Shown piece by piece: positions 1 through 64,000 of a DNA stretch of 64,000 nucleotides. Each line of letters begins with the position of its first letter. Positions within the stretch are counted from its first letter, which is position 1. Made by a program: the position numbers and the translations under genes. The notes beneath the pieces were generated by a model. That model was not told the DNA's origin. It was given only the letters and a program-made list of their open reading frames with translations, and made no database searches. Source of the stretch: Flavobacteriales bacterium (GTDB lineage: Bacteria; Bacteroidota; Bacteroidia; Flavobacteriales; UBA7312); contig CBFIDK010000001.1 of the NCBI GenBank assembly GCA_965661345.1, positions 266,543-330,542 of the forward strand, in the 5' to 3' direction.

Positions 1-1
1 C

Positions 2-805
2 GGATTCGGCAAGTTCAACTTTCATTTGTTGTCCAAGGACATTGATTAAGAATAAATCTTTGATGCCTTTATTGGTATTCACTGTTATAACTTGTCCAAT
101 ATTTGATGGGTTTGGGTAAATAACAACAGAAGATTCTTCATTTTCTTCAATTGAACTAGCTCCACTACTGCAGTCGCAATCATGTGATCCTAATTCAGTC
201 CAGGTATTGATAGATAATGAATCCCATTCAGCAGTTGGATCAAATAAAATTGGTGAAGTACTAACGCCTTTTTTTACAGATGCTTTTCTGACTAGAGTAT
301 GATTTTTTGTCCACCAAGATCCACCGTTAGCATCAGTAAAACCAGCAGTAACATCATCAGTCCAAGCATCACCTGGGTCTTCGCCTATTTTTCCAACTAA
401 GTCGATTAATTCGCCATTTTTAGTAAGACCAATAGCATCATTCCCATTCATGTATAGTGGAGATGGATAAACTGGAGCTAGCTGGTCAGCCATATTATAC
501 AGTTCGATTTCAATGTAACCAAACTCGTTTGAAGATAGGGTGTCACTGTTAGTAATTACCCAGGTAGAATATGGGTTTAATGTCCCAGACAGCGTCATGT
601 CGTCACTCCCGCTATTTGAGCCATTGGCATAGCGCACTATTTTATATGCGCTCAAATCTATAGTAGAAGATGTTGGGTTATAAATTTCTATAGCTTTATT
701 GTTAGAAGATCCTTCTACATATTCTGAAATAAATAAGTCGCTACAATCTTGAGCAATTAGGTTTATCGATAATAGAGAAGTTACAAAGAATACAATTAGT
801 TTCAT
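2..805 (-). CDS. Secreted lamin-tail-domain (LTD) protein with T9SS type A C-terminal sorting domain; 3' end runs off the window
   Basis: Translated by hand (not in ORF track): MKLIVFFVTSLLSINLIAQDCSDLFISEYVEGSSNNKAIEIYNPT... has a signal peptide and the LTD motif FISEYVEGSSNNKAIEIYN; later VVIYPNPSNIGQ...INVLGQ is the start of a T9SS CTD. -7 element at 831-838. Confidence 0.85.
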   Translation of the reverse strand, partial: MKLIVFFVTSLLSINLIAQDCSDLFISEYVEGSSNNKAIEIYNPTSSTIDLSAYKIVRYANGSNSGSDDMTLSGTLNPYSTWVITNSDTLSSNEFGYIEIELYNMADQLAPVYPSPLYMNGNDAIGLTKNGELIDLVGKIGEDPGDAWTDDVTAGFTDANGGSWWTKNHTLVRKASVKKGVSTSPILFDPTAEWDSLSINTWTELGSHDCDCSSGASSIEENEESSVVIYPNPSNIGQVITVNTNKGIKDLFLINVLGQQMKVELAES

Positions 806-830
806 AATGAGTTAGTTAAGTTAAGTGCTT

Positions 831-838
831 CAAATTTA
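831..838 (-). promoter_or_regulatory. Bacteroidota sigma-70 -7 element (TAAATTTG) for the LTD gene
   Basis: CAAATTTA on + strand = TAnnTTTG on - strand, 25 nt upstream of the ATG at 805. Confidence 0.55.
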
Positions 839-953
839 ATGTAATTTTAAATAAAACGATAGTAAAATGCTCTAAAAATTAACAGTTTTCTGTCGATTTT
901 TATACGACTTAGCAATTACAATTTATTTATATTTACAAAATATTCAGTTTAGC

Positions 954-1694
954 ATGTCTGATAGCTTAGTAATTATACCCACTTTCAACGAAAAAGAAAA
1001 TATTGAACGAATTATTCGTAAAGTATTTTCATTTGAAAAAGCCTTTGACATTTTAATTGTTGATGATGGATCACCTGATGGCACTGCTCAAATTGTAAAA
1101 TCTTTGCAAAATGAGTTTAAAGGTTTGAACATTGAAGAACGCACAGGAAAACTTGGATTAGGAACAGCCTACATTCACGGATTTAAGTGGGCTCTTAAGA
1201 AAGACTACAACTTCATTTTTGAAATGGATGCAGATTTTTCACACGATCCAAACGATTTATTAAGACTTTACGAAGCTTGTAACGATAAAAACAACGATTT
1301 AGCCATTGGCTCTAGATATACCAACGGAGTAAATATTGTCAATTGGCCAATGAGTCGATTGTTGATGTCGTTCTTTGCCTCAAAATATGTGAAGTTTATT
1401 ACTGGCTTGCCAGTTAATGATTCAACGGCAGGTTTTATTTGCTATAGACGTTCTGTTTTAGAAACCATTGATCTGGATAAAATCCAATTCGTAGGCTATG
1501 CCTTCCAGATTGAAATGAAGTTTAAGACCTGGAAATCTGGATTTGACATTATGGAAGTTCCGGTAGTTTTCACCGACAGAAAAGAAGGCTATTCAAAAAT
1601 GGATACGTCTATTTTTTTCGAAGCATTCATTGGCGTTATTCAAATGAAAATCAGAAGCTTATTCACCACACTCAAACAAAAACCACATGCCTAG
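954..1694 (+). CDS. Polyprenol monophosphomannose synthase (GT2, Dpm1/Ppm1-like)
   Basis: IIPTFNEKEN, VDDGSPDGT, EMDADFSHDP and GSRY motifs of Dpm1-like GT2. Confidence 0.9.
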   Translation: MSDSLVIIPTFNEKENIERIIRKVFSFEKAFDILIVDDGSPDGTAQIVKSLQNEFKGLNIEERTGKLGLGTAYIHGFKWALKKDYNFIFEMDADFSHDPNDLLRLYEACNDKNNDLAIGSRYTNGVNIVNWPMSRLLMSFFASKYVKFITGLPVNDSTAGFICYRRSVLETIDLDKIQFVGYAFQIEMKFKTWKSGFDIMEVPVVFTDRKEGYSKMDTSIFFEAFIGVIQMKIRSLFTTLKQKPHA

Positions 1695-3021
1695 CACACT
1701 TATTCGAAATGCTCAGATAGTAAATGAGGGTCAAATTTTTCGTTCAGATGTGTTAATAAAAGATGGTCTTATTGCTCAAATTGGTGAGTCCATTGACTAT
1801 GTTGCCGATACCATTATTGATGCAAATGGCAAACACCTTATCCCCGGTGTGATTGATGATCAAGTTCACTTTAGAGAGCCTGGACTAACCCATAAAGCAG
1901 AAATTTATACAGAATCAAAGGCTGCTGTGGCAGGAGGTATAACTTCTTTTATGGAAATGCCCAATACAAATCCGCAAACCTTAACTCAAGAATTATTACA
2001 AGAAAAATACGACAGGGCTAGTCAGGTGTCATTAGCAAACTATTCCTTTTTCATGGGAGCGTCCAATGATAATTTAGAAGAAGTTTTAAAAACCAATCCA
2101 AGGAATGTTGGTGCATTAAAAATATTTATGGGCTCTTCAACTGGAAATATGTTGGTTGATAATAGAGAGGTTTTAGAGAAAATATTTAAAGAATCTAAAA
2201 TGCTTATTGCTGTGCATTGTGAAGACGAAGAAACTGTTCAAGCAAATGCAGAATTAGCTAGGCAAAAATTTGGTGAAGATGTGCCCATTGATCAACACCC
2301 CATTATTAGAAGTGAAGAGGCTTGTTACAAATCATCTTCCATGGCTATTGAATTAGCTAAAAAACACAATAGCCGTTTACACGTTTTTCACCTTTCTACA
2401 GCTAAGGAAATAGAGTTATTTAGAAATGATATTCCATTAGCAGAAAAGCGCATTACAGCTGAAGTGTGTATTCATCATTTATGGTTTGATGATTCTCAGT
2501 ATGCTGAAAAAGGGACACACATAAAATGGAATCCTGCTGTGAAAAGTAAAGAGGATAAAGAGCAACTTTTTCAAGCGCTTTTAGATGATAAATTAGATAT
2601 TATTGCAACGGATCATGCTCCTCATACTCTAGAAGAAAAAGATAATACTTATTTTAAGGCTCCGTCTGGCGGTCCATTGGTTCAGCACGCATTACCTGCC
2701 ATGTTAGAGTTTTACCACAACGGAAAAATTAGTTTAGAAAAAGTTGTGGAAAAAATGTGTCATGCACCTGCAATTTGTTTTCAATTAGAAGGAAGAGGCT
2801 TCATAAAAAAAGGCTTTGCCGCAGATTTAGTATTAGTAGATTTGAATAGTTCATGGCAAGTATCTAAAGAAAATATTCTATATAAATGTGGATGGTCTCC
2901 TTTTGAAGGCACTCGATTTAATTCAAAAGTTACACACACTTGGGTAAACGGGCATCTTGCTTATCTAAATGGACATTTTGATGAATCCCAAAAAGGACAA
3001 AGATTATTATTTGATAGATAA
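1687..3021 (+). CDS. pyrC: Dihydroorotase (Bacteroidota type)
   Basis: PGVIDDQVHFREPG, KWNPAVK, IATDHAPH amidohydrolase motifs; overlaps upstream gene. Confidence 0.9.
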   Translation: MPSTLIRNAQIVNEGQIFRSDVLIKDGLIAQIGESIDYVADTIIDANGKHLIPGVIDDQVHFREPGLTHKAEIYTESKAAVAGGITSFMEMPNTNPQTLTQELLQEKYDRASQVSLANYSFFMGASNDNLEEVLKTNPRNVGALKIFMGSSTGNMLVDNREVLEKIFKESKMLIAVHCEDEETVQANAELARQKFGEDVPIDQHPIIRSEEACYKSSSMAIELAKKHNSRLHVFHLSTAKEIELFRNDIPLAEKRITAEVCIHHLWFDDSQYAEKGTHIKWNPAVKSKEDKEQLFQALLDDKLDIIATDHAPHTLEEKDNTYFKAPSGGPLVQHALPAMLEFYHNGKISLEKVVEKMCHAPAICFQLEGRGFIKKGFAADLVLVDLNSSWQVSKENILYKCGWSPFEGTRFNSKVTHTWVNGHLAYLNGHFDESQKGQRLLFDR

Positions 3022-3022
3022 T

Positions 3023-3050
3023 AAAAAAAGGGGCAAAAGCCCCTTTTTTT
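3023..3050. terminator. Bidirectional intrinsic terminator between convergent pyrC and small lipoprotein gene
   Basis: AAAAAAAGGGGC-AAAA-GCCCCTTTTTTT: GC stem flanked by A7/T7. Confidence 0.9.
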
Positions 3051-3069
3051 AAAAGTGTCATTTAAGGAA

Positions 3070-3276
3070 TTACTCAGCAACTTCTTCAGTCGCAGTAGAA
3101 TCCATCATTTCAGCTTCTTCAGCTTCAACTAATACAGTATCAGCAGTAGTTTCTTCAGCTGGTGCAACTGCACAACATTCTTTAGCGCAGTCAGCCGCAC
3201 AACCTTTTTCTGCAGGTGCTCCACAAGCCACTAAGCCCATTACAGCAATTGCAAGAACATACATCAAATTTTTCAT
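3070..3276 (-). CDS. Small (68 aa) Cys-cluster, acidic lipoprotein of unknown function
   Basis: MKNLMYVLAIAVMGLVAC lipobox, then CAADCAKECC and a Glu/Ala/Thr tail; own -7 element (3308-3315) and terminator. Start moved from 3303 to the second ATG. Confidence 0.8.
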   Translation of the reverse strand: MKNLMYVLAIAVMGLVACGAPAEKGCAADCAKECCAVAPAEETTADTVLVEAEEAEMMDSTATEEVAE

Positions 3277-3307
3277 TGCATTTTTTTTTAATTGTTTAAA
3301 CAAGTGA

Positions 3308-3315
3308 CAAATATA
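3308..3315 (-). promoter_or_regulatory. -7 element (TATATTTG) for small lipoprotein gene
   Basis: CAAATATA on + strand. Confidence 0.55.
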
Positions 3316-3343
3316 AGGTTATAAATGAATTAATTAAGTTGTT

Positions 3344-3351
3344 TAACTTTG
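3344..3351 (+). promoter_or_regulatory. -7 element (TAACTTTG) 4 nt before the DUF4296-like ATG
   Basis: Exact TAnnTTTG match. Confidence 0.55.
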
Positions 3352-3355
3352 AAAA

Positions 3356-3694
3356 ATGAAATATTTATTAATACCCATAGTATTATTTTTTAGTTTTTGT
3401 ACTGAAAAGGTTCAAAAAACAGAAGTAGTTATCTCTGTTGAAGACATGAAAGAGATTTTAAAAGAAAGACAATTGCTTATCTCTACTTTCAACACTTATC
3501 AGTATGAAGGCGCAGTTTCTGAAGATTTAATCGACTCAATGTTGTCTTCAACATACATAAATCTTGGCTTTAGCGAAGAAGATTTTCAGTCCAGTTGGGA
3601 ATATTACCTTAAAGATGGCAATAAGGAGCTTCATGAAATTTACGGTTATATTATACAGGATATAGAGCTGATGAAAGAAAAATCTAGAGAGTAG
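3356..3694 (+). CDS. DUF4296-like lipoprotein
   Basis: Short signal peptide ending FSFC; EEDFQSSWEYY resembles the DUF4296 F..S..YY motif; pyrC/epimerase/tyrS neighbourhood familiar from Flavobacteriales. Confidence 0.65.
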   Translation: MKYLLIPIVLFFSFCTEKVQKTEVVISVEDMKEILKERQLLISTFNTYQYEGAVSEDLIDSMLSSTYINLGFSEEDFQSSWEYYLKDGNKELHEIYGYIIQDIELMKEKSRE

Positions 3695-4694
3695 TTTTTT
3701 CTGACATAAACCATTTACTATACTTTTTAATACTTTCTCTAATTGGAGTAAATTCGTAAGAGAGCGCTTCACTAATCTTAGCGTTAGCATAACTGCTATT
3801 AATCATTGATTTGTTAGCCGTTTCTTTTGTAATGAGTGGAGATTTTCCAGTAAAAAGAGATTTAACCCATTCTAAGCGCCAAGCCAATTCTTTTACAAAT
3901 GGAGTAACTTTAATGTGTGGTTTAGGACGGTTTAAATCTTCAGCAATCCATTCAAAAACTTGACTGTAAAGCAGGTTTTCTGAATTTAGAATAAAGCGTT
4001 CGTTTACAATATCGCTATCGGTAAGTTTCACCAAAATATCGGCTACATCAACAACATCAACATAGCCAGTACTACCCGTAGTAAAATACTTTAGTCCGTC
4101 CCATACTGTTTCGAAAAGCTGAGAGCTTCCTTTTGACCAGTCGCCAGGGCCTAGTATTACGGATGGATTTACAATAACGGCGTCTAAGCCCTCTTGTGTG
4201 CCACGCCAAACTTCCTGTTCTGAAAGGTATTTGCTCACAGAGTATGCCGTATTGTGTGGGTTATCTTTCCAGAAATGGTCTTCCGTTTTTTCAATTGTTG
4301 AATCTGAATTGCCAAGGGCAGCGATTGAGCTTACATAGGCAAGTTTAGAGACATTTGATTTTAGACAAGTGTTGACAATATTAGCTGTTCCTTCAACATT
4401 GAATTTCATCATTTTCTCGACATCCTTTGCATCAAAGGATACTAGAGCGGCACAATGAATGACTTTTTCACAGCCATCTATGGCACTTTCTAAAGAAAGA
4501 ATATCCAATACATCACCATCTACCCATTCAATTTGCTTAAACAAATCACCTTGATTGTAGTAGTTGAAAATTTTATTAACGATTTCAAAAGAGCTTGTTT
4601 TACGTTTTAAAGCACGCACTTTCTTGCCCTCTTGAGTTAATTTTAGGAGTATATGAGCTCCTACTAATCCTGTTCCGCCTGTTATAAATAGCAT
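3684..4694 (-). CDS. NAD-dependent epimerase/dehydratase (extended SDR)
   Basis: ITGGTGLVG Rossmann motif, YSVSK catalytic YxxxK. ATG 4694 preferred because a -7 element (TACCTTTG, 4701-4708) lies just upstream. Confidence 0.9.
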
Positions 4695-4740
4695 TGCGAA
4701 CAAAGGTAGAGAAAAAATAGCCCTAAAATTTCACATTATT

Positions 4741-4748
4741 TATATTTG
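4741..4748 (+). promoter_or_regulatory. -7 element (TATATTTG) for tyrS
   Basis: Exact TAnnTTTG match 19 nt upstream of the ATG. Confidence 0.55.
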
Positions 4749-4767
4749 CTCAAATAAATATACACTC

Positions 4768-6036
4768 ATGAACTTTGTAGAGGAATTAAAATGGAGAGGA
4801 ATGATACACGATATCATGCCTGGAACTGAGGAGCAATTACAGAAAGAAATCACTACTGCATACATAGGTTTCGACCCGACTGCTGACTCTTTACACATAG
4901 GTTCATTAGTGCAGATTATGATTTTGGTACACCTTCAACGTTGTGGACATAAGCCAATCGCCTTAATGGGCGGAGCAACCGGAATGGTTGGTGATCCTTC
5001 AGGAAAATCGAAAGAAAGAAATATGCTTTCTGAGGATGTCCTTCAGCACAATTTGAACTGCGTCCAAAAGCAGATGGAGCGTTTTTTAGATTTCGATTGT
5101 GGGGATACTTCAGCAGAAATTGTCAATAATTACGATTGGTTCAAAGACTTTAGCTTTTTGGACTTTATTCGTGAGGCTGGCAAACACATTTCTATTAACT
5201 ATATGTTAGCCAAAGATTCTGTAAAGTCGAGGTTAGAAACGGGAATGAGCTTCACAGAGTTTAGTTATCAATTGGTTCAAGGCTACGATTTTTATTGGCT
5301 GTACAAGAACAAAAATTGCAAAATTCAATTAGGAGGTTCTGACCAATGGGGTAATATAACCACTGGAACAGAATTCATAAGAAGAAAAGATGGAGGAGAG
5401 GCTTTTGCAGTCACTACTCCTTTGATAAAAAAGGCAGATGGTGGTAAATTTGGTAAAACTGAAGAGGGCAATGTTTGGTTAGACAAACGCTTAACTTCTC
5501 CATATAAGTTTTATCAATTTTGGTTAAACTCATCGGATGAAGATGTTAAAAAGTACATTCGTATTTTTACCTTACTCACAAAAGATGAAATTGAGAGTTT
5601 AGAAGCTCAGCATGATGAAGCGCCACACACGAGGCTTTTGCAAAAGACCTTAGCGGAAGATATTACCGTTCGCGTGCATTCAAAAGAAGATTTAGAAGCT
5701 GCTATAAAAGCTTCGAATATTTTATTTGGAAAATCTACTTCAGAAGATTTGCTGTCAATTGATGAGGAAACATTTCTATCGATTTTTGAAGGAGTGCCAC
5801 AGTTTACAGTCAGTAAATCCGACCTAAATGCTGATATATTTGATTTTTTAGCAGAAAAAACACAAGCATTTTCTTCAAAGGGTGAGGCAAGACGTATGAT
5901 TCAGAGTAATGCTGTTAGCATCAACAAAGAAAAAATAGATGTCAATAAAACCTTATCGACTGACGACCTAATTTCAGACAAGTATTTATTAATTCAAAAA
6001 GGGAAGAAAAATTATTTCCTCGTAATTGTAAATTAA
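4768..6036 (+). CDS. tyrS: Tyrosine--tRNA ligase
   Basis: [14 protein letters not shown] (HIGH), [16 protein letters not shown] (KMSKS equivalent), C-terminal S4-like domain. Confidence 0.97.
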
Positions 6037-6443
6037 GGCAGTGATGAATGGTGAAGATTTATTTTAATCTCACCGTCTTCGATTATGTAACCAAAGCTAT
6101 ATTCTACTTTTGTTTCATCTCCATTAGTGTCAGTAAAGTAATAATGACCAGCAGCAAAAGCTTGTTGATTTTTGAAGTTTATTCCTTCGTTTTCAAAACG
6201 AACCTTAGTCCAAGGTTTAAGAGCAAAGCCGTTATCTTCTGAAATGTGCCCACCTATGAAGTATGAAACAATATCGGTATGATTTGTTCTGAAGGCTTGT
6301 TTTTTTGCCATAGTAGGCTTCATCAAAACTTCGTTTGCGTACATCTTACTTACAAACTCTTTTGCGTCTAGTTCATTGTTTCCAATCTGAACTACTCCCT
6401 TTCCCCATTCATTTTGGGCTTGTAAAATATCTTCTTTTAACAT
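6033..6443 (-). CDS. COG4337-type NTF2/SnoaL-fold protein, probable iota-class (metal-free) carbonic anhydrase
   Basis: VLMKPT, SYFIGG...EDNGFAL..W..VRFEN, G.YYFT...G...KVEYSFGY and C-terminal LHHSSLP match the COG4337 pattern as I recall it; no signal peptide. Confidence 0.75.
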
Positions 6444-6466
6444 GGCCGCAATTTATGAAACCATTT

Positions 6467-8338
6467 TTATTTTTCTAGAAATATTTTACCTATAATCCGA
6501 CTAAATTTTTGCCTATGGAATTTATAATATATTGAATAGGTAAACACTCCGTCTTGCACTGTATTATTTTTATAGTTTCCATCCCAACTATTATTAATGT
6601 CGTCTGTGTAGAATATCTGTTGCCCCCATCTATTATAAATTGTGAGTTCATATTTATATAATATACAATGATGACTTTTAGTAACTTCAAAAGAGTCATT
6701 TACGTTATCTCCATTAGGCGTAAAGGCAGAAGGAATAAACAAATGACAACCACAAAACTGAGTTACAGTAATAGTGTCAAATAAACTTTCACATTCATTG
6801 AATACGGTTACCCACACTGTTGAGGTATCTTCTACCGAAAAATAACTTTTATCAGAGTCATCATGCCATAAGTATTGAGCCTGATTATTGTTTGTAACAT
6901 CTATGATTATCGGAAACTCACAAGTTTCAATATCTGGACCAAAATTAAGATGAAGTGGGTCAAGAATTTCAACATTAATGGTGTCTGAAACGCTTTCACA
7001 TTCGTTACTTACTGTTAGCCAATATGAGCCTGGGAAATTGGCAGTATAGTTATAGCTGCTGCTGTTATCTTGCCATTCATATTGGCCTTCATTTAATTGT
7101 GGATTTAAAAACACATTTTCATGTGGGCACAGAGTAGTGTCGTTACCCAATTCGAATTCGATTCTAGGGATTTTACCCACTGTAATCTGATCTGCTATTT
7201 TTTGACATATATTATTTACGGATATTGTGTATTGCCCTTCTTCCGAAACAAATATTGAGCTTGTAGTATCTCCTGTACTCCAATTATATTGCACCTCGCC
7301 TGGATAATTATGATTTGCTGTAAGCTCAATAGTGTCATCATGGCAAATTAATGTATCGTTTACAGTAGAAACTTCTAATGGATTGTAATAGTTTAGATGA
7401 AAGGTATCGGTATGATAAATGCTTTCGTAATATCCTCTATACCAATATGTGCCAGGCTGAGTAGCAACAAAAATAGAATCAGTCGTGCCATCTTGCCATA
7501 AATGTTCGCTTGAATGTGGGTTAGCATTAAACACAATAGAATCGTTTTGACATATTGTAGTATCAATTCGTTTATTTTCAAAAACAGAAACATCATCGAC
7601 ATAATAATACAAAGAGCTAAATTGATTTACAGCAAGAAATGTATCAATTACGGATAAATCTAAGTTGCCAATGGTCAAAAACTTCTCGCCTCCCTCAGCA
7701 ATATAAGTTCCTTTAAATTCAACCCATTCGTCACTACTAATTATAGAGTCAGTAGGCGCTATGTCAGGAGCAATCGGAAATGTTCCAAAATTATAATCAC
7801 TCTCTTCAGATATTAGTGCTCCAATACTGTTATTTTGAAAAATATTATTTTCAGCAGAACTGATATAGAATGAAACTTCATACGATTTCCCTTCTTCTAA
7901 AGTAGCGGTTAGCTCAGCTTGTATATACTCATGATATGGGGCACTTGAAATATTGCCACTGGCGTCTATAGCATATGGTGTTTCTGATCTGATTCCAATG
8001 TGTCTTAATCCTGTTCTCGGATTTTGAGTTCCTGCGTAATTGTTTGGTGAAGAGACATAAAATTCATCAACATTAAAAATAGTGGCCGCATTAGAAAATG
8101 TAGGGATATTCACAAAAAATGCTTCGCTTCCTTCAAAAAATAAGTCTGGAGTGTTGAACATATTCCATTCTGTACGCCAGTCATAAAGAGATTCGAACGT
8201 ATGGTTAAAAAATGGGTAAACAGTAGGCACATAGGTTGAATCATAGTCTTCAAAACTATAGTTGGGTACTAAATTTTGAGAATTTGCTGCAAAGCTGAAT
8301 AACACATATAAGGGGATAGCAAGAATTAGTTTTTTCAT
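6467..8338 (-). CDS. T9SS type B (gliding-motility-associated CTD) surface protein with four Ig-like repeats
   Basis: Signal peptide; N-terminal NLVPNYSFE domain; four D(T/I)xxC...(Y/H)xW..G repeats; C-terminal FIPSAFTPNGDNVND...IYNRWGQQIF...WDG motif. Confidence 0.88.
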   Translation of the reverse strand: MKKLILAIPLYVLFSFAANSQNLVPNYSFEDYDSTYVPTVYPFFNHTFESLYDWRTEWNMFNTPDLFFEGSEAFFVNIPTFSNAATIFNVDEFYVSSPNNYAGTQNPRTGLRHIGIRSETPYAIDASGNISSAPYHEYIQAELTATLEEGKSYEVSFYISSAENNIFQNNSIGALISEESDYNFGTFPIAPDIAPTDSIISSDEWVEFKGTYIAEGGEKFLTIGNLDLSVIDTFLAVNQFSSLYYYVDDVSVFENKRIDTTICQNDSIVFNANPHSSEHLWQDGTTDSIFVATQPGTYWYRGYYESIYHTDTFHLNYYNPLEVSTVNDTLICHDDTIELTANHNYPGEVQYNWSTGDTTSSIFVSEEGQYTISVNNICQKIADQITVGKIPRIEFELGNDTTLCPHENVFLNPQLNEGQYEWQDNSSSYNYTANFPGSYWLTVSNECESVSDTINVEILDPLHLNFGPDIETCEFPIIIDVTNNNQAQYLWHDDSDKSYFSVEDTSTVWVTVFNECESLFDTITVTQFCGCHLFIPSAFTPNGDNVNDSFEVTKSHHCILYKYELTIYNRWGQQIFYTDDINNSWDGNYKNNTVQDGVFTYSIYYKFHRQKFSRIIGKIFLEK

Positions 8339-8402
8339 ATGGCAAAATATGTTGACTTTTTATTCGGTTGGCAAAAAAGTCATGATAATGAATTGTACGA
8401 AG

Positions 8403-8903
8403 TTATAATATTTTTTCGAAACAGTAGTAGATGTCTTTATTTGGCTTTAGATTGATATGACCTAGTTGTTTATAGCCAAGTCGTTTATAAAAAGTAATTG
8501 CTTTTGGATTGTTAATGTAAGTGTCTAAACGCATAGAAATATGTCCATTTTTTTTAGCTAAGGCTTCAGCAAATGCCATCATTTTTTTTCCTACTCCTTG
8601 ACTCCACACCTTGGTTTTAGCACAAAGGCGGTGAACGACCATGAAATTATTGGTCTTATCTTCCCAATCTATAGACAAATAAGTAGGGTCTTGCTTGGTG
8701 TCAATCTTTATGCCTGAAATTATTTCACCATCTAATATCCCGACATAATAGTCGCCAATTTCAAGATCGTTTTTTATGACTTCTCTATTGGGATAGCTTT
8801 CATCCCATTGGTCAATTCCTAATTCTATCATGCCTTTAACGCAGGAACGATAGACGTCCATTATTTGATCAAGTTCGTTAGCTTGTGCTTTTCGTATATC
8901 CAT
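8403..8903 (-). CDS. GNAT family N-acetyltransferase
   Basis: VHRLCAK..VWSQGVGKKMM motif A, NPKAITFYKRLGY motif B; start overlaps upstream stop (TAATG). Confidence 0.85.
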   Translation of the reverse strand: MDIRKAQANELDQIMDVYRSCVKGMIELGIDQWDESYPNREVIKNDLEIGDYYVGILDGEIISGIKIDTKQDPTYLSIDWEDKTNNFMVVHRLCAKTKVWSQGVGKKMMAFAEALAKKNGHISMRLDTYINNPKAITFYKRLGYKQLGHINLKPNKDIYYCFEKIL

Positions 8904-9862
8904 TATTCAACAAGCAAGTTACACCCTCTGATATCTGAGAGTTCGAGGCGGCCTTTTAGTTCGAAAGAATAATCATCAATTGTTTTTCCTAAATCTTGAG
9001 TAGCAATAAATGAACAGGAGTTAATATTTGCTAAATCAATAACATTGATACCGCCAGTTTGTTGATGCCCTAACAACGTTAGTGGGTCCTGAGCATCACG
9101 AACAAATACTTTCATCCAATGGGGTGTTTCGAAAACCCCGTTTTTCTTAGAATAGGCTTGGGACAGTAATTCAGTCATGCCATATTCAGAATGAATATTC
9201 TCAAGATGAAAGGCTTTTTTCAGTACATCGTGAAGTTCTGATTTTACCATTTCTTTTCGTTTTCCTTTCATCCCACCAGTTTCCATGACGATGGTGTTTT
9301 CTAGCTTTGTTGGATATTGTTCAGCAAGGTCAAGCAGCGCATAGCTGACCCCTATAAGAAGAGTTTTCTTTTCATCTTTTTTCTGAAGTATTGAGGCCAA
9401 TTCATCAATATTATTGAGGTAGAAACCACTATCAGTATGTTTACTTTCTTCAATCAAATGCTTGCACATGAATACTAATGATGAGCCATCTCTCTCAAGG
9501 TAAGAAGGTAAAAGAGCGAGAATGCGATAGTCTTTTATATTTCCATAAAAATGGTTGAATCCTCTTCTAAAACTTTCAATGTAAACATTGATGTCAGTAA
9601 TGCAATGTTGACTTAGGTCTTGGCCTGTAGTTCCGCTGCTTGTAAAAATTTTCTGTACGGTATTTTTATTTGATATTATTTGGTGGCTTTTGAAAAATTC
9701 TATGGGCAAAAAAGGAATTTCAGTAATGGATTTTATAGCCGAAACATCGGTATTAAGTAACTTTAAATACTTTGTGTAAGGTTGGCAATTTTTAGCTTGC
9801 AATTGAAAGGCCTTTAGGGCTTTTTCCTCAAAAGTTGTTTGTTTTTCGAATACCCAATGCAT
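8903..9862 (-). CDS. LuxE/PaaK-like acyl-protein synthetase (adenylate-forming) family protein
   Basis: FTSSGTTG P-loop, METGGMKG, SEYGMTEL, TQDLG, GR...RGC motifs. Confidence 0.82.
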   Translation of the reverse strand: MHWVFEKQTTFEEKALKAFQLQAKNCQPYTKYLKLLNTDVSAIKSITEIPFLPIEFFKSHQIISNKNTVQKIFTSSGTTGQDLSQHCITDINVYIESFRRGFNHFYGNIKDYRILALLPSYLERDGSSLVFMCKHLIEESKHTDSGFYLNNIDELASILQKKDEKKTLLIGVSYALLDLAEQYPTKLENTIVMETGGMKGKRKEMVKSELHDVLKKAFHLENIHSEYGMTELLSQAYSKKNGVFETPHWMKVFVRDAQDPLTLLGHQQTGGINVIDLANINSCSFIATQDLGKTIDDYSFELKGRLELSDIRGCNLLVE

Positions 9863-9873
9863 ACAGCGAAAAT

Positions 9874-9907
9874 AAAAAAAGCTCCTCTATAATGTAGAGA
9901 AGCTTTT
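9874..9907 (-). terminator. Intrinsic terminator downstream of the PiT-like gene
   Basis: - strand: AAAAGCTTCTCTA-CATTA-TAGAGGAGCTTTTTTT; 13-bp stem with one U-G pair, then U-tract. Confidence 0.75.
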
Positions 9908-9927
9908 AGATAAATTATTTTTTCAAT

Positions 9928-11070
9928 TTAGAATCCTAGTTTTCCAAAGAATTTTGAGATTCCAGCAGCAAATTCTTTTGGTATTTCTACCATCATTGAA
10001 CTAAATGATAATTGGTCATTTACCCCGATGGCAATAGCAATGGAAATGATTAAGCCAATCAGAGCGTATGAGAAATCTTTAATCAACAGCTTGAAGGCTG
10101 TAGCGACGCTATTATCACCTGAATTTCGTATGGCCATAGCGACCTCTCTACCACCTAACAATCCGATAAATACCCAAGTAGTACTCATAGGTACTTTAGA
10201 ATAAAGCTTGAAGTAGAATAAGATAATGCAATAAATAAAGTCAATAATGGTAGCAAAACGAACATCAGTTACTACTGATTTTTCCGTAACAATTTTTTGA
10301 ATTCGTCCTCCTTTGTAGTACAATAGTAACCCTAAGCCTACAAATACCACAAGAGCAAAACCTGCAAATTGTCCAAAGCTCATGCTTCTTGGAAGGTAAA
10401 CGGCAATGTTAGCAGCATCTTGCATTAACCAAACGGACCATAATGTACCACTTGTAATCCACTGTGCAATTGTCCATCCGAACTTGGCTTCGCCAGTAAA
10501 TTTTCTCTTAGCCCATTGAGAGATAATCATGAAAATTATAAAACCCATAAAGAAGGCTAAAACATAGCCACTCATACTTTTAGCCAACACCTTTCCAACA
10601 GCTGCAGGAGCAGCAGCAAAAGAGGTTAAAAGAATGAAAGTTGTAGACACTGGCATTCTTAAACGGGTAAGAATGAGTAAGAATATAGGAGCAGCAATTT
10701 GTAGGAAATGGAAACTTTCAGGAGATTTTTCAAATCCCTTTGCCATAAGTCGACCGTGACTTACATCCCCACTGAACACGAACCAAGAGTAACCTACAGT
10801 TGCTAAGAAAATTCCTCCAATGAAAATCCAAAGCACCCACCATTTTTTCTCCTGATTGGAAGCGATGAAAGTTCCTAATGTTTGGATACTATCGTTAGCA
10901 ACAGCAGCATAAGCAGCAAATACAAAACCTACCCACATACCAATCTGAGGATATGGAGTAGCGAACATTGCCAAAATGAAAGCGATTACAATAAAAGTTA
11001 GAAAATTCCTTTCGCCTTTTTGAATCCAAAGGTTAGTTGGATAGCTGAATTTAGACATCAACTTCCTCAT
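9928..11070 (-). CDS. Divergent PiT/PHO4-fold membrane transporter, probable inorganic phosphate transporter
   Basis: Multi-pass hydrophobic protein with the two-repeat PiT signature in degenerate form: VANDSIQTLGT...RMPVSTT and MQDAANIA...VPMSTT; sits downstream of phoU behind a 4-repeat Pho-box-like array. Start may be 11058. Confidence 0.72.
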   Translation of the reverse strand: MRKLMSKFSYPTNLWIQKGERNFLTFIVIAFILAMFATPYPQIGMWVGFVFAAYAAVANDSIQTLGTFIASNQEKKWWVLWIFIGGIFLATVGYSWFVFSGDVSHGRLMAKGFEKSPESFHFLQIAAPIFLLILTRLRMPVSTTFILLTSFAAAPAAVGKVLAKSMSGYVLAFFMGFIIFMIISQWAKRKFTGEAKFGWTIAQWITSGTLWSVWLMQDAANIAVYLPRSMSFGQFAGFALVVFVGLGLLLYYKGGRIQKIVTEKSVVTDVRFATIIDFIYCIILFYFKLYSKVPMSTTWVFIGLLGGREVAMAIRNSGDNSVATAFKLLIKDFSYALIGLIISIAIAIGVNDQLSFSSMMVEIPKEFAAGISKFFGKLGF

Positions 11071-11104
11071 AAAATTAAATTTTAAAGTTAAGAGTAGAGA
11101 TTAT

Positions 11105-11191
11105 TTACAGTACAGCAATTGTGTAAACTGCAACCATTATAACAACATAAAGAAGTTTGCTAATGTCTGTTTTGTTTTTAATAGTTTCCAT
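11105..11191 (-). CDS. Putative 28-aa single-pass membrane peptide (not in ORF track)
   Basis: ATG...TAA frame METIKNKTDISKLLYVVIMVAVYTIAVL; charged N-terminus then 16 residues of apolar/uncharged character; A at -3 in AT-rich context; ends 34 nt before the PiT-like ATG. Confidence 0.55.
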   Translation of the reverse strand: METIKNKTDISKLLYVVIMVAVYTIAVL

Positions 11192-11249
11192 TGTCTATAA
11201 ATTGTTAGATTAATTACAAAGCAAAAAAAATGTAATTAACTTCGACATG

Positions 11250-11288
11250 GGTTAATTGAAAGTAAATCTAATGTTAAGAAATTGTTAA
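11250..11288 (-). promoter_or_regulatory. Putative Pho box array, four direct repeats at 11-bp period
   Basis: + strand hexamers GGTTAA (11250), AGTAAA (11261), TGTTAA (11272), TGTTAA (11283); - strand TTAACA, TTAACA, TTTACT, TTAACC. Confidence 0.7.
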
Positions 11289-11298
11289 GTGTATTTTT

Positions 11299-11958
11299 TT
11301 ATTGTCTATTTTTTTTGTGTTTAATAACTTTAGATTCTATCGAGAAAATCAGTTCTTCTGCAATATTTTTTGTTAAGTCTCCTGCTCGTTCTAATTTTCT
11401 TACACAAGACAATAAATAAAATAAACTCTCTGCAGAAGATTCTTCATAATTCTCAATGATGACGTTACTGGCTGTGCTATTTATTAAATTTAATAGTTCA
11501 TCCTGTTTGAAAACACGCCTAGCTATGCTTGTGTTTTCTTTTTCAAATGCTTCGATTACATTATCCATCATGGCTTTTAATTGTGCAAACATTTCAACCA
11601 TTTTTATTTCTGTAATAGCTTTTTTTGGAAAAGTTGAATTTAGAGAATTTACATAGTTCGCAATGCCGTCAGCAATATCTGCAATTCGTTCGAGTTCATG
11701 ATTTATTTTGTACACCGATAATACGAACCTTAAGTCTACTGCCACTGGAGAATACAAGGCTAAGATGTTTTCGCAATCTCTATCAATTTTCAGTTCTAGA
11801 GAATTTATTCGTTTTTCAGCATTCGTTATTTCTGCCGCTAAATCTTTATCGAATTCTAAAAGTGCCATTTCGCTTTTTTGCAGCTGATTATTTACTGCCA
11901 AAAACATATTAAGAAGTTCTTTCCTTAGCGCACTAATTTCTTGTTCTATTTGTGTCAT
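11299..11958 (-). CDS. phoU: Phosphate signalling complex protein PhoU
   Basis: Two PhoU repeats: INSLELKID...P(V)AVDLR...ELERIAD and LERAGD..KNIAE; follows pstB. Confidence 0.93.
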   Translation of the reverse strand: MTQIEQEISALRKELLNMFLAVNNQLQKSEMALLEFDKDLAAEITNAEKRINSLELKIDRDCENILALYSPVAVDLRFVLSVYKINHELERIADIADGIANYVNSLNSTFPKKAITEIKMVEMFAQLKAMMDNVIEAFEKENTSIARRVFKQDELLNLINSTASNVIIENYEESSAESLFYLLSCVRKLERAGDLTKNIAEELIFSIESKVIKHKKNRQ

Positions 11959-11970
11959 AGTGTATAGTTT

Positions 11971-12735
11971 TTAACCAAATCTACCGGTAATGTAATTTTG
12001 TGTTCGTTCTTGTTTTGGATTTCTAAAAATTTCTTCTGTTTTACCAAATTCAATGAGATCTCCCATGTAAAAGAATGCAGTGTTATCACTAACTCTTGAA
12101 GCCTGTTGCATATTGTGAGTAACAATAACAATACTGTATTTTTCTTTGAGTTCATGAATTAACTCTTCCACTTTTGCCGTTGAGATTGGGTCTAATGCAG
12201 AGGTTGGTTCGTCCATAAGTAAAACTGATGGCTCCACGGCCAAGGCTCTGGCTATGCATAAGCGTTGTTGCTGGCCTCCAGATAAGGCTAAAGCCGATTT
12301 ATTCAGGTCGTCTTTTACTTCCTCCCACAGCGCCGACTGATTTAATGCTTTTACGGCACGTTCCATCAAGAATTTCTTATCCTTTATGCCTTGTATTTTT
12401 AGACCGTAAATAACGTTTTCATAAATGCTTTTAGGAAATGGATTGGGCTTTTGGAATACCATTCCAATATTTTTTCTCAACTCATCAACGCGTACGGACT
12501 TGTGGTATACGTTTTGATTTTCCATTAAAACTTCACCAGTCATTCTGTAAGAATCTATGTAATCGTTCATTCTATTGAAGACTCTCAAAAAAGTAGATTT
12601 TCCACAGCCCGAAGGGCCTATGAAAGCGGTAACTTTATTGCGTTCTATTTGTATATCAATATTTTTTAGAGCGTGCATATCGCCATAAAATACATCTAGA
12701 GATTTTGCTTCTAATATAAAGGTTGGTTTTGTCAT
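11971..12735 (-). CDS. pstB: Phosphate ABC transporter ATP-binding protein
   Basis: [44 protein letters not shown]. Confidence 0.97.
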
Positions 12736-12736
12736 T

Positions 12737-13594
12737 TTACCAGCTTATTTTCTTTTCCCATTTATTTCTTAAATAAACGGCTATACCATTCATTACAAAT
12801 GTTATGATTAATAAAATTATTATTGCTGCCGCAGCATTGACTGTAAATCCGTGTTGTGGTCGCGATACCCAATTAAAAATTTGAATTGGCATTACTGTAA
12901 ACTCATCCATCGGCGATTTTGGAGCAAATGGAACATAGGCTAAAGCACCCACGACTATCAAAGGAGCAGTTTCGCCAACAGCTCTAGAAATGGCAAGGAT
13001 AACGCCTGTTAAAATACCACCCATTGAACTGGGTAGTACTTGATGCCAAATTGTTTGCCATTTGGTAGCGCCTAAACCGTATGAAGCCGCTCGAATACTT
13101 GGTGGGACTGCTCTAATTGATTCTCTTGTAGAGACGATAATGATAGGTAAAATTAGTAGTGAAAGTGTAAAGGCACCTGCTAAAACGCTATTGCCCATTT
13201 GGAATACACGCACGAAAATTTCTAGTCCTAAAAGGCCGTAAATGATAGATGGAACCCCCGCCAAATTTGAAATGTTAACCTCTAGTAATGAAGCCAGTCT
13301 TGTTTTTTTGCCATACTCTTCCAAATATATTCCTGCAGATACGCCAAGAGGAAAAGCAATTAGGGTAGTGAGACTTAAAATCCATAGAGAACCAGACCAT
13401 GCTGTATAAATACCAGCTCTTTCTGCTTTTCTAGAGGGTAAATTGGTCATAAAATCCCAATCAATTCTTGAAATTCCATCTACTACTATGTTTCCAATAA
13501 ATATGGCTAAAATCACTAAGCCAAAAAAAGTGCTTACAATTCCGAAATACTCAAAGATTCGATCTTTGATTCTATTTTTTTGTGAATTAGTCAT
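12737..13594 (-). CDS. pstA: Phosphate ABC transporter permease PstA
   Basis: [17 protein letters not shown]-like [23 protein letters not shown]. Confidence 0.95.
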
Positions 13595-14468
13595 ATTGTT
13601 CTCTGAACTTTTTTCTTATCCAAAAACTGATATTGTTCAATATAAAGGTGAATACAAATAGAGTCATACCAGCAGCAAATATGGTTTTATACTCAAGTGA
13701 CCCATGAGGAACATCTCCTAAACTGACTTGCACTATATAGGCCGTAATGGTTTCAATTGGAACAAGTGGATTTGCGGTTAATCTTGGTTGTTGGCCTGCC
13801 GCAATAGCGACAATCATCGTTTCACCAATCGCTCTTGAAAAGGCAAGAATTACGGATACCACAATTCCAGAAGATGCCGCTGGAACCATCACCTTAAATG
13901 CTGTTTGAAAACGCGTTGAGCCTAAGCCATAAGAGGCATTTCTTAATGATTTTGGCACAGCTCGTAAGGCATCTTCACTCAATGAGCTTACAAATGGAAT
14001 AATCATTATACCCATTACTATACCTGCCGATAAGGCATTGAAGCCAGCCATTCCAGGTATTAATTTTTGCAAAAATGGAGTAACGACCATCAGCGCAAAG
14101 AACCCGTAAACAACTGTTGGAACTGCGGCTAAGACTTCAAGTAATGGTTTTACTATTTTTCTAAATCTTTTTGGAGCGTATTCACTAAGATATACAGCAA
14201 TTGTTAGCCCTATTGGTAAAGCCACGCTCACCGCAATAAAAGTAGTTAATAGTGTTCCAGAAATTAAGGGTAAAATGCCAAAGTGTTTTACCACAAATAA
14301 AGGCGTCCACTCTGTATCGGTTAGAAAATCGGATAAGGATACTTCTTGAAAAAATGAATAACTCTCTGAGAGCAATACCCAAATAATACCAACAGTCGTT
14401 AGAATTGTAATTATAGCACTACTTTTCAGTAGCCATTCTATTATTTTTTCTGTATTTTTTCTATTCAT
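13587..14468 (-). CDS. pstC: Phosphate ABC transporter permease PstC
   Basis: [36 protein letters not shown] 14468 preferred; the track's TTG start lies inside a hairpin. Confidence 0.95.
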
Positions 14469-14483
14469 TTTTAGTTTAAAGAA

Positions 14484-14507
14484 TCCAAGCAACCGAAGTT
14501 GCTTGGA
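14484..14507 (-). other. Perfect 10-bp hairpin with cUUCGg tetraloop between pstS and pstC (mRNA stabiliser or partial terminator)
   Basis: - strand TCCAAGCAAC-TTCG-GTTGCTTGGA followed by TTCTTT. Confidence 0.7.
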
Positions 14508-14566
14508 CAGGGATAGTTGTAATTAATCCTTTCAATTAATGCAATGAAAAAACTACTATCACTAAT

Positions 14567-15505
14567 TTATTTAATGAATGCATTAAACTTTTCAATTTCT
14601 TTGTTGTGCTCTGATTGTGGTAAGGGAATGTAGCCTACTTCAGAAACTAATGAAGGAGCACTTTCAAGGTAAAAAGAAACAAACTCTCTGACTTCTTCTT
14701 TTGCAGCGGCAGGGCTACTTACATATATAAAAATTGGTCTTGAAAGTGGCGCGTAGCTACCGTTACCAACAGTTTCTAGTGTTGGGATGATTGGTCCATT
14801 ACCATTATCAACTCCTATGATGTTAAGTTTATCTTTATTTTCCTCGTAGTAGGCCAGCCCAAAAAACCCTAGTGAATACTTGTCGGTTGCAATTCCTTGC
14901 ACCAAAACGTGGTCATCTTCAGAAGCTGTGTAGTCTCCTCGTGTTCCTACTTTTTTTCCACATATTGCTTCCGCAAAGTAGTCGTATGTTCCTGATGCTA
15001 CACCTGGTCCGAATAGGTGTAATTCTTCATTTGGCCACCCTTCTCTTATCTGGTTCCAATACATTACTTTACCTTGAGCATCTGGGCTCCAGATTTTCTT
15101 TAACTCGTCAACGGTTAAATAATCAACCCAGTCATTTTCTGGATTTATTAAAACGGCTAAACCATCATAAGCGACACTTAGCTCTAAGTAATCGATACCA
15201 ATTTCTTTACAAGCATCTGCTTCTGATGTTTTGATTGGTCGAGACGCATCATTGATATCAATTTCTCCTCGCATGAATTTCTTAAAACCACCACCTGTTC
15301 CAGAAACACCAACAGTTACGTCGATATTTGGTTGTACTGTTCTGAACTCTTCTGCAACAGCTTCGGTAATTGGATAAACTGTGCTTGAACCATCAATTTT
15401 GATGTTACCACTTAAGGTATTGCTGTCTGATTTTTGTTCGCTACCGCCACATGCTATTAAGGCAAAGGCTGAGAATGTTAAAATTATTTTTCCTAATGTT
15501 TTCAT
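14567..15505 (-). CDS. pstS: Phosphate ABC transporter substrate-binding lipoprotein
   Basis: Lipobox LIAC; [42 protein letters not shown]. Confidence 0.95.
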
Positions 15506-15527
15506 TTTTTTGTTTATTATTATGACG

Positions 15528-15535
15528 CAAACATA
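15528..15535 (-). promoter_or_regulatory. -7 element (TATGTTTG) for pstS
   Basis: CAAACATA on + strand, 22 nt upstream of the ATG. Confidence 0.6.
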
Positions 15536-15598
15536 CTGTTGTGAAAAAAACTAAACCTTATCTAAACATTAACCAATTATGAAGTTAATACCTTCTAT

Positions 15599-15615
15599 TG
15601 TTAAGGAATTGTAAA
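15599..15615 (-). promoter_or_regulatory. Putative Pho box upstream of pstS (two repeats, 11-bp period)
   Basis: + strand TGTTAA (15599) and TGTAAA (15610); - strand TTTACA-N5-TTAACA. Confidence 0.6.
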
Positions 15616-15632
15616 GCTCAAATAGGCACAAA

Positions 15633-15661
15633 AAAAAGTGAGGGGATTACCCTCACTTTTT
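15633..15661. terminator. Intrinsic terminator after the porin gene
   Basis: AAAAAGTGAGGG-GATTA-CCCTCACTTTTT. Confidence 0.88.
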
Positions 15662-15682
15662 CACATATTAAATTAACCTATT

Positions 15683-16645
15683 TTAGAATTTATATTCAAA
15701 GTTTAAGAATACGCTTTCTTCTGCTTCGGCATTTGCAGAAGCGTTAGTCCAGCTTTGGTAGTTTAAGGCAACTTTAACTCCTTTTACCATTTCCTTTTCG
15801 ATGCCTACAATCATATATGATCCGTCTTTAGAAATGTTCCAATCTTGATCAGAGGCTAACTCATCATATCTTCCAAACAATGACATGCCATTAGATAAAT
15901 CATAACTTCCGTATGCTGAGATACCAGTTCGTTCTTGATCTGTAACGTTTTTAGCATTTTCTTGAAGGTTGTACTCTAGCCCTAGTCTGTAGCCATCACC
16001 TGAGTAAGCCATAGCTGCGGTAGTTGTATTTTGGTGTGAATCGCCTGCTGCGTAACTTTCTCTTGGCACAACATCGTAAAGCACTCTCAATACTAAATTG
16101 TCAGTAGCATTATATGTCATACCCGCACTACCTCTGAACAGTCCATTAGCTTCTTGTTCTTTTTTGTAGCCCTCGCCATTTAGTACTTGTGCATCTAAAG
16201 ATAGTTTGCTGTTAAATACGTAGTCTAACGACACCCCTACGTCTGCGGAGTTAGCCCATTTATGTTGGTCTTGTAAAGACTTGTAAATGTATCTGCGTCC
16301 CCAAGTTTTTTCCATAAATTTGAAATTCTTGGCGCCAATCATGCCGAAATTAACGTTCATGTTTTCGTTCGCTTTCCAACTAATGGAAGCAATTTTAAGA
16401 AATGCAGTATAAGCGCTTCCTGAATTGTTGTTGCCAACATCAAAGGTTACTTTAGCTTTAAAGTCTTCGCTTAATGAACGGCTGTAACCTAAATACGCTC
16501 TATTGACTTCAAAAGCTTTGAAGTTGTTTTCTTCTTGCGAAAGATTGTAGTTGAAGTTACTAAATACAGTGGCATGTGGCTGACCTTGAGCCATAACACA
16601 CGTGCCAAATAATAAAAGTGTTAAAGTATAAACGATTTTTTTCAT
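15683..16645 (-). CDS. Outer-membrane porin, probably phosphate-selective (OprO/OprP-like)
   Basis: Signal peptide, amphipathic beta-strands, FEVNRAYLGY motif, C-terminal ...FEYKF beta-signal; lies between pstS and phoBR with a Pho-box-like array. Confidence 0.72.
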   Translation of the reverse strand: MKKIVYTLTLLLFGTCVMAQGQPHATVFSNFNYNLSQEENNFKAFEVNRAYLGYSRSLSEDFKAKVTFDVGNNNSGSAYTAFLKIASISWKANENMNVNFGMIGAKNFKFMEKTWGRRYIYKSLQDQHKWANSADVGVSLDYVFNSKLSLDAQVLNGEGYKKEQEANGLFRGSAGMTYNATDNLVLRVLYDVVPRESYAAGDSHQNTTTAAMAYSGDGYRLGLEYNLQENAKNVTDQERTGISAYGSYDLSNGMSLFGRYDELASDQDWNISKDGSYMIVGIEKEMVKGVKVALNYQSWTNASANAEAEESVFLNFEYKF

Positions 16646-16673
16646 CTTAATTTTTTTGGTTTATTTAATGGCA

Positions 16674-16681
16674 CAAATATA
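16674..16681 (-). promoter_or_regulatory. -7 element (TATATTTG) for the porin
   Basis: CAAATATA on + strand. Confidence 0.62.
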
Positions 16682-16702
16682 ACTTTACATTAGCGACTTC
16701 AA

Positions 16703-16730
16703 TATTAAGAGTATGTTAAAAAATTGTAAA
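16703..16730 (-). promoter_or_regulatory. Putative Pho box upstream of the porin (three repeats, 11-bp period)
   Basis: + strand TATTAA (16703), TGTTAA (16714), TGTAAA (16725); starts about 22 nt upstream of the porin -7 element, covering the -33 region. Confidence 0.68.
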
Positions 16731-16756
16731 ATGCTAAATCGAAAGCTTTTATATGA

Positions 16757-16764
16757 TACTTTTG
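16757..16764 (+). promoter_or_regulatory. -7 element (TACTTTTG) for phoB-phoR
   Basis: Exact TAnnTTTG match 20 nt upstream of the ATG. Confidence 0.58.
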
Positions 16765-16784
16765 TTTAAAATTAACTTCAAAAA

Positions 16785-17465
16785 ATGAGCGGATCTATCA
16801 AAATTTTAGTTGTTGATGATGAGGAAGATATCCTAGAATTTTTGGGGTATAACCTTCGCGCTGAAGGCTATGATGTCGTTACGGCAGATAATGGTTTACT
16901 AGCTATTGAATTAGCCAAAGAACACAATCCTTCATTGATAATACTAGATGTTCAAATGCCAAATATGGATGGTATTACCACTTGTGAAAAGATTAGAGAA
17001 ATAGATTCTTTAAAAAACACTGTGGTTACGTTTTTATCCGCACGTTCTGAAGATTATTCTCAAATTGCTGGCTTTGAAGCGGGTGCTGACGATTATATTT
17101 CTAAGCCTATCAGACCTAAGGTATTAATAAGTAGAGTAAAAGCACTTCTTAAAAGGAGAGGAATTACAGAAGATGAGTCAACTATACTAGAACTGGGCGA
17201 TATTATCATTGATTTTGAGAAACACCTAACAACCTTTAAAGGAAAAGAAGTTTCATTAGCCAAAAAGGAGTTTAAGCTATTAAAGTTGTTAACTTCTAAA
17301 CCTGGCAAGGTCTTTGCTAGAGACGAAATACTTGAAAAAGTATGGGGTTTAGATCTTGTTGTGGGAGATAGAACAATTGACGTACATATTCGTAAATTGC
17401 GAGAAAAACTAGCCGATCACTATATCAAAACAGTCAAAGGTGTAGGCTATAAATTCGAGTACTAA
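16785..17465 (+). CDS. phoB: OmpR/PhoB-family response regulator (PhoB/PhoP orthologue by context)
   Basis: VVDDE, LDVQMPNMDG, GADDYISKP receiver; wHTH RTIDVHIRKLREK, TVKGVGY; adjacent to pst locus. Confidence 0.82.
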   Translation: MSGSIKILVVDDEEDILEFLGYNLRAEGYDVVTADNGLLAIELAKEHNPSLIILDVQMPNMDGITTCEKIREIDSLKNTVVTFLSARSEDYSQIAGFEAGADDYISKPIRPKVLISRVKALLKRRGITEDESTILELGDIIIDFEKHLTTFKGKEVSLAKKEFKLLKLLTSKPGKVFARDEILEKVWGLDLVVGDRTIDVHIRKLREKLADHYIKTVKGVGYKFEY

Positions 17466-18490
17466 TGCAATGGACAACGCCTAAACAAATAGCCATTTAT
17501 CTGACACTTTTACTTTGCGTGTCAGTTTCTCTTATTCTCGTATTATTCTCAATAGTTTTTGATTATGATATCAATTGGCAACAAGTGGTGGTAGTTACCA
17601 GTGCTCTGTTTTTGCCCATTTATTTCATTTCATACTTTATTTTGAAAAAATACATACATGAAAAAGTTAAAGTTATTTATAAATCCCTAAGTAGGCACAA
17701 GGGAACTAGCGATGATGTAGAAACTGATTTAAACAAGGTCGATGAGGATGTTGATTCAATGGTGAATGAACGTCAGAAAGAGATCGAAGAGCTTAAAAGT
17801 ATGGAGACCTTTAGGAGAGAATTTTTAGGTAATATTTCCCATGAACTAAAAACGCCTATTTTTAATATACAGGGATACATTCACACTCTTATTGATGGTG
17901 CTATTACGGACGAAAACGTGAATATGCAATACCTTCAGCGGACTAGCAAGAGCGTTGATAGAATGATAAATATCGTTGAAGATTTAGAAATGATATCCAA
18001 GATTGAGTCCAACAGACTTGACCTAGAATTTACTCGATGGGATATCGTAAACTATGTTCAGGAGTTGTTCGATATTTTGGAGATGAAAGCCAAAAAAAGA
18101 AGCGTAAAATTGAGTATCGACAACCAATCAAATATCAATTTTGTAGAAGCTGACAAAGACAGGGTTGCGCAAGTCCTCATAAACCTCATTGAGAATTCTA
18201 TCAAATACGGAAAAGAAGGGGGGCACACCAGTGTTCGTTTTTTTGAAATGGGCGACAATATCTTAATAGAAGTTGCAGATGATGGCGCAGGAATACCCGC
18301 ACATCATTTGCCACGTTTGTTTGAGCGTTTTTATAGAGTGGATAAATCACGATCAAGAAAAGAAGGAGGAACAGGACTCGGTCTTTCTATCGTAAAGCAT
18401 ATCATAGAAGCGCACCGACAAACCATCAATGTGCGTAGTACAGAAAATGTGGGAACTACATTTTCCTTTACATTAAAAAAGAGCAAATAA
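17465..18490 (+). CDS. phoR: PhoR-like sensor histidine kinase
   Basis: Two N-terminal TM helices, FLGNISHELKTP H-box, NLIENSIKY, DDGAGI, FERFYRVDKSRSR, GGTGLGLSIVKH; TAATG overlap with phoB. Confidence 0.85.
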   Translation: MQWTTPKQIAIYLTLLLCVSVSLILVLFSIVFDYDINWQQVVVVTSALFLPIYFISYFILKKYIHEKVKVIYKSLSRHKGTSDDVETDLNKVDEDVDSMVNERQKEIEELKSMETFRREFLGNISHELKTPIFNIQGYIHTLIDGAITDENVNMQYLQRTSKSVDRMINIVEDLEMISKIESNRLDLEFTRWDIVNYVQELFDILEMKAKKRSVKLSIDNQSNINFVEADKDRVAQVLINLIENSIKYGKEGGHTSVRFFEMGDNILIEVADDGAGIPAHHLPRLFERFYRVDKSRSRKEGGTGLGLSIVKHIIEAHRQTINVRSTENVGTTFSFTLKKSK

Positions 18491-19519
18491 AGAATTCCAG
18501 TTAGTCTGATGGTCAGAAAGGTTCAGCCCTTTAAAATCATTTACTTTTTCAAGAGCTATAGATAAATCAAATGTACGCTGAGGCATAGCGAAAGCCAATT
18601 TCTTATCGTAGTAATAAGTAGCTAAGTATTCTTGTTCTGTTTGTCCGGGTGTCGGTACAAAAATGGCCTTCTTATTTAACTTTGCAAGATCCATCACAGT
18701 AGAATATCCAGAACGACTAATTACTACATCGGCATTCATCATCGCTTGGTTTAACTCTGATGATTTTAGGTGACCGACTATTTTTAAATTTTCAATTTGT
18801 TTCTCAGAATTATCTTCCGTTTTCCCCAGTACTAAAAGCGCTTTTTTCTTAGAAGCTAAGAGCTGTTTTTTAAGGATATTCTCAAAAAGGGTACGTTGCG
18901 GCTCTGGACCAGAAATTACAGCAAGGATTTCAAGTTCTTCAGTTTTTTTCAGGCTCTCAAAGCGCGATAAACAGCCAACAAAGTGACTGTTGATTTGGGG
19001 CAAATTAGAGTTTGTTAAATTACCACTTAACAGGTGGTCGTTAGAGTCGGGAATCCAGCAAGCGTCATACTTTTCAATATATTTAAAATTAATATTTTGA
19101 ATCCATTGACTAAGGATTGGCGATTGTATATTGAGTTGGTGAGTAATAAATACACAGGGAATTTTTTTGGAGTACAAACCAAAACGATTATCAGAAATTA
19201 CACCATCAATTTTATAATCTTCAATAATTTGATTTAGAATTTTATTCTCTTTACGAATTCCTCTCCAAATTTTTAGGCTTTGACTAATCATGCTCCAAGC
19301 CATATTTCCACTTTTTGGATAATGGATATTATAGCTTTCTAGTTTTATGAAATCTCTGTTTGGGAATTCACCCATTAATAAATCCAATGGGCGACCACTA
19401 GCGGCTAAAATAACTTCAAAACCATGCGCTTCTAGTTGCCTAGCTATTGGAATACAACGGCTAGCATGACCTAACCCCCAATCTAGTGGAGCTATCAGAA
19501 TTCGTTTTTTGTTATTCAC
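18473..19519 (-). CDS. GT-B glycosyltransferase (GT28/MJ1255-like)
   Basis: LIAPLDWGLGHASR, ISDNRFG, ISRSGYSTVMD, PTPGQTEQEYLA. Confidence 0.85.
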   Translation of the reverse strand: MNNKKRILIAPLDWGLGHASRCIPIARQLEAHGFEVILAASGRPLDLLMGEFPNRDFIKLESYNIHYPKSGNMAWSMISQSLKIWRGIRKENKILNQIIEDYKIDGVISDNRFGLYSKKIPCVFITHQLNIQSPILSQWIQNINFKYIEKYDACWIPDSNDHLLSGNLTNSNLPQINSHFVGCLSRFESLKKTEELEILAVISGPEPQRTLFENILKKQLLASKKKALLVLGKTEDNSEKQIENLKIVGHLKSSELNQAMMNADVVISRSGYSTVMDLAKLNKKAIFVPTPGQTEQEYLATYYYDKKLAFAMPQRTFDLSIALEKVNDFKGLNLSDHQTNWNSLFALF

Positions 19520-19545
19520 CCTTCGAAAGTAGGTATTTTTTGAAC

Positions 19546-19553
19546 TATTTTTG
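19546..19553 (+). promoter_or_regulatory. -7 element (TATTTTTG) for trmB
   Basis: Exact match; supports the TTG start at 19569. A variant (TACTTTCG, 19524-19531) faces the other way for the glycosyltransferase. Confidence 0.5.
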
Positions 19554-19568
19554 CTGAAAATTATTTCA

Positions 19569-20234
19569 TTGGCAAAAAATAAGCTCCGTAAATTTTCTCA
19601 AATGGCTGAATACCACAACGTATTTCAGCCCACTTTTGACGAACTAAAATCAAATTTTCCCTTAAAAGGAAACTGGAAGTCAACTTTTTTCAAAAACGAC
19701 AATCCTTTAGTAGTAGAGTTGGGTTGTGGCAAAGGCGAGTATTCGGTTGGTTTAGCTCAAAAATACCCCCAAAAAAACTTTTTAGGCATTGATGTGAAAG
19801 GTGCAAGAATGTGGCAAGGCGCTACACAAGCCATTGACCAAAAACTCGATAATGTTGCTTTTCTAAGAACTAGAATTGAATTTATTGAATGGTGCTTTGG
19901 TTCTGATGAAGTCGATGAAATATGGATTACTTTCCCAGACCCTCAGATTAAAAAGAAAAGAGCTAAAAATAGACTCACTCATCCGGTTTTTTTAGAACGG
20001 TACTCTAGAATTTTAAAAAAAGACGGTTTGATACACCTCAAAACAGATTCTCAATTTTTACACGGTTACACTTTGGGGATTATTGAAGGTAATCATCATG
20101 TTTTAGAAGATGCCGAGCACGATATTTACAACGCTCAACTTCAACGTCCAGATATGAGTATCAAAACACACTACGAGAACTTATTTTTAGATAAAGATAT
20201 GCCCATAACTTATCTGAGGTTTAGACTTCAATAA
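19569..20234 (+). CDS. trmB: tRNA (guanine-N7)-methyltransferase
   Basis: VELGCGKGEY, GIDVKGAR, WITFPDPQ, HLKTDS, T.YE motifs. Confidence 0.93.
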   Translation: MAKNKLRKFSQMAEYHNVFQPTFDELKSNFPLKGNWKSTFFKNDNPLVVELGCGKGEYSVGLAQKYPQKNFLGIDVKGARMWQGATQAIDQKLDNVAFLRTRIEFIEWCFGSDEVDEIWITFPDPQIKKKRAKNRLTHPVFLERYSRILKKDGLIHLKTDSQFLHGYTLGIIEGNHHVLEDAEHDIYNAQLQRPDMSIKTHYENLFLDKDMPITYLRFRLQ

Positions 20235-20248
20235 CACGTTTACTAAGC

Positions 20249-20575
20249 ATGCCAGAGAAGTCATTTTTTCAGAAAGTATATGAGGTTGCAGCTCAAATTC
20301 CTGAAGGAAAAGTAAGTACTTATGGTGCAATTGCAAAATACATAAGTAGTGCAAATGCCTCGAGAATGGTGGGTTGGGCATTGAATAAAGCCGATACGCT
20401 TGAAGTTCCGGCACATCGTGTGGTTAACCGAATAGGAATGTTGAGCGGAAAGTATCATTTTGATGGAGTTACCCTAATGCAACAATTGTTGGAAAATGAG
20501 GGAGTCAGAGTTATTGATAATCAAGTTCAAGATTTTGAAAATGTGTTTTGGGACCCTAGTAAAGAATTGATTTGA
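20249..20575 (+). CDS. MGMT/alkyltransferase-like (Atl/YbaZ) DNA-binding protein
   Basis: IPEGKVSTYGAIA, RMVGWAL, VPAHRVVN: Ala replaces the catalytic Cys of PCHRV. Confidence 0.88.
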   Translation: MPEKSFFQKVYEVAAQIPEGKVSTYGAIAKYISSANASRMVGWALNKADTLEVPAHRVVNRIGMLSGKYHFDGVTLMQQLLENEGVRVIDNQVQDFENVFWDPSKELI

Positions 20576-20602
20576 ATTAGTTTATTTAAAAAGGCAATTG
20601 CG

Positions 20603-20610
20603 TATCTTTG
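20603..20610 (+). promoter_or_regulatory. -7 element (TATCTTTG) for the mrp-nifU-korAB operon
   Basis: Exact match 8 nt before ATG 20619. Confidence 0.58.
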
Positions 20611-20618
20611 CACCTACA

Positions 20619-21743
20619 ATGAAGATAACAAAAGATCAGATATTAAAAGCCTTAGCTAGTTTTACTTTACCCAATGGCGGTAAAGATTTAGTTTCAGCAA
20701 AAGCCGTACGTAACATTCAAATCTTTGGCACGGAAGTATTACTTGATATAGAAATCAATAATCCAACACTTCAATACAAAAAGAAGGTTGAGGTAGATTG
20801 CATAAAAGCCATTCATGATTTTGTTTATGAAAAAGCAGATGTAAAGGTGAATTTAATCATCAATGCACCTGAAAAACAAGCTAACATTATACGAGGAAAT
20901 GAAATCCCTGGTGTCAAAAATATAATTGCCATAGCTTCAGGAAAAGGTGGAGTAGGAAAGTCTACCGTCTCTGCAAATTTAGCTGTAGCACTAGCCGATA
21001 AAGGATACAAAGTTGGCCTAGTAGATGCTGATATTTATGGACCTTCAATGCCAATAATGTTCGATGTGGTTAACGCAAAACCACAGGGGAAAGAGGTAGA
21101 TGGCAAGCGAAAAATATTACCTGTTGAAAGCTATGGAGTGAAGCTGTTATCCATTGGTTTTTTTGCAAATACTGATCAAGCAGTTGTATGGAGAGGAGCC
21201 ATGGCATCCAAAGCTTTGAATCAAATGTTATGGGATACTGATTGGGGCGATTTGGATTTTATGTTAATCGATTTGCCACCAGGAACAGGAGATATTCACT
21301 TGTCTTTAGTGCAGTCGATACCAGTAGGTGCCGCCATTGTAGTAAGTACGCCTCAGAATATAGCCTTAGCAGATGCTCGTAAAGGTGTGGCAATGTTTCA
21401 AATGGACTCTATTAATGTGCCTGTTTTGGGCTTAGTAGAAAACATGTCTTACTTTTCACCAGAAGAATTGCCAAATAATAAATATTATATATTTGGGAAA
21501 GAAGGCGCAAAGGCTTTATCCGAGCGATTGAATTTACCGCTATTAGCAGAAATACCACTTGTCCAGAGTATTAGAGAAGCGGCAGACATAGGTCGTCCAG
21601 CAGTTTTACAAGGTGCTACTCCAGCCGCAATGGCGTATATGGATTTGGCCGATAAAACAGTTGTAGAAATGAATAAAAGAAATGCTTTAGAGCCTACTAA
21701 AAAAGTAGAAATAACAAATATGAACGGTTGTTCAACAAAATAA
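20619..21743 (+). CDS. mrp: Mrp/ApbC (NBP35-family) Fe-S cluster carrier ATPase with N-terminal DUF59-like domain
   Basis: IASGKGGVGKST, DADIYGPS, VVWRGAM, DLPPGTGD, VENMSYF. Confidence 0.92.
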   Translation: MKITKDQILKALASFTLPNGGKDLVSAKAVRNIQIFGTEVLLDIEINNPTLQYKKKVEVDCIKAIHDFVYEKADVKVNLIINAPEKQANIIRGNEIPGVKNIIAIASGKGGVGKSTVSANLAVALADKGYKVGLVDADIYGPSMPIMFDVVNAKPQGKEVDGKRKILPVESYGVKLLSIGFFANTDQAVVWRGAMASKALNQMLWDTDWGDLDFMLIDLPPGTGDIHLSLVQSIPVGAAIVVSTPQNIALADARKGVAMFQMDSINVPVLGLVENMSYFSPEELPNNKYYIFGKEGAKALSERLNLPLLAEIPLVQSIREAADIGRPAVLQGATPAAMAYMDLADKTVVEMNKRNALEPTKKVEITNMNGCSTK

Positions 21744-21744
21744 G

Positions 21745-22005
21745 ATGGGGATAATTACAGATTCAGCAATAATTGATAAGATTGAAGAGGCTTTAGCACA
21801 AGTGCGACCTTTTCTCGAATCAGATGGTGGAGACATTAGACTAATTGAAGTTACTGATGATTATGTAGTAAAAGTTAAACTTCTAGGCGCTTGTAGCGAT
21901 TGTCATGTAAGTATGATGACGCTAAAAGCAGGCGTTGAACAAACCATCAAAAAGGTATTGCCAGAAGTAAAAGAAGTAGTTGATATTGATAAAATAGACA
22001 GTTAA
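21745..22005 (+). CDS. NifU-C (NfuA-like) Fe-S scaffold/carrier
   Basis: VRPFLESDGGDI...LLGACSDC...TLKAGVEQ (CxxC). Confidence 0.92.
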   Translation: MGIITDSAIIDKIEEALAQVRPFLESDGGDIRLIEVTDDYVVKVKLLGACSDCHVSMMTLKAGVEQTIKKVLPEVKEVVDIDKIDS

Positions 22006-22006
22006 A

Positions 22007-23842
22007 ATGACTCAAGAAACGGTCGAAAAAGTAGTCATATTTTTTGCTGGAGATTCTGGAGATGGTATTCAGTTAACAGGTTCACAATTTACCAATACAG
22101 CAGCTCTGTATGGAAATGACCTAAGCACCTTCCCTGACTTTCCCGCTGAAATTAGAGCCCCTCAAGGCACATTAGCCGGTGTTTCTGGTTTCCAATTATC
22201 GTTTGGAAGTACAGAAATTTTCACTCCAGGAGACGAATGTGACGTGTTAGTTGTAATGAATGTAGCGGCTTTAAAAGCCAATATCAAGCGACTAAAAAAA
22301 GGAGGTGCTATAATTGTCAACACGGACGGTTTTGATAAAAGAAACCTTAGACTTGCTGGATATGATGATGGTGAAAACCCCCTTTCAGACAATTCGCTTT
22401 CTGACTACAGAGTTAGTGAAATGAATGTTACTAAACTAACGCGAGAATGTTTAGTTGATATCACTCTTGGAATAAAAGAAAAAGACCGTTGCAAAAATAT
22501 GTTTGTCCTTGGTTTTGTCTATTGGATGTATAACAGAACTCTAAATCATACCATTGACTTTTTAACCCAAAAGTTCAAGTCCAAGCCAGAGGTGTTAGAA
22601 GCTAATATAAAGGTGCTAAAAGCGGGGTATAACTTTGCTGATACTTGTGAAATTTCGTCGAGTCGATTTGAAGTGAAGCCTGCAAAAATGAGTGCCGGTA
22701 CTTACCGTAATATTATGGGTAACCAAGCAACAGCTATGGGACTAATTGCCGCCTCTCAACAGTCCGGCTTAGAACTCTTTTATGGGACTTACCCCATTAC
22801 CCCTGCATCGGATATTTTACATGAGTTAGCTAAGCACAAGAATTTTGGCGTGAAGTCGTTTCAAGCTGAAGATGAAATTGCCGCAGTTAGTGCTGCAATA
22901 GGAGCATCATTTGGTGGGTCTTTGGGCGTTACGGCTACTTCAGGCCCTGGTGTTGCCTTAAAAGGTGAAGCCATTGGATTAGCATTTATGTTGGAATTGC
23001 CATTGGTAATTGTCAATGTTCAAAGAGGTGGGCCTTCAACAGGATTGCCAACAAAAACCGAGCAAGCGGATTTATTGCAAGCCATGTACGGAAGAAATGG
23101 AGAAGCCCCAATTCCAGTAGTATCTGCAAGTACACCATCCGATTGTTTTGAAGCTTCTTTAGAAGCGTGCCGAATTGCTATTGAACACATGACGCCAGTT
23201 TTCTTTTTGTCAGATGGATATATAGCCAATGGTGCTGAACCTTGGATGTTTCCTCAGTCAAAAGACTTGAAAGAAATTAAAGTGCCAATGACCACTAAGA
23301 CTGAAGATTATTTGCCATACAAGCGCGATGAAAAACTCGTGCGCGAGTGGGCAATTCCTGGGATGGCTGGTCTTGAACACCGTCTTGGTGGATTGGAAAA
23401 AGAGAACGAAACAGGCAACGTATCATACGACTCTGATAACCATGAATTTATGGTGAAAACTAGAGCTGAAAAAGTAGAACGAATAGCCGACTTTATACCC
23501 CTTCAAGGAATCGATTCTGGGGCTGACAAAGGCAAGGTTTTAGTATTGGCTTGGGGCTCAACTTATGGTGCTGTAAAAACTGCCGTAAAAGAGTTGCTTA
23601 TAGAAGGCTATTCAGTTTCACATGCTCATTTAAGGTATATTAATCCTTTGCCTAAAAACCTTAGCCAACTATTAAATGGCTTTGATAGCGTATTGATTCC
23701 TGAGATAAACGATGGTCAATTGATAAAAATTATTAGAGATAAATATTTGATTGACGCTATTCCTTTTAACAAGATAAAAGGAACGCCTTTTGAGGCAAGA
23801 GAAATAAAGAACAGAATAATTGAATTGCACGATGGAAAATAA
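22007..23842 (+). CDS. korA: 2-oxoacid:ferredoxin oxidoreductase alpha subunit
   Basis: [40 protein letters not shown]. Confidence 0.92.
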
Positions 23843-24833
23843 AGGATACACTGCTAAAGATTTTTCTTCTGATCAAGAAGTGCGTTGGTGTCCAGGTTGT
23901 GGAGACTATTCCATTCTAAAGCAGGTTCAATCTGTAATGCCAGAAATAGGTGTTGACAAGGAAGATATAGTTTTTATTTCTGGTATTGGCTGTTCATCCA
24001 GATTTCCATATTACATGAATACTTTTGGGATGCACTCTATTCACGGTAGAGCTACAGCTATTGCTAGTGGATTGAAAGCCGCACGTCCCGATTTAAGTGT
24101 TTGGATAATTACAGGTGATGGCGATTCCTTATCGATTGGAGGAAATCACCTTATACATTTGCTTCGTAGAAATTTTGACACAAATATATTGCTGTTCAAC
24201 AACCAAATCTATGGACTAACTAAAGGGCAATATTCACCAACCTCTGAAAAAGGGAAAAAGACAAAATCTACCCCAATGGGTTCTATAGATCATCCGTTTA
24301 ATCCTTTGGCATTGTGTATGGGAGCAGACGCGACTTTCATTGCACGAACAATGGATAGAGACCCAAAACACATGAGGGAAATGCTAAAGCGGTCTAACGA
24401 TCACAAAGGCTCATCATTATTGGAAATCTATCAAAACTGTAACGTCTTTAACGATGGGGCTTTCTTTGGAATGACCGATAAGGAAACCAAAATGAATCAG
24501 ACTCTGTTTTTGGAAGATGGTCAGCCTTTACTCTTTGGCGAAAACAAATCAAAAGGAATAAAATTAGATGGGTTTAAGCCAGTAGTTGTATCAATGGAAG
24601 ATACTTCAGCCGACGATCTTTGGATACACGATGAAAAAGACCGCGTAAAAGCTGGTTTGCTGACTCGGTTTTTTGACGATGAAATGCCACGACCATTTGG
24701 CGTATTTTACTTAGAAGACAGAATGCTATATGAAGAAGCATTAGTTGGTCAAATAGAAGAAGCTAAAAACATAAAAGGACAAGGTAATTTAGACGAATTG
24801 CTGAAAGGGTCGAATACTTGGTCAATAGACTAA
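23832..24833 (+). CDS. korB: 2-oxoacid:ferredoxin oxidoreductase beta subunit
   Basis: [32 protein letters not shown] motif, [15 protein letters not shown]. Confidence 0.92.
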
Positions 24834-27376
24834 AAGTCGAATTTTGCGCTAAATTTTATTCCCATTCCCCTTACTCCGAATGCACTACTGATTTGGTATT
24901 TATCATCTAGATAACTTATCCGTTGTATAATATCAATTCGTATAAATTTAAATACGTTGGTAATTCCAGCACTTACTTCAATGTAAGGAGTACGATTCAT
25001 TAAATGTGTTGTTTTTTCTCCATTACTATTTTCAGGAAATTGTAGTAATTCAGGATGTAGATTAGGGTTATTTTTGTCGCTTAAGCTACCAACGAGGGCT
25101 TTCAGTCCGATAACCTCTCGTACTTTTAACTTTTTTATCAGAGGTAACTTATTGAAAATAGCTCCTTTAAAGAAATGATTCCATTGAACGGTTACGTATT
25201 CATCGTTTATGAATTCTAGATAGTTCATAAGGTTGAAGGACTTAAACTGATAACCTAGTGACTGGTTTGCAATAGGGATTTGTAAAATAGGAAAAGGCGC
25301 TGTGCCCCAAAATTTACCAACTTCAACCTCAATATCTGAATATCCCAAAAGGGGGATGTATGACCGTTTGCCTAGTTCCAAACTACTTTTTGAAAAATTA
25401 TACTCCCCATTAAAAAAGCCTGTAAAACTTTGTGTATGATTTATGCTCACTATAGGATGTTTATTTTTTAGAATTCGTCTTTGATTTTTTGTCTGATAAA
25501 ACTGCTGTTTAGGGGCGTATCTAAGCTTTAGACTTACCTCATCAGTATTTATATGTTTATCGTATTTCCCAAACCCATCTATAAAAATTAATTCGCCTAA
25601 AGGTTTTAGTCGATTGTTATCGAAAAGAATATTAAAAGAAAACCCAGACTGAAATTCTTTTAAGTAGTCAAAATGAAAGTTATGTTTTAATATCATTTTA
25701 TCAGAAGCGTTACTATTAAAAGAGTGAAGAAAATTATCGTTATCTAAACTCTGAGAGTATTGCCCAGGGAATTGCGTGGCTCTCGAAATGGAAGTGTAAA
25801 TTCTATTCTGCGGAAAGCTTAAAAAATCTTCATTAAAAGAATAATTAAAGCCTGATAAATATTTTATTCTTAAATCTCCCAAGCCCATAGCAATGTGTCC
25901 GCTGATTTGATATTTTGGGTTAAATGCAGTTGTAGTTCTGCCACCCAATCTTAATTTAAGTCCTTCGATTTTGTTCCAACTAATAAATGTGGCAACAGTA
26001 CCTAGTTCATACCAATTGCAATTGATCCAGCCTGAAGTTAGTATTGATGAAGTCTCATTAATAATTTTAAATGTTTTGGTGTTTTGTATGCTATCAATCA
26101 TGGTATAAATACCTTCCTCATTTTCATTTAATTCTTCGTGTCTATTTTCTTGCCAGAAGTCAGTGCTTTTATATTGGTCTGATTTTATAACATCACCTCT
26201 TGAACTATATATAGAATCAACGGCTTCTTTATTTATCACAAAGTCTTTAAAGGAGGTGTTCTTTTTGCCTACAATTCCAGTTTGTTTTTCGCCAAAGCTA
26301 TAGTCAATGAAAATTGTATTACTGCTTTGCATCCATATTTCATTATTAACTTTCTTGAAATTTTGTTCGATTTTCAAATCATTAACAAAGTTGAGGTTAA
26401 TGTTTTTATTTACCCCCATTTCCAATTTTCTCATGGCGTATGAGCTGTCATTCACTACAAACATATTTCCGCTGAAAGCAAAATCGGTTTTTGAGCGAGG
26501 AGAAAATCCTAAATTAATGCATGAAATACCTTCTACATTTACAGTGTCGATGATAAAATACTTATAAATAACAGGTCCAACATCGTTTATTGGACTTGGG
26601 AATTGATTGCCAAACAGTTCGATTTGGTTTTGATAAATGTCAATTTCAGAATATAACTTTTCCATAATGTGACCTATGCCGTCGTTGTCCATTCTATTTA
26701 GACTGCCACTCATTTTAGTGCCATGAAGAATTTCTTTTTTAGTTTCTGGATTTTTTCTGAAGAATACTTTTGATAGGGTTTCTCTTATAAAAAATGGGAT
26801 AAAAGGTTTGCCATTAACTTCAGAGGTGTCTACGTAATTTTCAAAGACGAATTGAAAATTTTTCATGATTTTCTTTTCGGCTATTTTTTCGGAGAAATTA
26901 TTTAAGTCGAACTCTACTTTTTCATACTTGCTGTATTCGTAATAATCGAGTTTATGTTTCTGATTTATGTCTTTATTTTTAATGACCATTCGTGCCAGGT
27001 CTACAGCAGGATTTCCTTTGTTTTTATACTTCAGTTTTTTCTTTTCAACAATATTTACTGCAGCTAATTTTATTGATGTTGATTGCAGTTTAAAGTTTAT
27101 GGTCTGAGGTTTGTTGTATTCTATAGTTTTTGTTGAGGTGGTATATCCTATGAAAGAAGCGCTCAAATTTTCTGTTGCCCATTTTGTCTCAAGAGAATAT
27201 TTGCCATCAAAATCGGTGATGGTACCGACATTTGAGTTTTTGAATTTAATATTTACAAAGGGCATAGGCTCGTTGTTTTCATTAACAACTTTACCTTTTA
27301 CTCTAGTAGTTTGCGCCTTAGAAAAATGAAAAACAGTAGCAAATAAAAGCAGAAAAAGAAGATTATTTTTTTTCAT
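24830..27376 (-). CDS. DUF5686 family outer-membrane protein with N-terminal carboxypeptidase-regulatory-like domain
   Basis: Signal peptide; [16 protein letters not shown]...[10 protein letters not shown] domain; [11 protein letters not shown]; C-terminal aromatic F. Confidence 0.8.
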
Positions 27377-27410
27377 CAAGTGGGCTTAAATAATAGCAAC
27401 GAATGTACTA

Positions 27411-28190
27411 TTATTTTAAGTCATTTGGAATTTTACATACAGGAATTGGAATCATTTTGTGCGTGTTGGCAGCGTTCAATCTAGTGTAGATGTCCAGAAC
27501 GTTTTGTTGTCTTTTGTTCAGTTCAGAAGGCAAGCCATCAAATGACATAGCCCATTCTAATTCGGCATAAGTTGCCCCAATTTGATCCTCATCACTTCTA
27601 TTGTCGCCCCAAAGTCCGTCGGTTGGTGCTGCAGTTAATATATCATCATTAACACCAAGTTCTTTGCCTAATGCGAATACTTCAGTTTTGAGTAAGTCTG
27701 CAATAGGACTAATGTCCACGCCTCCGTCTCCGTATTTAGTATAAAATCCGATGCCAAAATCCTCAACTTTATTGCCTGTGCCAACAACTAAATACGAATG
27801 TAATTGGGCGTAATAATATAAAGTAGTCATTCTTATTCTAGCGCGTGAATTGACTAATGAAATCATATGATTTTCAAGGCTTTCATCAATGCTAACGGTT
27901 TCAACAAACTGATCATAAATACCGCTTAAATCTACACAAGCTGAACTAACATTTGGATACGTTGATTTTAACCAGTTTATGTGCTGATTAGCTCTAGTTA
28001 CTTGTTCTTTTTGTTGATGAATAGGCATTTCCAAACATAAAACAGGGACGCCAGTTTTTGCCGCTAAAGTTGATGTGACTGCGGAGTCGATTCCTCCAGA
28101 AACACCAATTACAAAACCTTTAGATTTTGACGTGTTAAGGTAGCTTGACAGCCAATTGCAAATGTATTCTGTACATTCTTTTGTTCGCAT
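27411..28190 (-). CDS. nadE: NH3-dependent NAD+ synthetase
   Basis: IGVSGGIDSA, NSRARIRM, GTGNKVE...GFYTKYGDGG, APTDGLW...SDEDQIG. Confidence 0.95.
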   Translation of the reverse strand: MRTKECTEYICNWLSSYLNTSKSKGFVIGVSGGIDSAVTSTLAAKTGVPVLCLEMPIHQQKEQVTRANQHINWLKSTYPNVSSACVDLSGIYDQFVETVSIDESLENHMISLVNSRARIRMTTLYYYAQLHSYLVVGTGNKVEDFGIGFYTKYGDGGVDISPIADLLKTEVFALGKELGVNDDILTAAPTDGLWGDNRSDEDQIGATYAELEWAMSFDGLPSELNKRQQNVLDIYTRLNAANTHKMIPIPVCKIPNDLK

Positions 28191-28197
28191 AGTCTGG

Positions 28198-28205
28198 CAA
28201 AGTTA
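28198..28205 (-). promoter_or_regulatory. -7 element (TAACTTTG) for nadE
   Basis: CAAAGTTA on + strand, 7 nt before the ATG. Confidence 0.55.
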
Positions 28206-28225
28206 ATAAATCGTAATTTTACAAC

Positions 28226-29200
28226 ATGAAAAAGTTAGGATTAAGTTTGTGTTTTTTCTTGCTAGTTATTCAGTTTTCGTGTGATAATTCTAGGCATTAC
28301 TATTCAGATTTAGAAGTTTTACGTTTGGATAGCCTATATGTTGTTGATGTAGAAAACGCTTCTTTTAACACATATGCAAAAGATTATGGATACTTCTGGA
28401 AGTTGTATACCCAGGAAGTGATTCCATTACCTGAGGAAAATTTTAAAGATTCGCTCCTTAACTTTCAAGTGGAAGAAGATTTTCAAAGACCTTACAAGCA
28501 ATTAAGTAAACAATTTGCAGATTTTTCAACTTACGAAAAAGAGTTTGCCGAAGCTTTTTATTTTTACAATCAGTCGTTTCCAACTAAAGTAGTGCCTAAA
28601 ATTGTAACATTCTTTGGAGGGTTTAATTATATCGCTATTGCTACTGATAGTACACTCGGTATAGGGCTGGAAATGTTTTTAGGAAATGATGCTGAATACT
28701 ACCAGAAAATAATTCAAAAATTCCCGGCCTATATGCATTACCGCTTTCAGCCAAGTCATATGGTAGCTCTTTCTGTAGATGGTTGGTTAGAGTCTGAATT
28801 TCCACTTATTCATGCAGATTTTCTATCACAAATGATTCATTATGGGAAGTTAAAATACGCTTTGAGTCAGTTCATGAAAAACACCCCAAGTCATATTATT
28901 ATGGGGTATTCCAAAGAGCAACTAGATTGGTGTGAAAATAGCGAGTTTTCAATTTGGAAATTTTTAATTGAAGAAGGATTATTATACAGTACAGACCAAT
29001 TTTTAATTAGCAAATACATTATGCCAGCGCCTTATTCCAAAGGTATGCCTATAGAATCGCCTGGACAGGTAGCCGTATGGGTTGGGTGGAATATCGTCAA
29101 AGAATTTATGAGTAATCATCCTGAAATCAGTATCAATGAGCTTTTTCAGATTAACGATGCTCAGTATATTTTAAACGAATCAAAATATAAACCAAGATGA
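28226..29200 (+). CDS. gldB: Gliding motility lipoprotein GldB
   Basis: Lipoprotein signal (QFSC); LSQMIHYGKLKY, MGYSKEQLDWC, PAPYSK...ESPGQVAVWVGWNIV; ATGA overlap with gldC. Confidence 0.85.
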   Translation: MKKLGLSLCFFLLVIQFSCDNSRHYYSDLEVLRLDSLYVVDVENASFNTYAKDYGYFWKLYTQEVIPLPEENFKDSLLNFQVEEDFQRPYKQLSKQFADFSTYEKEFAEAFYFYNQSFPTKVVPKIVTFFGGFNYIAIATDSTLGIGLEMFLGNDAEYYQKIIQKFPAYMHYRFQPSHMVALSVDGWLESEFPLIHADFLSQMIHYGKLKYALSQFMKNTPSHIIMGYSKEQLDWCENSEFSIWKFLIEEGLLYSTDQFLISKYIMPAPYSKGMPIESPGQVAVWVGWNIVKEFMSNHPEISINELFQINDAQYILNESKYKPR

Positions 29201-29523
29201 CAAAAAAACAATCAGAAATAAAAATCAATATAGATTTAGATAGTAATAATGTTCCAGAACGAATGCAGTGGGAGGCTTCTGATGGAGGGCAAAATCTTTC
29301 AGATTGTAAAGCTGCTTTCCTTTCATTTTGGGATACAAAATCAAAAGAAACGTTACGAATTGATCTTTGGACTAAAGAGATGAGAACCGATGAAATGAAA
29401 CATTTTTTTCATCAAACTTTAGTGTCAATGGCGGATACCTTAGAGAGGGCAACTTCGGAGGATAAAATGGCGGCAGATATGCGCGATTTTTGCCATCACT
29501 TTGCTGAAAAGCTATTGAAATAA
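29197..29523 (+). CDS. gldC: Gliding motility protein GldC
   Basis: [35 protein letters not shown]. Confidence 0.92.
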
Positions 29524-30111
29524 GGCATTCGTCTTTTCTACGAAAGCAAGTATTTCATCCTTTCCATTTTTGTTAACGGATGAGCTTAAAAATATTTGAG
29601 GTAATTCTTCCCAGCTTTTTAACATTTCTTTTTTGTAATTGGCTAAATTTTTTGCGCTTTCTGTTTTAGACAGTTTATCTTGTTTAGTAAAGCAAATAAC
29701 AAAAGGAATGTTATTTTCTCCTAGCCATTGCATAAATTCAATATCAATTTCTTGAGGTTTTAATCGAGAGTCGAGCAAAACACATAAGCACATCAAGTTT
29801 TCTCTTTTTAATAGGTACTTTTTGATGAACTGAGAAAATTCAAGCCGTTTGGTTTTAGATACTCCAGCGTATCCATAACCTGGCAAATCGACTAAGTACC
29901 AATTTTTATTTATGAGGAAGTGATTGATGAGTTGTGTTTTTCCTGGCCTTCCAGAAACTTTAGCCAAACTTTTTCGTTCAGTAAGCATATTGATTAATGA
30001 GGATTTACCCACATTAGATCGGCCAATAAAAGCGTATTCTGGTAAATTAGGAGCGGGGCATTTTTTAATATCAGTATTACTGATTATAAACTCAGCATTT
30101 TTGATTTGCAT
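29512..30111 (-). CDS. engB: Ribosome-biogenesis GTPase EngB/YihA
   Basis: [29 protein letters not shown]. Confidence 0.95.
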
Positions 30112-30114
30112 CGT

Positions 30115-30888
30115 TTACTTTTTTATGTTCGCATCTAGCCATTTCGAAAGAATTTCTAGAAACTGTTTAGGGTGCTCCCACATTGGAGAATGCCCACACT
30201 TGTCGATCCAAAATAATTCTGAGCGACTAAAAAGCCTATGAAATTCTTCAGCTACATGCGGAGGCGTAACGCCATCTTGCTTACCCCAAATTAAACAAAC
30301 TGGAAAATCTAGCTCAGGGATGTCTTTGCTCATATTATGGCGAATAGCAGATTTTGCCATGGCAAGAAGTCGAATGACTGAGTTGCGGTTATTAGCAATT
30401 TCGAATACATTGTCGACTAATTTCTTAGTTGCCATTTTTGGGTCATAAAACACCTCTTCAGTTTTTGTTTTGATATAATTATAATCGCCTCTTCTTGGGA
30501 AAGTATCTCCCATAGAATTTTCATACAATCCTGAGCTGCCCGTTAATACCAGAGAATGGACCATTTCAGGAAAATCTTTTGCAAAAGCCAAGGCAATATG
30601 ACCTCCTAAAGAATTACCAAGCAAGGTGACTTTTTCAGCTTTCTTAAACTCAAGAAAATCATGAATAAAATGCTTGAAATTATTAATGTTTGTCTTAATT
30701 AAAGGCTTGTCAAATAAAGGTAAAATAGGCCCCAAAACTTTATACCCAGAGTTCACAAGTCCAGGGATAATACTCTCAAAATTTTCTAACCCGCCCATCA
30801 AGCCATGTAGCAGCACAATAGTTGGTCCTTCCCCAACCTCTATGTACTCATAACCGTTCTCTTTAATAATGTCGAAGTCTTCAATCAT
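30115..30888 (-). CDS. Alpha/beta-fold hydrolase
   Basis: LLHGLMG oxyanion motif, GNSLGG nucleophile elbow, WGKQD, CGHSP; -7 element TATTTTTG at 30897-30904. Confidence 0.9.
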   Translation of the reverse strand: MIEDFDIIKENGYEYIEVGEGPTIVLLHGLMGGLENFESIIPGLVNSGYKVLGPILPLFDKPLIKTNINNFKHFIHDFLEFKKAEKVTLLGNSLGGHIALAFAKDFPEMVHSLVLTGSSGLYENSMGDTFPRRGDYNYIKTKTEEVFYDPKMATKKLVDNVFEIANNRNSVIRLLAMAKSAIRHNMSKDIPELDFPVCLIWGKQDGVTPPHVAEEFHRLFSRSELFWIDKCGHSPMWEHPKQFLEILSKWLDANIKK

Positions 30889-30988
30889 ATCAGGGGCAAA
30901 AATACATAAAATAAGTTGTCAAATCACATGATGAAATTTATCTCACAATTGAGGTTTTTGGAAAAATATGTGAAATGTTATCAACAAT

Positions 30989-31014
30989 GTGGTAAAATGT
31001 GGTAAAAAGTGGAG
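30989..31014 (+). promoter_or_regulatory. MraZ-binding direct repeats upstream of the dcw operon
   Basis: GTGGTA (30989), GTGGTA (30999), GTGGAG (31009) at exact 10-bp period, like the GTGG-type MraZ repeats of Bacillus and Mycoplasma. Confidence 0.8.
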
Positions 31015-31052
31015 TAAAATTATATATATTTACAACTTGTATCTATAAACGA

Positions 31053-31514
31053 ATGATAAACCTAATAGGAACATACGAATGCAAGATTGATGCTAAAGGT
31101 AGATTGATGCTCCCTTCAGTATTGAAAAAGCAATTGGCTCCAGTTATCGCAGAAGGGTTTGTGCTCAAGCGCTCTGTATTTAGCAGTTGTCTTGAGATAC
31201 ATCCGGTGAGCGAGTGGAATGTTCTTATGGGAGAAGTGAATAAATTGAATCGTTTTGTAAAGAAAAATAACGATTTCATTAGGTTGTTTACTGCTGGGGT
31301 GAAAATGTTAGAAGTGGATTCTAATGCGCGTCTACAAGTGCCAAAAGATTTAATTTCTTTCGCCTCAATTTCTAAAAATATTGTTCTCTCTTGCTCCTTA
31401 AACATGATTGAAATTTGGGATAAAGACCAATATGAGCAAGTTCTAAAAGATGCAACTTCCGATTTCGCAGACTTGGCTGAAGAAGTAATGGGTTCAATTC
31501 AAAACGAGGACTAA
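31053..31514 (+). CDS. mraZ: Division/cell-wall cluster transcriptional repressor MraZ
   Basis: GTYECKIDAKGRL, VDSNARLQVP, IEIWD; ATG 31053 preferred over the track's GTG start. Confidence 0.95.
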   Translation: MINLIGTYECKIDAKGRLMLPSVLKKQLAPVIAEGFVLKRSVFSSCLEIHPVSEWNVLMGEVNKLNRFVKKNNDFIRLFTAGVKMLEVDSNARLQVPKDLISFASISKNIVLSCSLNMIEIWDKDQYEQVLKDATSDFADLAEEVMGSIQNED

Positions 31515-32413
31515 TGGGGTATCACGAGGCAGTATTATTAAAAGAATCTATTGCTGGCCTTCGTATTGACCCTAACGGCACCTATGTTGATGTCACTTTT
31601 GGTGGCGGAGGACATTCAAAATCTATACTTGAAAAACTAGATAAAGGAACATTGTTTGCGTTTGATCAAGATGCTGATGCACAAAAAAATTCAATCGATG
31701 ATAACCGTTTCGTGCTTATCAATCAGAATTTCAGATTTATGCAGAAGTTTTTGAGGCTAGAAGGGGTATTGAAAGTAGACGGTATCCTGGCAGATTTGGG
31801 TGTTTCATCGTATCAATTTGACACGGCCGAAAGAGGTTTCTCTATACGAGAAGAAGGAGAGCTAGATATGCGAATGAATACCACTCAAGAGTTGTCCGCA
31901 ATGCAAGTGGTGAATGAATATGAACTTGATGATTTATGCCGAATATTTAGAGAGTATGGCGAATTGAAAAATGCGTTCTCAATTTCAAAATCAATTCTAT
32001 TAGCTAGAGAAGAAGGTGAAATTCTTACAACCGAAGACCTCAAAAATGCGGTAAAAAAACATATCCCACAACACAAGAGCAATAAGATTTTAGCTCAGCT
32101 ATTTCAGGCCATTAGAATTGAAGTTAACGATGAGCTAAAAGCGCTGAAAGAGATGCTCTTACAGTCTGTTGATTTATTAAAAACGGGGGGGAGACTATCC
32201 GTGATTTCATACCACTCTTTGGAAGATAGACTCGTTAAAAACCTAATTAAATCAGGCAATTTTAAGGGTGATATTGAGAAAGACTTTTATGGCGTTCCAA
32301 ACCTAATTCTAAAAGCGATTAGCAAAAAACCCATAACAGCTTCGCAAGAAGAGTTAGAAAGTAATCCAAGATCAAGAAGTGCAAAACTAAGAGTCAGTGA
32401 AAAGTTAGCATGA
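31514..32413 (+). CDS. rsmH: 16S rRNA m4C1402 methyltransferase
   Basis: YHEAVLL, DVTFGGGGHS, ADLGVSS, FQAIRIEVN, SYHSLEDR, NPRSRSAKLR. Confidence 0.97.
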   Translation: MGYHEAVLLKESIAGLRIDPNGTYVDVTFGGGGHSKSILEKLDKGTLFAFDQDADAQKNSIDDNRFVLINQNFRFMQKFLRLEGVLKVDGILADLGVSSYQFDTAERGFSIREEGELDMRMNTTQELSAMQVVNEYELDDLCRIFREYGELKNAFSISKSILLAREEGEILTTEDLKNAVKKHIPQHKSNKILAQLFQAIRIEVNDELKALKEMLLQSVDLLKTGGRLSVISYHSLEDRLVKNLIKSGNFKGDIEKDFYGVPNLILKAISKKPITASQEELESNPRSRSAKLRVSEKLA

Positions 32414-32754
32414 AAGATTTAAAGCAAACATATGAACCTAACAAAGGATTTCAGAGTAATTTTTCTGATGTATTGAGCGGAAAAATTTTAGAAAAAGGAC
32501 TTTTTGAACTGCTTCCTTTTTCATTATACATCTGTTTGTTACTAGTGTTTTATATAAACAATTCGTATAGAGCTGAAAGTAGCATTCGAACCATTTCATC
32601 TCTTGAGCGAGAGCTAAAAGATTTGAGATCAGAATACATCACTACCAAGTCGTTGCTAATGTACCAAAGCAAACAGACTGAAGTACAATCGCTAGTGGCT
32701 GACCACGGGATAGTAAAAAGCAATCAGCAACCATTTATAATTCGTGCTAAATAA
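32410..32754 (+). CDS. ftsL: FtsL-like cell division protein
   Basis: Single TM then coiled coil (ELKDLRSEYIT); position between rsmH and PBP. Confidence 0.8.
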   Translation: MKDLKQTYEPNKGFQSNFSDVLSGKILEKGLFELLPFSLYICLLLVFYINNSYRAESSIRTISSLERELKDLRSEYITTKSLLMYQSKQTEVQSLVADHGIVKSNQQPFIIRAK

Positions 32755-34838
32755 TGAATCATCCTAAAAACATAAAAAGGCGAGCTGTTGCTATTTATCT
32801 TTTTATGATTTTAATGGCACTTGCCATAATAATTCAGCCTTTATACACGCAATTTTTTGAGTCTCATTTATGGAATACCGACAAGTTTAACGTTACGCGA
32901 ACCGTAAATGTAGCAGCAGCTCGAGGGAACATTTATTCAGACGATTTATCATTACTAGCAACATCCATTCCTGAATATGAAATTAGATGGGATGCCAAAC
33001 AAGTAGATAAAGAGCTTTTAGAAGAAAACATAAATGAATTAGCCAAACAGCTATCTATTCTTTTCAAGGATAAAACATCTTCTGATTACGTTTCTTTACT
33101 TAGAAAAAGCTGGAATCAAAAGAAACGCTATGCTTTAATCAGAAGGAACGTTAACTATAACGAGTTGAAATCTCTAAAGCGTTTTCCAATATTCAAAGAA
33201 GGGCGCTACAAGGGAGGTTTCAGATACATTCAGTTAAATAATAGGCAACAGCCTTTTCAAGAAATTGCAAGCAGAACCATTGGTTATCACAAGCAACACT
33301 CTAAGTCGGTAGGTATCGAAGGGGCCTTTAATTTTGATCTGAAGGGTAGAGATGGCGAACGACTAGAGCAACGACTTGCAGGTAACGAGTGGATGCCAGT
33401 TCGAGAAAGAGAATCTTTTCCAGGAAAAGATGTCATTACTACCATTGATATTCGTTTTCAAGATGTCGCTCACAAAGCATTAGAAGATAGATTGCGTTTT
33501 CATGATGCCGACTTTGGAACCACTGTATTAATGGAAGTTTCAACAGGTGCAGTTAAAGCTATTGTAAACCTAAAGAAAAACGACAACGGAAGTTATGTTG
33601 AGCGTTACAATTATGCCATTGGCCAAAGTGTTGAGCCTGGTTCAACATTCAAACTAGCTTCAGTAATCGCAGCACTTGAAGATGGTTATCTTGATGAAAA
33701 TGATTCCGTGAACACAACAGGTGGTAGTCATCAGTTTTACGATAGAGTCATGCGTGATTCGCGTGAAGGGGGATATGGTACCATTTCTTTAGAAAGGTCA
33801 TTTACTAAATCATCAAATGTCGGAATTTCAAAGCTAATTAATAAACACTATAAATCAAATCCTTCACAGTTTGTAGATAGAATTTACAGCATGGGTCTAA
33901 ATGAAGCTTTAGGTATTTCTTTATCTGGTGAAGTAAAGCCAGATATTAGGCATCCCAAGCAAACGAAAAACTGGTCCGGAACTACCTTGCCATGGATGTC
34001 CATTGGTTATGGTATCAAGCTTACGCCAATTCAAATATTGAGTTTTTATTCCTCAATTGCCAATGACGGACAGCAAATGAAACCCTATTTCGTCAAATCA
34101 ATCATGAATAATGGTATGGTCGAGAAAAACTTTTCGCCAGAAGTTTTGAATCCTTCAATTTGTTCGATGACTAGCATTAAAAAAGTAAAGAAAATGTTAG
34201 AGAATGTTGTAGAAGATGGAACCGCAAGCAACATTCGTTCAAAGCAGTACAAAATTGCTGGTAAAACAGGCACTACTCAGCTAATTATTGATGGCAAGTA
34301 TACCAATGAAAGACACTTAGCATCATTTGTAGGTTACTTCCCTGCTGATTATCCCAAATACGCTTGTATAGTGATGATTAATGACCCCATGCAAAACGGT
34401 AGTTATGGTGGAGATGTTGCTGCACCAGTTTTCAGAGTTATTTCTGATTATGTGTATAACACAGACTTATCCTTGCAGAAGCCAGATACCGTTTTTTACG
34501 CCCAATCACCAGTTTCTAAAGATGGCAATAAATCGGATTTAGCGAATGTGCTAAATGAATTGTCAGTAGAAATATCAGATGACAACCCCCTTTCTGAGTG
34601 GGTGCTCACAAACGCTAAAAAAGATGCAGTAGAGTTTAGCACGAGAAACATTCATAAAGATCTTGAAAATAATACCATGCCAAATATAAAAGGTATGGGT
34701 TTGAGTGATGTGCTATTTCTATTAGAGAATTACGGTTTGAAGGTAATTTACAGTGGTAGAGGGAGTATAAAATCACAATCAATTGACAAAGGACAACAAA
34801 TTCGAAAAGGACAACAAATCAATATAATACTATCGTGA
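32754..34838 (+). CDS. ftsI: Septal class B penicillin-binding protein with C-terminal PASTA domain
   Basis: AARGNIYS, EPGSTFK (SxxK), SSN (SxN), AGKTGT (KTG); MPNIKGM PASTA. Confidence 0.92.
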   Translation: MNHPKNIKRRAVAIYLFMILMALAIIIQPLYTQFFESHLWNTDKFNVTRTVNVAAARGNIYSDDLSLLATSIPEYEIRWDAKQVDKELLEENINELAKQLSILFKDKTSSDYVSLLRKSWNQKKRYALIRRNVNYNELKSLKRFPIFKEGRYKGGFRYIQLNNRQQPFQEIASRTIGYHKQHSKSVGIEGAFNFDLKGRDGERLEQRLAGNEWMPVRERESFPGKDVITTIDIRFQDVAHKALEDRLRFHDADFGTTVLMEVSTGAVKAIVNLKKNDNGSYVERYNYAIGQSVEPGSTFKLASVIAALEDGYLDENDSVNTTGGSHQFYDRVMRDSREGGYGTISLERSFTKSSNVGISKLINKHYKSNPSQFVDRIYSMGLNEALGISLSGEVKPDIRHPKQTKNWSGTTLPWMSIGYGIKLTPIQILSFYSSIANDGQQMKPYFVKSIMNNGMVEKNFSPEVLNPSICSMTSIKKVKKMLENVVEDGTASNIRSKQYKIAGKTGTTQLIIDGKYTNERHLASFVGYFPADYPKYACIVMINDPMQNGSYGGDVAAPVFRVISDYVYNTDLSLQKPDTVFYAQSPVSKDGNKSDLANVLNELSVEISDDNPLSEWVLTNAKKDAVEFSTRNIHKDLENNTMPNIKGMGLSDVLFLLENYGLKVIYSGRGSIKSQSIDKGQQIRKGQQINIILS

Positions 34839-36295
34839 AGTTATTACAAGACATATTATATAAGATTGAATTACTTGAGTGTGCTGGTTCAACTCACATT
34901 GCCATTCCTCAGATATGTTTTGATTCTAGAAACATAGTCAAAGATTGCTTATTTGTTGCTGTTAAGGGGACTCAAGTCGATGGGCATAAATACATTGAAC
35001 AAGCTATACAAAACGGCGCTGTTGCTATTTTGGCTGAAGAACTTCCACTTAGTAAGCCCGAGGGTGTAACTTATATTAGAGTAAAAAATAGTTCAGAGTC
35101 CTTGGGTATTCTTGCCGCTAATTTTTATGACAATCCTTCAGAAAAATTAAATGTTGTTGCCATTACCGGAACAAACGGAAAAACTTCGGTAGCAACCTTG
35201 TTACATCAGTATTATCAATCGATTGGTGAGAAGTCAGGATTATTATCCACCATTACAAATAAAATAGGTCATAATGCTTTGCCATCTACACATACTACGC
35301 CAGATGCTCTCAGCATAAACCTCTTACTATCAAAAATGGTCAATGAGGGCTGTAAATACTGTTTCATGGAAGCAAGTTCTCATGCTATTCACCAAAACAG
35401 AATATTTGGGTTGTCATTAAAAGGGGCGGTATTTATGAATATTAGTCATGATCATTTGGACTACCACCAAACATTTGACGATTATATTTTAGCAAAAAAA
35501 GCATTGTTTGATAATCTTCCAGAAGCTGCTTTTGCACTGGTTAACAAAGACGACAGACATGGTTTAAATATGTTACATCATTGTGCTGCCAAAGCATACA
35601 CATTTGCTCAAAAATCTTCAGCGGATTTCAAAGTCAAAATTTTAGAAAGTCGTTTTGATGGCACCTTACTAAACTGCAATGGAAAAGAAGTATGGACGAG
35701 ATTGATAGGGCAATTCAATGCCTATAATCTTTTAGCCATTTATTCGACTGCCATATTATTAGGTCAAGATGAGACACAAGCCCTCACTACAATTAGCGCA
35801 TTAAATAGTGCTGAAGGGCGATTTGAAATTAGCCGATCTGAGGATGGAAAAGTAGGTATTATAGATTATGCACATACACCAGACGCTCTGTTAAATGTGA
35901 TTAATACTATAAATGAAATTAAACAAAATCAACAGTTAATTACAGTATTTGGTTGCGGTGGCGATAGAGATAAAAGCAAGCGTTCTAAGATGGGAAAAAT
36001 CGCTTCTGAACTAAGTGAAAAAGTCATCGTTACTAGCGACAACCCTCGGTCTGAAAATCCCGATACTATCATTGAAGAAATCCTTTCAGGCGTAGATGCT
36101 AAAAACCTCAAAAAAGTTATTGCTATTAGTGATAGGAAGGCAGCTATAAAAACAGCTTGTTCATTAGCTCAGCAAGGTGATGTTATTCTCATTGCTGGAA
36201 AAGGACATGAAAAGTACCAAGAAATTAAAGGGGAGAAATTTCCTTTTGATGATAAAGAAGAATTGAAACACACATTTAAAATATTACAAGAATAA
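34835..36295 (+). CDS. murE: UDP-MurNAc-L-Ala-D-Glu--diaminopimelate ligase
   Basis: [42 protein letters not shown] (DAP specificity), AGKGHE. Confidence 0.95.
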
Positions 36296-37509
36296 TGCTT
36301 TATTACCTTTTTGAATATCTCGATTCAACTTACCAGCTTCCAGGGGCAGGTGTATTTCAGTACATTTCTTTTAGAGCAGCGATGGCGGTAATTACGTCTT
36401 TGTTAGTGTCAATGGTTTTTGGTGGTCGTATTATCAATTTCATAAGAAATAAGCAGATTGGTGAAGAGGTAAGAGAGCTTGGATTACAAGGTGAAGCACA
36501 GAAAAAAGGTACGCCAACAATGGGTGGTCTTATTATCATAGCAGCTATTTTATTGCCTACAATTTTATTTGCAAAACTTTCAAATATATATATCCTTTTA
36601 ATGATAGTCTCTACGATATGGTTAGGCATTATTGGATTCATTGACGATTACATTAAAGTCTTCAAAAAAGACAAAGAAGGTTTAGCAGGTCGCTTCAAAA
36701 TTATTGGACAAGTAGGTTTAGGCATTATCATTGGGTTTACGATTTATTTCCACGATGGGATTACAATTAAAGAAGAAATTAGAGGAGATTTAATTCCAAA
36801 TCAGGAAGTGGTATTTGGAGAAGAAATAAAGTCTCTTAAAACAACAATTCCATTTGTAAAAAATAACGAGTTTGATTATTCCAGATTAGTATCTTGGATG
36901 GGTGACAGTGCAGCATCATATGCTTGGATTGCCTTTGTCTTGATAGTTATTTTCATAGTTACTGCTGTAAGTAATGGAGCAAACATGACTGACGGTTTGG
37001 ATGGTTTAGCAACGGGGACTTCGGCTATTATTGGTGCAACCTTAGGTATTTTAGCTTATGTCTCTGGTAATGTGTTTTTCGCTGATTACCTCAATATTAT
37101 GTATCTGCCAAATTCAGGTGAATTAGTAATTTATATGGCATCATTTGTTGGTGCATGCGTAGGGTTCTTATGGTACAATTCTTTTCCTGCTCAAGTTTTT
37201 ATGGGAGATACTGGAAGTTTGGCTTTAGGCGGAATAATTGCCGTATTCGCAATAGCAATAAGGAAGGAATTATTGATTCCTGTTTTATGTGGAATTTTCT
37301 TGGTAGAGAATCTTTCCGTAATGATGCAGGTATCTTATTTCAAGTATACCAAAAAGAAGTTTGGCGAGGGCAAGCGCATATTTAAAATGGCACCCTTACA
37401 CCACCATTATCAAAAACTAGGAATGCATGAGAGTAAGATAGTCACGCGCTTTTGGATTGTGGGGGTAATGCTAGCGATAATAACCATTGTCACTTTAAAA
37501 TTAAGATAA
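36295..37509 (+). CDS. mraY: Phospho-N-acetylmuramoyl-pentapeptide transferase
   Basis: [43 protein letters not shown]. Confidence 0.97.
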
Positions 37510-38834
37510 TGGAAAAAGTAGTTGTGCTTGGCGGTGGAGAAAGTGGCTGTGGAGCGGCTGTTTTAGCACAACAAAAAGGATTTAATGTGTTTCTTTCTGA
37601 CAATGGAAAGATAAAGGAGAAATATAAAAATGTTCTTACACATAATGAGATTGAGTGGGAAGAGGAAAAACATACCGATTCACGTTTTTTTGACGCTGAT
37701 ATAATCGTTAAAAGTCCTGGTATTCCTGATTTTATTCCATTAATAGTGGATTTGAAAAATGCAGGTATACCTGTTGTTTCAGAAATAGAATTTGCAATTC
37801 AATATACTGACGCAAAAATTATTGCAGTAACAGGAAGTAACGGAAAAACAACCACAACACTATTGATAGGTCACATACTTAAAAAAGCAGGACTTAGCGT
37901 AGGAGTTGCTGGAAATATAGGTGAGAGTTTTGCTTTACAAGTAGCTAATGAAAATTACGATTATTATGTACTTGAACTTAGTAGTTTTCAATTAGATGGA
38001 ATTCGCTCCTTCAAACCCCACATCGCAATTCTGTTAAACATTACCCCTGACCATTTAGAAAGGTATGGCAATAATATTCAGAATTACATCCAATCAAAAC
38101 TTAGGATTACTATGAATCAAAACAGTAGCGATTATCTAATCTATTGTGCTGATGACAGTAATACCACTGAACATTTAAAGACACAAGCTCAATGTTTACC
38201 ATTTTCAATTAAGAAAAAAATAGAACAGGGAGCTTATTTAGAAAAAGACGAAATAAAATTAAACATTAATGATAAGTCATTTATTATGAATATTCAACAA
38301 CTAGCCCTACAAGGCAAACATAACATCTATAACTCCATGGCTGCATCGATTGCATCTAGGATTTTAGATTTGAAAAAAGATATAATCAGAGAAAGTCTTA
38401 TTGACTTCAAAAACGTAGAACACCGACTTGAAAGGGTGATAAAAGTTCACGGTATTGAGTTCATCAATGACTCCAAAGCCACTAACGTAAATTCTACTTG
38501 GTATGCTCTTGAAAGCATGACAAAGGATACTGTTTGGATAGTTGGAGGAGTTGACAAGGGAAATGATTATTCTTCGCTTATTCCTTTAGTAAAGGAAAAA
38601 GTTAAAACAATAGTTTGCATTGGTGACAATGTGGAATCAATCAAGAATTCGTTTGAAAATTTAGGCGTTGAAATGCTGTTTGCTAGCGATATGAAAGAAG
38701 CGGTTAATTTATCCTATTCAAGTGCTTTGAAAGGAGATGCTGTTTTGTTATCTCCAGCCTGTGCAAGCTTTGATTGGTTTGAAAACTATGAGCACAGAGG
38801 GTATGAATTTAAATCAATGGTCAGAACATTATAA
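37509..38834 (+). CDS. murD: UDP-MurNAc-L-Ala--D-glutamate ligase
   Basis: LGGGESG, KSPGIP, TGSNGKTTT, ELSSFQL, NDSKATN, LSPACASFD; ATG 37509. Confidence 0.95.
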   Translation: MEKVVVLGGGESGCGAAVLAQQKGFNVFLSDNGKIKEKYKNVLTHNEIEWEEEKHTDSRFFDADIIVKSPGIPDFIPLIVDLKNAGIPVVSEIEFAIQYTDAKIIAVTGSNGKTTTTLLIGHILKKAGLSVGVAGNIGESFALQVANENYDYYVLELSSFQLDGIRSFKPHIAILLNITPDHLERYGNNIQNYIQSKLRITMNQNSSDYLIYCADDSNTTEHLKTQAQCLPFSIKKKIEQGAYLEKDEIKLNINDKSFIMNIQQLALQGKHNIYNSMAASIASRILDLKKDIIRESLIDFKNVEHRLERVIKVHGIEFINDSKATNVNSTWYALESMTKDTVWIVGGVDKGNDYSSLIPLVKEKVKTIVCIGDNVESIKNSFENLGVEMLFASDMKEAVNLSYSSALKGDAVLLSPACASFDWFENYEHRGYEFKSMVRTL

Positions 38835-40001
38835 ATGGGATTTTTAAAAAAACATATCAATCTTGAAGGGGATACCCGAATTTGGGCGGTCATTTTCTTC
38901 TTGGTATTTGTTTCCATAGTAGTGGTGTATAGCGCAACAGGGGGCTTGGCATACACATCATATGGCGGCAATACGTGGTATTTATTTTTTAAACATTGCA
39001 GGTTTTTACTAATTGGATTGGTTTTCATTTATTTCATTCATAAAATTCCACACAAATATTATTCAAGACTTGGTCAGTTAGGCTTTATAATTGCCATACC
39101 AATATTAATTTATACGGTAGCATTTGGTACTTCTTTAAACGATGCTAGTCGCTGGATAACCATTGGCGATATGCCCATTAATACCTTTGAAATTGGGAAG
39201 ATAGCTATTACCGTATTTTTAGCACGTCAGTTGGTGAAAATTCAAGATAGTATTACAGACTTAAAGAGCGTAGCATGGAAATTATTTGCGCCACTTCTTT
39301 TAGTTTGTGCTATTATTTTCCCTGCAAACTTTTCTACTGCAGCAATGATATTTGCAGCAAACCTCATGCTATTATATTTGGGAGGTGTACCTTTCAGGTA
39401 TTTGTTATTATTAGTAGTCGGTATAGTTGGTTTAGGAGCTATTGTAATTAGTCTATCACTTACAGTTCCTGCACTTCAAAAAACATTCCCAAGAGCGCAA
39501 ACTTGGGTAAATAGAGTAACGAATTTCTCACAAGACAAATCTGTTAATAGTGATGCGTTTTATCAAGTTACTCATGCAAAAATTGCAATTGTAAATGGTG
39601 GCATCAAAGGCAGAGGCCCGGGTAAGAGTACTCAAAGAAATGTCTTGCCACTACCAAATTCAGATTACGTCTATGCAATTCTTATTGAAGAATGGGGGGC
39701 TTTAGGAGGCATAGCGGTTGTGTTTGCATATATCGTATTACTGCTTCGAGGTAAACGTATTTTTAATTTAGCCCCTGACCCTTTAGCGGCTTATTTAGGT
39801 GTAGGGCTCAGTATTTCTTTAGTATTTCAAGCCTTTGTAAATATGGCCGTTGCAGTGGATTTATTTCCAGTAACTGGTCAAACTCTACCAATGATTAGTA
39901 TGGGGGGAGTTTCGGTAATATTTACCTGTATTTCTTTAGGAATAATTTTAAGTACTAGTAAAGGAATTAACGTTTCTAAAATCAGTGCCAATGTCAGTTA
40001 G
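38835..40001 (+). CDS. ftsW: SEDS family peptidoglycan polymerase FtsW
   Basis: Multi-TM; ASRWI, GPGKS.QR..LP...DY..AI..EEWG, TGQTLPMISMGG. Confidence 0.93.
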   Translation: MGFLKKHINLEGDTRIWAVIFFLVFVSIVVVYSATGGLAYTSYGGNTWYLFFKHCRFLLIGLVFIYFIHKIPHKYYSRLGQLGFIIAIPILIYTVAFGTSLNDASRWITIGDMPINTFEIGKIAITVFLARQLVKIQDSITDLKSVAWKLFAPLLLVCAIIFPANFSTAAMIFAANLMLLYLGGVPFRYLLLLVVGIVGLGAIVISLSLTVPALQKTFPRAQTWVNRVTNFSQDKSVNSDAFYQVTHAKIAIVNGGIKGRGPGKSTQRNVLPLPNSDYVYAILIEEWGALGGIAVVFAYIVLLLRGKRIFNLAPDPLAAYLGVGLSISLVFQAFVNMAVAVDLFPVTGQTLPMISMGGVSVIFTCISLGIILSTSKGINVSKISANVS

Positions 40002-41085
40002 AGTAATCATAAGCGGAGGTGGTACTGGAGGGCATATCTTTCCAGCAATTTCAATTGCAAATGAATTGAAATCTAGAGTTAAAGATATTGATATACTTTT
40101 TGTAGGCGCAAAAGGAAGAATGGAGATGGAAAAAGTGCCAAAGGCCGGATATCCCATTAAGGGTTTAAGTATTAATGGCTTTCAAAGAAATTGGAGAGAC
40201 ACAAGAAACCTATCTTTCCCTTTTAAATTACTATTTAGTCTACTGAAGTCTTTTTTCATTGTCAGAAAATTTAAGCCCTCAGTAGTGGTCGGAACAGGCG
40301 GATATGCTAGTGGACCTTTATTGTTTGTGGCCTCTAAATTATCAATACCAGCACTGATTCAAGAGCAAAACTCATATCCAGGGATTACGAATAAACTATT
40401 ATCAAAATCGGTACAAAAAATATGTGTTGCTTATGAAAATATGCAACGCTTTTTCCCTGCCGATAAGTTGCTGTTGTTGGGCAATCCCATAAGAAAAGAT
40501 TTGATTGACACTTCTTCAAAAAAAGCACTAGGCATCAATCGATTTGAATTGGATGAAAATAAGCCTGTTGTTTTAGTAATTGGTGGAAGTTTAGGCGCTA
40601 GAACAATTAATGAAACCATGGCGTCTTTAATTGACGAATTGGAGTCTAAAGATATTCAGCTTATATGGCAAACGGGAGTATCGTTTGAAAAGCAAGCTTT
40701 GGAGTTAATTGAGGGCAAAAAAAATATTCAAGCCAGTGCATTTATTTATGAGATGGATTTGGCTTACAGCGTAGCGGATATAATAATTTCAAGAGCGGGG
40801 GCAAGTACCATTTCAGAATTATGTCTTATTGCTAAACCAGCAATTCTAATTCCATCGCCAAATGTTGCTGAAGATCATCAAACCAAAAACGCAATGGCAT
40901 TGGTAGAAAAAATGGCAGCCGTAATGGTAAAGGATAAAGAAGCAAAAAATGAGTTGGGTAAAACATTAAGTGAATTACTTAGCGACAAAAAAAAGCAAGA
41001 GGAGTTATCAAAAAACATTAAAAAGTTAGCCATAGCTAACTCCTCAGAATTAATAGTAGACGAAGTATTAAAGTTAATAGATTAA
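39991..41085 (+). CDS. murG: Lipid II GlcNAc transferase
   Basis: SGGGTGGHIFPA, GTGGYASGP, QEQNS.PG, GGSLGA, SRAGAST, DHQTKNA. Confidence 0.97.
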   Translation: MSVRVIISGGGTGGHIFPAISIANELKSRVKDIDILFVGAKGRMEMEKVPKAGYPIKGLSINGFQRNWRDTRNLSFPFKLLFSLLKSFFIVRKFKPSVVVGTGGYASGPLLFVASKLSIPALIQEQNSYPGITNKLLSKSVQKICVAYENMQRFFPADKLLLLGNPIRKDLIDTSSKKALGINRFELDENKPVVLVIGGSLGARTINETMASLIDELESKDIQLIWQTGVSFEKQALELIEGKKNIQASAFIYEMDLAYSVADIIISRAGASTISELCLIAKPAILIPSPNVAEDHQTKNAMALVEKMAAVMVKDKEAKNELGKTLSELLSDKKKQEELSKNIKKLAIANSSELIVDEVLKLID

Positions 41086-42489
41086 ATGAATATTAAATTA
41101 TTTGAAAAACTTTATTTTATCGGAATAGGTGGCATTGGCATGTCAGCATTAGCGCGCTATTTTAATTCAAAAGGATTAGAAGTTTGTGGGTATGACAAAA
41201 CCCCATCTGAGTTAACGGATGAATTACAAAAAGAAGGAATAGACATTCATTTTGATGTCAATCACATTCCAGAAAATATAAAAGTTGCTAACCCCCATTC
41301 ACTATTAGTTGTCTACACACCTGCTGTTAGTTTAGAAAGTTATCAGCTTCACTATTTTAAATCAAAAAAGTGGAATGTTTTAAAACGAGCAGAATTATTA
41401 GGGCACCTTACCCAAGATGCTTATACCATTGCCGTTTCTGGAACGCACGGTAAAACTACTACTTCTTGCATTTTGGCTCATATTCTGCAAAGTTGTAATA
41501 TCGATTGCACAGCCTTTTTAGGGGGGATAAGTACAAATTTAAACTCCAACCTTTTGTTATCTAAAAAGGGAAATATCGTTGTTGTTGAAGCCGATGAATA
41601 TGATAAATCATTCTTGAAGCTGAATCCAGATATTATTATTATAACTTCCATTGATGAAGATCACCTAGATATTTATAAAAATGAAGACGATATAAAAAAT
41701 ACATTTAAGGCTTTTGTTGAAAACCTTAAACCAGAAGGGATGTTGTTGGTTAACAAAGCCATTGATTTAGATTTCAAAACAACTGATGATGTTTTAAAGC
41801 TAACCTATTCTTCGTCGGTTAAATCAGATAATTATGCCACTAATTTAAGGCTCGAAAACGCGCGTCAAATTTTTGATGCACAGTTTGTTGACATTCTACC
41901 TGGGCAAGTTTATGAACATCGATTAAAAGATATAGCACTTGAAATGCCTGGCAAGCATAATGTAGAAAATGCACTTGCTGCAATTGTGGTGTCCTCATAT
42001 TTAGGAGCGAAACCAGCAGATATTAAACTAGCTGTTGAATCATTCACAGGAGTAAAGAGAAGGTATGAATTCCATGCCAACGGAAAGTATGTGTACATAG
42101 ATGATTATGCCCATCACCCAGAAGAGGTGAAGGCAACCTTACAAGCAACTAAGCAGCTATTCCCGAATAAAAAAATTACAGCCGTTTTCCAGCCTCATTT
42201 ATTTTCAAGAACTCGTGATTTTGCTGACGAATTTGGAGAGTCATTATCTTTAGCCGATGAGGTTTTATTACTAGAGATTTACCCTGCAAGAGAATTGCCA
42301 ATTGAAGGTGTCAATTCAAAGATGTTACTCGAAAAGATTTCTAAAAGTGAAAAGAATATCATCGCAAAAGACTTGTTGGTGGACGAGTTAACGCATCCTA
42401 AACGAGAAGTATTGCTCACTATGGGAGCAGGAGATATAGATAGATTTATTGAACCATTAACACAATGTTATAGAGATGAAGTGGATTAG
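41086..42489 (+). CDS. murC: UDP-MurNAc--L-alanine ligase
   Basis: GIGGIGMSALA, GTHGKTTT, EADEYD, DDYAHHP, FQPHLFSRT, MGAGDI. Confidence 0.96.
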   Translation: MNIKLFEKLYFIGIGGIGMSALARYFNSKGLEVCGYDKTPSELTDELQKEGIDIHFDVNHIPENIKVANPHSLLVVYTPAVSLESYQLHYFKSKKWNVLKRAELLGHLTQDAYTIAVSGTHGKTTTSCILAHILQSCNIDCTAFLGGISTNLNSNLLLSKKGNIVVVEADEYDKSFLKLNPDIIIITSIDEDHLDIYKNEDDIKNTFKAFVENLKPEGMLLVNKAIDLDFKTTDDVLKLTYSSSVKSDNYATNLRLENARQIFDAQFVDILPGQVYEHRLKDIALEMPGKHNVENALAAIVVSSYLGAKPADIKLAVESFTGVKRRYEFHANGKYVYIDDYAHHPEEVKATLQATKQLFPNKKITAVFQPHLFSRTRDFADEFGESLSLADEVLLLEIYPARELPIEGVNSKMLLEKISKSEKNIIAKDLLVDELTHPKREVLLTMGAGDIDRFIEPLTQCYRDEVD

Positions 42490-43201
42490 TGTTATCACAC
42501 ATACCGTTTTATTTGCAGGCCTGGTTGTTTTACTAGCCTTTACTAACATGCGCCACGATAATAAAATGTGTAAAGATTACCGCATTGATTTGGGCAACAC
42601 AAAAGGATCACTAATTACTCAAGGTGAAATTATACTTCTTATGGAATCAATTTCTGACAGTATAGTAGGTAAACCCATTACGCAATTACCTCTATTTGAA
42701 ATTGAAAGTAAAATTGAACAACAAAAAAACATTGAAAATGCCGAGGTATATGTTACCCTAGATGGTCGATTGCAAATAGATGTAAAGGAAAAAGAACCTA
42801 TCGTGCGAGTAAAGTCAGTCAATCAGAAAGAATTCTATATGGATAAAGAGGGTGCGATTTTTGATTTATCGTCTAATTACACAAAACGCTTGTTAGTAGC
42901 AAATGGTAATATCAAAGATAGCTTAGACCTATCAAGTATTACTGCTTTAGCAAACCACATCAATGGCGATCCTTTTTTAAAATCTCAAATAATTCAGATT
43001 TACATTAAAGAAAATAAAGAAATAGAATTAATACCCAGAGTAGGAAACCACAATATCCTTTTAGGAAGAATTGATGGGTATAAAGAAAAGTTTAAAAAAT
43101 TAAAGTTGTTCTACTCAGAAGGTGTAAAGCAAACTGGCTGGAACAACTATAAAGAAATAAATCTCAAGTTTAAAGATCAAATCGTTTGTGTAAAAAAATA
43201 A
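42476..43201 (+). CDS. ftsQ: Cell division protein FtsQ/DivIB
   Basis: N-terminal TM, POTRA-like region, C-terminal Y..INLKFKDQIVC typical of Bacteroidota FtsQ. Confidence 0.88.
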   Translation: MKWISVITHTVLFAGLVVLLAFTNMRHDNKMCKDYRIDLGNTKGSLITQGEIILLMESISDSIVGKPITQLPLFEIESKIEQQKNIENAEVYVTLDGRLQIDVKEKEPIVRVKSVNQKEFYMDKEGAIFDLSSNYTKRLLVANGNIKDSLDLSSITALANHINGDPFLKSQIIQIYIKENKEIELIPRVGNHNILLGRIDGYKEKFKKLKLFYSEGVKQTGWNNYKEINLKFKDQIVCVKK

Positions 43202-43203
43202 TT

Positions 43204-44472
43204 ATGGATAGTATCTCAAATATAGCTGTCGGTTTAGATATCGGAACAACCAAAATAACGGTGATTGTTGGTCGGAAGAATGAACACGGTAAAATAGAAA
43301 TTCTTGGAATGGGTAAAGCCCCATCGACAGGAGTGATGCGTGGAATAGTGGCTAACATTGATAAAACCACTCAATCCATCCAGAAAGCCTTACAAGAAGC
43401 TATAGATGTGTCAGGCTTACAGCTAAAAAATGTAAATGTTGGAATTGCTGGTCAACACATAAAAAGCTTACAGCATAGAGGCCAACTGGTTAGAGAAAAT
43501 CTTGAAACCGAGATAAATGATGCCGACATAAATAAGCTTATGCAAAACATGTATAAGCTAGTAATGGTGCCTGGCGAAGAAATCATTCATGTTATACCAC
43601 AAGAATACATAGTCGATAAACTAGACAACTTCCCAGATCCAAGAGGAATGGTAGGTGTTCAGCTTGAGGCTAATTTTCACATAATAACGGGTCAAACAGC
43701 AGCTATTTCAAATATTAAAAAGTGCGTAAATAATGCAGGTCTTGCCATGACTGGGCTCACCCTTGAGCCTCTAGCCTCTGCAACTTCTGTGCTAGACGTC
43801 CAAGAATTAGAAGCGGGAGTAGCACTAGTAGATATAGGGGGAGGAACAACGGACGTTGCCATTTTTAAAGATGGAATAATAAGACATACTGCCGTAATTC
43901 CATTTGGAGGAAATATCATTACTCAAGACATTAAAGAAGGCTGTTCTATTTTAGATAATCAAGCCGAATTGTTAAAGGTTAAGTTTGGCTCTGCCTTGGC
44001 AAGCCAGAACAAAGAAAATGAGATAGTATCTATTCCGGGTTTAAGAGGTAGAGAGCCCAAAGAAATATCACTTAAAAACTTAGCTAATATAATACAGGCT
44101 AGAGTTGAGGAGATAATTGAACTGGTACACCATGAAATAAAAAATTCTGGATATGAGAGAAAACTAATCACTGGAATTGTACTCACGGGAGGAGGAAGCC
44201 AACTAAAACACATTGGGCAATTAGTTGAATTTCATACAGGAATAGAATGCAGAATAGGTTACCCAAACGAGCATTTATCTTCAAGTTCACCTATTGATGT
44301 CAGTAGTCCTATGTATGCCACTGGCGTTGGTTTGGTAATGAAATTTTTAGAGGAGGATAATGGCGACGAGCTAAATACAACCTCAGGAAAAACCACGAAC
44401 AATGGAGGAATGGGCGACTTCTTTAAGAAGATGCTCGATAAAATTGATAAATATTTAACAAACGACGAATAA
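43204..44472 (+). CDS. ftsA: Cell division protein FtsA
   Basis: GLDIGTTKI, LEPLAS, DIGGGTTD, LTGGGSQL, P.YATGVGL. Confidence 0.96.
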   Translation: MDSISNIAVGLDIGTTKITVIVGRKNEHGKIEILGMGKAPSTGVMRGIVANIDKTTQSIQKALQEAIDVSGLQLKNVNVGIAGQHIKSLQHRGQLVRENLETEINDADINKLMQNMYKLVMVPGEEIIHVIPQEYIVDKLDNFPDPRGMVGVQLEANFHIITGQTAAISNIKKCVNNAGLAMTGLTLEPLASATSVLDVQELEAGVALVDIGGGTTDVAIFKDGIIRHTAVIPFGGNIITQDIKEGCSILDNQAELLKVKFGSALASQNKENEIVSIPGLRGREPKEISLKNLANIIQARVEEIIELVHHEIKNSGYERKLITGIVLTGGGSQLKHIGQLVEFHTGIECRIGYPNEHLSSSSPIDVSSPMYATGVGLVMKFLEEDNGDELNTTSGKTTNNGGMGDFFKKMLDKIDKYLTNDE

Positions 44473-44504
44473 ACTGAACTATTAACAAATTAATAATTAA
44501 GACA

Positions 44505-46145
44505 ATGACAAACGAAAGTGTATTAGCATTTGACTTACCAAAAAACCAATCATCCGTCATTAAAGTGATAGGTGTTGGTGGAGGCGGAAGCAATGCAGTG
44601 AATTACATGTATGAACATGGAATCGAAGGCGTAGACTTTGCTGTTTGCAACACAGATTTGCAAGCATTAGAAGCGAGTCCAATTACTACCAAGATTCAGA
44701 TTGGTGCAGAAATAACCGAAGGGTTGGGAGCTGGCGCGAATCCTGAAGTAGGTAGAAAAGCAGCTGAAGAAAGCATCGACCGTATTAACGAACTTCTTGA
44801 AACGAATACAAAAATGCTTTTCATTACAGCTGGAATGGGTGGTGGTACCGGAACGGGTGCAGCTCCAGTAATTGCTCGTGTAGCAAGAGAAAAAGAAATC
44901 CTTACCGTGGCTGTAGTAACAGTTCCTTTTTGGACTGAAGGAGGTAACAGAAAACAATATGCCGAGAAAGGGTTAGAAGAATTAAGAGCTAACGTAGACA
45001 CACTTTTAGTGATTAATAATGACAGGCTTATTGAAGTTTATGGTGATTTAACATTGAGTAGAGCTTTTGCAAAAGCTAACGAAGTATTAAATACAGCTAC
45101 AAAAGGAATTGCTGAAGTTATTTCACAGACATTAATGGTAAATATTGACCTTAATGATGCTAAAAGAGTATTAAAAGACAGCGGGAGCGCCGTAATGGGG
45201 CAATCGTATGCTTCTGGAGAAAACCGTGCCATTGAAGCCATTGAGGCAGCACTGGATTCACCTCTACTTCATGACAATAACATAAAAGGCGCACAACAAG
45301 TACTGCTTAAAATTGTTACTGGTCCTGGTGAAAAAGAAATCAGAATGACTGAATTATTCAGTATTAAAAAGCACATTCAAGATGTTGCAGGTTCTGATGT
45401 AAACATCATTGAAGGTATTGGCGTGGAAGAAGGTATGGAGGATGAAATAAGCGTAACAGTAATTGCAACGGGTTTCAAAGTGAATAAGAACTTAGGCCCT
45501 GCAAAACCAATTACGCCTAAAGTCTACGATTTAGAAAATGACGATACAGAAACTAATGAGGTAACTGAAGAAGACACTACGGATTCTCTTATTGATTTTG
45601 ATACTGATGAAACACCTCAAGCGACCCTAAATTTTGATTTGGATGCAGAAGCACCAACGCTAAATTTTTCCTTAGAAGAAGAATCTTCAGAGGAAAGTCC
45701 AATCGATTTCCCAGTAAACAGTGAAGCTCCTCAACCACAACAAGAAATCATTTCTGAATTAGTAGAAGATGAAATTGTTGATGAAAACGAAGTAGTCGTT
45801 CATACTTTAGAAATGGAAGAGGAAGCTGAAGAAGTCATTTCAGAATTAAAAGATGAGGTTGAAAAAGAGGAGTTTACTCAAATCAATCACGGTATTTCTG
45901 CAGAGCAAATGGCATTAAGAAGCCGTCAACGAATGGACAGATTAAGAGAAATAACCATGAAGCTTCGCACTCCATCGGGTCTTACTGACCTAGAAAGTCA
46001 GCCAGCATATAAGCGCCGTGAAGTCGAGCTTGATGATGTAGCGCATTCGTCTGATTCAGAAGCATCAAACTATGTTCTTGGAGAAGATGACGATAAAAAC
46101 ATTGGCATCAAGCCCAATAATTTCTTACACGATAACGTTGACTAA
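44505..46145 (+). CDS. ftsZ: Cell division GTPase FtsZ with long acidic C-terminal linker
   Basis: IGVGGGGSNAV, AGMGGGTGTGAAP, NIDLND; C-terminal QPAYKRR and NNFLHDNVD typical of Bacteroidota. Confidence 0.97.
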   Translation: MTNESVLAFDLPKNQSSVIKVIGVGGGGSNAVNYMYEHGIEGVDFAVCNTDLQALEASPITTKIQIGAEITEGLGAGANPEVGRKAAEESIDRINELLETNTKMLFITAGMGGGTGTGAAPVIARVAREKEILTVAVVTVPFWTEGGNRKQYAEKGLEELRANVDTLLVINNDRLIEVYGDLTLSRAFAKANEVLNTATKGIAEVISQTLMVNIDLNDAKRVLKDSGSAVMGQSYASGENRAIEAIEAALDSPLLHDNNIKGAQQVLLKIVTGPGEKEIRMTELFSIKKHIQDVAGSDVNIIEGIGVEEGMEDEISVTVIATGFKVNKNLGPAKPITPKVYDLENDDTETNEVTEEDTTDSLIDFDTDETPQATLNFDLDAEAPTLNFSLEEESSEESPIDFPVNSEAPQPQQEIISELVEDEIVDENEVVVHTLEMEEEAEEVISELKDEVEKEEFTQINHGISAEQMALRSRQRMDRLREITMKLRTPSGLTDLESQPAYKRREVELDDVAHSSDSEASNYVLGEDDDKNIGIKPNNFLHDNVD

Positions 46146-46147
46146 TT

Positions 46148-46582
46148 ATGGATATAAATAAAGAGATTAAAGAAGCCATGTTGGCTAAAGACTCGGTGAG
46201 ACTTTCTTCCTTAAGAGCAATAAAGTCTGCTTTTTTGGTGGCGCAAACCGAAAAAGGTGCTGGCGAATTAGATGATGATGCCATGCAAAAAATCATCCAA
46301 AAACAAGTCAAGCAGCGAAAAGATGCAGCGGCCATTTATATAGAGCAAAATCGACAGGATTTAGCGGATGATGAATTGGCACAAGTTTCTATTCTTGAAG
46401 AGTTTTTGCCTGAACAGTTAAGCGAAGATGAAATTCGCCAAACGGTTGAAGCAATAATGACTCAAATGGGTGCTTCAAGCATGGCAGATATGGGTAAAGT
46501 TATGGGTGCAGCTAACAAACAGTTAGCCGGTAGAGCCGATGGGAAACTCATAGCTCAAATTGTTAAATCAAAATTATCTTAG
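46148..46582 (+). CDS. GatB/YqeY domain protein
   Basis: KEAM.AKD..RL..LR.IK, GR..L...E, DMGKVMG, GRADG. Confidence 0.92.
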   Translation: MDINKEIKEAMLAKDSVRLSSLRAIKSAFLVAQTEKGAGELDDDAMQKIIQKQVKQRKDAAAIYIEQNRQDLADDELAQVSILEEFLPEQLSEDEIRQTVEAIMTQMGASSMADMGKVMGAANKQLAGRADGKLIAQIVKSKLS

Positions 46583-46607
46583 TTATTACAGTTTAGTTCA
46601 GTTAATT

Positions 46608-46638
46608 AAAACCCTTGCCAATATGGCAAGGGTTTTTT
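46608..46638. terminator. Intrinsic terminator at the end of the dcw/yqeY transcript
   Basis: AAAACCCTTGCC-AATAT-GGCAAGGGTTTTTT. Confidence 0.9.
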
Positions 46639-46676
46639 CGTTATATTAGCGATTAACTAACTTAAAACCATTTGTC

Positions 46677-47084
46677 ATGAAAAAACTATTCGCATCTATT
46701 TTATTTCTTTTTTTTATTTCTCATTCATCGTTCTCCTCAAGTCTTTCAGAAGAATTTCAATTAATTAATGATACCATCTTTGAAGAAGTGGATGTTATGC
46801 CAGAATTCGAAGGAGGTATAGAAGGTTTAATGGCGTATGTTAAAAAAAACACTAAATATCCAGAAGAGGGAAGAGCAAATAAGGAAACAGCTCGTGTTTT
46901 TATAGAATTTGTCGTTGACAAATCAGGTTATGTAAAAGATGTAAAATCCCTCAAGAAGCAAAAGAAATACTTTGAAGAAGAAGCCATAAGAGTGATTTCA
47001 AATATGCCGAGATGGAGAGCAGGTTTATATCAGAAGAAACCAGTCAGTACAAGGGTTGTATTACCCATTACTTTTCAATTATAA
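46677..47084 (+). CDS. Signal peptide plus TonB C-terminal domain protein
   Basis: VDVMPEFEGG...YP.....A.V...FVVDKSG.V..V...EAIRVI..MP.W..G...PV.....PITF; no Pro-rich linker. Confidence 0.85.
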   Translation: MKKLFASILFLFFISHSSFSSSLSEEFQLINDTIFEEVDVMPEFEGGIEGLMAYVKKNTKYPEEGRANKETARVFIEFVVDKSGYVKDVKSLKKQKKYFEEEAIRVISNMPRWRAGLYQKKPVSTRVVLPITFQL

Positions 47085-47636
47085 TTATTCCCATCTCCAG
47101 CTTTCTATAATGCTGTAGATGTCTTCTTTAATGAAATTACTAATAGGAATAATTGAATCGTTTAGAGCAGTATTGAAATACAGAGCCCCTCTAACAAAGT
47201 GGTTAGTGCTGTCTGTCAAATAAAACTGTATTGGTGTTGCTGTGCCGCCTTGAAAAGTATAAACGACTCCATAGACGTCTAAAGAGTCATTTACAAATAG
47301 CTGTTCACTAATGGCTTCAGCTTTTTGAGCATGCTTGTAGGCTAGGTCTCTACTGTCCTCTGTGAAACTATATACGTCGTTGTTTAATGACTTATAGGAC
47401 ATATGTAGTGTGCCGCCAAGAGGTTCGAATTTTAAATCAAACCAAAATTTGTCTTCATCATGAAAATTTAGTGTGGTATAATCTGGCTGCTGAAAGGTAA
47501 ACGGACAGTGACTCTCTGAAAGAAATGTTGATTTTTTTGGGAAATCAATTCTTGGGTAGCCACTTGGCTTAGGCGTATAACTTTTATTACACGCTAAAAT
47601 TGTTAAGGAAAAGCATATCAATAAAAACCTATTCAT
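47085..47636 (-). CDS. gldD: Gliding motility lipoprotein GldD
   Basis: ILAC lipobox, PKPSGYPRIDFP, AT..QFYLTDS..HF.RGALYF, DSIIP. Confidence 0.93.
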   Translation of the reverse strand: MNRFLLICFSLTILACNKSYTPKPSGYPRIDFPKKSTFLSESHCPFTFQQPDYTTLNFHDEDKFWFDLKFEPLGGTLHMSYKSLNNDVYSFTEDSRDLAYKHAQKAEAISEQLFVNDSLDVYGVVYTFQGGTATPIQFYLTDSTNHFVRGALYFNTALNDSIIPISNFIKEDIYSIIESWRWE

Positions 47637-48939
47637 CAATAGTGATTTTTATACGTTTAACTCTTGTTTTATCAACGGATTCAACTGTGAAGGTGTATTG
47701 TTTATAAACCAATTGCTCTTCATGTTTAGGGATATCTCCCTTCATTTCCAGAATCAATCCAGCCAATGTGTCCGATTCTCCTTTTATATCGTCAAAAAAG
47801 TCTATTTCGCCATCAATAGTTTTGAGGACATCATTCAGAGATGTTTTCCCCTCGAAGATATAATTAGTGTTATCTAGTTTTGAAAACTGTATACCGTCGT
47901 CATCAAACTCATCATTGATGTCGCCTACAATTTCTTCAATAATATCTTCTAGAGTTACAATGCCTGACGTTCCCCCGTATTCGTCAACCACAACAGCAAG
48001 ATGGGTTTTCTTTTCTTGGAATTCTTTCATGAGGTCATCAATCATCTTGCCTTCAGGAACAAAGAAAGGTGTTCGGATAAGTTTCATCCAATCAAATTCT
48101 TCTCTTTCTAAAAATGGCAATAAATCCTTAATGTATAATATACCTAGTATGGTGTCAAAATTTTCTTTGAAAATAGGTATTCTTGAGTATCCGCATGAAA
48201 TTACTGTTTTTCGCACTTCGTTAAAGTCAGTGTTTTGTTCGATGGCAGTAACGTCTACTCTCGACTTCATTATTTCTTTAACTTGAATATTTCCAAACTC
48301 GACGATACTCCTAAGTATTCGTTTTTCTTCTTCGTTAGTATCGTTTTCTCCGGCTAAATCCAATGCAGAAGATAGGTCGTCTACAGAAATTTTATAGCCT
48401 TTCGACCTGAATCTTTTTTCAATTATGGAGGTCGAAGAAACTAATAACTGGCTGAGGGGCTTAAAAAAGTTTGATAAAACTTTTAGAGGCGTGCTCATCA
48501 TTTTAGCAAAGGCTAATGTATTTTGATTAGCGTAAACCTTTGGGATAACTTCTCCCAGTAATAATAACGCAAATGTTACGACTACCACCTGTATTACAAA
48601 ACTCAATATTGGAAAGTTGTTGAAATCAAATATTTGATTTGTAATGAATGTTGATAGTATGACTATGGCAACATTTATAAAGTTATTTGAGATTAAAATT
48701 GTTGCTAATAAATGGTTAGGTTTTTGCATTAGCTTTTTTATCGGTGCTACTGAATCTTTCTCTTCATCTGCAAGTTTTGATGAGTCTAGAGAAAAGAAAG
48801 CCACTTCAGATCCAGAAATCAGAGCTGATGATATTAGCAACAAAAAGATACCAAGTAAAGCAAATACCAGATTTAAGTCAATGCTTTGGTTAGCTATAGA
48901 TATTAGTAAAGTAATAATCTGTTCAGGGTCGTCGTCCAA
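47629..48939 (-). CDS. gldE: Gliding motility-associated protein GldE (CNNM/CBS/CorC domains)
   Basis: SALISGSEVAFFS, LGEVIPK, GYSRIP, VVDEYGGTSGIVTLED; adjacent to gldD. Confidence 0.92.
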   Translation of the reverse strand: MDDDPEQIITLLISIANQSIDLNLVFALLGIFLLLISSALISGSEVAFFSLDSSKLADEEKDSVAPIKKLMQKPNHLLATILISNNFINVAIVILSTFITNQIFDFNNFPILSFVIQVVVVTFALLLLGEVIPKVYANQNTLAFAKMMSTPLKVLSNFFKPLSQLLVSSTSIIEKRFRSKGYKISVDDLSSALDLAGENDTNEEEKRILRSIVEFGNIQVKEIMKSRVDVTAIEQNTDFNEVRKTVISCGYSRIPIFKENFDTILGILYIKDLLPFLEREEFDWMKLIRTPFFVPEGKMIDDLMKEFQEKKTHLAVVVDEYGGTSGIVTLEDIIEEIVGDINDEFDDDGIQFSKLDNTNYIFEGKTSLNDVLKTIDGEIDFFDDIKGESDTLAGLILEMKGDIPKHEEQLVYKQYTFTVESVDKTRVKRIKITIDE

Positions 48940-48962
48940 AAGGTATTCGTTTTAATTAAAAT

Positions 48963-49385
48963 TTAGAATGGTAAATCATCGTCTGGAGCATCTTGAACGG
49001 GAGGCGTTGCACCACCTGTGTTTTCAGCGATACTATCAGAGTTGTCAGATTTTTTACCCAACATTTCCAAGCTGTCACACATTATCTCAGTTGTATATCT
49101 AGTCAAGCCATCTTTATCTTCCCAAGATCTAGTTCTCAACCGGCCTTCAATGTACACGCTATTGCCTTTTTTGAGATAAGGCTCAACAACTTTAGCTGCC
49201 AGTCCTCCTCTTGCCACGATGGTGTGCCATTCGGTTTGTGTTACTTTTTCGTTAGTGTCTTTTTTGATGTAAGTTTCGGAAGTTGCTATTGGAAAACGGG
49301 CTAATGATCCGCCGTTTTCAAAATGCCTTACTTCGGGGTCTTTACCTAAATTTCCTACTAGTATTACTTTGTTAACGCTTGCCAT
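48963..49385 (-). CDS. ssb: Single-stranded DNA-binding protein
   Basis: SVNKVILVGNLGKDPE, TEWH, VYIEGRL.TR.W, C-terminal DDDLPF; -7 element at 49419-49426. Confidence 0.97.
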   Translation of the reverse strand: MASVNKVILVGNLGKDPEVRHFENGGSLARFPIATSETYIKKDTNEKVTQTEWHTIVARGGLAAKVVEPYLKKGNSVYIEGRLRTRSWEDKDGLTRYTTEIMCDSLEMLGKKSDNSDSIAENTGGATPPVQDAPDDDLPF

Positions 49386-49442
49386 TTTTTATGATTTAAG
49401 GGTTATACTTTATACACCCAAATATAATTAAAAATTAATGAG

Positions 49443-50477
49443 TTAATTTAATAAATTCATGTATTTTTCAATGAGTCTTGGTACTGCTATAGTACTTAAA
49501 TCTTGTAATTTAAGAGTTGTAAACGAATGGTTTTCGGGCAAATTATCACAATTTATTTCCCAAAAACGAGCATAAATATTACGATGACTTAATATGTGTT
49601 TTATCTCTTTAATTGATTGGATTTTATAGTCAATGTCTTTAGTCCATTTTTGAAATTCACTGTTTTTCAGCATATTTTCTTCAGATTTTTTTTCTGAACT
49701 TTCTATTAGTGGTAATTCAAAAAGATTCATCCAAATGCCTTTTTCAGTCCGTTTGTTAACCAGAGTTTTTTTATCTGACTTAAAGAAGAAGTAGTCAAAA
49801 TAGAGTGTTTTGGATTCATTTTTTTTAATTTTTACAGGATAGTTTTCGGCAGTATTACTCATAAATGCTACACATTCGTCGCTCAATGGGCATTTTTCAC
49901 AATGTGGATTTTTTGGCTTACAAATTATAGCACCAATTTCCATAATAGCTTGGTTGTGCGTGTCAGGGCGTTTTTCGTCAATAAGTGAATTGGCCAGTTT
50001 TGAGAAATATTTTTTTCCTTCGGTACTATTTATCGCTAAATCGATACCATAAACTCTTGAAAGCAGTCTAAATACATTTCCGTCAACAACGGCATAAGGC
50101 AATTTGTAGGCAAATGAGGCAATTGCTGCGGCAGTGTAGTCGCCAACACCCTTTAAGTTCAAAATATCTTTATAGTTATCTGGAAAATTACCATTCTGAG
50201 AAATTTGCTTAGCTGCAAAATGTAAGTTCCTCGCTCTTGAATAATAACCAAGACCTTGCCAAAGTTTAAGTACTTCTTCCTCTTTTGCATTTGCTAAACT
50301 TTCTACGTTTGGAAATTGCTTGACGAATCTCTCGTAATAGGGGAGGCCTTGTTTAACTTGCGTTTGTTGCAAAATGATTTCAGACAACCAAATATAATAT
50401 GGGTTTGAAGTGCTTCTCCACGGTAAGTCTCTTTTAAATTCTAAGTACCAGTTAATAATTTGAGATGAAAATCGCAT
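49443..50477 (-). CDS. mutY: A/G-specific adenine glycosylase
   Basis: WLSEIILQQTQV, WQGLGYYSRARN, GVGDYTA, VVDGNVFR, C-X6-C-X2-C-X5-C Fe-S motif. Confidence 0.96.
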   Translation of the reverse strand: MRFSSQIINWYLEFKRDLPWRSTSNPYYIWLSEIILQQTQVKQGLPYYERFVKQFPNVESLANAKEEEVLKLWQGLGYYSRARNLHFAAKQISQNGNFPDNYKDILNLKGVGDYTAAAIASFAYKLPYAVVDGNVFRLLSRVYGIDLAINSTEGKKYFSKLANSLIDEKRPDTHNQAIMEIGAIICKPKNPHCEKCPLSDECVAFMSNTAENYPVKIKKNESKTLYFDYFFFKSDKKTLVNKRTEKGIWMNLFELPLIESSEKKSEENMLKNSEFQKWTKDIDYKIQSIKEIKHILSHRNIYARFWEINCDNLPENHSFTTLKLQDLSTIAVPRLIEKYMNLLN

Positions 50478-50540
50478 TAAGTCGTTGAGTATAAGGCGTT
50501 AAAAGTAACGCTTATGTATAAAGTTTAAATAAAAAGTGAG

Positions 50541-50548
50541 TATATTTG
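50541..50548 (+). promoter_or_regulatory. -7 element (TATATTTG) for the HU-bS22-rng unit
   Basis: Exact match followed by CA, 43 nt upstream of the HU ATG. Confidence 0.58.
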
Positions 50549-50591
50549 CAGCAAAATTAAAACATTTAAGCATCTTTTTAAGATTGAGGTT

Positions 50592-50879
50592 ATGACAAAA
50601 TTAGAAATTGTAAACTCCATTTCAGATAAAATTGGTGTAGAAAGAGTTGATGTTCAGGCAGTTGTAGAAGCATTCATGCATGAAGTTAAAGGTTCTTTAT
50701 CCAATGGCGAAGATGTGTTTTTGAGAGGATTTGGATCATTTATTGTTAAGAAAAGAGCAGAGAAGACTGGTAGAGATATTTCAAAAAATACGACTATTAT
50801 CATTCCAGCTCACAATATACCAGCCTTTAAGCCCTCAAAAGAATTTGTAAATAAAGTTAAGACAAACGTTCAACTTTAA
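50592..50879 (+). CDS. hup: HU/IHF-family DNA-binding protein
   Basis: LRGFGSF.VKKRAEKTGR.I.....IIIPA..IPAFKP. Confidence 0.93.
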   Translation: MTKLEIVNSISDKIGVERVDVQAVVEAFMHEVKGSLSNGEDVFLRGFGSFIVKKRAEKTGRDISKNTTIIIPAHNIPAFKPSKEFVNKVKTNVQL

Positions 50880-50925
50880 TTTTTTGAGCGTTATATAAAT
50901 TAAAGAATTATAAAAATATTTGGTT

Positions 50926-51015
50926 ATGCCGAACGGAAAAAAAAGAAAAAGACACAAGATGGCTACTCACAAACGCAAAAAGCGTTTAAGAAAGAATAGA
51001 CACAAGAAAAAGTAG
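50926..51015 (+). CDS. Small basic ribosomal protein bS22 (AURKAIP1/COX24/mS38-like, DUF1713); not in ORF track
   Basis: Translated by hand: MPNGKKRKRHKMATHKRKKRLRKNRHKKK-stop (29 aa); matches the MPxGKKRKxxK...HKRKKR family. Confidence 0.88.
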   Translation: MPNGKKRKRHKMATHKRKKRLRKNRHKKK

Positions 51016-51040
51016 AATATTCTACTAGTATCAATCTTGG

Positions 51041-51071
51041 GATGCATCTTATTTTTTTATAAGAATGCATC
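51041..51071 (+). other. Stem-loop in the leader of the Rne/Rng gene
   Basis: GATGCAT-CTTAT-TTTTTT-ATAAG-A-ATGCATC; 12-bp stem with a 1-nt bulge, ending 18 nt before the TTG start. Confidence 0.55.
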
Positions 51072-51089
51072 TCTGTATGCCACTTTATT

Positions 51090-52637
51090 TTGAAATACGA
51101 ATTGCTAGTAGATTCTAGGCCTAACGAGGTCGTTATTGCTTTACTTCGTGATAAGCAATTATTAGAACTACACAAAGAACCAATAGGAACAAAATTCTCG
51201 GTTGGTGATGTTTTTTTAGCAAAAGTCAAAAAAATCATTACCGGTTTAAATGCTACTTTCGTTGACGTAGGTTACGAAAAAGACGGCTTTTTACATTACT
51301 TAGACTTAGGAATTAAGTTCAAAACCTTCCAGAAATTTACTGAAAGAAACATGGCGGGGAAGCTCAACACAGCTTCTCTGAGAAACTTTAAACACGAACC
51401 AGATATTGATAAATCGGGTTCTATCAACGATGTTCTTAATTCTGGAAACCAAATCCTCGTTCAAGTTGCCAAAGAACCAATTTCAACCAAAGGCCCTAGA
51501 CTAACGACTGAAATAACTATTGCTGGGCGTTACATGGTACTTGTACCATTCTCAAACAAAGTTTCAGTTTCACAAAAAATTGAATCTAACGAAGAGAAGA
51601 AAAGGCTTAAAAAGTTAGTTCAAAGCATAAAACCCGTGGGTTTTGGTGTAATCATTAGAACTGTTGCTCAAGGCAAGATGGTCGCAGAACTAGATGCAGA
51701 CCTAAAGTTTTTGTACAAAAAATGGCAGATAATGTGCAAACAGACAAAGAAGGTCAACCCTCCTGCCAAAGTGTTGGGTGAATTAGGAAGAACAGCCTCT
51801 TTGTTACGTGATGTATTAAACGATGACTTTATTTCAATATTGGTCAATGATGAAAAACTTCATTCTGAGATAAAAGATTATATCAGCACAATATCTCCAC
51901 AACAGGAAAAAATTGTCAGACTATACAAGGGTACTATTCCTCTATTTCAAAAGTTCCAGATTGAAAGACAGATAAAGTCATCGTTTGGAAAAACAGTAAC
52001 CATGCGTAAAAGCACATATCTTGTAATAGAACACACTGAAGCCATGCACGTTATTGATGTTAATAGCGGTAAGCGTGTAAACTCAAAGCAAGATCAAGAA
52101 GCAAATGCTCTTGAAGTTAATCTAATTGCTGCAGAAGAAGTAGCTAGACAATTGAGATTGAGAGATATGGGTGGTATTATCGTTGTTGATTTTATTGACA
52201 TGTATAATGGTGAAAACAGAAAAAAACTATACGATTCTCTTGTTAGTTTCATGTCTGACGACAAAGCTAAACATCATATCCTTCCACCTTCAAGATTTGG
52301 ATTAGTTGAAATTACCAGACAAAGGGTTAGGCCAGTTCTTGATATTGACACAAAAGAAGGTTGTCCTTCTTGTAAAGGAACTGGAAAAATTGAAGCTAGC
52401 ATTTTACTTATTGACGAAATAGGTCAAAAACTTATAAAAGCGATAAGCAAAAGCGATAATATCATTTTAAAGACACATCCGTTTGTAGCTAGCTACATAA
52501 ACAAAGGATGGTTCAAAAACCAAAGACGTACTTGGGCTAAAGATCTAGGCTGTAAACTAGCAGTCGAAGAAGATACTACCTATCACTTATTACAGTACAG
52601 ATTCTTTAATAATGAGCGAAAAGTAATTAACGTTTAG
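51090..52637 (+). CDS. Rne/Rng family ribonuclease (RNase G/E catalytic domain)
   Basis: S1 domain (NATFVDVGYEKDGFLH), QVAKEPISTKGPRLT, IDVNSG, LRDMGGIIVVDFIDM, TRQR, CPSCKGTG. Confidence 0.93.
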   Translation: MKYELLVDSRPNEVVIALLRDKQLLELHKEPIGTKFSVGDVFLAKVKKIITGLNATFVDVGYEKDGFLHYLDLGIKFKTFQKFTERNMAGKLNTASLRNFKHEPDIDKSGSINDVLNSGNQILVQVAKEPISTKGPRLTTEITIAGRYMVLVPFSNKVSVSQKIESNEEKKRLKKLVQSIKPVGFGVIIRTVAQGKMVAELDADLKFLYKKWQIMCKQTKKVNPPAKVLGELGRTASLLRDVLNDDFISILVNDEKLHSEIKDYISTISPQQEKIVRLYKGTIPLFQKFQIERQIKSSFGKTVTMRKSTYLVIEHTEAMHVIDVNSGKRVNSKQDQEANALEVNLIAAEEVARQLRLRDMGGIIVVDFIDMYNGENRKKLYDSLVSFMSDDKAKHHILPPSRFGLVEITRQRVRPVLDIDTKEGCPSCKGTGKIEASILLIDEIGQKLIKAISKSDNIILKTHPFVASYINKGWFKNQRRTWAKDLGCKLAVEEDTTYHLLQYRFFNNERKVINV

Positions 52638-53914
52638 GAAGAAATAATTTCCAAATCTTTTAACTTACGTCTGTTTTTCACTAGAGGGATAAGTGCAATC
52701 ACCAGGAATGCTGCGCCTACTAAGTAGCCATACCGAATATTTTCAGACGACACAAAAAATGGTGTCGAGAAAAGTATAATCATTAACGTTCGTATCAGAA
52801 TACTAATCGAGTTGAAAATACTTCCGCTTCTACCAATAATATTATTGGATACCTTTTCAAAAATATAAGTAATTCTAAGGATTCGAGTTCCAGCGTTGCA
52901 CAGCCCAATCAATAAGCTCATAGCAAATAGGATGGCTACACTCTTTGAAAAGGTAAGTAGTAGGCAAGTAATAATAGTTAGTATCATTAAAATAATAATA
53001 CTGGTTACGATGTCTGTTTTTTTAGTGATTGCACGAATTCCAAAGCCAGCGAACAAGGCTCCAATAGAATAATACACCTCAGAAGAAGCGTAAATATCAG
53101 CGCCTTCCTTTAAATAATAACTTACATAAGATGGAAGTAGCACAAAGATTTCTACAATTAAAAAAGTGAATATAGCATAGGAACAAACCCCAAAAATAAA
53201 TAGTAATGGATTCTCTTTAAGAAAAGAAAAGCCTTTATATAGACGGTTAAACATACTTCCTTTATCTATTTCTTTTTGAATGACTGGAACATGATTAATG
53301 AATAAAATAATTATGAATGCACACAAATATGTGAAAGCATCCATCAAGAATATTTCATGAATTTCCCAAGCTGTAAAACTAAAAGGTAATGGAATTTTTA
53401 AACCTAAAATATTGAGGGTTCCATCTGTTGAGCCAGTTAATAAAAAAGCGGCAAAGCCACCCGCTAAAATACTTGTAGATTGGCCTTGAATTTCTATATA
53501 AGCATTAAGTTTAGCATAATTTTTAGGCTCTGTTATTTCTTGACCAAAAGCATACAAATTTGGATAATGGATGTTGTAATGTAGCATAGTAGTGCCAAAT
53601 ACAGTAAGCGCCAAAATCCATGGCGTAGAGCCATTAACGATTCCATAAGAAGCTATAGACCCGATGATAATGGCACAAATTAAATTGGAAAAAAGAAATA
53701 ACTTTTTTCTAGAGTACCTGTCGATTAATGTCCCAGAATATATTCCCCAAAACAAGCTGAAAAAAGTAAGAATAGCATAGCCTTTAGCATACGTTCCGCT
53801 CATCCCCAAAATATCAGCAAAATACCAAGGGATAGCAATCATACTAATTCCTTGAGCGAAACCAGAAATAATATTTGCAAGAAATAATAAGCCTATTGCT
53901 TTTTTATTTTTCAT
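52634..53914 (-). CDS. MFS transporter (DHA3/H+ antiporter-like)
   Basis: About 12 TM; GTLIDRYSRK motif A variant; G.S.IA.PW. ATG 53914 preferred because the track start overlaps recX. Confidence 0.85.
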   Translation of the reverse strand: MKNKKAIGLLFLANIISGFAQGISMIAIPWYFADILGMSGTYAKGYAILTFFSLFWGIYSGTLIDRYSRKKLFLFSNLICAIIIGSIASYGIVNGSTPWILALTVFGTTMLHYNIHYPNLYAFGQEITEPKNYAKLNAYIEIQGQSTSILAGGFAAFLLTGSTDGTLNILGLKIPLPFSFTAWEIHEIFLMDAFTYLCAFIIILFINHVPVIQKEIDKGSMFNRLYKGFSFLKENPLLFIFGVCSYAIFTFLIVEIFVLLPSYVSYYLKEGADIYASSEVYYSIGALFAGFGIRAITKKTDIVTSIIILMILTIITCLLLTFSKSVAILFAMSLLIGLCNAGTRILRITYIFEKVSNNIIGRSGSIFNSISILIRTLMIILFSTPFFVSSENIRYGYLVGAAFLVIALIPLVKNRRKLKDLEIISS

Positions 53915-53920
53915 TGGGTA

Positions 53921-53937
53921 CAAAAATACTACCTTTG
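53921..53937. promoter_or_regulatory. Back-to-back divergent -7 elements for MFS (TATTTTTG, - strand 53921-53928) and recX (TACCTTTG, + strand 53930-53937)
   Basis: Both exact TAnnTTTG matches inside a 28-bp gap between divergent ATGs. Confidence 0.6.
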
Positions 53938-53942
53938 AAAGG

Positions 53943-54407
53943 ATGGGGGATAAAATATACGATATAAAAATTGCTAAAGAAAAAATCCAGATGTATTGCG
54001 CCATAATGGACCGTTGTCAATATCAAGTCATGACAAAACTCAAAAGTTATGGTTTAAGCACAGCATTATCTGAGGAAATTTTGATAGACCTTATCCAAAA
54101 TAAATTTATTGATGAAGAACGGTTTGCCAGAGCTTTTTGCAGTGGAAAATTCAAAATAAAAAAGTGGGGAAAACGAAAAATAGCCTTTGAGCTTTCTAAA
54201 TTAAAAGTGCCTAAAAGTTGTGTTTTTCTCGGAATGGATGAAATTGACGAGCAAGACTATCTTGATACCATTAGTCATTTAGCGGAGAAAAAAAACTCAA
54301 TGTTAAAGGATAAAAATACGTTCGTAAGAAAGAAAAAAGTAGTTGACTACCTTCTTAGAAAAGGGTTTGAGTCTGAACTTGTTTGGGAATGTGTAAACAA
54401 GCTTTAA
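53943..54407 (+). CDS. recX: RecX family regulatory protein
   Basis: YCA..DRC...V..KL, FIDEERFA.AF..GKF.IKKWGK.KI, K...YLLRKGFE. Confidence 0.88.
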   Translation: MGDKIYDIKIAKEKIQMYCAIMDRCQYQVMTKLKSYGLSTALSEEILIDLIQNKFIDEERFARAFCSGKFKIKKWGKRKIAFELSKLKVPKSCVFLGMDEIDEQDYLDTISHLAEKKNSMLKDKNTFVRKKKVVDYLLRKGFESELVWECVNKL

Positions 54408-54412
54408 AACGT

Positions 54413-54420
54413 TAAATTTG
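54413..54420 (+). promoter_or_regulatory. -7 element (TAAATTTG) 6 nt before prfB ATG
   Basis: Exact TAnnTTTG match. Confidence 0.55.
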
Positions 54421-54426
54421 TGACCG

Positions 54427-55515
54427 ATGGTTAATGAAGAACAAATAGAAAATATAAAACTCAGAATATCAGAATTAGAAGGCTTCTTGTCAATTTCTGA
54501 TAAAAAAAGCTTTGTTGAAGAACAGGAGTTACAGGCTCAAGCATCAGATTTTTGGGACGATCCAAAAAAAGCAGAACAGCATTTAAAGAATATTAATAAA
54601 CAAAAAGTATGGGTAACGGCTTTTGATAGTCTTCAAAAAAGCTACGACGACCTATATGTATTGTATGAGTTTTTTGTTGAAGGAGATGTAGAAGAGTCGG
54701 AAATGATTCAGCAATTTGAACAATGTCTGAAAAAATTAACCGATTTGGAGTTTAAGAACATGCTGAGTAAGGACGAAGACAATCTTCCTGCAATTATGAC
54801 GATTAACCCAGGGGCAGGCGGTACCGAAAGTCAAGATTGGGCTGAAATGCTCATGCGTATGTACATAATGTGGGGAGAGAAAAATAACTTTAAAGTCAAA
54901 GAATTAGATTTTCAATCTGGTGATGCTGCAGGTATAAAATCTGTGACATTACAATTTGAAGGCGACTTTGCTTTTGGAAACCTTAAAGGTGAAAATGGTG
55001 TTCATAGGTTGGTTCGTATTTCTCCATTTGATTCTAACGCAAAACGTCACACTTCTTTTTCTTCCGTTTTTGTATATCCATTAGCCGATGAATCTATTGA
55101 AATTGATATTAATCCTGCTGATATCAGTTGGGATACTTTTAGAGCAGGTGGCGCAGGTGGTCAAGGCGTTAATAAAATTGAGACCGCTGTAAGATTAAAA
55201 CACGCTCCAACAGGAATTGTCATTGAAAATTCGGAAACCCGTTCGCAACTTGAAAATAAAGAAAAAGCGCTTCAGCTTTTAAAATCTCAATTGTATGAAA
55301 TAGAGCTTCGAAAAAGACAAGTTGAAAAAGATAAAATTGAAGGAACAAAGAAAAAAATTGAGTGGGGCTCACAGATAAGAAACTATGTCTTGCACCCCTA
55401 CAAAATGGTAAAAGATTTACGAACAGAGTACGAAACTTCAAATACCCAGGCTGTACTCGACGGTGAAATCAATGATTTTATAAAAGCGTATTTAATGGAA
55501 TTTGGTCAAAACTAA
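54427..55515 (+). CDS. prfB: Peptide chain release factor 2, single uninterrupted ORF with no programmed frameshift
   Basis: [28 protein letters not shown] (SPF anticodon mimic), GAGGQG (GGQ), WGSQIRNYV. Confidence 0.96.
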
Positions 55516-55519
55516 TACT

Positions 55520-55864
55520 ATGGAAATAACAATTTATCACAACCCGAGGTGCAGTAAAAGCAGACAAGCATTAAATATATTAGAGGGTAAAGGATGTAAT
55601 ATTAATATTATAGAATATTTAAAAACCCCCTTGACTTCTGCACAATTAACACAGATTATAGAAGATTTAAATATAAAACCCATCGATTTAGTTCGTAAAA
55701 ACGAATCGGTATGGAAAGAAAATTATAAAGGAAAAGAGTTAAGTGATAGTGAATTGATAAGTGCAATGATTAATAATCCAAAGCTTATCGAACGACCAAT
55801 AGCAGCGAGCAGTAAGGGAACGGTAATCGGAAGACCACCAGAAAATGTGTTGAATGTATTGTAA
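55520..55864 (+). CDS. ArsC/Spx/MgsR (glutaredoxin-type arsenate reductase) family protein
   Basis: IYHNPRCSKSR, YLK.PL, LIERPI, IGRP; ATG 55520. Confidence 0.9.
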   Translation: MEITIYHNPRCSKSRQALNILEGKGCNINIIEYLKTPLTSAQLTQIIEDLNIKPIDLVRKNESVWKENYKGKELSDSELISAMINNPKLIERPIAASSKGTVIGRPPENVLNVL

Positions 55865-55866
55865 GA

Positions 55867-56013
55867 CTATTCTAGTTCTTCAACTAAGTCTTTATTTTTG
55901 TAAGACTCAATGAACCAAGCGCCAATCCAATAAGGTAAAAAGCTAACAATGAAAGTAAGCAACCAGAACGCCATAACTGCGATAACTATAAAGAGTAAAA
56001 AACCAATAAACAT
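55867..56013 (-). CDS. Putative 48-aa small membrane protein (not in ORF track)
   Basis: MFIGFLLFIVIAVMAFWLLTFIVSFLPYWIGAWFIESYKNKDLVEELE-stop; fills the arsC-fumC gap; -7 element TACTTTTG at 56040-56047 (- strand). Confidence 0.65.
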   Translation of the reverse strand: MFIGFLLFIVIAVMAFWLLTFIVSFLPYWIGAWFIESYKNKDLVEELE

Positions 56014-56029
56014 ATCTTATATTTTGAAT

Positions 56030-56047
56030 TAACTTTGTACAAAAGTA
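56030..56047. promoter_or_regulatory. Overlapping divergent -7 elements: fumC (TAACTTTG, + 56030-56037) and small ORF (TACTTTTG, - 56040-56047)
   Basis: Both exact TAnnTTTG matches, arranged face to face. Confidence 0.55.
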
Positions 56048-56073
56048 AGTGTTAATTATCTAATAAAAAAATC

Positions 56074-57471
56074 ATGAGCTATAGAATTGAAAAAGACACA
56101 ATGGGAGAAGTAAAAGTGCCATCAGACAAGTATTGGGGTGCTCAAACTGAACGATCAAGAAACAATTTTAAAATAGGTCAAGCTTCAAGCATGCCTCTAG
56201 AGGTGATTTATGGATTTGCTTACTTGAAAAAGGCAGCAGCACATGCAAACTGTGAACTAGGCGTACTTTCAACTGAGAAAAGAGATTTGATTTCTAACGT
56301 TTGCGATGAAATTCTTGAAGGACAACATGATAATCAATTCCCACTTGTAATATGGCAAACAGGCTCAGGTACTCAGTCAAACATGAATACCAATGAAGTC
56401 ATCGCCAATAGGGCACATGTAATTAATGGAGGAAGTCTTGATGATACTGAAAAATGTATTCACCCAAATGATGATGTAAACAAATCACAATCTTCTAACG
56501 ATACCTTTCCTACAGGAATGCACATTGCAGCATATAAAATGATTGTTGAAACAAGCATTCCAGCAATAGAGTTGTTAAGAAATACATTAGCAAAGAAGTC
56601 TGATGATTTTAAGAAGGTTGTAAAAATTGGCAGAACACACCTAATGGACGCTACTCCATTGACTCTTGGGCAAGAGTTTTCTGGATACGTCTCTCAATTA
56701 GATCATGGTCTGAAAGCCCTTACAAATACTCTAAATCATTTGTCTGAACTTGCTCTTGGCGGAACTGCTGTGGGGACAGGCATTAATACGCCAGACGGCT
56801 ACGCCGATTTAGTTGCAAAAAAAATTGCTGAGTTTACCAACTTACCTTTCGTAAGTGCTGAAAATAAGTTTGAAGCCTTAGCGGCTCACGATGCTATTGT
56901 TGAATCGCATGGTGCCTTAAAACAAATAGCAGTTTCTTTAAATAAAATTGCGAATGATATAAGATTATTAGCCTCGGGTCCTAGAAGTGGTATAGGTGAA
57001 ATAATCATACCGTCAAATGAGCCTGGCTCTTCAATAATGCCTGGAAAAGTTAACCCAACCCAATGTGAAGCTTTAACAATGGTTTGTGCTCAGGTCATTG
57101 GAAACGATGTCGCAATTGCAGTCGGAGGACTACAAGGGCATTATGAACTTAATGTATTCAAACCCATGATGGCGGCGAATATTTTGCAGTCAGCAAGACT
57201 TATTGCAGATGCCTGTGTGTCGTTTACTAATAACTGCGCGCTAGGAATTGAGCCGAATCATCAGAATTTAAAGAAAAACTTAGACAATTCATTGATGTTA
57301 GTTACTGCTTTAAACACCAAAATTGGATATGAAAAAGCAGCTAAAATAGCCAAGACGGCTCATGAAAATGGAACTACATTAAAAGATGAGGCCGTTAATT
57401 TAGGGTATCTTACTGCTGAAGAGTTTGACCAATGGGTTAGGCCTGAAGATATGTGTGGTAGCTTAAAATAA
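56074..57471 (+). CDS. fumC: Class II fumarate hydratase
   Basis: [46 protein letters not shown]. Confidence 0.97.
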
Positions 57472-57472
57472 C

Positions 57473-58561
57473 TTAGACGTAATCTTCGCCTTTTGTGCGT
57501 TTTACATCACTGACAAACTGCTTGATTTCTTGCTCGTTTTCTTTTTTACAGATTAAAAGCGTATTATCATTATCAATGACGATATAATTTTCTAAGCCCT
57601 CTATTACTATGACCTTATCATTAGGAGCATTAATGATATTGTTCTGAGAATTATAAAGCATAACTCCGTCACCAATGACTCCATTGTTATTTTCATCTAA
57701 TTTCAAATGAGTGCATAAAGACCCCCAAGTACCTAAATCGCTCCAGCCAAAACCTGAAGGGTATACACAAACATTCTCGGCCTTTTCCATTAGACCATAA
57801 TCAATAGAAATATTTTTACAACCAGGAAAAACCCTATTGATGAATTCTACTTCTTCATCCGTATTTAAGTATTCAACTCCATCTTGAAAAATGTCATATA
57901 AATCTCTCAGGTGCTTTCTCAGTGCAAGGATTATTGCTTTTGCACTCCAAATAAAAATACCTGAGTTCCATAAGAAATCACCACTTTCAAGAAATTGATT
58001 AGCAAGTTCTAGGTCTGGCTTTTCCGTAAATGTTTTTACGGGATGAATATGTTGGTTGAATTCTGTTTTTTCTTCGTTGAATTGAATATATCCATAGCCA
58101 GTATCTGGTCTGGATGGTTTAATGCCAAGTGTCAATAAATAGTTGTTTTTTGAACACACATCAAAACAGTCGGTTACAATTCTTGTAAATTCATTTTCAT
58201 TTGTGATGAGGTGATCTGAAGGAGCAACAATTATATTGGCATGAGGGTTAATTTTATTAATTTTAAAAGAGGCATATGCGATACATGGCGCCGTATTTCT
58301 CATGGCGGGTTCACACAAAATATTACTTTCTTTGATGTCTTTTAATTGCTCAATACAGAGGTTTTTGTAATTGACATTTGTCACTACAATAATGTTTTCT
58401 GAAGGACAAAAGTTACTTAATCGCCTAAATGTTTGTTGAATAAGGGTTTCGCCTGTTCCTAGTATATCTAAAAATTGCTTAGGAAATGTACTTCGACTCA
58501 TAGGCCAAAATCTTGAGCCTATACCTCCTGCCATTATAATAGCAAAATTGTTAGTATTCAT
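57473..58561 (-). CDS. manC: Mannose-1-phosphate guanylyltransferase
   Basis: IMAGGIGSRFWPMSR...PKQFL, EPAMRNTAPCI, PSDH, GYGYI, FTEKP, WNSGIF, WSDLGTW. Confidence 0.93.
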   Translation of the reverse strand: MNTNNFAIIMAGGIGSRFWPMSRSTFPKQFLDILGTGETLIQQTFRRLSNFCPSENIIVVTNVNYKNLCIEQLKDIKESNILCEPAMRNTAPCIAYASFKINKINPHANIIVAPSDHLITNENEFTRIVTDCFDVCSKNNYLLTLGIKPSRPDTGYGYIQFNEEKTEFNQHIHPVKTFTEKPDLELANQFLESGDFLWNSGIFIWSAKAIILALRKHLRDLYDIFQDGVEYLNTDEEVEFINRVFPGCKNISIDYGLMEKAENVCVYPSGFGWSDLGTWGSLCTHLKLDENNNGVIGDGVMLYNSQNNIINAPNDKVIVIEGLENYIVIDNDNTLLICKKENEQEIKQFVSDVKRTKGEDYV

Positions 58562-58595
58562 ATGCTTATGAAGTTTGAGTTGTAAAAATACGAAA

Positions 58596-59171
58596 TCAAA
58601 TTTTAACCTCCGCTAAAGGGTTAAATAGGTATCTTTTGTTTGTTGAAAGGCATTTGCACTGATACCTTTTTTTTAATTGTTTTTCTTTTAGATATTTTTT
58701 TCCGTTTGTAGTTTCAAAAATACTTCCATCAGGAATATCAGAAATAGTTAGTATGCTTCTATCATCAAATTGTCTTAGAGCTCTCACAAGTTCTACATCA
58801 GAACTCGTTGATGCTTTAGGGTTTTTCAAATAAAGTGCTAAATGTTTTTGTATGACTTCAGGAAAGATTGGCAGAAAAGGAATCATCAGTTTCTGAAAAG
58901 TAATTTTCCATTCTTTGCCATGTGGCGCTACTCTTGGTGAATATTCTTCTTTTACAACCATATGAGCAATTTCGTGTGTTAGGGTAATGAGAAAAGAATA
59001 TGGATTTAAATCATCATTTATTGAAATCTGGTGTTGCCCATTGAAATAGCGGTAATCTCCTAATTTGGTACTCCTTGATTTTTTTATGGATAGTTGGCAG
59101 TTGTAATCTATTAACCATTTTTCAATAGTTCCGATTGAATCTTTTGGAAGAAATAAATCGAGATTTTGCAT
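58596..59171 (-). CDS. SprT-like zinc metalloprotease domain protein
   Basis: R.TKLGDYR, NPYSFLITLTHEIAH (HExxH), PHGKEWK, NPKAS; TAATG overlap with feoB stop. Confidence 0.85.
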   Translation of the reverse strand: MQNLDLFLPKDSIGTIEKWLIDYNCQLSIKKSRSTKLGDYRYFNGQHQISINDDLNPYSFLITLTHEIAHMVVKEEYSPRVAPHGKEWKITFQKLMIPFLPIFPEVIQKHLALYLKNPKASTSSDVELVRALRQFDDRSILTISDIPDGSIFETTNGKKYLKEKQLKKRYQCKCLSTNKRYLFNPLAEVKI

Positions 59172-61282
59172 TAACTCAGTATTTGGTATGCGGCAAAACT
59201 AGCGAGATAAGCCAAAAGACTCATATATATAAATTGGATGACTGGCCATTTCCAACTGTTTGTTTCTCTAAAAACAATAGCTAATGTACTCATGCATTGC
59301 ATCGCAAAGGCATAGAAGAGCATGAGTGATAGTGCTACCGCAGGGGTAAAAAATGCTTCTCCAGTTTTGGGATTTTTGTGAGACATCAACTTCTCTCTTA
59401 TCGACTTCGTATTATCTGCATCGCCAACACTATAAATTGTAGACATTGTGCCTACAAACACCTCTCGTGCGGCAAAGGATGTTATAAGTGATATGCCAAT
59501 TCGCCAATCGAATCCAAGCGGTCTGATTACGGGCTCTATACTTTTTCCAATGATTCCAGCGTATGAAGCCTCTAGCTTTTCACTTGCAATTTGTACTTCA
59601 GCATCTTCTGCATATTTATACTTTTCTTCTATTTTTTGGAATGTATCAGAAGGGCCGTAAGATGATAGTCCCCAAAGAATTATTGAAATTGCTACAATTA
59701 TTTTTCCGGCATCAATTAAAAACACTTTAACTTTTTCAAAAATCGTTAAGCCAACTGTTTTCCAGTCAGGCACTTTATATGTTGGCATTTCCATTACAAA
59801 ATACCCCCTTTCCTTCGACTTTAGAATATACTTCATTACCCAAGCAATAGATATTGCTGAAACAAAGCCAATAAGATAAAAACCCATCATTGTTAGACCT
59901 TGAAGGTTAAATATCAGCCATTTTTGTTCAGCAGGAATCATCATGGATATAAGCAAGGTGTAAACAGGAAGTCTTGCGGCGCAACTCACCAGAGGAACGA
60001 CCATAATAGTTATAATTCTTTCTTTCCAGTTGGGAATGGTTCGCGCTGACATTACCGCAGGTATTGCACAAGCAGCACCACTCAATAATGGAATTAATGA
60101 ACGCCCACTAAGTCCGAAACCTCTAAGTAATCTATCTGTTATGAAACTTACCCTTGACATGTAGCCCGTGTCTTCCAAAATGGCAATAAAGGCAAAAAGA
60201 AATGCAATCTGTGGAATGAAAATAACAATACCGCCAAGACCTGCAATTATGCCATCAACAATTAGGCTATTAAGCACACCTTCAGGCAATGTATTTCCAA
60301 CAAATTGTGAAAGCTGTGCAAATCCATTATCAATTAGCTCCATAGGGTATTCTGACCACGAGAATACGGCCTGAAAAATCAAAAATAAAACGGATAAGAA
60401 AATCCCAAAACCTAAGACAGGATGCGTAAGGATATTATCAAGCTTTTGAGTAAGGCTATTGTTTTTACTGAACTCAGGGTATTTAACACACAACTCAATG
60501 AGTTTGTCAATGGCTTTGTACCTTCTTACAGTTTCTGTAGCCTGAGACCTTTTTGGATTAAAATTTAACTCTTTGGTGAGTTTTTCAAAACGTGCTTTTT
60601 CTGTGTCTGAAAATCCAGTAATGGCTTTGTAATTACAAGCAATTTGAAAGGCGTTGTAGTCGCTATTGATTGTAAATTCATTTTGGATAGTATCAATTAG
60701 CTCTGGCGCAAGATTTTTTATATCAACGAAATTGTTTGGCGCTTTGAAGTCATTAATAACTTGAATGATTTCTTGCTTGAGATTTCCAATACCCATTTTT
60801 TTACGAGCATTTATTGGAACTACAGGAATTCCAAGCTTTTTGCTTAATAATTCTATATCAATTTCTACACCGTCTGCTGTTGTCAAATCAGTCATGCTTA
60901 ATGCTAAAATACAAGGCGTATTAAGATCAATAACTTGTGTAGCCAAACATAAAGAACGTTTAAGATTTGATGCGTCAGCAATAATTATATTGACGTTAGG
61001 ATGGTGCTCGTTTTTTGAGTCACAAAGTATTTTGAAGCTGACGCTTTCATCAACTGATTTTGGATATAAACTATAAGTTCCAGGTAAATCAATAAACTCA
61101 GTGTCGACCTTGTTTTTACTTGCTAATTGTGAGATTTGACACGCTCCAACTTTTTTCTCTACTGTAATTCCGGGGAAATTAGCGACTTTCTGATTTAAGC
61201 CTGTGAGGGCATTGAATAAAGTCGTTTTTCCACTATTTGGATTTCCAACTAAGGCAACTTTAATTTTTTGAGGAAATGTCAA
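59171..61282 (-). CDS. feoB: Ferrous iron transporter FeoB
   Basis: GNPNSGKTTLFNALTG, NFPGITVEK, DLPGTYSL; Gate motifs G.ACAIPA.M, SC.ARLPVY, AAREVFV, MQC.ST. Confidence 0.96.
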   Translation of the reverse strand: MTFPQKIKVALVGNPNSGKTTLFNALTGLNQKVANFPGITVEKKVGACQISQLASKNKVDTEFIDLPGTYSLYPKSVDESVSFKILCDSKNEHHPNVNIIIADASNLKRSLCLATQVIDLNTPCILALSMTDLTTADGVEIDIELLSKKLGIPVVPINARKKMGIGNLKQEIIQVINDFKAPNNFVDIKNLAPELIDTIQNEFTINSDYNAFQIACNYKAITGFSDTEKARFEKLTKELNFNPKRSQATETVRRYKAIDKLIELCVKYPEFSKNNSLTQKLDNILTHPVLGFGIFLSVLFLIFQAVFSWSEYPMELIDNGFAQLSQFVGNTLPEGVLNSLIVDGIIAGLGGIVIFIPQIAFLFAFIAILEDTGYMSRVSFITDRLLRGFGLSGRSLIPLLSGAACAIPAVMSARTIPNWKERIITIMVVPLVSCAARLPVYTLLISMMIPAEQKWLIFNLQGLTMMGFYLIGFVSAISIAWVMKYILKSKERGYFVMEMPTYKVPDWKTVGLTIFEKVKVFLIDAGKIIVAISIILWGLSSYGPSDTFQKIEEKYKYAEDAEVQIASEKLEASYAGIIGKSIEPVIRPLGFDWRIGISLITSFAAREVFVGTMSTIYSVGDADNTKSIREKLMSHKNPKTGEAFFTPAVALSLMLFYAFAMQCMSTLAIVFRETNSWKWPVIQFIYMSLLAYLASFAAYQILS

Positions 61283-61285
61283 CGA

Positions 61286-61513
61286 CTACTTGATTTCGTT
61301 TACAAAGATAGTTTCGGCTTCTGATTTCCTCATGCTCAATAAATAGCCAGATATAGATACTGCTATGGGATCACCTAATGGTGCTTTGCGTTCAATGTAA
61401 ATTCGCTCACCTGGAAGACATCCCATTTCCATGAGTTTTAAGGCAAGTTCCTTATCAGAAAAAGAATCTATTACAGCCTTCTTTCCAAGTTTTAAATCAC
61501 TTAGGTTTTTCAT
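61286..61513 (-). CDS. feoA: Ferrous iron transport protein FeoA
   Basis: KLMEMG.LPG, APLGDPI, LSMRKSEA. Confidence 0.95.
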   Translation of the reverse strand: MKNLSDLKLGKKAVIDSFSDKELALKLMEMGCLPGERIYIERKAPLGDPIAVSISGYLLSMRKSEAETIFVNEIK

Positions 61514-61529
61514 GCTGCTAAGTTACTTA

Positions 61530-61546
61530 TTTAGAATTAATCTAAA
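61530..61546. promoter_or_regulatory. Palindromic operator upstream of feoA, probable iron-responsive repressor site
   Basis: TTTAGA-ATTAA-TCTAAA, perfect 6-5-6 inverted repeat 16 nt upstream of the feoA ATG. Confidence 0.65.
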
Positions 61547-61552
61547 AACAAA

Positions 61553-61693
61553 TTAGATGTGTTTTTCTGTTGGTTCATTAGCCTTCGAAAAGCTAGGGCA
61601 ATCGCAGTCTTCTTTTAAAATACTACAAGAGGACAGACTCATGAGAAAGAAAGAAAATAATAGAAGAAAAAATAAATTTTTCGTTTTTTTCAT
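61553..61693 (-). CDS. Putative 46-aa lipoprotein with CDCP motif (not in ORF track)
   Basis: MKKTKNLFFLLLFSFFLMSLSSC|SILKEDCDCPSFSKANEPTEKHI-stop; SPII signal with LSSC lipobox; own -7 element TATTTTTG at 61715-61722 (- strand). Confidence 0.75.
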   Translation of the reverse strand: MKKTKNLFFLLLFSFFLMSLSSCSILKEDCDCPSFSKANEPTEKHI

Positions 61694-61757
61694 AATCTAA
61701 TATATTACTATTTTCAAAAATACTATATGCTTTTAAGATTGAGGCAATAAATATTAT

Positions 61758-61765
61758 TATTTTTG
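61758..61765 (+). promoter_or_regulatory. -7 element (TATTTTTG) for mlaE-mlaF
   Basis: Exact match 6 nt before ATG 61772. Confidence 0.55.
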
Positions 61766-61771
61766 AAGAAT

Positions 61772-62515
61772 ATGATACAAGGTCTAATAATGTTTGGCAA
61801 ATATCTTTCTCTGTTGGGTAATGTGTTTAGCCGACCTGAAAACAAAAAGGTATATTTTAGAAGGGTTTTAGATGAAATGGTCAAATTAGGAGTTAATTCT
61901 TTGACTATTGTGTCTATTATATCGTTGTTCATGGGGGCTGTTGTTACAATTCAAACTGGCCTGCAATTGAGCAATCCTTTTATCCCTAAGTATCTGATTG
62001 GCTTTGCTACTAGAGAGTCCTTAATTCTAGAGTTTTCACCCACTATGATTGCCTTAATATTAGCTGGAAAAGTAGGGTCAAGCATAGCTTCTGAAATTGG
62101 TACAATGAGAGTTTCAGAACAAATTGATGCTCTCGAGATTATGGGAATAAATTCTTCTGCCTTTATCATACAACCTAAAATTATTGCATCTGTTTTATTT
62201 TTCCCCATTTTGGTAATTATAAGCATGGCAATCGGGATGTTTGGGGGCTTTTTAGCCGCAACTCTCGGAGGTATTATCAGTAAGGCAGAGTTTCTGCAAG
62301 GTTTACTCTATTGGTTTCAGCCTTTTTATGTGCTTTATGCTTTAGTAAAAACTGTATTTTTTGCTTTTACCATCTCTTCGGTATCATCTTTCTTTGGGTA
62401 CTATACAGATGGTGGTGCTATTGCAGTTGGAAAGTCTAGTACCAAAGCGGTTGTTTACAGTTGTATTGTCATTTTAATTGTCAATTTCATAATCACTCAA
62501 CTTATGCTATCATGA
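61772..62515 (+). CDS. mlaE: MlaE family lipid-asymmetry ABC transporter permease
   Basis: E..PT..ALILAGKVGS.IASEIGTMRVSEQIDALEIMG, GGA..VGK.ST.AVV. Confidence 0.92.
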   Translation: MIQGLIMFGKYLSLLGNVFSRPENKKVYFRRVLDEMVKLGVNSLTIVSIISLFMGAVVTIQTGLQLSNPFIPKYLIGFATRESLILEFSPTMIALILAGKVGSSIASEIGTMRVSEQIDALEIMGINSSAFIIQPKIIASVLFFPILVIISMAIGMFGGFLAATLGGIISKAEFLQGLLYWFQPFYVLYALVKTVFFAFTISSVSSFFGYYTDGGAIAVGKSSTKAVVYSCIVILIVNFIITQLMLS

Positions 62516-63258
62516 TAAATGTTGAGAAAATAAATAAATCATTTGGCAGCAAGCATGTCTTACAAGATGTTTCATTCTCATTTGAAGCGGGTAAAACTAA
62601 CTTGGTAATTGGCGCGAGTGGTTCAGGAAAAACGACACTTATAAAGTGCATGGTTGGTTTGCATACGCCCGATTCTGGAAAAATTATTTTTGATGGCGCT
62701 TCTTTTAATGATTTAGAGAAAAAAGATAAAAGAGAACTCAGACAACAAATAGGAATGCTATTTCAAGGTGGCGCCTTATTTGATTACCTTACCGTAGAAC
62801 AAAACATTGCTTTTCCTTTAAATATGTTTACCACCATGAGTGAGGAAGAAAAGAGAGACAGGGTAAACTTTTGTTTGAATAGAGTGAACCTCAATAATGT
62901 AAATGATTTATTTCCTGCTGAACTAAGTGGAGGAATGATTAAGCGTGTGGCTATTGCTAGGGCAATTTCGATGAATCCAAAATATTTGTTTTGTGATGAG
63001 CCAAACTCAGGTTTAGATCCTCAAACGTCCATAATCATTGATAACCTTATTCATGAGATTACTCTAGAATATAATATTACAACAGTTGTTAACACACACG
63101 ATATGAACTCTGTTGTGGAGATAGGCGACAACATTGCCTTTATCAGCCAAGGTAAATTGGCTTGGCAAGGCAATAAAGATTCTATAATATCTTCAGATTG
63201 CAAAGAACTCAATGATTTTGTTTTTGCATCCCAACTCTTTAAAAAACTAAAGCAATAA
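62512..63258 (+). CDS. mlaF: MlaF family ABC transporter ATP-binding protein
   Basis: GASGSGKT, MLFQGGALFD, LSGGMIKRVAIARA, DEPNSGLDP; ATGA overlap with mlaE. Confidence 0.92.
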   Translation: MINVEKINKSFGSKHVLQDVSFSFEAGKTNLVIGASGSGKTTLIKCMVGLHTPDSGKIIFDGASFNDLEKKDKRELRQQIGMLFQGGALFDYLTVEQNIAFPLNMFTTMSEEEKRDRVNFCLNRVNLNNVNDLFPAELSGGMIKRVAIARAISMNPKYLFCDEPNSGLDPQTSIIIDNLIHEITLEYNITTVVNTHDMNSVVEIGDNIAFISQGKLAWQGNKDSIISSDCKELNDFVFASQLFKKLKQ

Positions 63259-63287
63259 AAAAGACCAGCCTTGGCTGGTCTTTTTTT
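63257..63287. terminator. Bidirectional intrinsic terminator between convergent mlaF and T9SS gene
   Basis: AAAAAAGACCAGC-CTTG-GCTGGTCTTTTTTT. Confidence 0.92.
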
Positions 63288-63306
63288 ATTTTGAGTGTAT
63301 CCAAAT

Positions 63307-63999
63307 TTATTGGATAACTATTTTTTTACTTGAAGACAGATTATTCTCGCTTTCAACATTTATAATATAAATACCTCTGTCTAAGTGTGATAAATTCATT
63401 TTTATAGTGCTTTCTGACTTGTCTTCACTATATACAATTTGTCCCAGAACATTTCTTACTTCAACGGTTAGCTTTGTTGATTTTGTTGCCGGAACATTTA
63501 TGCTAAATTCTCCATTATTCGGGTTAGGATAAATTGAGAACTCTAGAGCCTTCTCTTCTTTTATGCCAATTGGTCCAGGAACATCAGGGTCTAAATTCAT
63601 TCTTACCATTGGGACAGATAAGTATATTCCGTCTTGTGGAGCTGTACCAGTTGAGCCAGCATACCCATTGTGTATACGCCATCCATAACTTCCATTAATT
63701 GCGCTGGAAACACCAATTCTAGTAGTGTCAGAGGTTAATCCGTTTCCGCCAATTGTAACTAAATATTCATTATTAGCTTCTAATGGAACAGGTGCAGCAA
63801 ATTTTACACTTTGCCAACTTCCCACAGAATTGATGCTTAGCTCATTTGATTCGTAAAGGAAGTTAGCGATTCCGTCATTTATGCTGTAAACCTTAGCTTG
63901 AAGCTTACCATTGGCATCACTATTATCTGCAATATATACGTCAACCGCATATAAAGTTGTACTTTCCTTAATATCAAAAGAGTTTCCATGTTCAACAGT
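63307..63999 (-). CDS. T9SS type A sorting-domain protein, C-terminal part only (5' end outside window)
   Basis: Frame is open from the window edge (...TVEHGNSFDIKESTTLYAVDVYI...) to FSIYPNPNNGEF...VRNVLGQIVY...GIYIINV...SKKIVIQ. Confidence 0.88.
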   Translation of the reverse strand, partial: TVEHGNSFDIKESTTLYAVDVYIADNSDANGKLQAKVYSINDGIANFLYESNELSINSVGSWQSVKFAAPVPLEANNEYLVTIGGNGLTSDTTRIGVSSAINGSYGWRIHNGYAGSTGTAPQDGIYLSVPMVRMNLDPDVPGPIGIKEEKALEFSIYPNPNNGEFSINVPATKSTKLTVEVRNVLGQIVYSEDKSESTIKMNLSHLDRGIYIINVESENNLSSSKKIVIQ

Positions 64000-64000
64000 T

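What the first reader, a model, noticed from the sequence alone, without database searches (positions are those of the whole stretch)
9928..11288. Candidate uncharacterised Pho-regulated unit: four-repeat Pho box, 28-aa membrane peptide, divergent PiT-fold transporter
Seen in sequence: downstream of phoU is a separate unit with the longest repeat array in the window (11250-11288), then a small hydrophobic ORF (11105-11191), a 380-aa multi-pass protein and its own terminator (9874-9907). Established: PiT/PHO4 transporters have two internal repeats, and E. coli PitA is generally regarded as constitutive rather than Pho-induced. Inference: this is a second, starvation-induced phosphate (or related oxyanion) uptake route beside PstSCAB, with a dedicated small-protein partner. 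I do not recognise a described system with this layout.
Basis: partly seen in the sequence, partly recalled or inferred. Interest (0 to 1): 0.72.

Follow-up and report, generated by a model that had tools for sequence, protein, structure and literature searches.

The report
Pho-regulated divergent PiT phosphate transporter with micro-protein
Just downstream of the pst-phoU phosphate operon, a marine Flavobacteriales genome carries a phosphate-starvation-type promoter, a conserved 28-residue membrane peptide and a very divergent PiT-type phosphate carrier that databases call 'hypothetical', which is probably a second, ion-driven phosphate uptake route.

Summary
The four-repeat array (11288-11250, minus strand) is the best TT[A/T/C]ACA x4, 11-bp-period array in the window. 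The core TTWACA-N5-TTWACA occurs only three times in 64 kb (0.16 expected): here, before pstS and before the porin gene.

The 380-aa protein fails Pfam PHO4 (13.7 vs 33.7 bits). Its family profile nevertheless hits only the Thermotoga PiT structure 6L85 in the PDB, and Foldseek ranks 6L85 alone at the top. Of the 17 phosphate/sodium ligands of TmPiT, 14 are identical and 3 conservatively replaced.

In 84 related loci, the box lies upstream of the gene about 100-fold more often than background. The gene neighbours phoBR, porin or pst in Flavobacteriales and a divergent NptA Na/Pi cotransporter in 21 Cytophagales loci.

The 28-aa ORF is conserved in 13 of 15 loci of the close Flavobacteriales clade and is under purifying selection. 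It is absent from distant homologues.

Verdict: a Pho-regulon, PiT-superfamily phosphate:cation symporter with a clade-specific single-helix micro-protein of unproven role. This is a new variant of a known kind; Streptomyces pitH2 is the closest precedent. No experiment exists.

The parts
11250..11288 (-). Four direct repeats at 11-bp period (TTAACA/TTAACA/TTTACT/TTAACC): candidate PhoB binding site (Pho box) standing in for the -33 promoter element.
   Evidence: The four-repeat layout is conserved in orthologous loci. The dimer core lies upstream of homologues in 41/84 loci.
11222..11229 (-). Candidate Bacteroidota -7 promoter element: TTTTTTTG, 7/8 match to TAnnTTTG. It aligns with TATATTTGCA/TAAATTTGCA in orthologous loci.
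   Evidence: The TAnnTTTG consensus is from my own knowledge of Bacteroidetes sigma-A promoters. Exact TAnnTTTG elements also lie downstream of the boxes before pstS (TATGTTTG) and the porin (TATATTTG).
11105..11191 (-). 28-aa small ORF with a polar, Lys-rich N-terminus and one hydrophobic helix (LLYVVIMVAVYTIAVL): predicted single-pass membrane micro-protein.
   Evidence: Orthologues found in 13 of 15 loci of the close Flavobacteriales clade. pN/pS is 0.48 over all pairs and 0.16-0.25 for the closer pairs; differences by codon position are 280/177/343. No Pfam, NCBIfam or Rfam match.
9928..11070 (-). 380-aa multi-pass membrane protein: divergent PiT-superfamily transporter, predicted phosphate:Na+ (or H+) symporter.
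9867..9907 (-). Intrinsic terminator: 13-bp stem, 5-nt loop, T-rich tail. It closes the unit.
15599..15615 (-). Pho-box dimer TTTACA-N5-TTAACA upstream of pstS. This is the supporting reference site.
16703..16730 (-). Three-repeat Pho box (TTTACA/TTAACA/TTAATA) upstream of the porin-like gene, in the region divergent from phoB.
16785..18490 (+). phoB (16785-17465) and phoR (17465-18490): the presumed regulator pair acting on the boxes.
   Evidence: Orthologues in L001-L004 carry Response_reg + Trans_reg_C and HisKA + HATPase_c.

Best explanation
The unit is a PhoB-activated transcription unit. It consists of a four-repeat Pho box, a Bacteroidota-type -7 element, a 28-aa single-helix membrane protein and a 380-aa inner-membrane carrier of the PiT superfamily.

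The carrier most likely imports inorganic phosphate together with Na+ (possibly H+) by the PiT mechanism. Two inverted repeats each contribute an (N/Q)D motif on a transmembrane helix and a P-x-S-T-T hairpin tip. Together these hold one phosphate between two cations. This would give the cell an ion-gradient-driven uptake route under phosphate starvation alongside the ATP-driven PstSCAB.

The peptide is a real protein. It is most likely an accessory or regulatory subunit of the carrier, in the manner of KdpF or MgtS.

Shown by computation: the anatomy, the remote homology, ligand conservation, conserved Pho boxes, conserved linkage to pho genes, and purifying selection on the peptide. Inferred: induction, PhoB binding, substrate, coupling ion, and any peptide-carrier contact.
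For: Pho box:
- Best four-repeat array in the window.
- The dimer core is found only before this unit, pstS and the porin.
- Within 250 nt upstream of homologues it occurs (<=1 mismatch) in 41/84 loci, 2.5 per kb against 0.023 per kb elsewhere.
- The same box precedes the porin, phoB and an OprO/P porin (PF07396) in related loci.

Transporter:
- 13 of 30 family members hit PHO4, best E 9.8e-7, and several 45-55% relatives carry a precomputed PF01384.
- The family profile hits only 6L85 in the PDB, E 1.7e-4.
- The AF2 model has pLDDT 79 and pTM 0.78, with helix breaks at both PxSTT motifs.
- Foldseek's top hit is 6L85, probability 1.00 and TM 0.43; the next hit has TM 0.16.
- The TmPiT ligands listed in PMC7413737 map as follows. 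Identical: N21, D22, T29, V104, S105, T106, T107, Q243, D258, K314, D327, S345, T346 and T347 correspond to N59, D60, T67, V141, S142, T143, T144, Q203, D218, K264, D277, S296, T297 and T298. Conservative: S247 to T207, N257 to Q217, I344 to M295.

Synteny:
- phoBR, porin or pst neighbours in 12 of 14 close Flavobacteriales loci, in three different arrangements.
- A divergent NptA gene (PF02690) in 21 Cytophagales loci.

Peptide.
Against: - The window protein itself is far below the PHO4 gathering score (13.7 vs 33.7 bits).
- phmmer against the PDB finds nothing.
- hhalign against E. coli PitA aligns only the PVSTT motif, probability 3%.
- TM-score to 6L85 is only 0.41-0.43 with rmsd about 12 A.
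- Half of the homologous loci show no box by my criterion, and non-Bacteroidota loci gave only inconclusive proteobacterial-type boxes.
- PiT members can carry sulfate (B. subtilis CysP, from my own knowledge).
- No PhoB binding consensus for Bacteroidota was found in the literature searched.
- The peptide is absent from most of the family, so the carrier does not need it in general.
- A peptide+carrier co-fold could not be run.
Confidence: 0.72

Rival explanations
1. The carrier is Pho-regulated but moves a different anion, such as sulfate, arsenate, phosphite or a small organophosphate, rather than orthophosphate.
For: The PiT family includes a sulfate permease (CysP, own knowledge). UniRef's label is 'Phosphate/sulfate permease'. 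21 Cytophagales loci already have an NptA Na/Pi carrier next door, so a second Pi carrier might seem redundant. N257->Q217 and H254->W214 differ from TmPiT.
Against: All eight direct phosphate ligands of TmPiT (D22, D258, S105/T106/T107, S345/T346/T347) are identical. Linkage and boxes all point to the phosphate regulon. No sulfur, arsenic or phosphonate genes were seen beside it.
Confidence: 0.1
2. The 28-codon ORF is a regulatory upstream ORF or leader whose translation tunes expression of the carrier, or an independent membrane peptide. It is not a subunit of the carrier.
For: It sits in the 5' leader 34 nt before the carrier gene. It is missing from most of the family, and in L010 only a truncated remnant remains while the carrier is intact. 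No contact could be modelled.
Against: The amino-acid sequence, not just the ORF, is conserved: a (D/N)(I/L)S..(L/I)Y..IM..V(Y/F)..A motif, with pN/pS 0.16-0.25 in close pairs and saturated synonymous sites. It keeps a uniform single-helix design with a Lys-rich N-terminus, which is typical of membrane micro-proteins such as KdpF and MgtS (own knowledge; MgtS-PitA in PMC11429745). No Rfam element or attenuator-like terminator lies in the leader.
Confidence: 0.3
3. The repeats are not a PhoB site. They bind another regulator, or are AT-rich chance repeats, and the carrier is expressed by read-through from phoU or constitutively.
For: No binding data exist. The GTTAAC core is palindromic, so sites read on both strands. 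No terminator separates phoU from the unit. Looser versions of the pattern are not enriched in this AT-rich window (16 found vs 22 expected at 2 mismatches).
Against: The exact dimer is found only at three pho promoters. It is enriched about 100-fold upstream of homologues in unrelated gene contexts. It occurs before the porin, phoB and OprO/P genes elsewhere. The 11-bp direct-repeat design is that of OmpR/PhoB-family sites and matches the B. subtilis PhoP TT(A/T/C)ACA repeat (own knowledge). Its position relative to the -7 element is conserved.
Confidence: 0.07

Closest known systems
Thermotoga maritima TmPiT (PDB 6L85), SLC20/PiT family, Pfam PF01384 PHO4
   Same: It is the only PDB relative by profile and by fold. 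Both have two inverted repeats, each with an (N/Q)D helix motif and a PxSTT hairpin tip. 14 of 17 Pi/Na ligands are identical. Sizes are similar (380 vs 402 aa).
   Different: About 17% identity. The window protein fails the Pfam threshold. GANDVAN becomes ANDSIQT in repeat 1 and MQDAAN in repeat 2, and STTH becomes STTF/STTW. There is an extra N-terminal helix (residues 18-37) before the TmPiT-equivalent TM1. TM-score is only about 0.43.
Streptomyces coelicolor pitH2 (PhoP-activated PiT gene)
   Same: A PiT-family gene induced at low phosphate through a Pho box made of four core 11-nt direct repeats, alongside PstSCAB (PMC7866108).
   Different: pitH2 is a canonical PHO4 member and a proton/metal-phosphate symporter. 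It has no small ORF, lies away from pho genes, and uses the actinobacterial repeat sequence.
pap-pitH1 / orfA-pit bicistrons (Pit accessory protein, PhoU_div-like)
   Same: An accessory gene is co-transcribed immediately upstream of a pit gene (PMC7866108).
   Different: The accessory protein there is a soluble protein of about 206 aa, and the operon is not PhoP-activated. Here the upstream gene is a 28-aa transmembrane peptide with no detectable similarity to it.
E. coli MgtS (31 aa) acting on PitA; KdpF (29 aa) in KdpFABC
   Same: A single-helix membrane micro-protein of about 30 aa that binds and modulates or stabilises a transporter. MgtS targets a PiT-family carrier (PMC11429745 citing Yin et al. 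2019).
   Different: MgtS is encoded elsewhere, is induced by low Mg2+ and inhibits PitA. KdpF belongs to a P-type ATPase complex (own knowledge). There is no sequence similarity, and no interaction has been shown here.
SAR11 'OG0001433' TmPiT-like candidate (bioRxiv 10.64898/2026.08.15.744057)
   Same: A marine, streamlined-genome protein with about 17% identity and Foldseek probability 1.00 to 6L85, proposed as a compact alternative to Pst.
   Different: It is not shown to be the same family. Distant members of the present family that carry names come from Rickettsiales and Leptospiraceae MAGs. The SAR11 protein anti-occurs with Pst, whereas here it sits beside pst.

Membership tests
PiT / PHO4 (Pfam PF01384; TC 2.A.20) | Match to the PF01384 profile at or above its gathering score | tested here: not met
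   13.7 bits against a 33.7 cutoff, E 0.031. However, 13/30 family members match with best E 9.8e-7, and some 45-55% relatives carry a precomputed PF01384.
PiT / PHO4 (Pfam PF01384; TC 2.A.20) | Two inverted repeats, each with a G-phi-N-D-phi motif and a P-phi-S-x-T motif | tested here: met
   A-N59-D60-S and P140-V-S-T-T in repeat 1; M-Q217-D218-A and P294-M-S-T-T in repeat 2. These are invariant or nearly so in the family. The Gly is lost and N becomes Q in repeat 2.
PiT / PHO4 (Pfam PF01384; TC 2.A.20) | Conservation of the phosphate and Na1/Na2/Na-fore ligands of TmPiT | tested here: met
   14 of 17 identical and 3 conservative.
PiT / PHO4 (Pfam PF01384; TC 2.A.20) | PiT fold (helical hairpins HP1/HP2 around a central site) | tested here: inconclusive
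   6L85 is the sole significant Foldseek hit (probability 1.00), but TM is only 0.41-0.43 and rmsd about 12 A. The model shows helix breaks at both PxSTT tips.
PiT / PHO4 (Pfam PF01384; TC 2.A.20) | Cation-coupled phosphate transport activity | not testable with these tools
   Needs uptake assays.
Pho regulon member | PhoB-type direct-repeat box at the promoter | tested here: met
   This is sequence evidence only.
Pho regulon member | PhoB binding and induction under phosphate limitation | not testable with these tools
   No expression or binding data. Literature searches found no Bacteroidota Pho-box study.
Pho regulon member | Conserved genomic association with pho genes | tested here: met
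   phoBR, porin or pst in 12/14 close loci. NptA in 21 loci and OprO/P in 2. Balneolaceae and Pontibacter loci are stand-alone.
Transporter-associated membrane micro-proteins (KdpF / MgtS type) | Conserved, translated small ORF encoding one transmembrane helix | tested here: met
   Conservation and purifying selection and the hydrophobic C-terminal 16-18 residues. Translation itself was not shown.
Transporter-associated membrane micro-proteins (KdpF / MgtS type) | Physical and functional interaction with the transporter | not testable with these tools

The most novel reading that the evidence does not exclude
The 28-aa peptide is an obligatory subunit or gate of this PiT-like carrier. The pair forms a two-component, Pho-induced, Na+-driven phosphate scavenging system that lets streamlined marine Flavobacteriales reduce or dispense with PstSCAB. 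Consistent with this, several clade members show phoBR + peptide + carrier + porin with no pst operon within 6-8 kb.
Probability: 0.18. Interest if true: 0.72.

Novelty: new variant of a known kind. Interest (0 to 1): 0.5.

Why it matters
Marine Flavobacteriales are major consumers of organic matter in phosphate-poor surface oceans. Their phosphate uptake is usually inferred from pst, pit and nptA annotations.

This family has more than 7,300 clusters at 90% identity and 822 at 50% identity. It is almost always labelled 'hypothetical', so it is invisible to such surveys.

If it is a Pho-induced Na+/Pi symporter, estimates of phosphate-acquisition capacity and of phosphate-stress marker genes in metagenomes and metatranscriptomes need to include it.

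The peptide would add a case of a micro-protein dedicated to a secondary transporter. The conserved TTAACA-N5-TTAACA box gives a usable Pho-box model for Bacteroidota and Balneolaceae.

Tried and rejected
- phmmer of the single protein against the PDB found no hit. A family profile was needed.
- NCBIfam had no model for the carrier or the peptide.
- hhalign of the family against a single E. coli PitA sequence matched only the PVSTT motif at 3% probability. That is uninformative rather than contrary.
- Rfam scan of the leader and unit gave only two sub-threshold chance hits at the terminator. A riboswitch or known leader RNA was therefore rejected.
- A search for proteobacterial-type Pho boxes (CTGTCAT-N4-CTGTCAT) upstream of Myxococcota and Gammaproteobacteria homologues gave a few suggestive sites but nothing beyond chance overall.
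- Literature searches for a Bacteroidota Pho-box consensus found none.
- I checked whether distant low-GC members are SAR11, to link them to the SAR11 TmPiT-like preprint. The named members are Rickettsiales and Leptospiraceae MAGs, so no link was established.
- I considered that the peptide might be a split-off N-terminal helix of the carrier. This was rejected because distant homologues without the peptide have the same N-terminal helix as the window protein.

Full report
**Observation**

On the minus strand the window carries the following genes in order:
- a porin-like gene (16645..15683)
- pstS (15505..14567), pstC, pstA and pstB
- phoU (11958..11299)
- a 28-codon ORF (11191..11105)
- a 380-codon ORF (11070..9928)
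- a strong terminator (stem 9907..9877 plus a T-run)

phoB and phoR lie divergently at 16785..18490.

Ten nucleotides after the phoU stop codon the sequence reads TTAACA-ATTTC-TTAACA-TTAGA-TTTACT-TTCAA-TTAACC (11288..11250).

Scored against TT[A/T/C]ACA x4 at 11-bp period, this array gets 22/24. That is the best of all positions on both strands. The runner-up (20/24) is the array in front of the porin gene.

The exact dimer TTWACA-N5-TTWACA occurs three times in 64 kb against 0.16 expected, and none of 100 shuffles reaches three. All three are on the minus strand, in front of this unit, pstS and the porin. Looser versions of the pattern are not enriched. So it is the exact, phased repeat that is special.

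**Promoter**

Each of the three boxes is followed by a Bacteroidota-type -7 element. The consensus TAnnTTTG is from my own knowledge. The elements are TATATTTG before the porin, TATGTTTG before pstS and TTTTTTTG (7/8) before the small ORF.

I aligned the region from the box to the small-ORF start codon across ten orthologous loci. The four-repeat layout is conserved, and so is a T(A)nnTTTGCA element about 25-30 nt further on.

No terminator-like site lies between phoU and the box. The unit therefore has its own promoter but can also receive read-through transcription from the pst operon.

**The 380-aa protein**

Direct searches give little:
- Pfam PHO4 scores 13.7 bits against a cutoff of 33.7.
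- NCBIfam gives nothing.
- phmmer against the PDB gives nothing.

The family, however, is large. There are more than 7,300 clusters at 90% identity, nearly all unnamed or 'hypothetical'. At 50% identity there are 822 clusters with E<=1e-3.

Using 30 diverse members (A1):
- 13 hit PHO4, with best E 9.8e-7.
- The family profile hits exactly one PDB sequence, the Thermotoga maritima Na+/Pi transporter 6L85, with E 1.7e-4.

An AlphaFold2 model built from a 36-sequence alignment has pLDDT 79 and pTM 0.78. Helices break at both PxSTT motifs, as expected for hairpin tips.

Foldseek against the PDB puts 6L85 first, with probability 1.00 and TM 0.41-0.43. The next hit has TM 0.16.

The structure paper lists the TmPiT ligands (PMC7413737):
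- Phosphate: D22, D258, S105/T106/T107 and S345/T346/T347.
- Na1: N21/D22/V104/T347/K314.
- Na2: N257/D258/T107/I344.
- Na-fore: T29/Q243/S247/D327.

Walking the HMMER alignment maps these onto the window protein:
- Identical (14): N59, D60, T67, V141, S142, T143, T144, Q203, D218, K264, D277, S296, T297, T298.
- Conservative (3): T207, Q217, M295.

These positions are invariant or nearly so across the family.

The protein is therefore a remote PiT-superfamily member that keeps the whole phosphate/cation site. It is still too divergent for the Pfam model, and for a match to a single E. coli PitA sequence.

It also has one extra N-terminal helix relative to TmPiT.

UniRef labels one homologue (Halalkalibaculum roseum) 'Phosphate/sulfate permease', while NCBI calls it hypothetical.

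**Comparative genomics**

I collected 84 related loci.

In the close Flavobacteriales clade (71-88% identity) the gene appears in several arrangements:
- divergent from pstSCAB-phoU and directly upstream of phoBR (L001-L003);
- divergent from phoBR with no pst operon nearby (L004);
- in a phoRB <> peptide-carrier-porin layout, or with the porin between phoB and the peptide (L005, L009, L011-L014).

In 21 Cytophagales loci (Marivirga, Algoriphagus, Belliella and other Cyclobacteriaceae) it is divergent from an NptA-type Na+/Pi cotransporter (PF02690, E 1e-39 to 1e-41).

In L058 the layout is box, then an OprO/P phosphate porin (PF07396), then a second box, then an unknown 251-aa membrane protein, then the carrier. 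L078 has homologues of the same genes: the 251-aa gene lies directly upstream of the carrier, but the porin lies downstream on the opposite strand.

Balneolaceae and Pontibacter homologues stand alone among unrelated genes.

Independently of neighbours, TTAACA-N5-TTAACA (<=1 mismatch) lies on the gene's strand within 250 nt upstream in 41 of 84 loci. That is 2.5 sites per kb against 0.023 per kb in the remaining 1.9 Mb.

Many of the 'background' sites are in fact the same sites read on the other strand, or sites in front of the porin, phoB and OprO/P genes.

In peptide-bearing loci the box sits 165-220 nt upstream of the carrier. In the others it sits about 65-95 nt upstream. The peptide gene therefore appears to have been inserted into the leader in one lineage.

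For high-GC Myxococcota and Gammaproteobacteria homologues, a proteobacterial-type box could not be established.

**The 28-aa ORF**

Orthologues occur in 13 of 15 loci of the close clade. One has a TTG start (L006). L010 has only a truncated remnant and no box. L008 has a shorter variant.

The shared design is a polar, Lys-rich N-terminus followed by (D/N)(I/L)S..(L/I)Y..IM..V(Y/F)..A. This is one hydrophobic helix ending at or near the C-terminus.

Over a gap-free 17-codon core, synonymous differences are saturated (pS about 0.7-0.9). Non-synonymous differences are low: pN is 0.14-0.24 in close pairs, and pN/pS over all pairs is 0.48. Differences fall 280/177/343 on codon positions 1/2/3.

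It has no Pfam, NCBIfam or Rfam match. It is very probably a translated membrane micro-protein.

Its role is inferred only from its fixed position. An accessory or regulatory subunit is the most likely role, with KdpF as a precedent and, for a PiT carrier, MgtS-PitA. A regulatory upstream ORF remains a live alternative.

A co-fold could not be run.

**Comparison with known systems**

The closest regulatory precedent is Streptomyces pitH2. It is a PiT gene activated by PhoP through four core 11-nt repeats at low phosphate. The pap-pitH1 and orfA-pit operons show an accessory gene co-transcribed with pit (PMC7866108).

The present unit differs in three ways:
- The carrier belongs to an unannotated, highly divergent PiT branch.
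- The upstream gene is a 28-aa transmembrane peptide rather than a 206-aa soluble protein.
- The gene is embedded in, or next to, the phoBR/pst/porin locus.

A 2026 preprint describes a comparable TmPiT-like candidate in SAR11. I could not show that it is the same family.

**Verdict**

The finding is a new variant of a known kind: a Pho-regulated PiT-type carrier plus a new micro-protein. It is not a new kind of system. All functional statements (induction, binding, substrate, ion coupling, peptide-carrier contact) remain to be tested.

Confidence in 'Pho-regulated PiT-type phosphate symporter' is about 0.7. Confidence that the peptide is a physical partner of the carrier is about 0.4-0.5.

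Noticed in passing
window 15683-16645 (-), box at 16703-16730: The 320-aa porin-like gene heading the pst cluster has only a weak BBP2 match (E 3.9e-4, below cutoff) and no NCBIfam model. It nevertheless carries a three-repeat Pho box and is a conserved neighbour of the carrier in the clade (38-67% identity in L001-L014). It is probably an unannotated phosphate-regulon outer-membrane channel.
   Followed up: partly
L058 5148-5900; L078 4312-5064; L051 571-1341: An unknown 251-257-aa multi-pass membrane protein with no Pfam match lies directly upstream of the carrier gene in Vicingaceae/Salibacteraceae-type loci. In L058 it has its own exact TTAACATTAACTTAACA box. It may be an alternative partner to the 28-aa peptide.
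   Followed up: partly
L004 11031-11058 and gene 11115-11528; homologues in L005, L006: Two overlapping Pho-box dimers precede a 137-aa protein (precomputed PF27546 MICAH; nothing in my Pfam scan at E<=0.01). This is a further candidate Pho-regulon member near the locus.
   Followed up: no
L010 about 5740-6000: This locus has lost the Pho box. It keeps only a truncated remnant of the peptide ORF (…NDISVSKIIYKN*) followed by a terminator-like hairpin, while the carrier and a downstream phoB remain. This looks like natural decay of the leader gene.
   Followed up: no
L007 (NZVG01000022.1): A contig labelled 'Methanobacteriota archaeon' MAG encodes an 88%-identical carrier, the peptide and a phoB homologue. 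It is almost certainly a mis-binned Flavobacteriales contig.
   Followed up: no
alignment A1, column of D60: A distant low-GC sub-branch (P0194, P0248, P0249, P0253) has Asn instead of the first-repeat Asp (NNSFQ instead of NDSIQ). This could mean altered ion coupling.
   Followed up: no
window 8403-9862 (-): A LuxE-like acyl-protein synthetase (PF04443, E 6e-10) and a GNAT acetyltransferase follow the unit. They keep this position (carrier, with or without porin, then LuxE-like, then GNAT) in most clade loci, although a terminator separates them from the carrier.
   Followed up: no
Pho boxes in many loci, e.g. L053, L057, L061, L070: The common form TGTTAACAAATTGTTAACA contains the palindrome GTTAAC in each half-site, so the direct repeat also reads as a near-match on the opposite strand. 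This may be relevant where the box serves two divergent genes (NptA and the carrier).
   Followed up: partly
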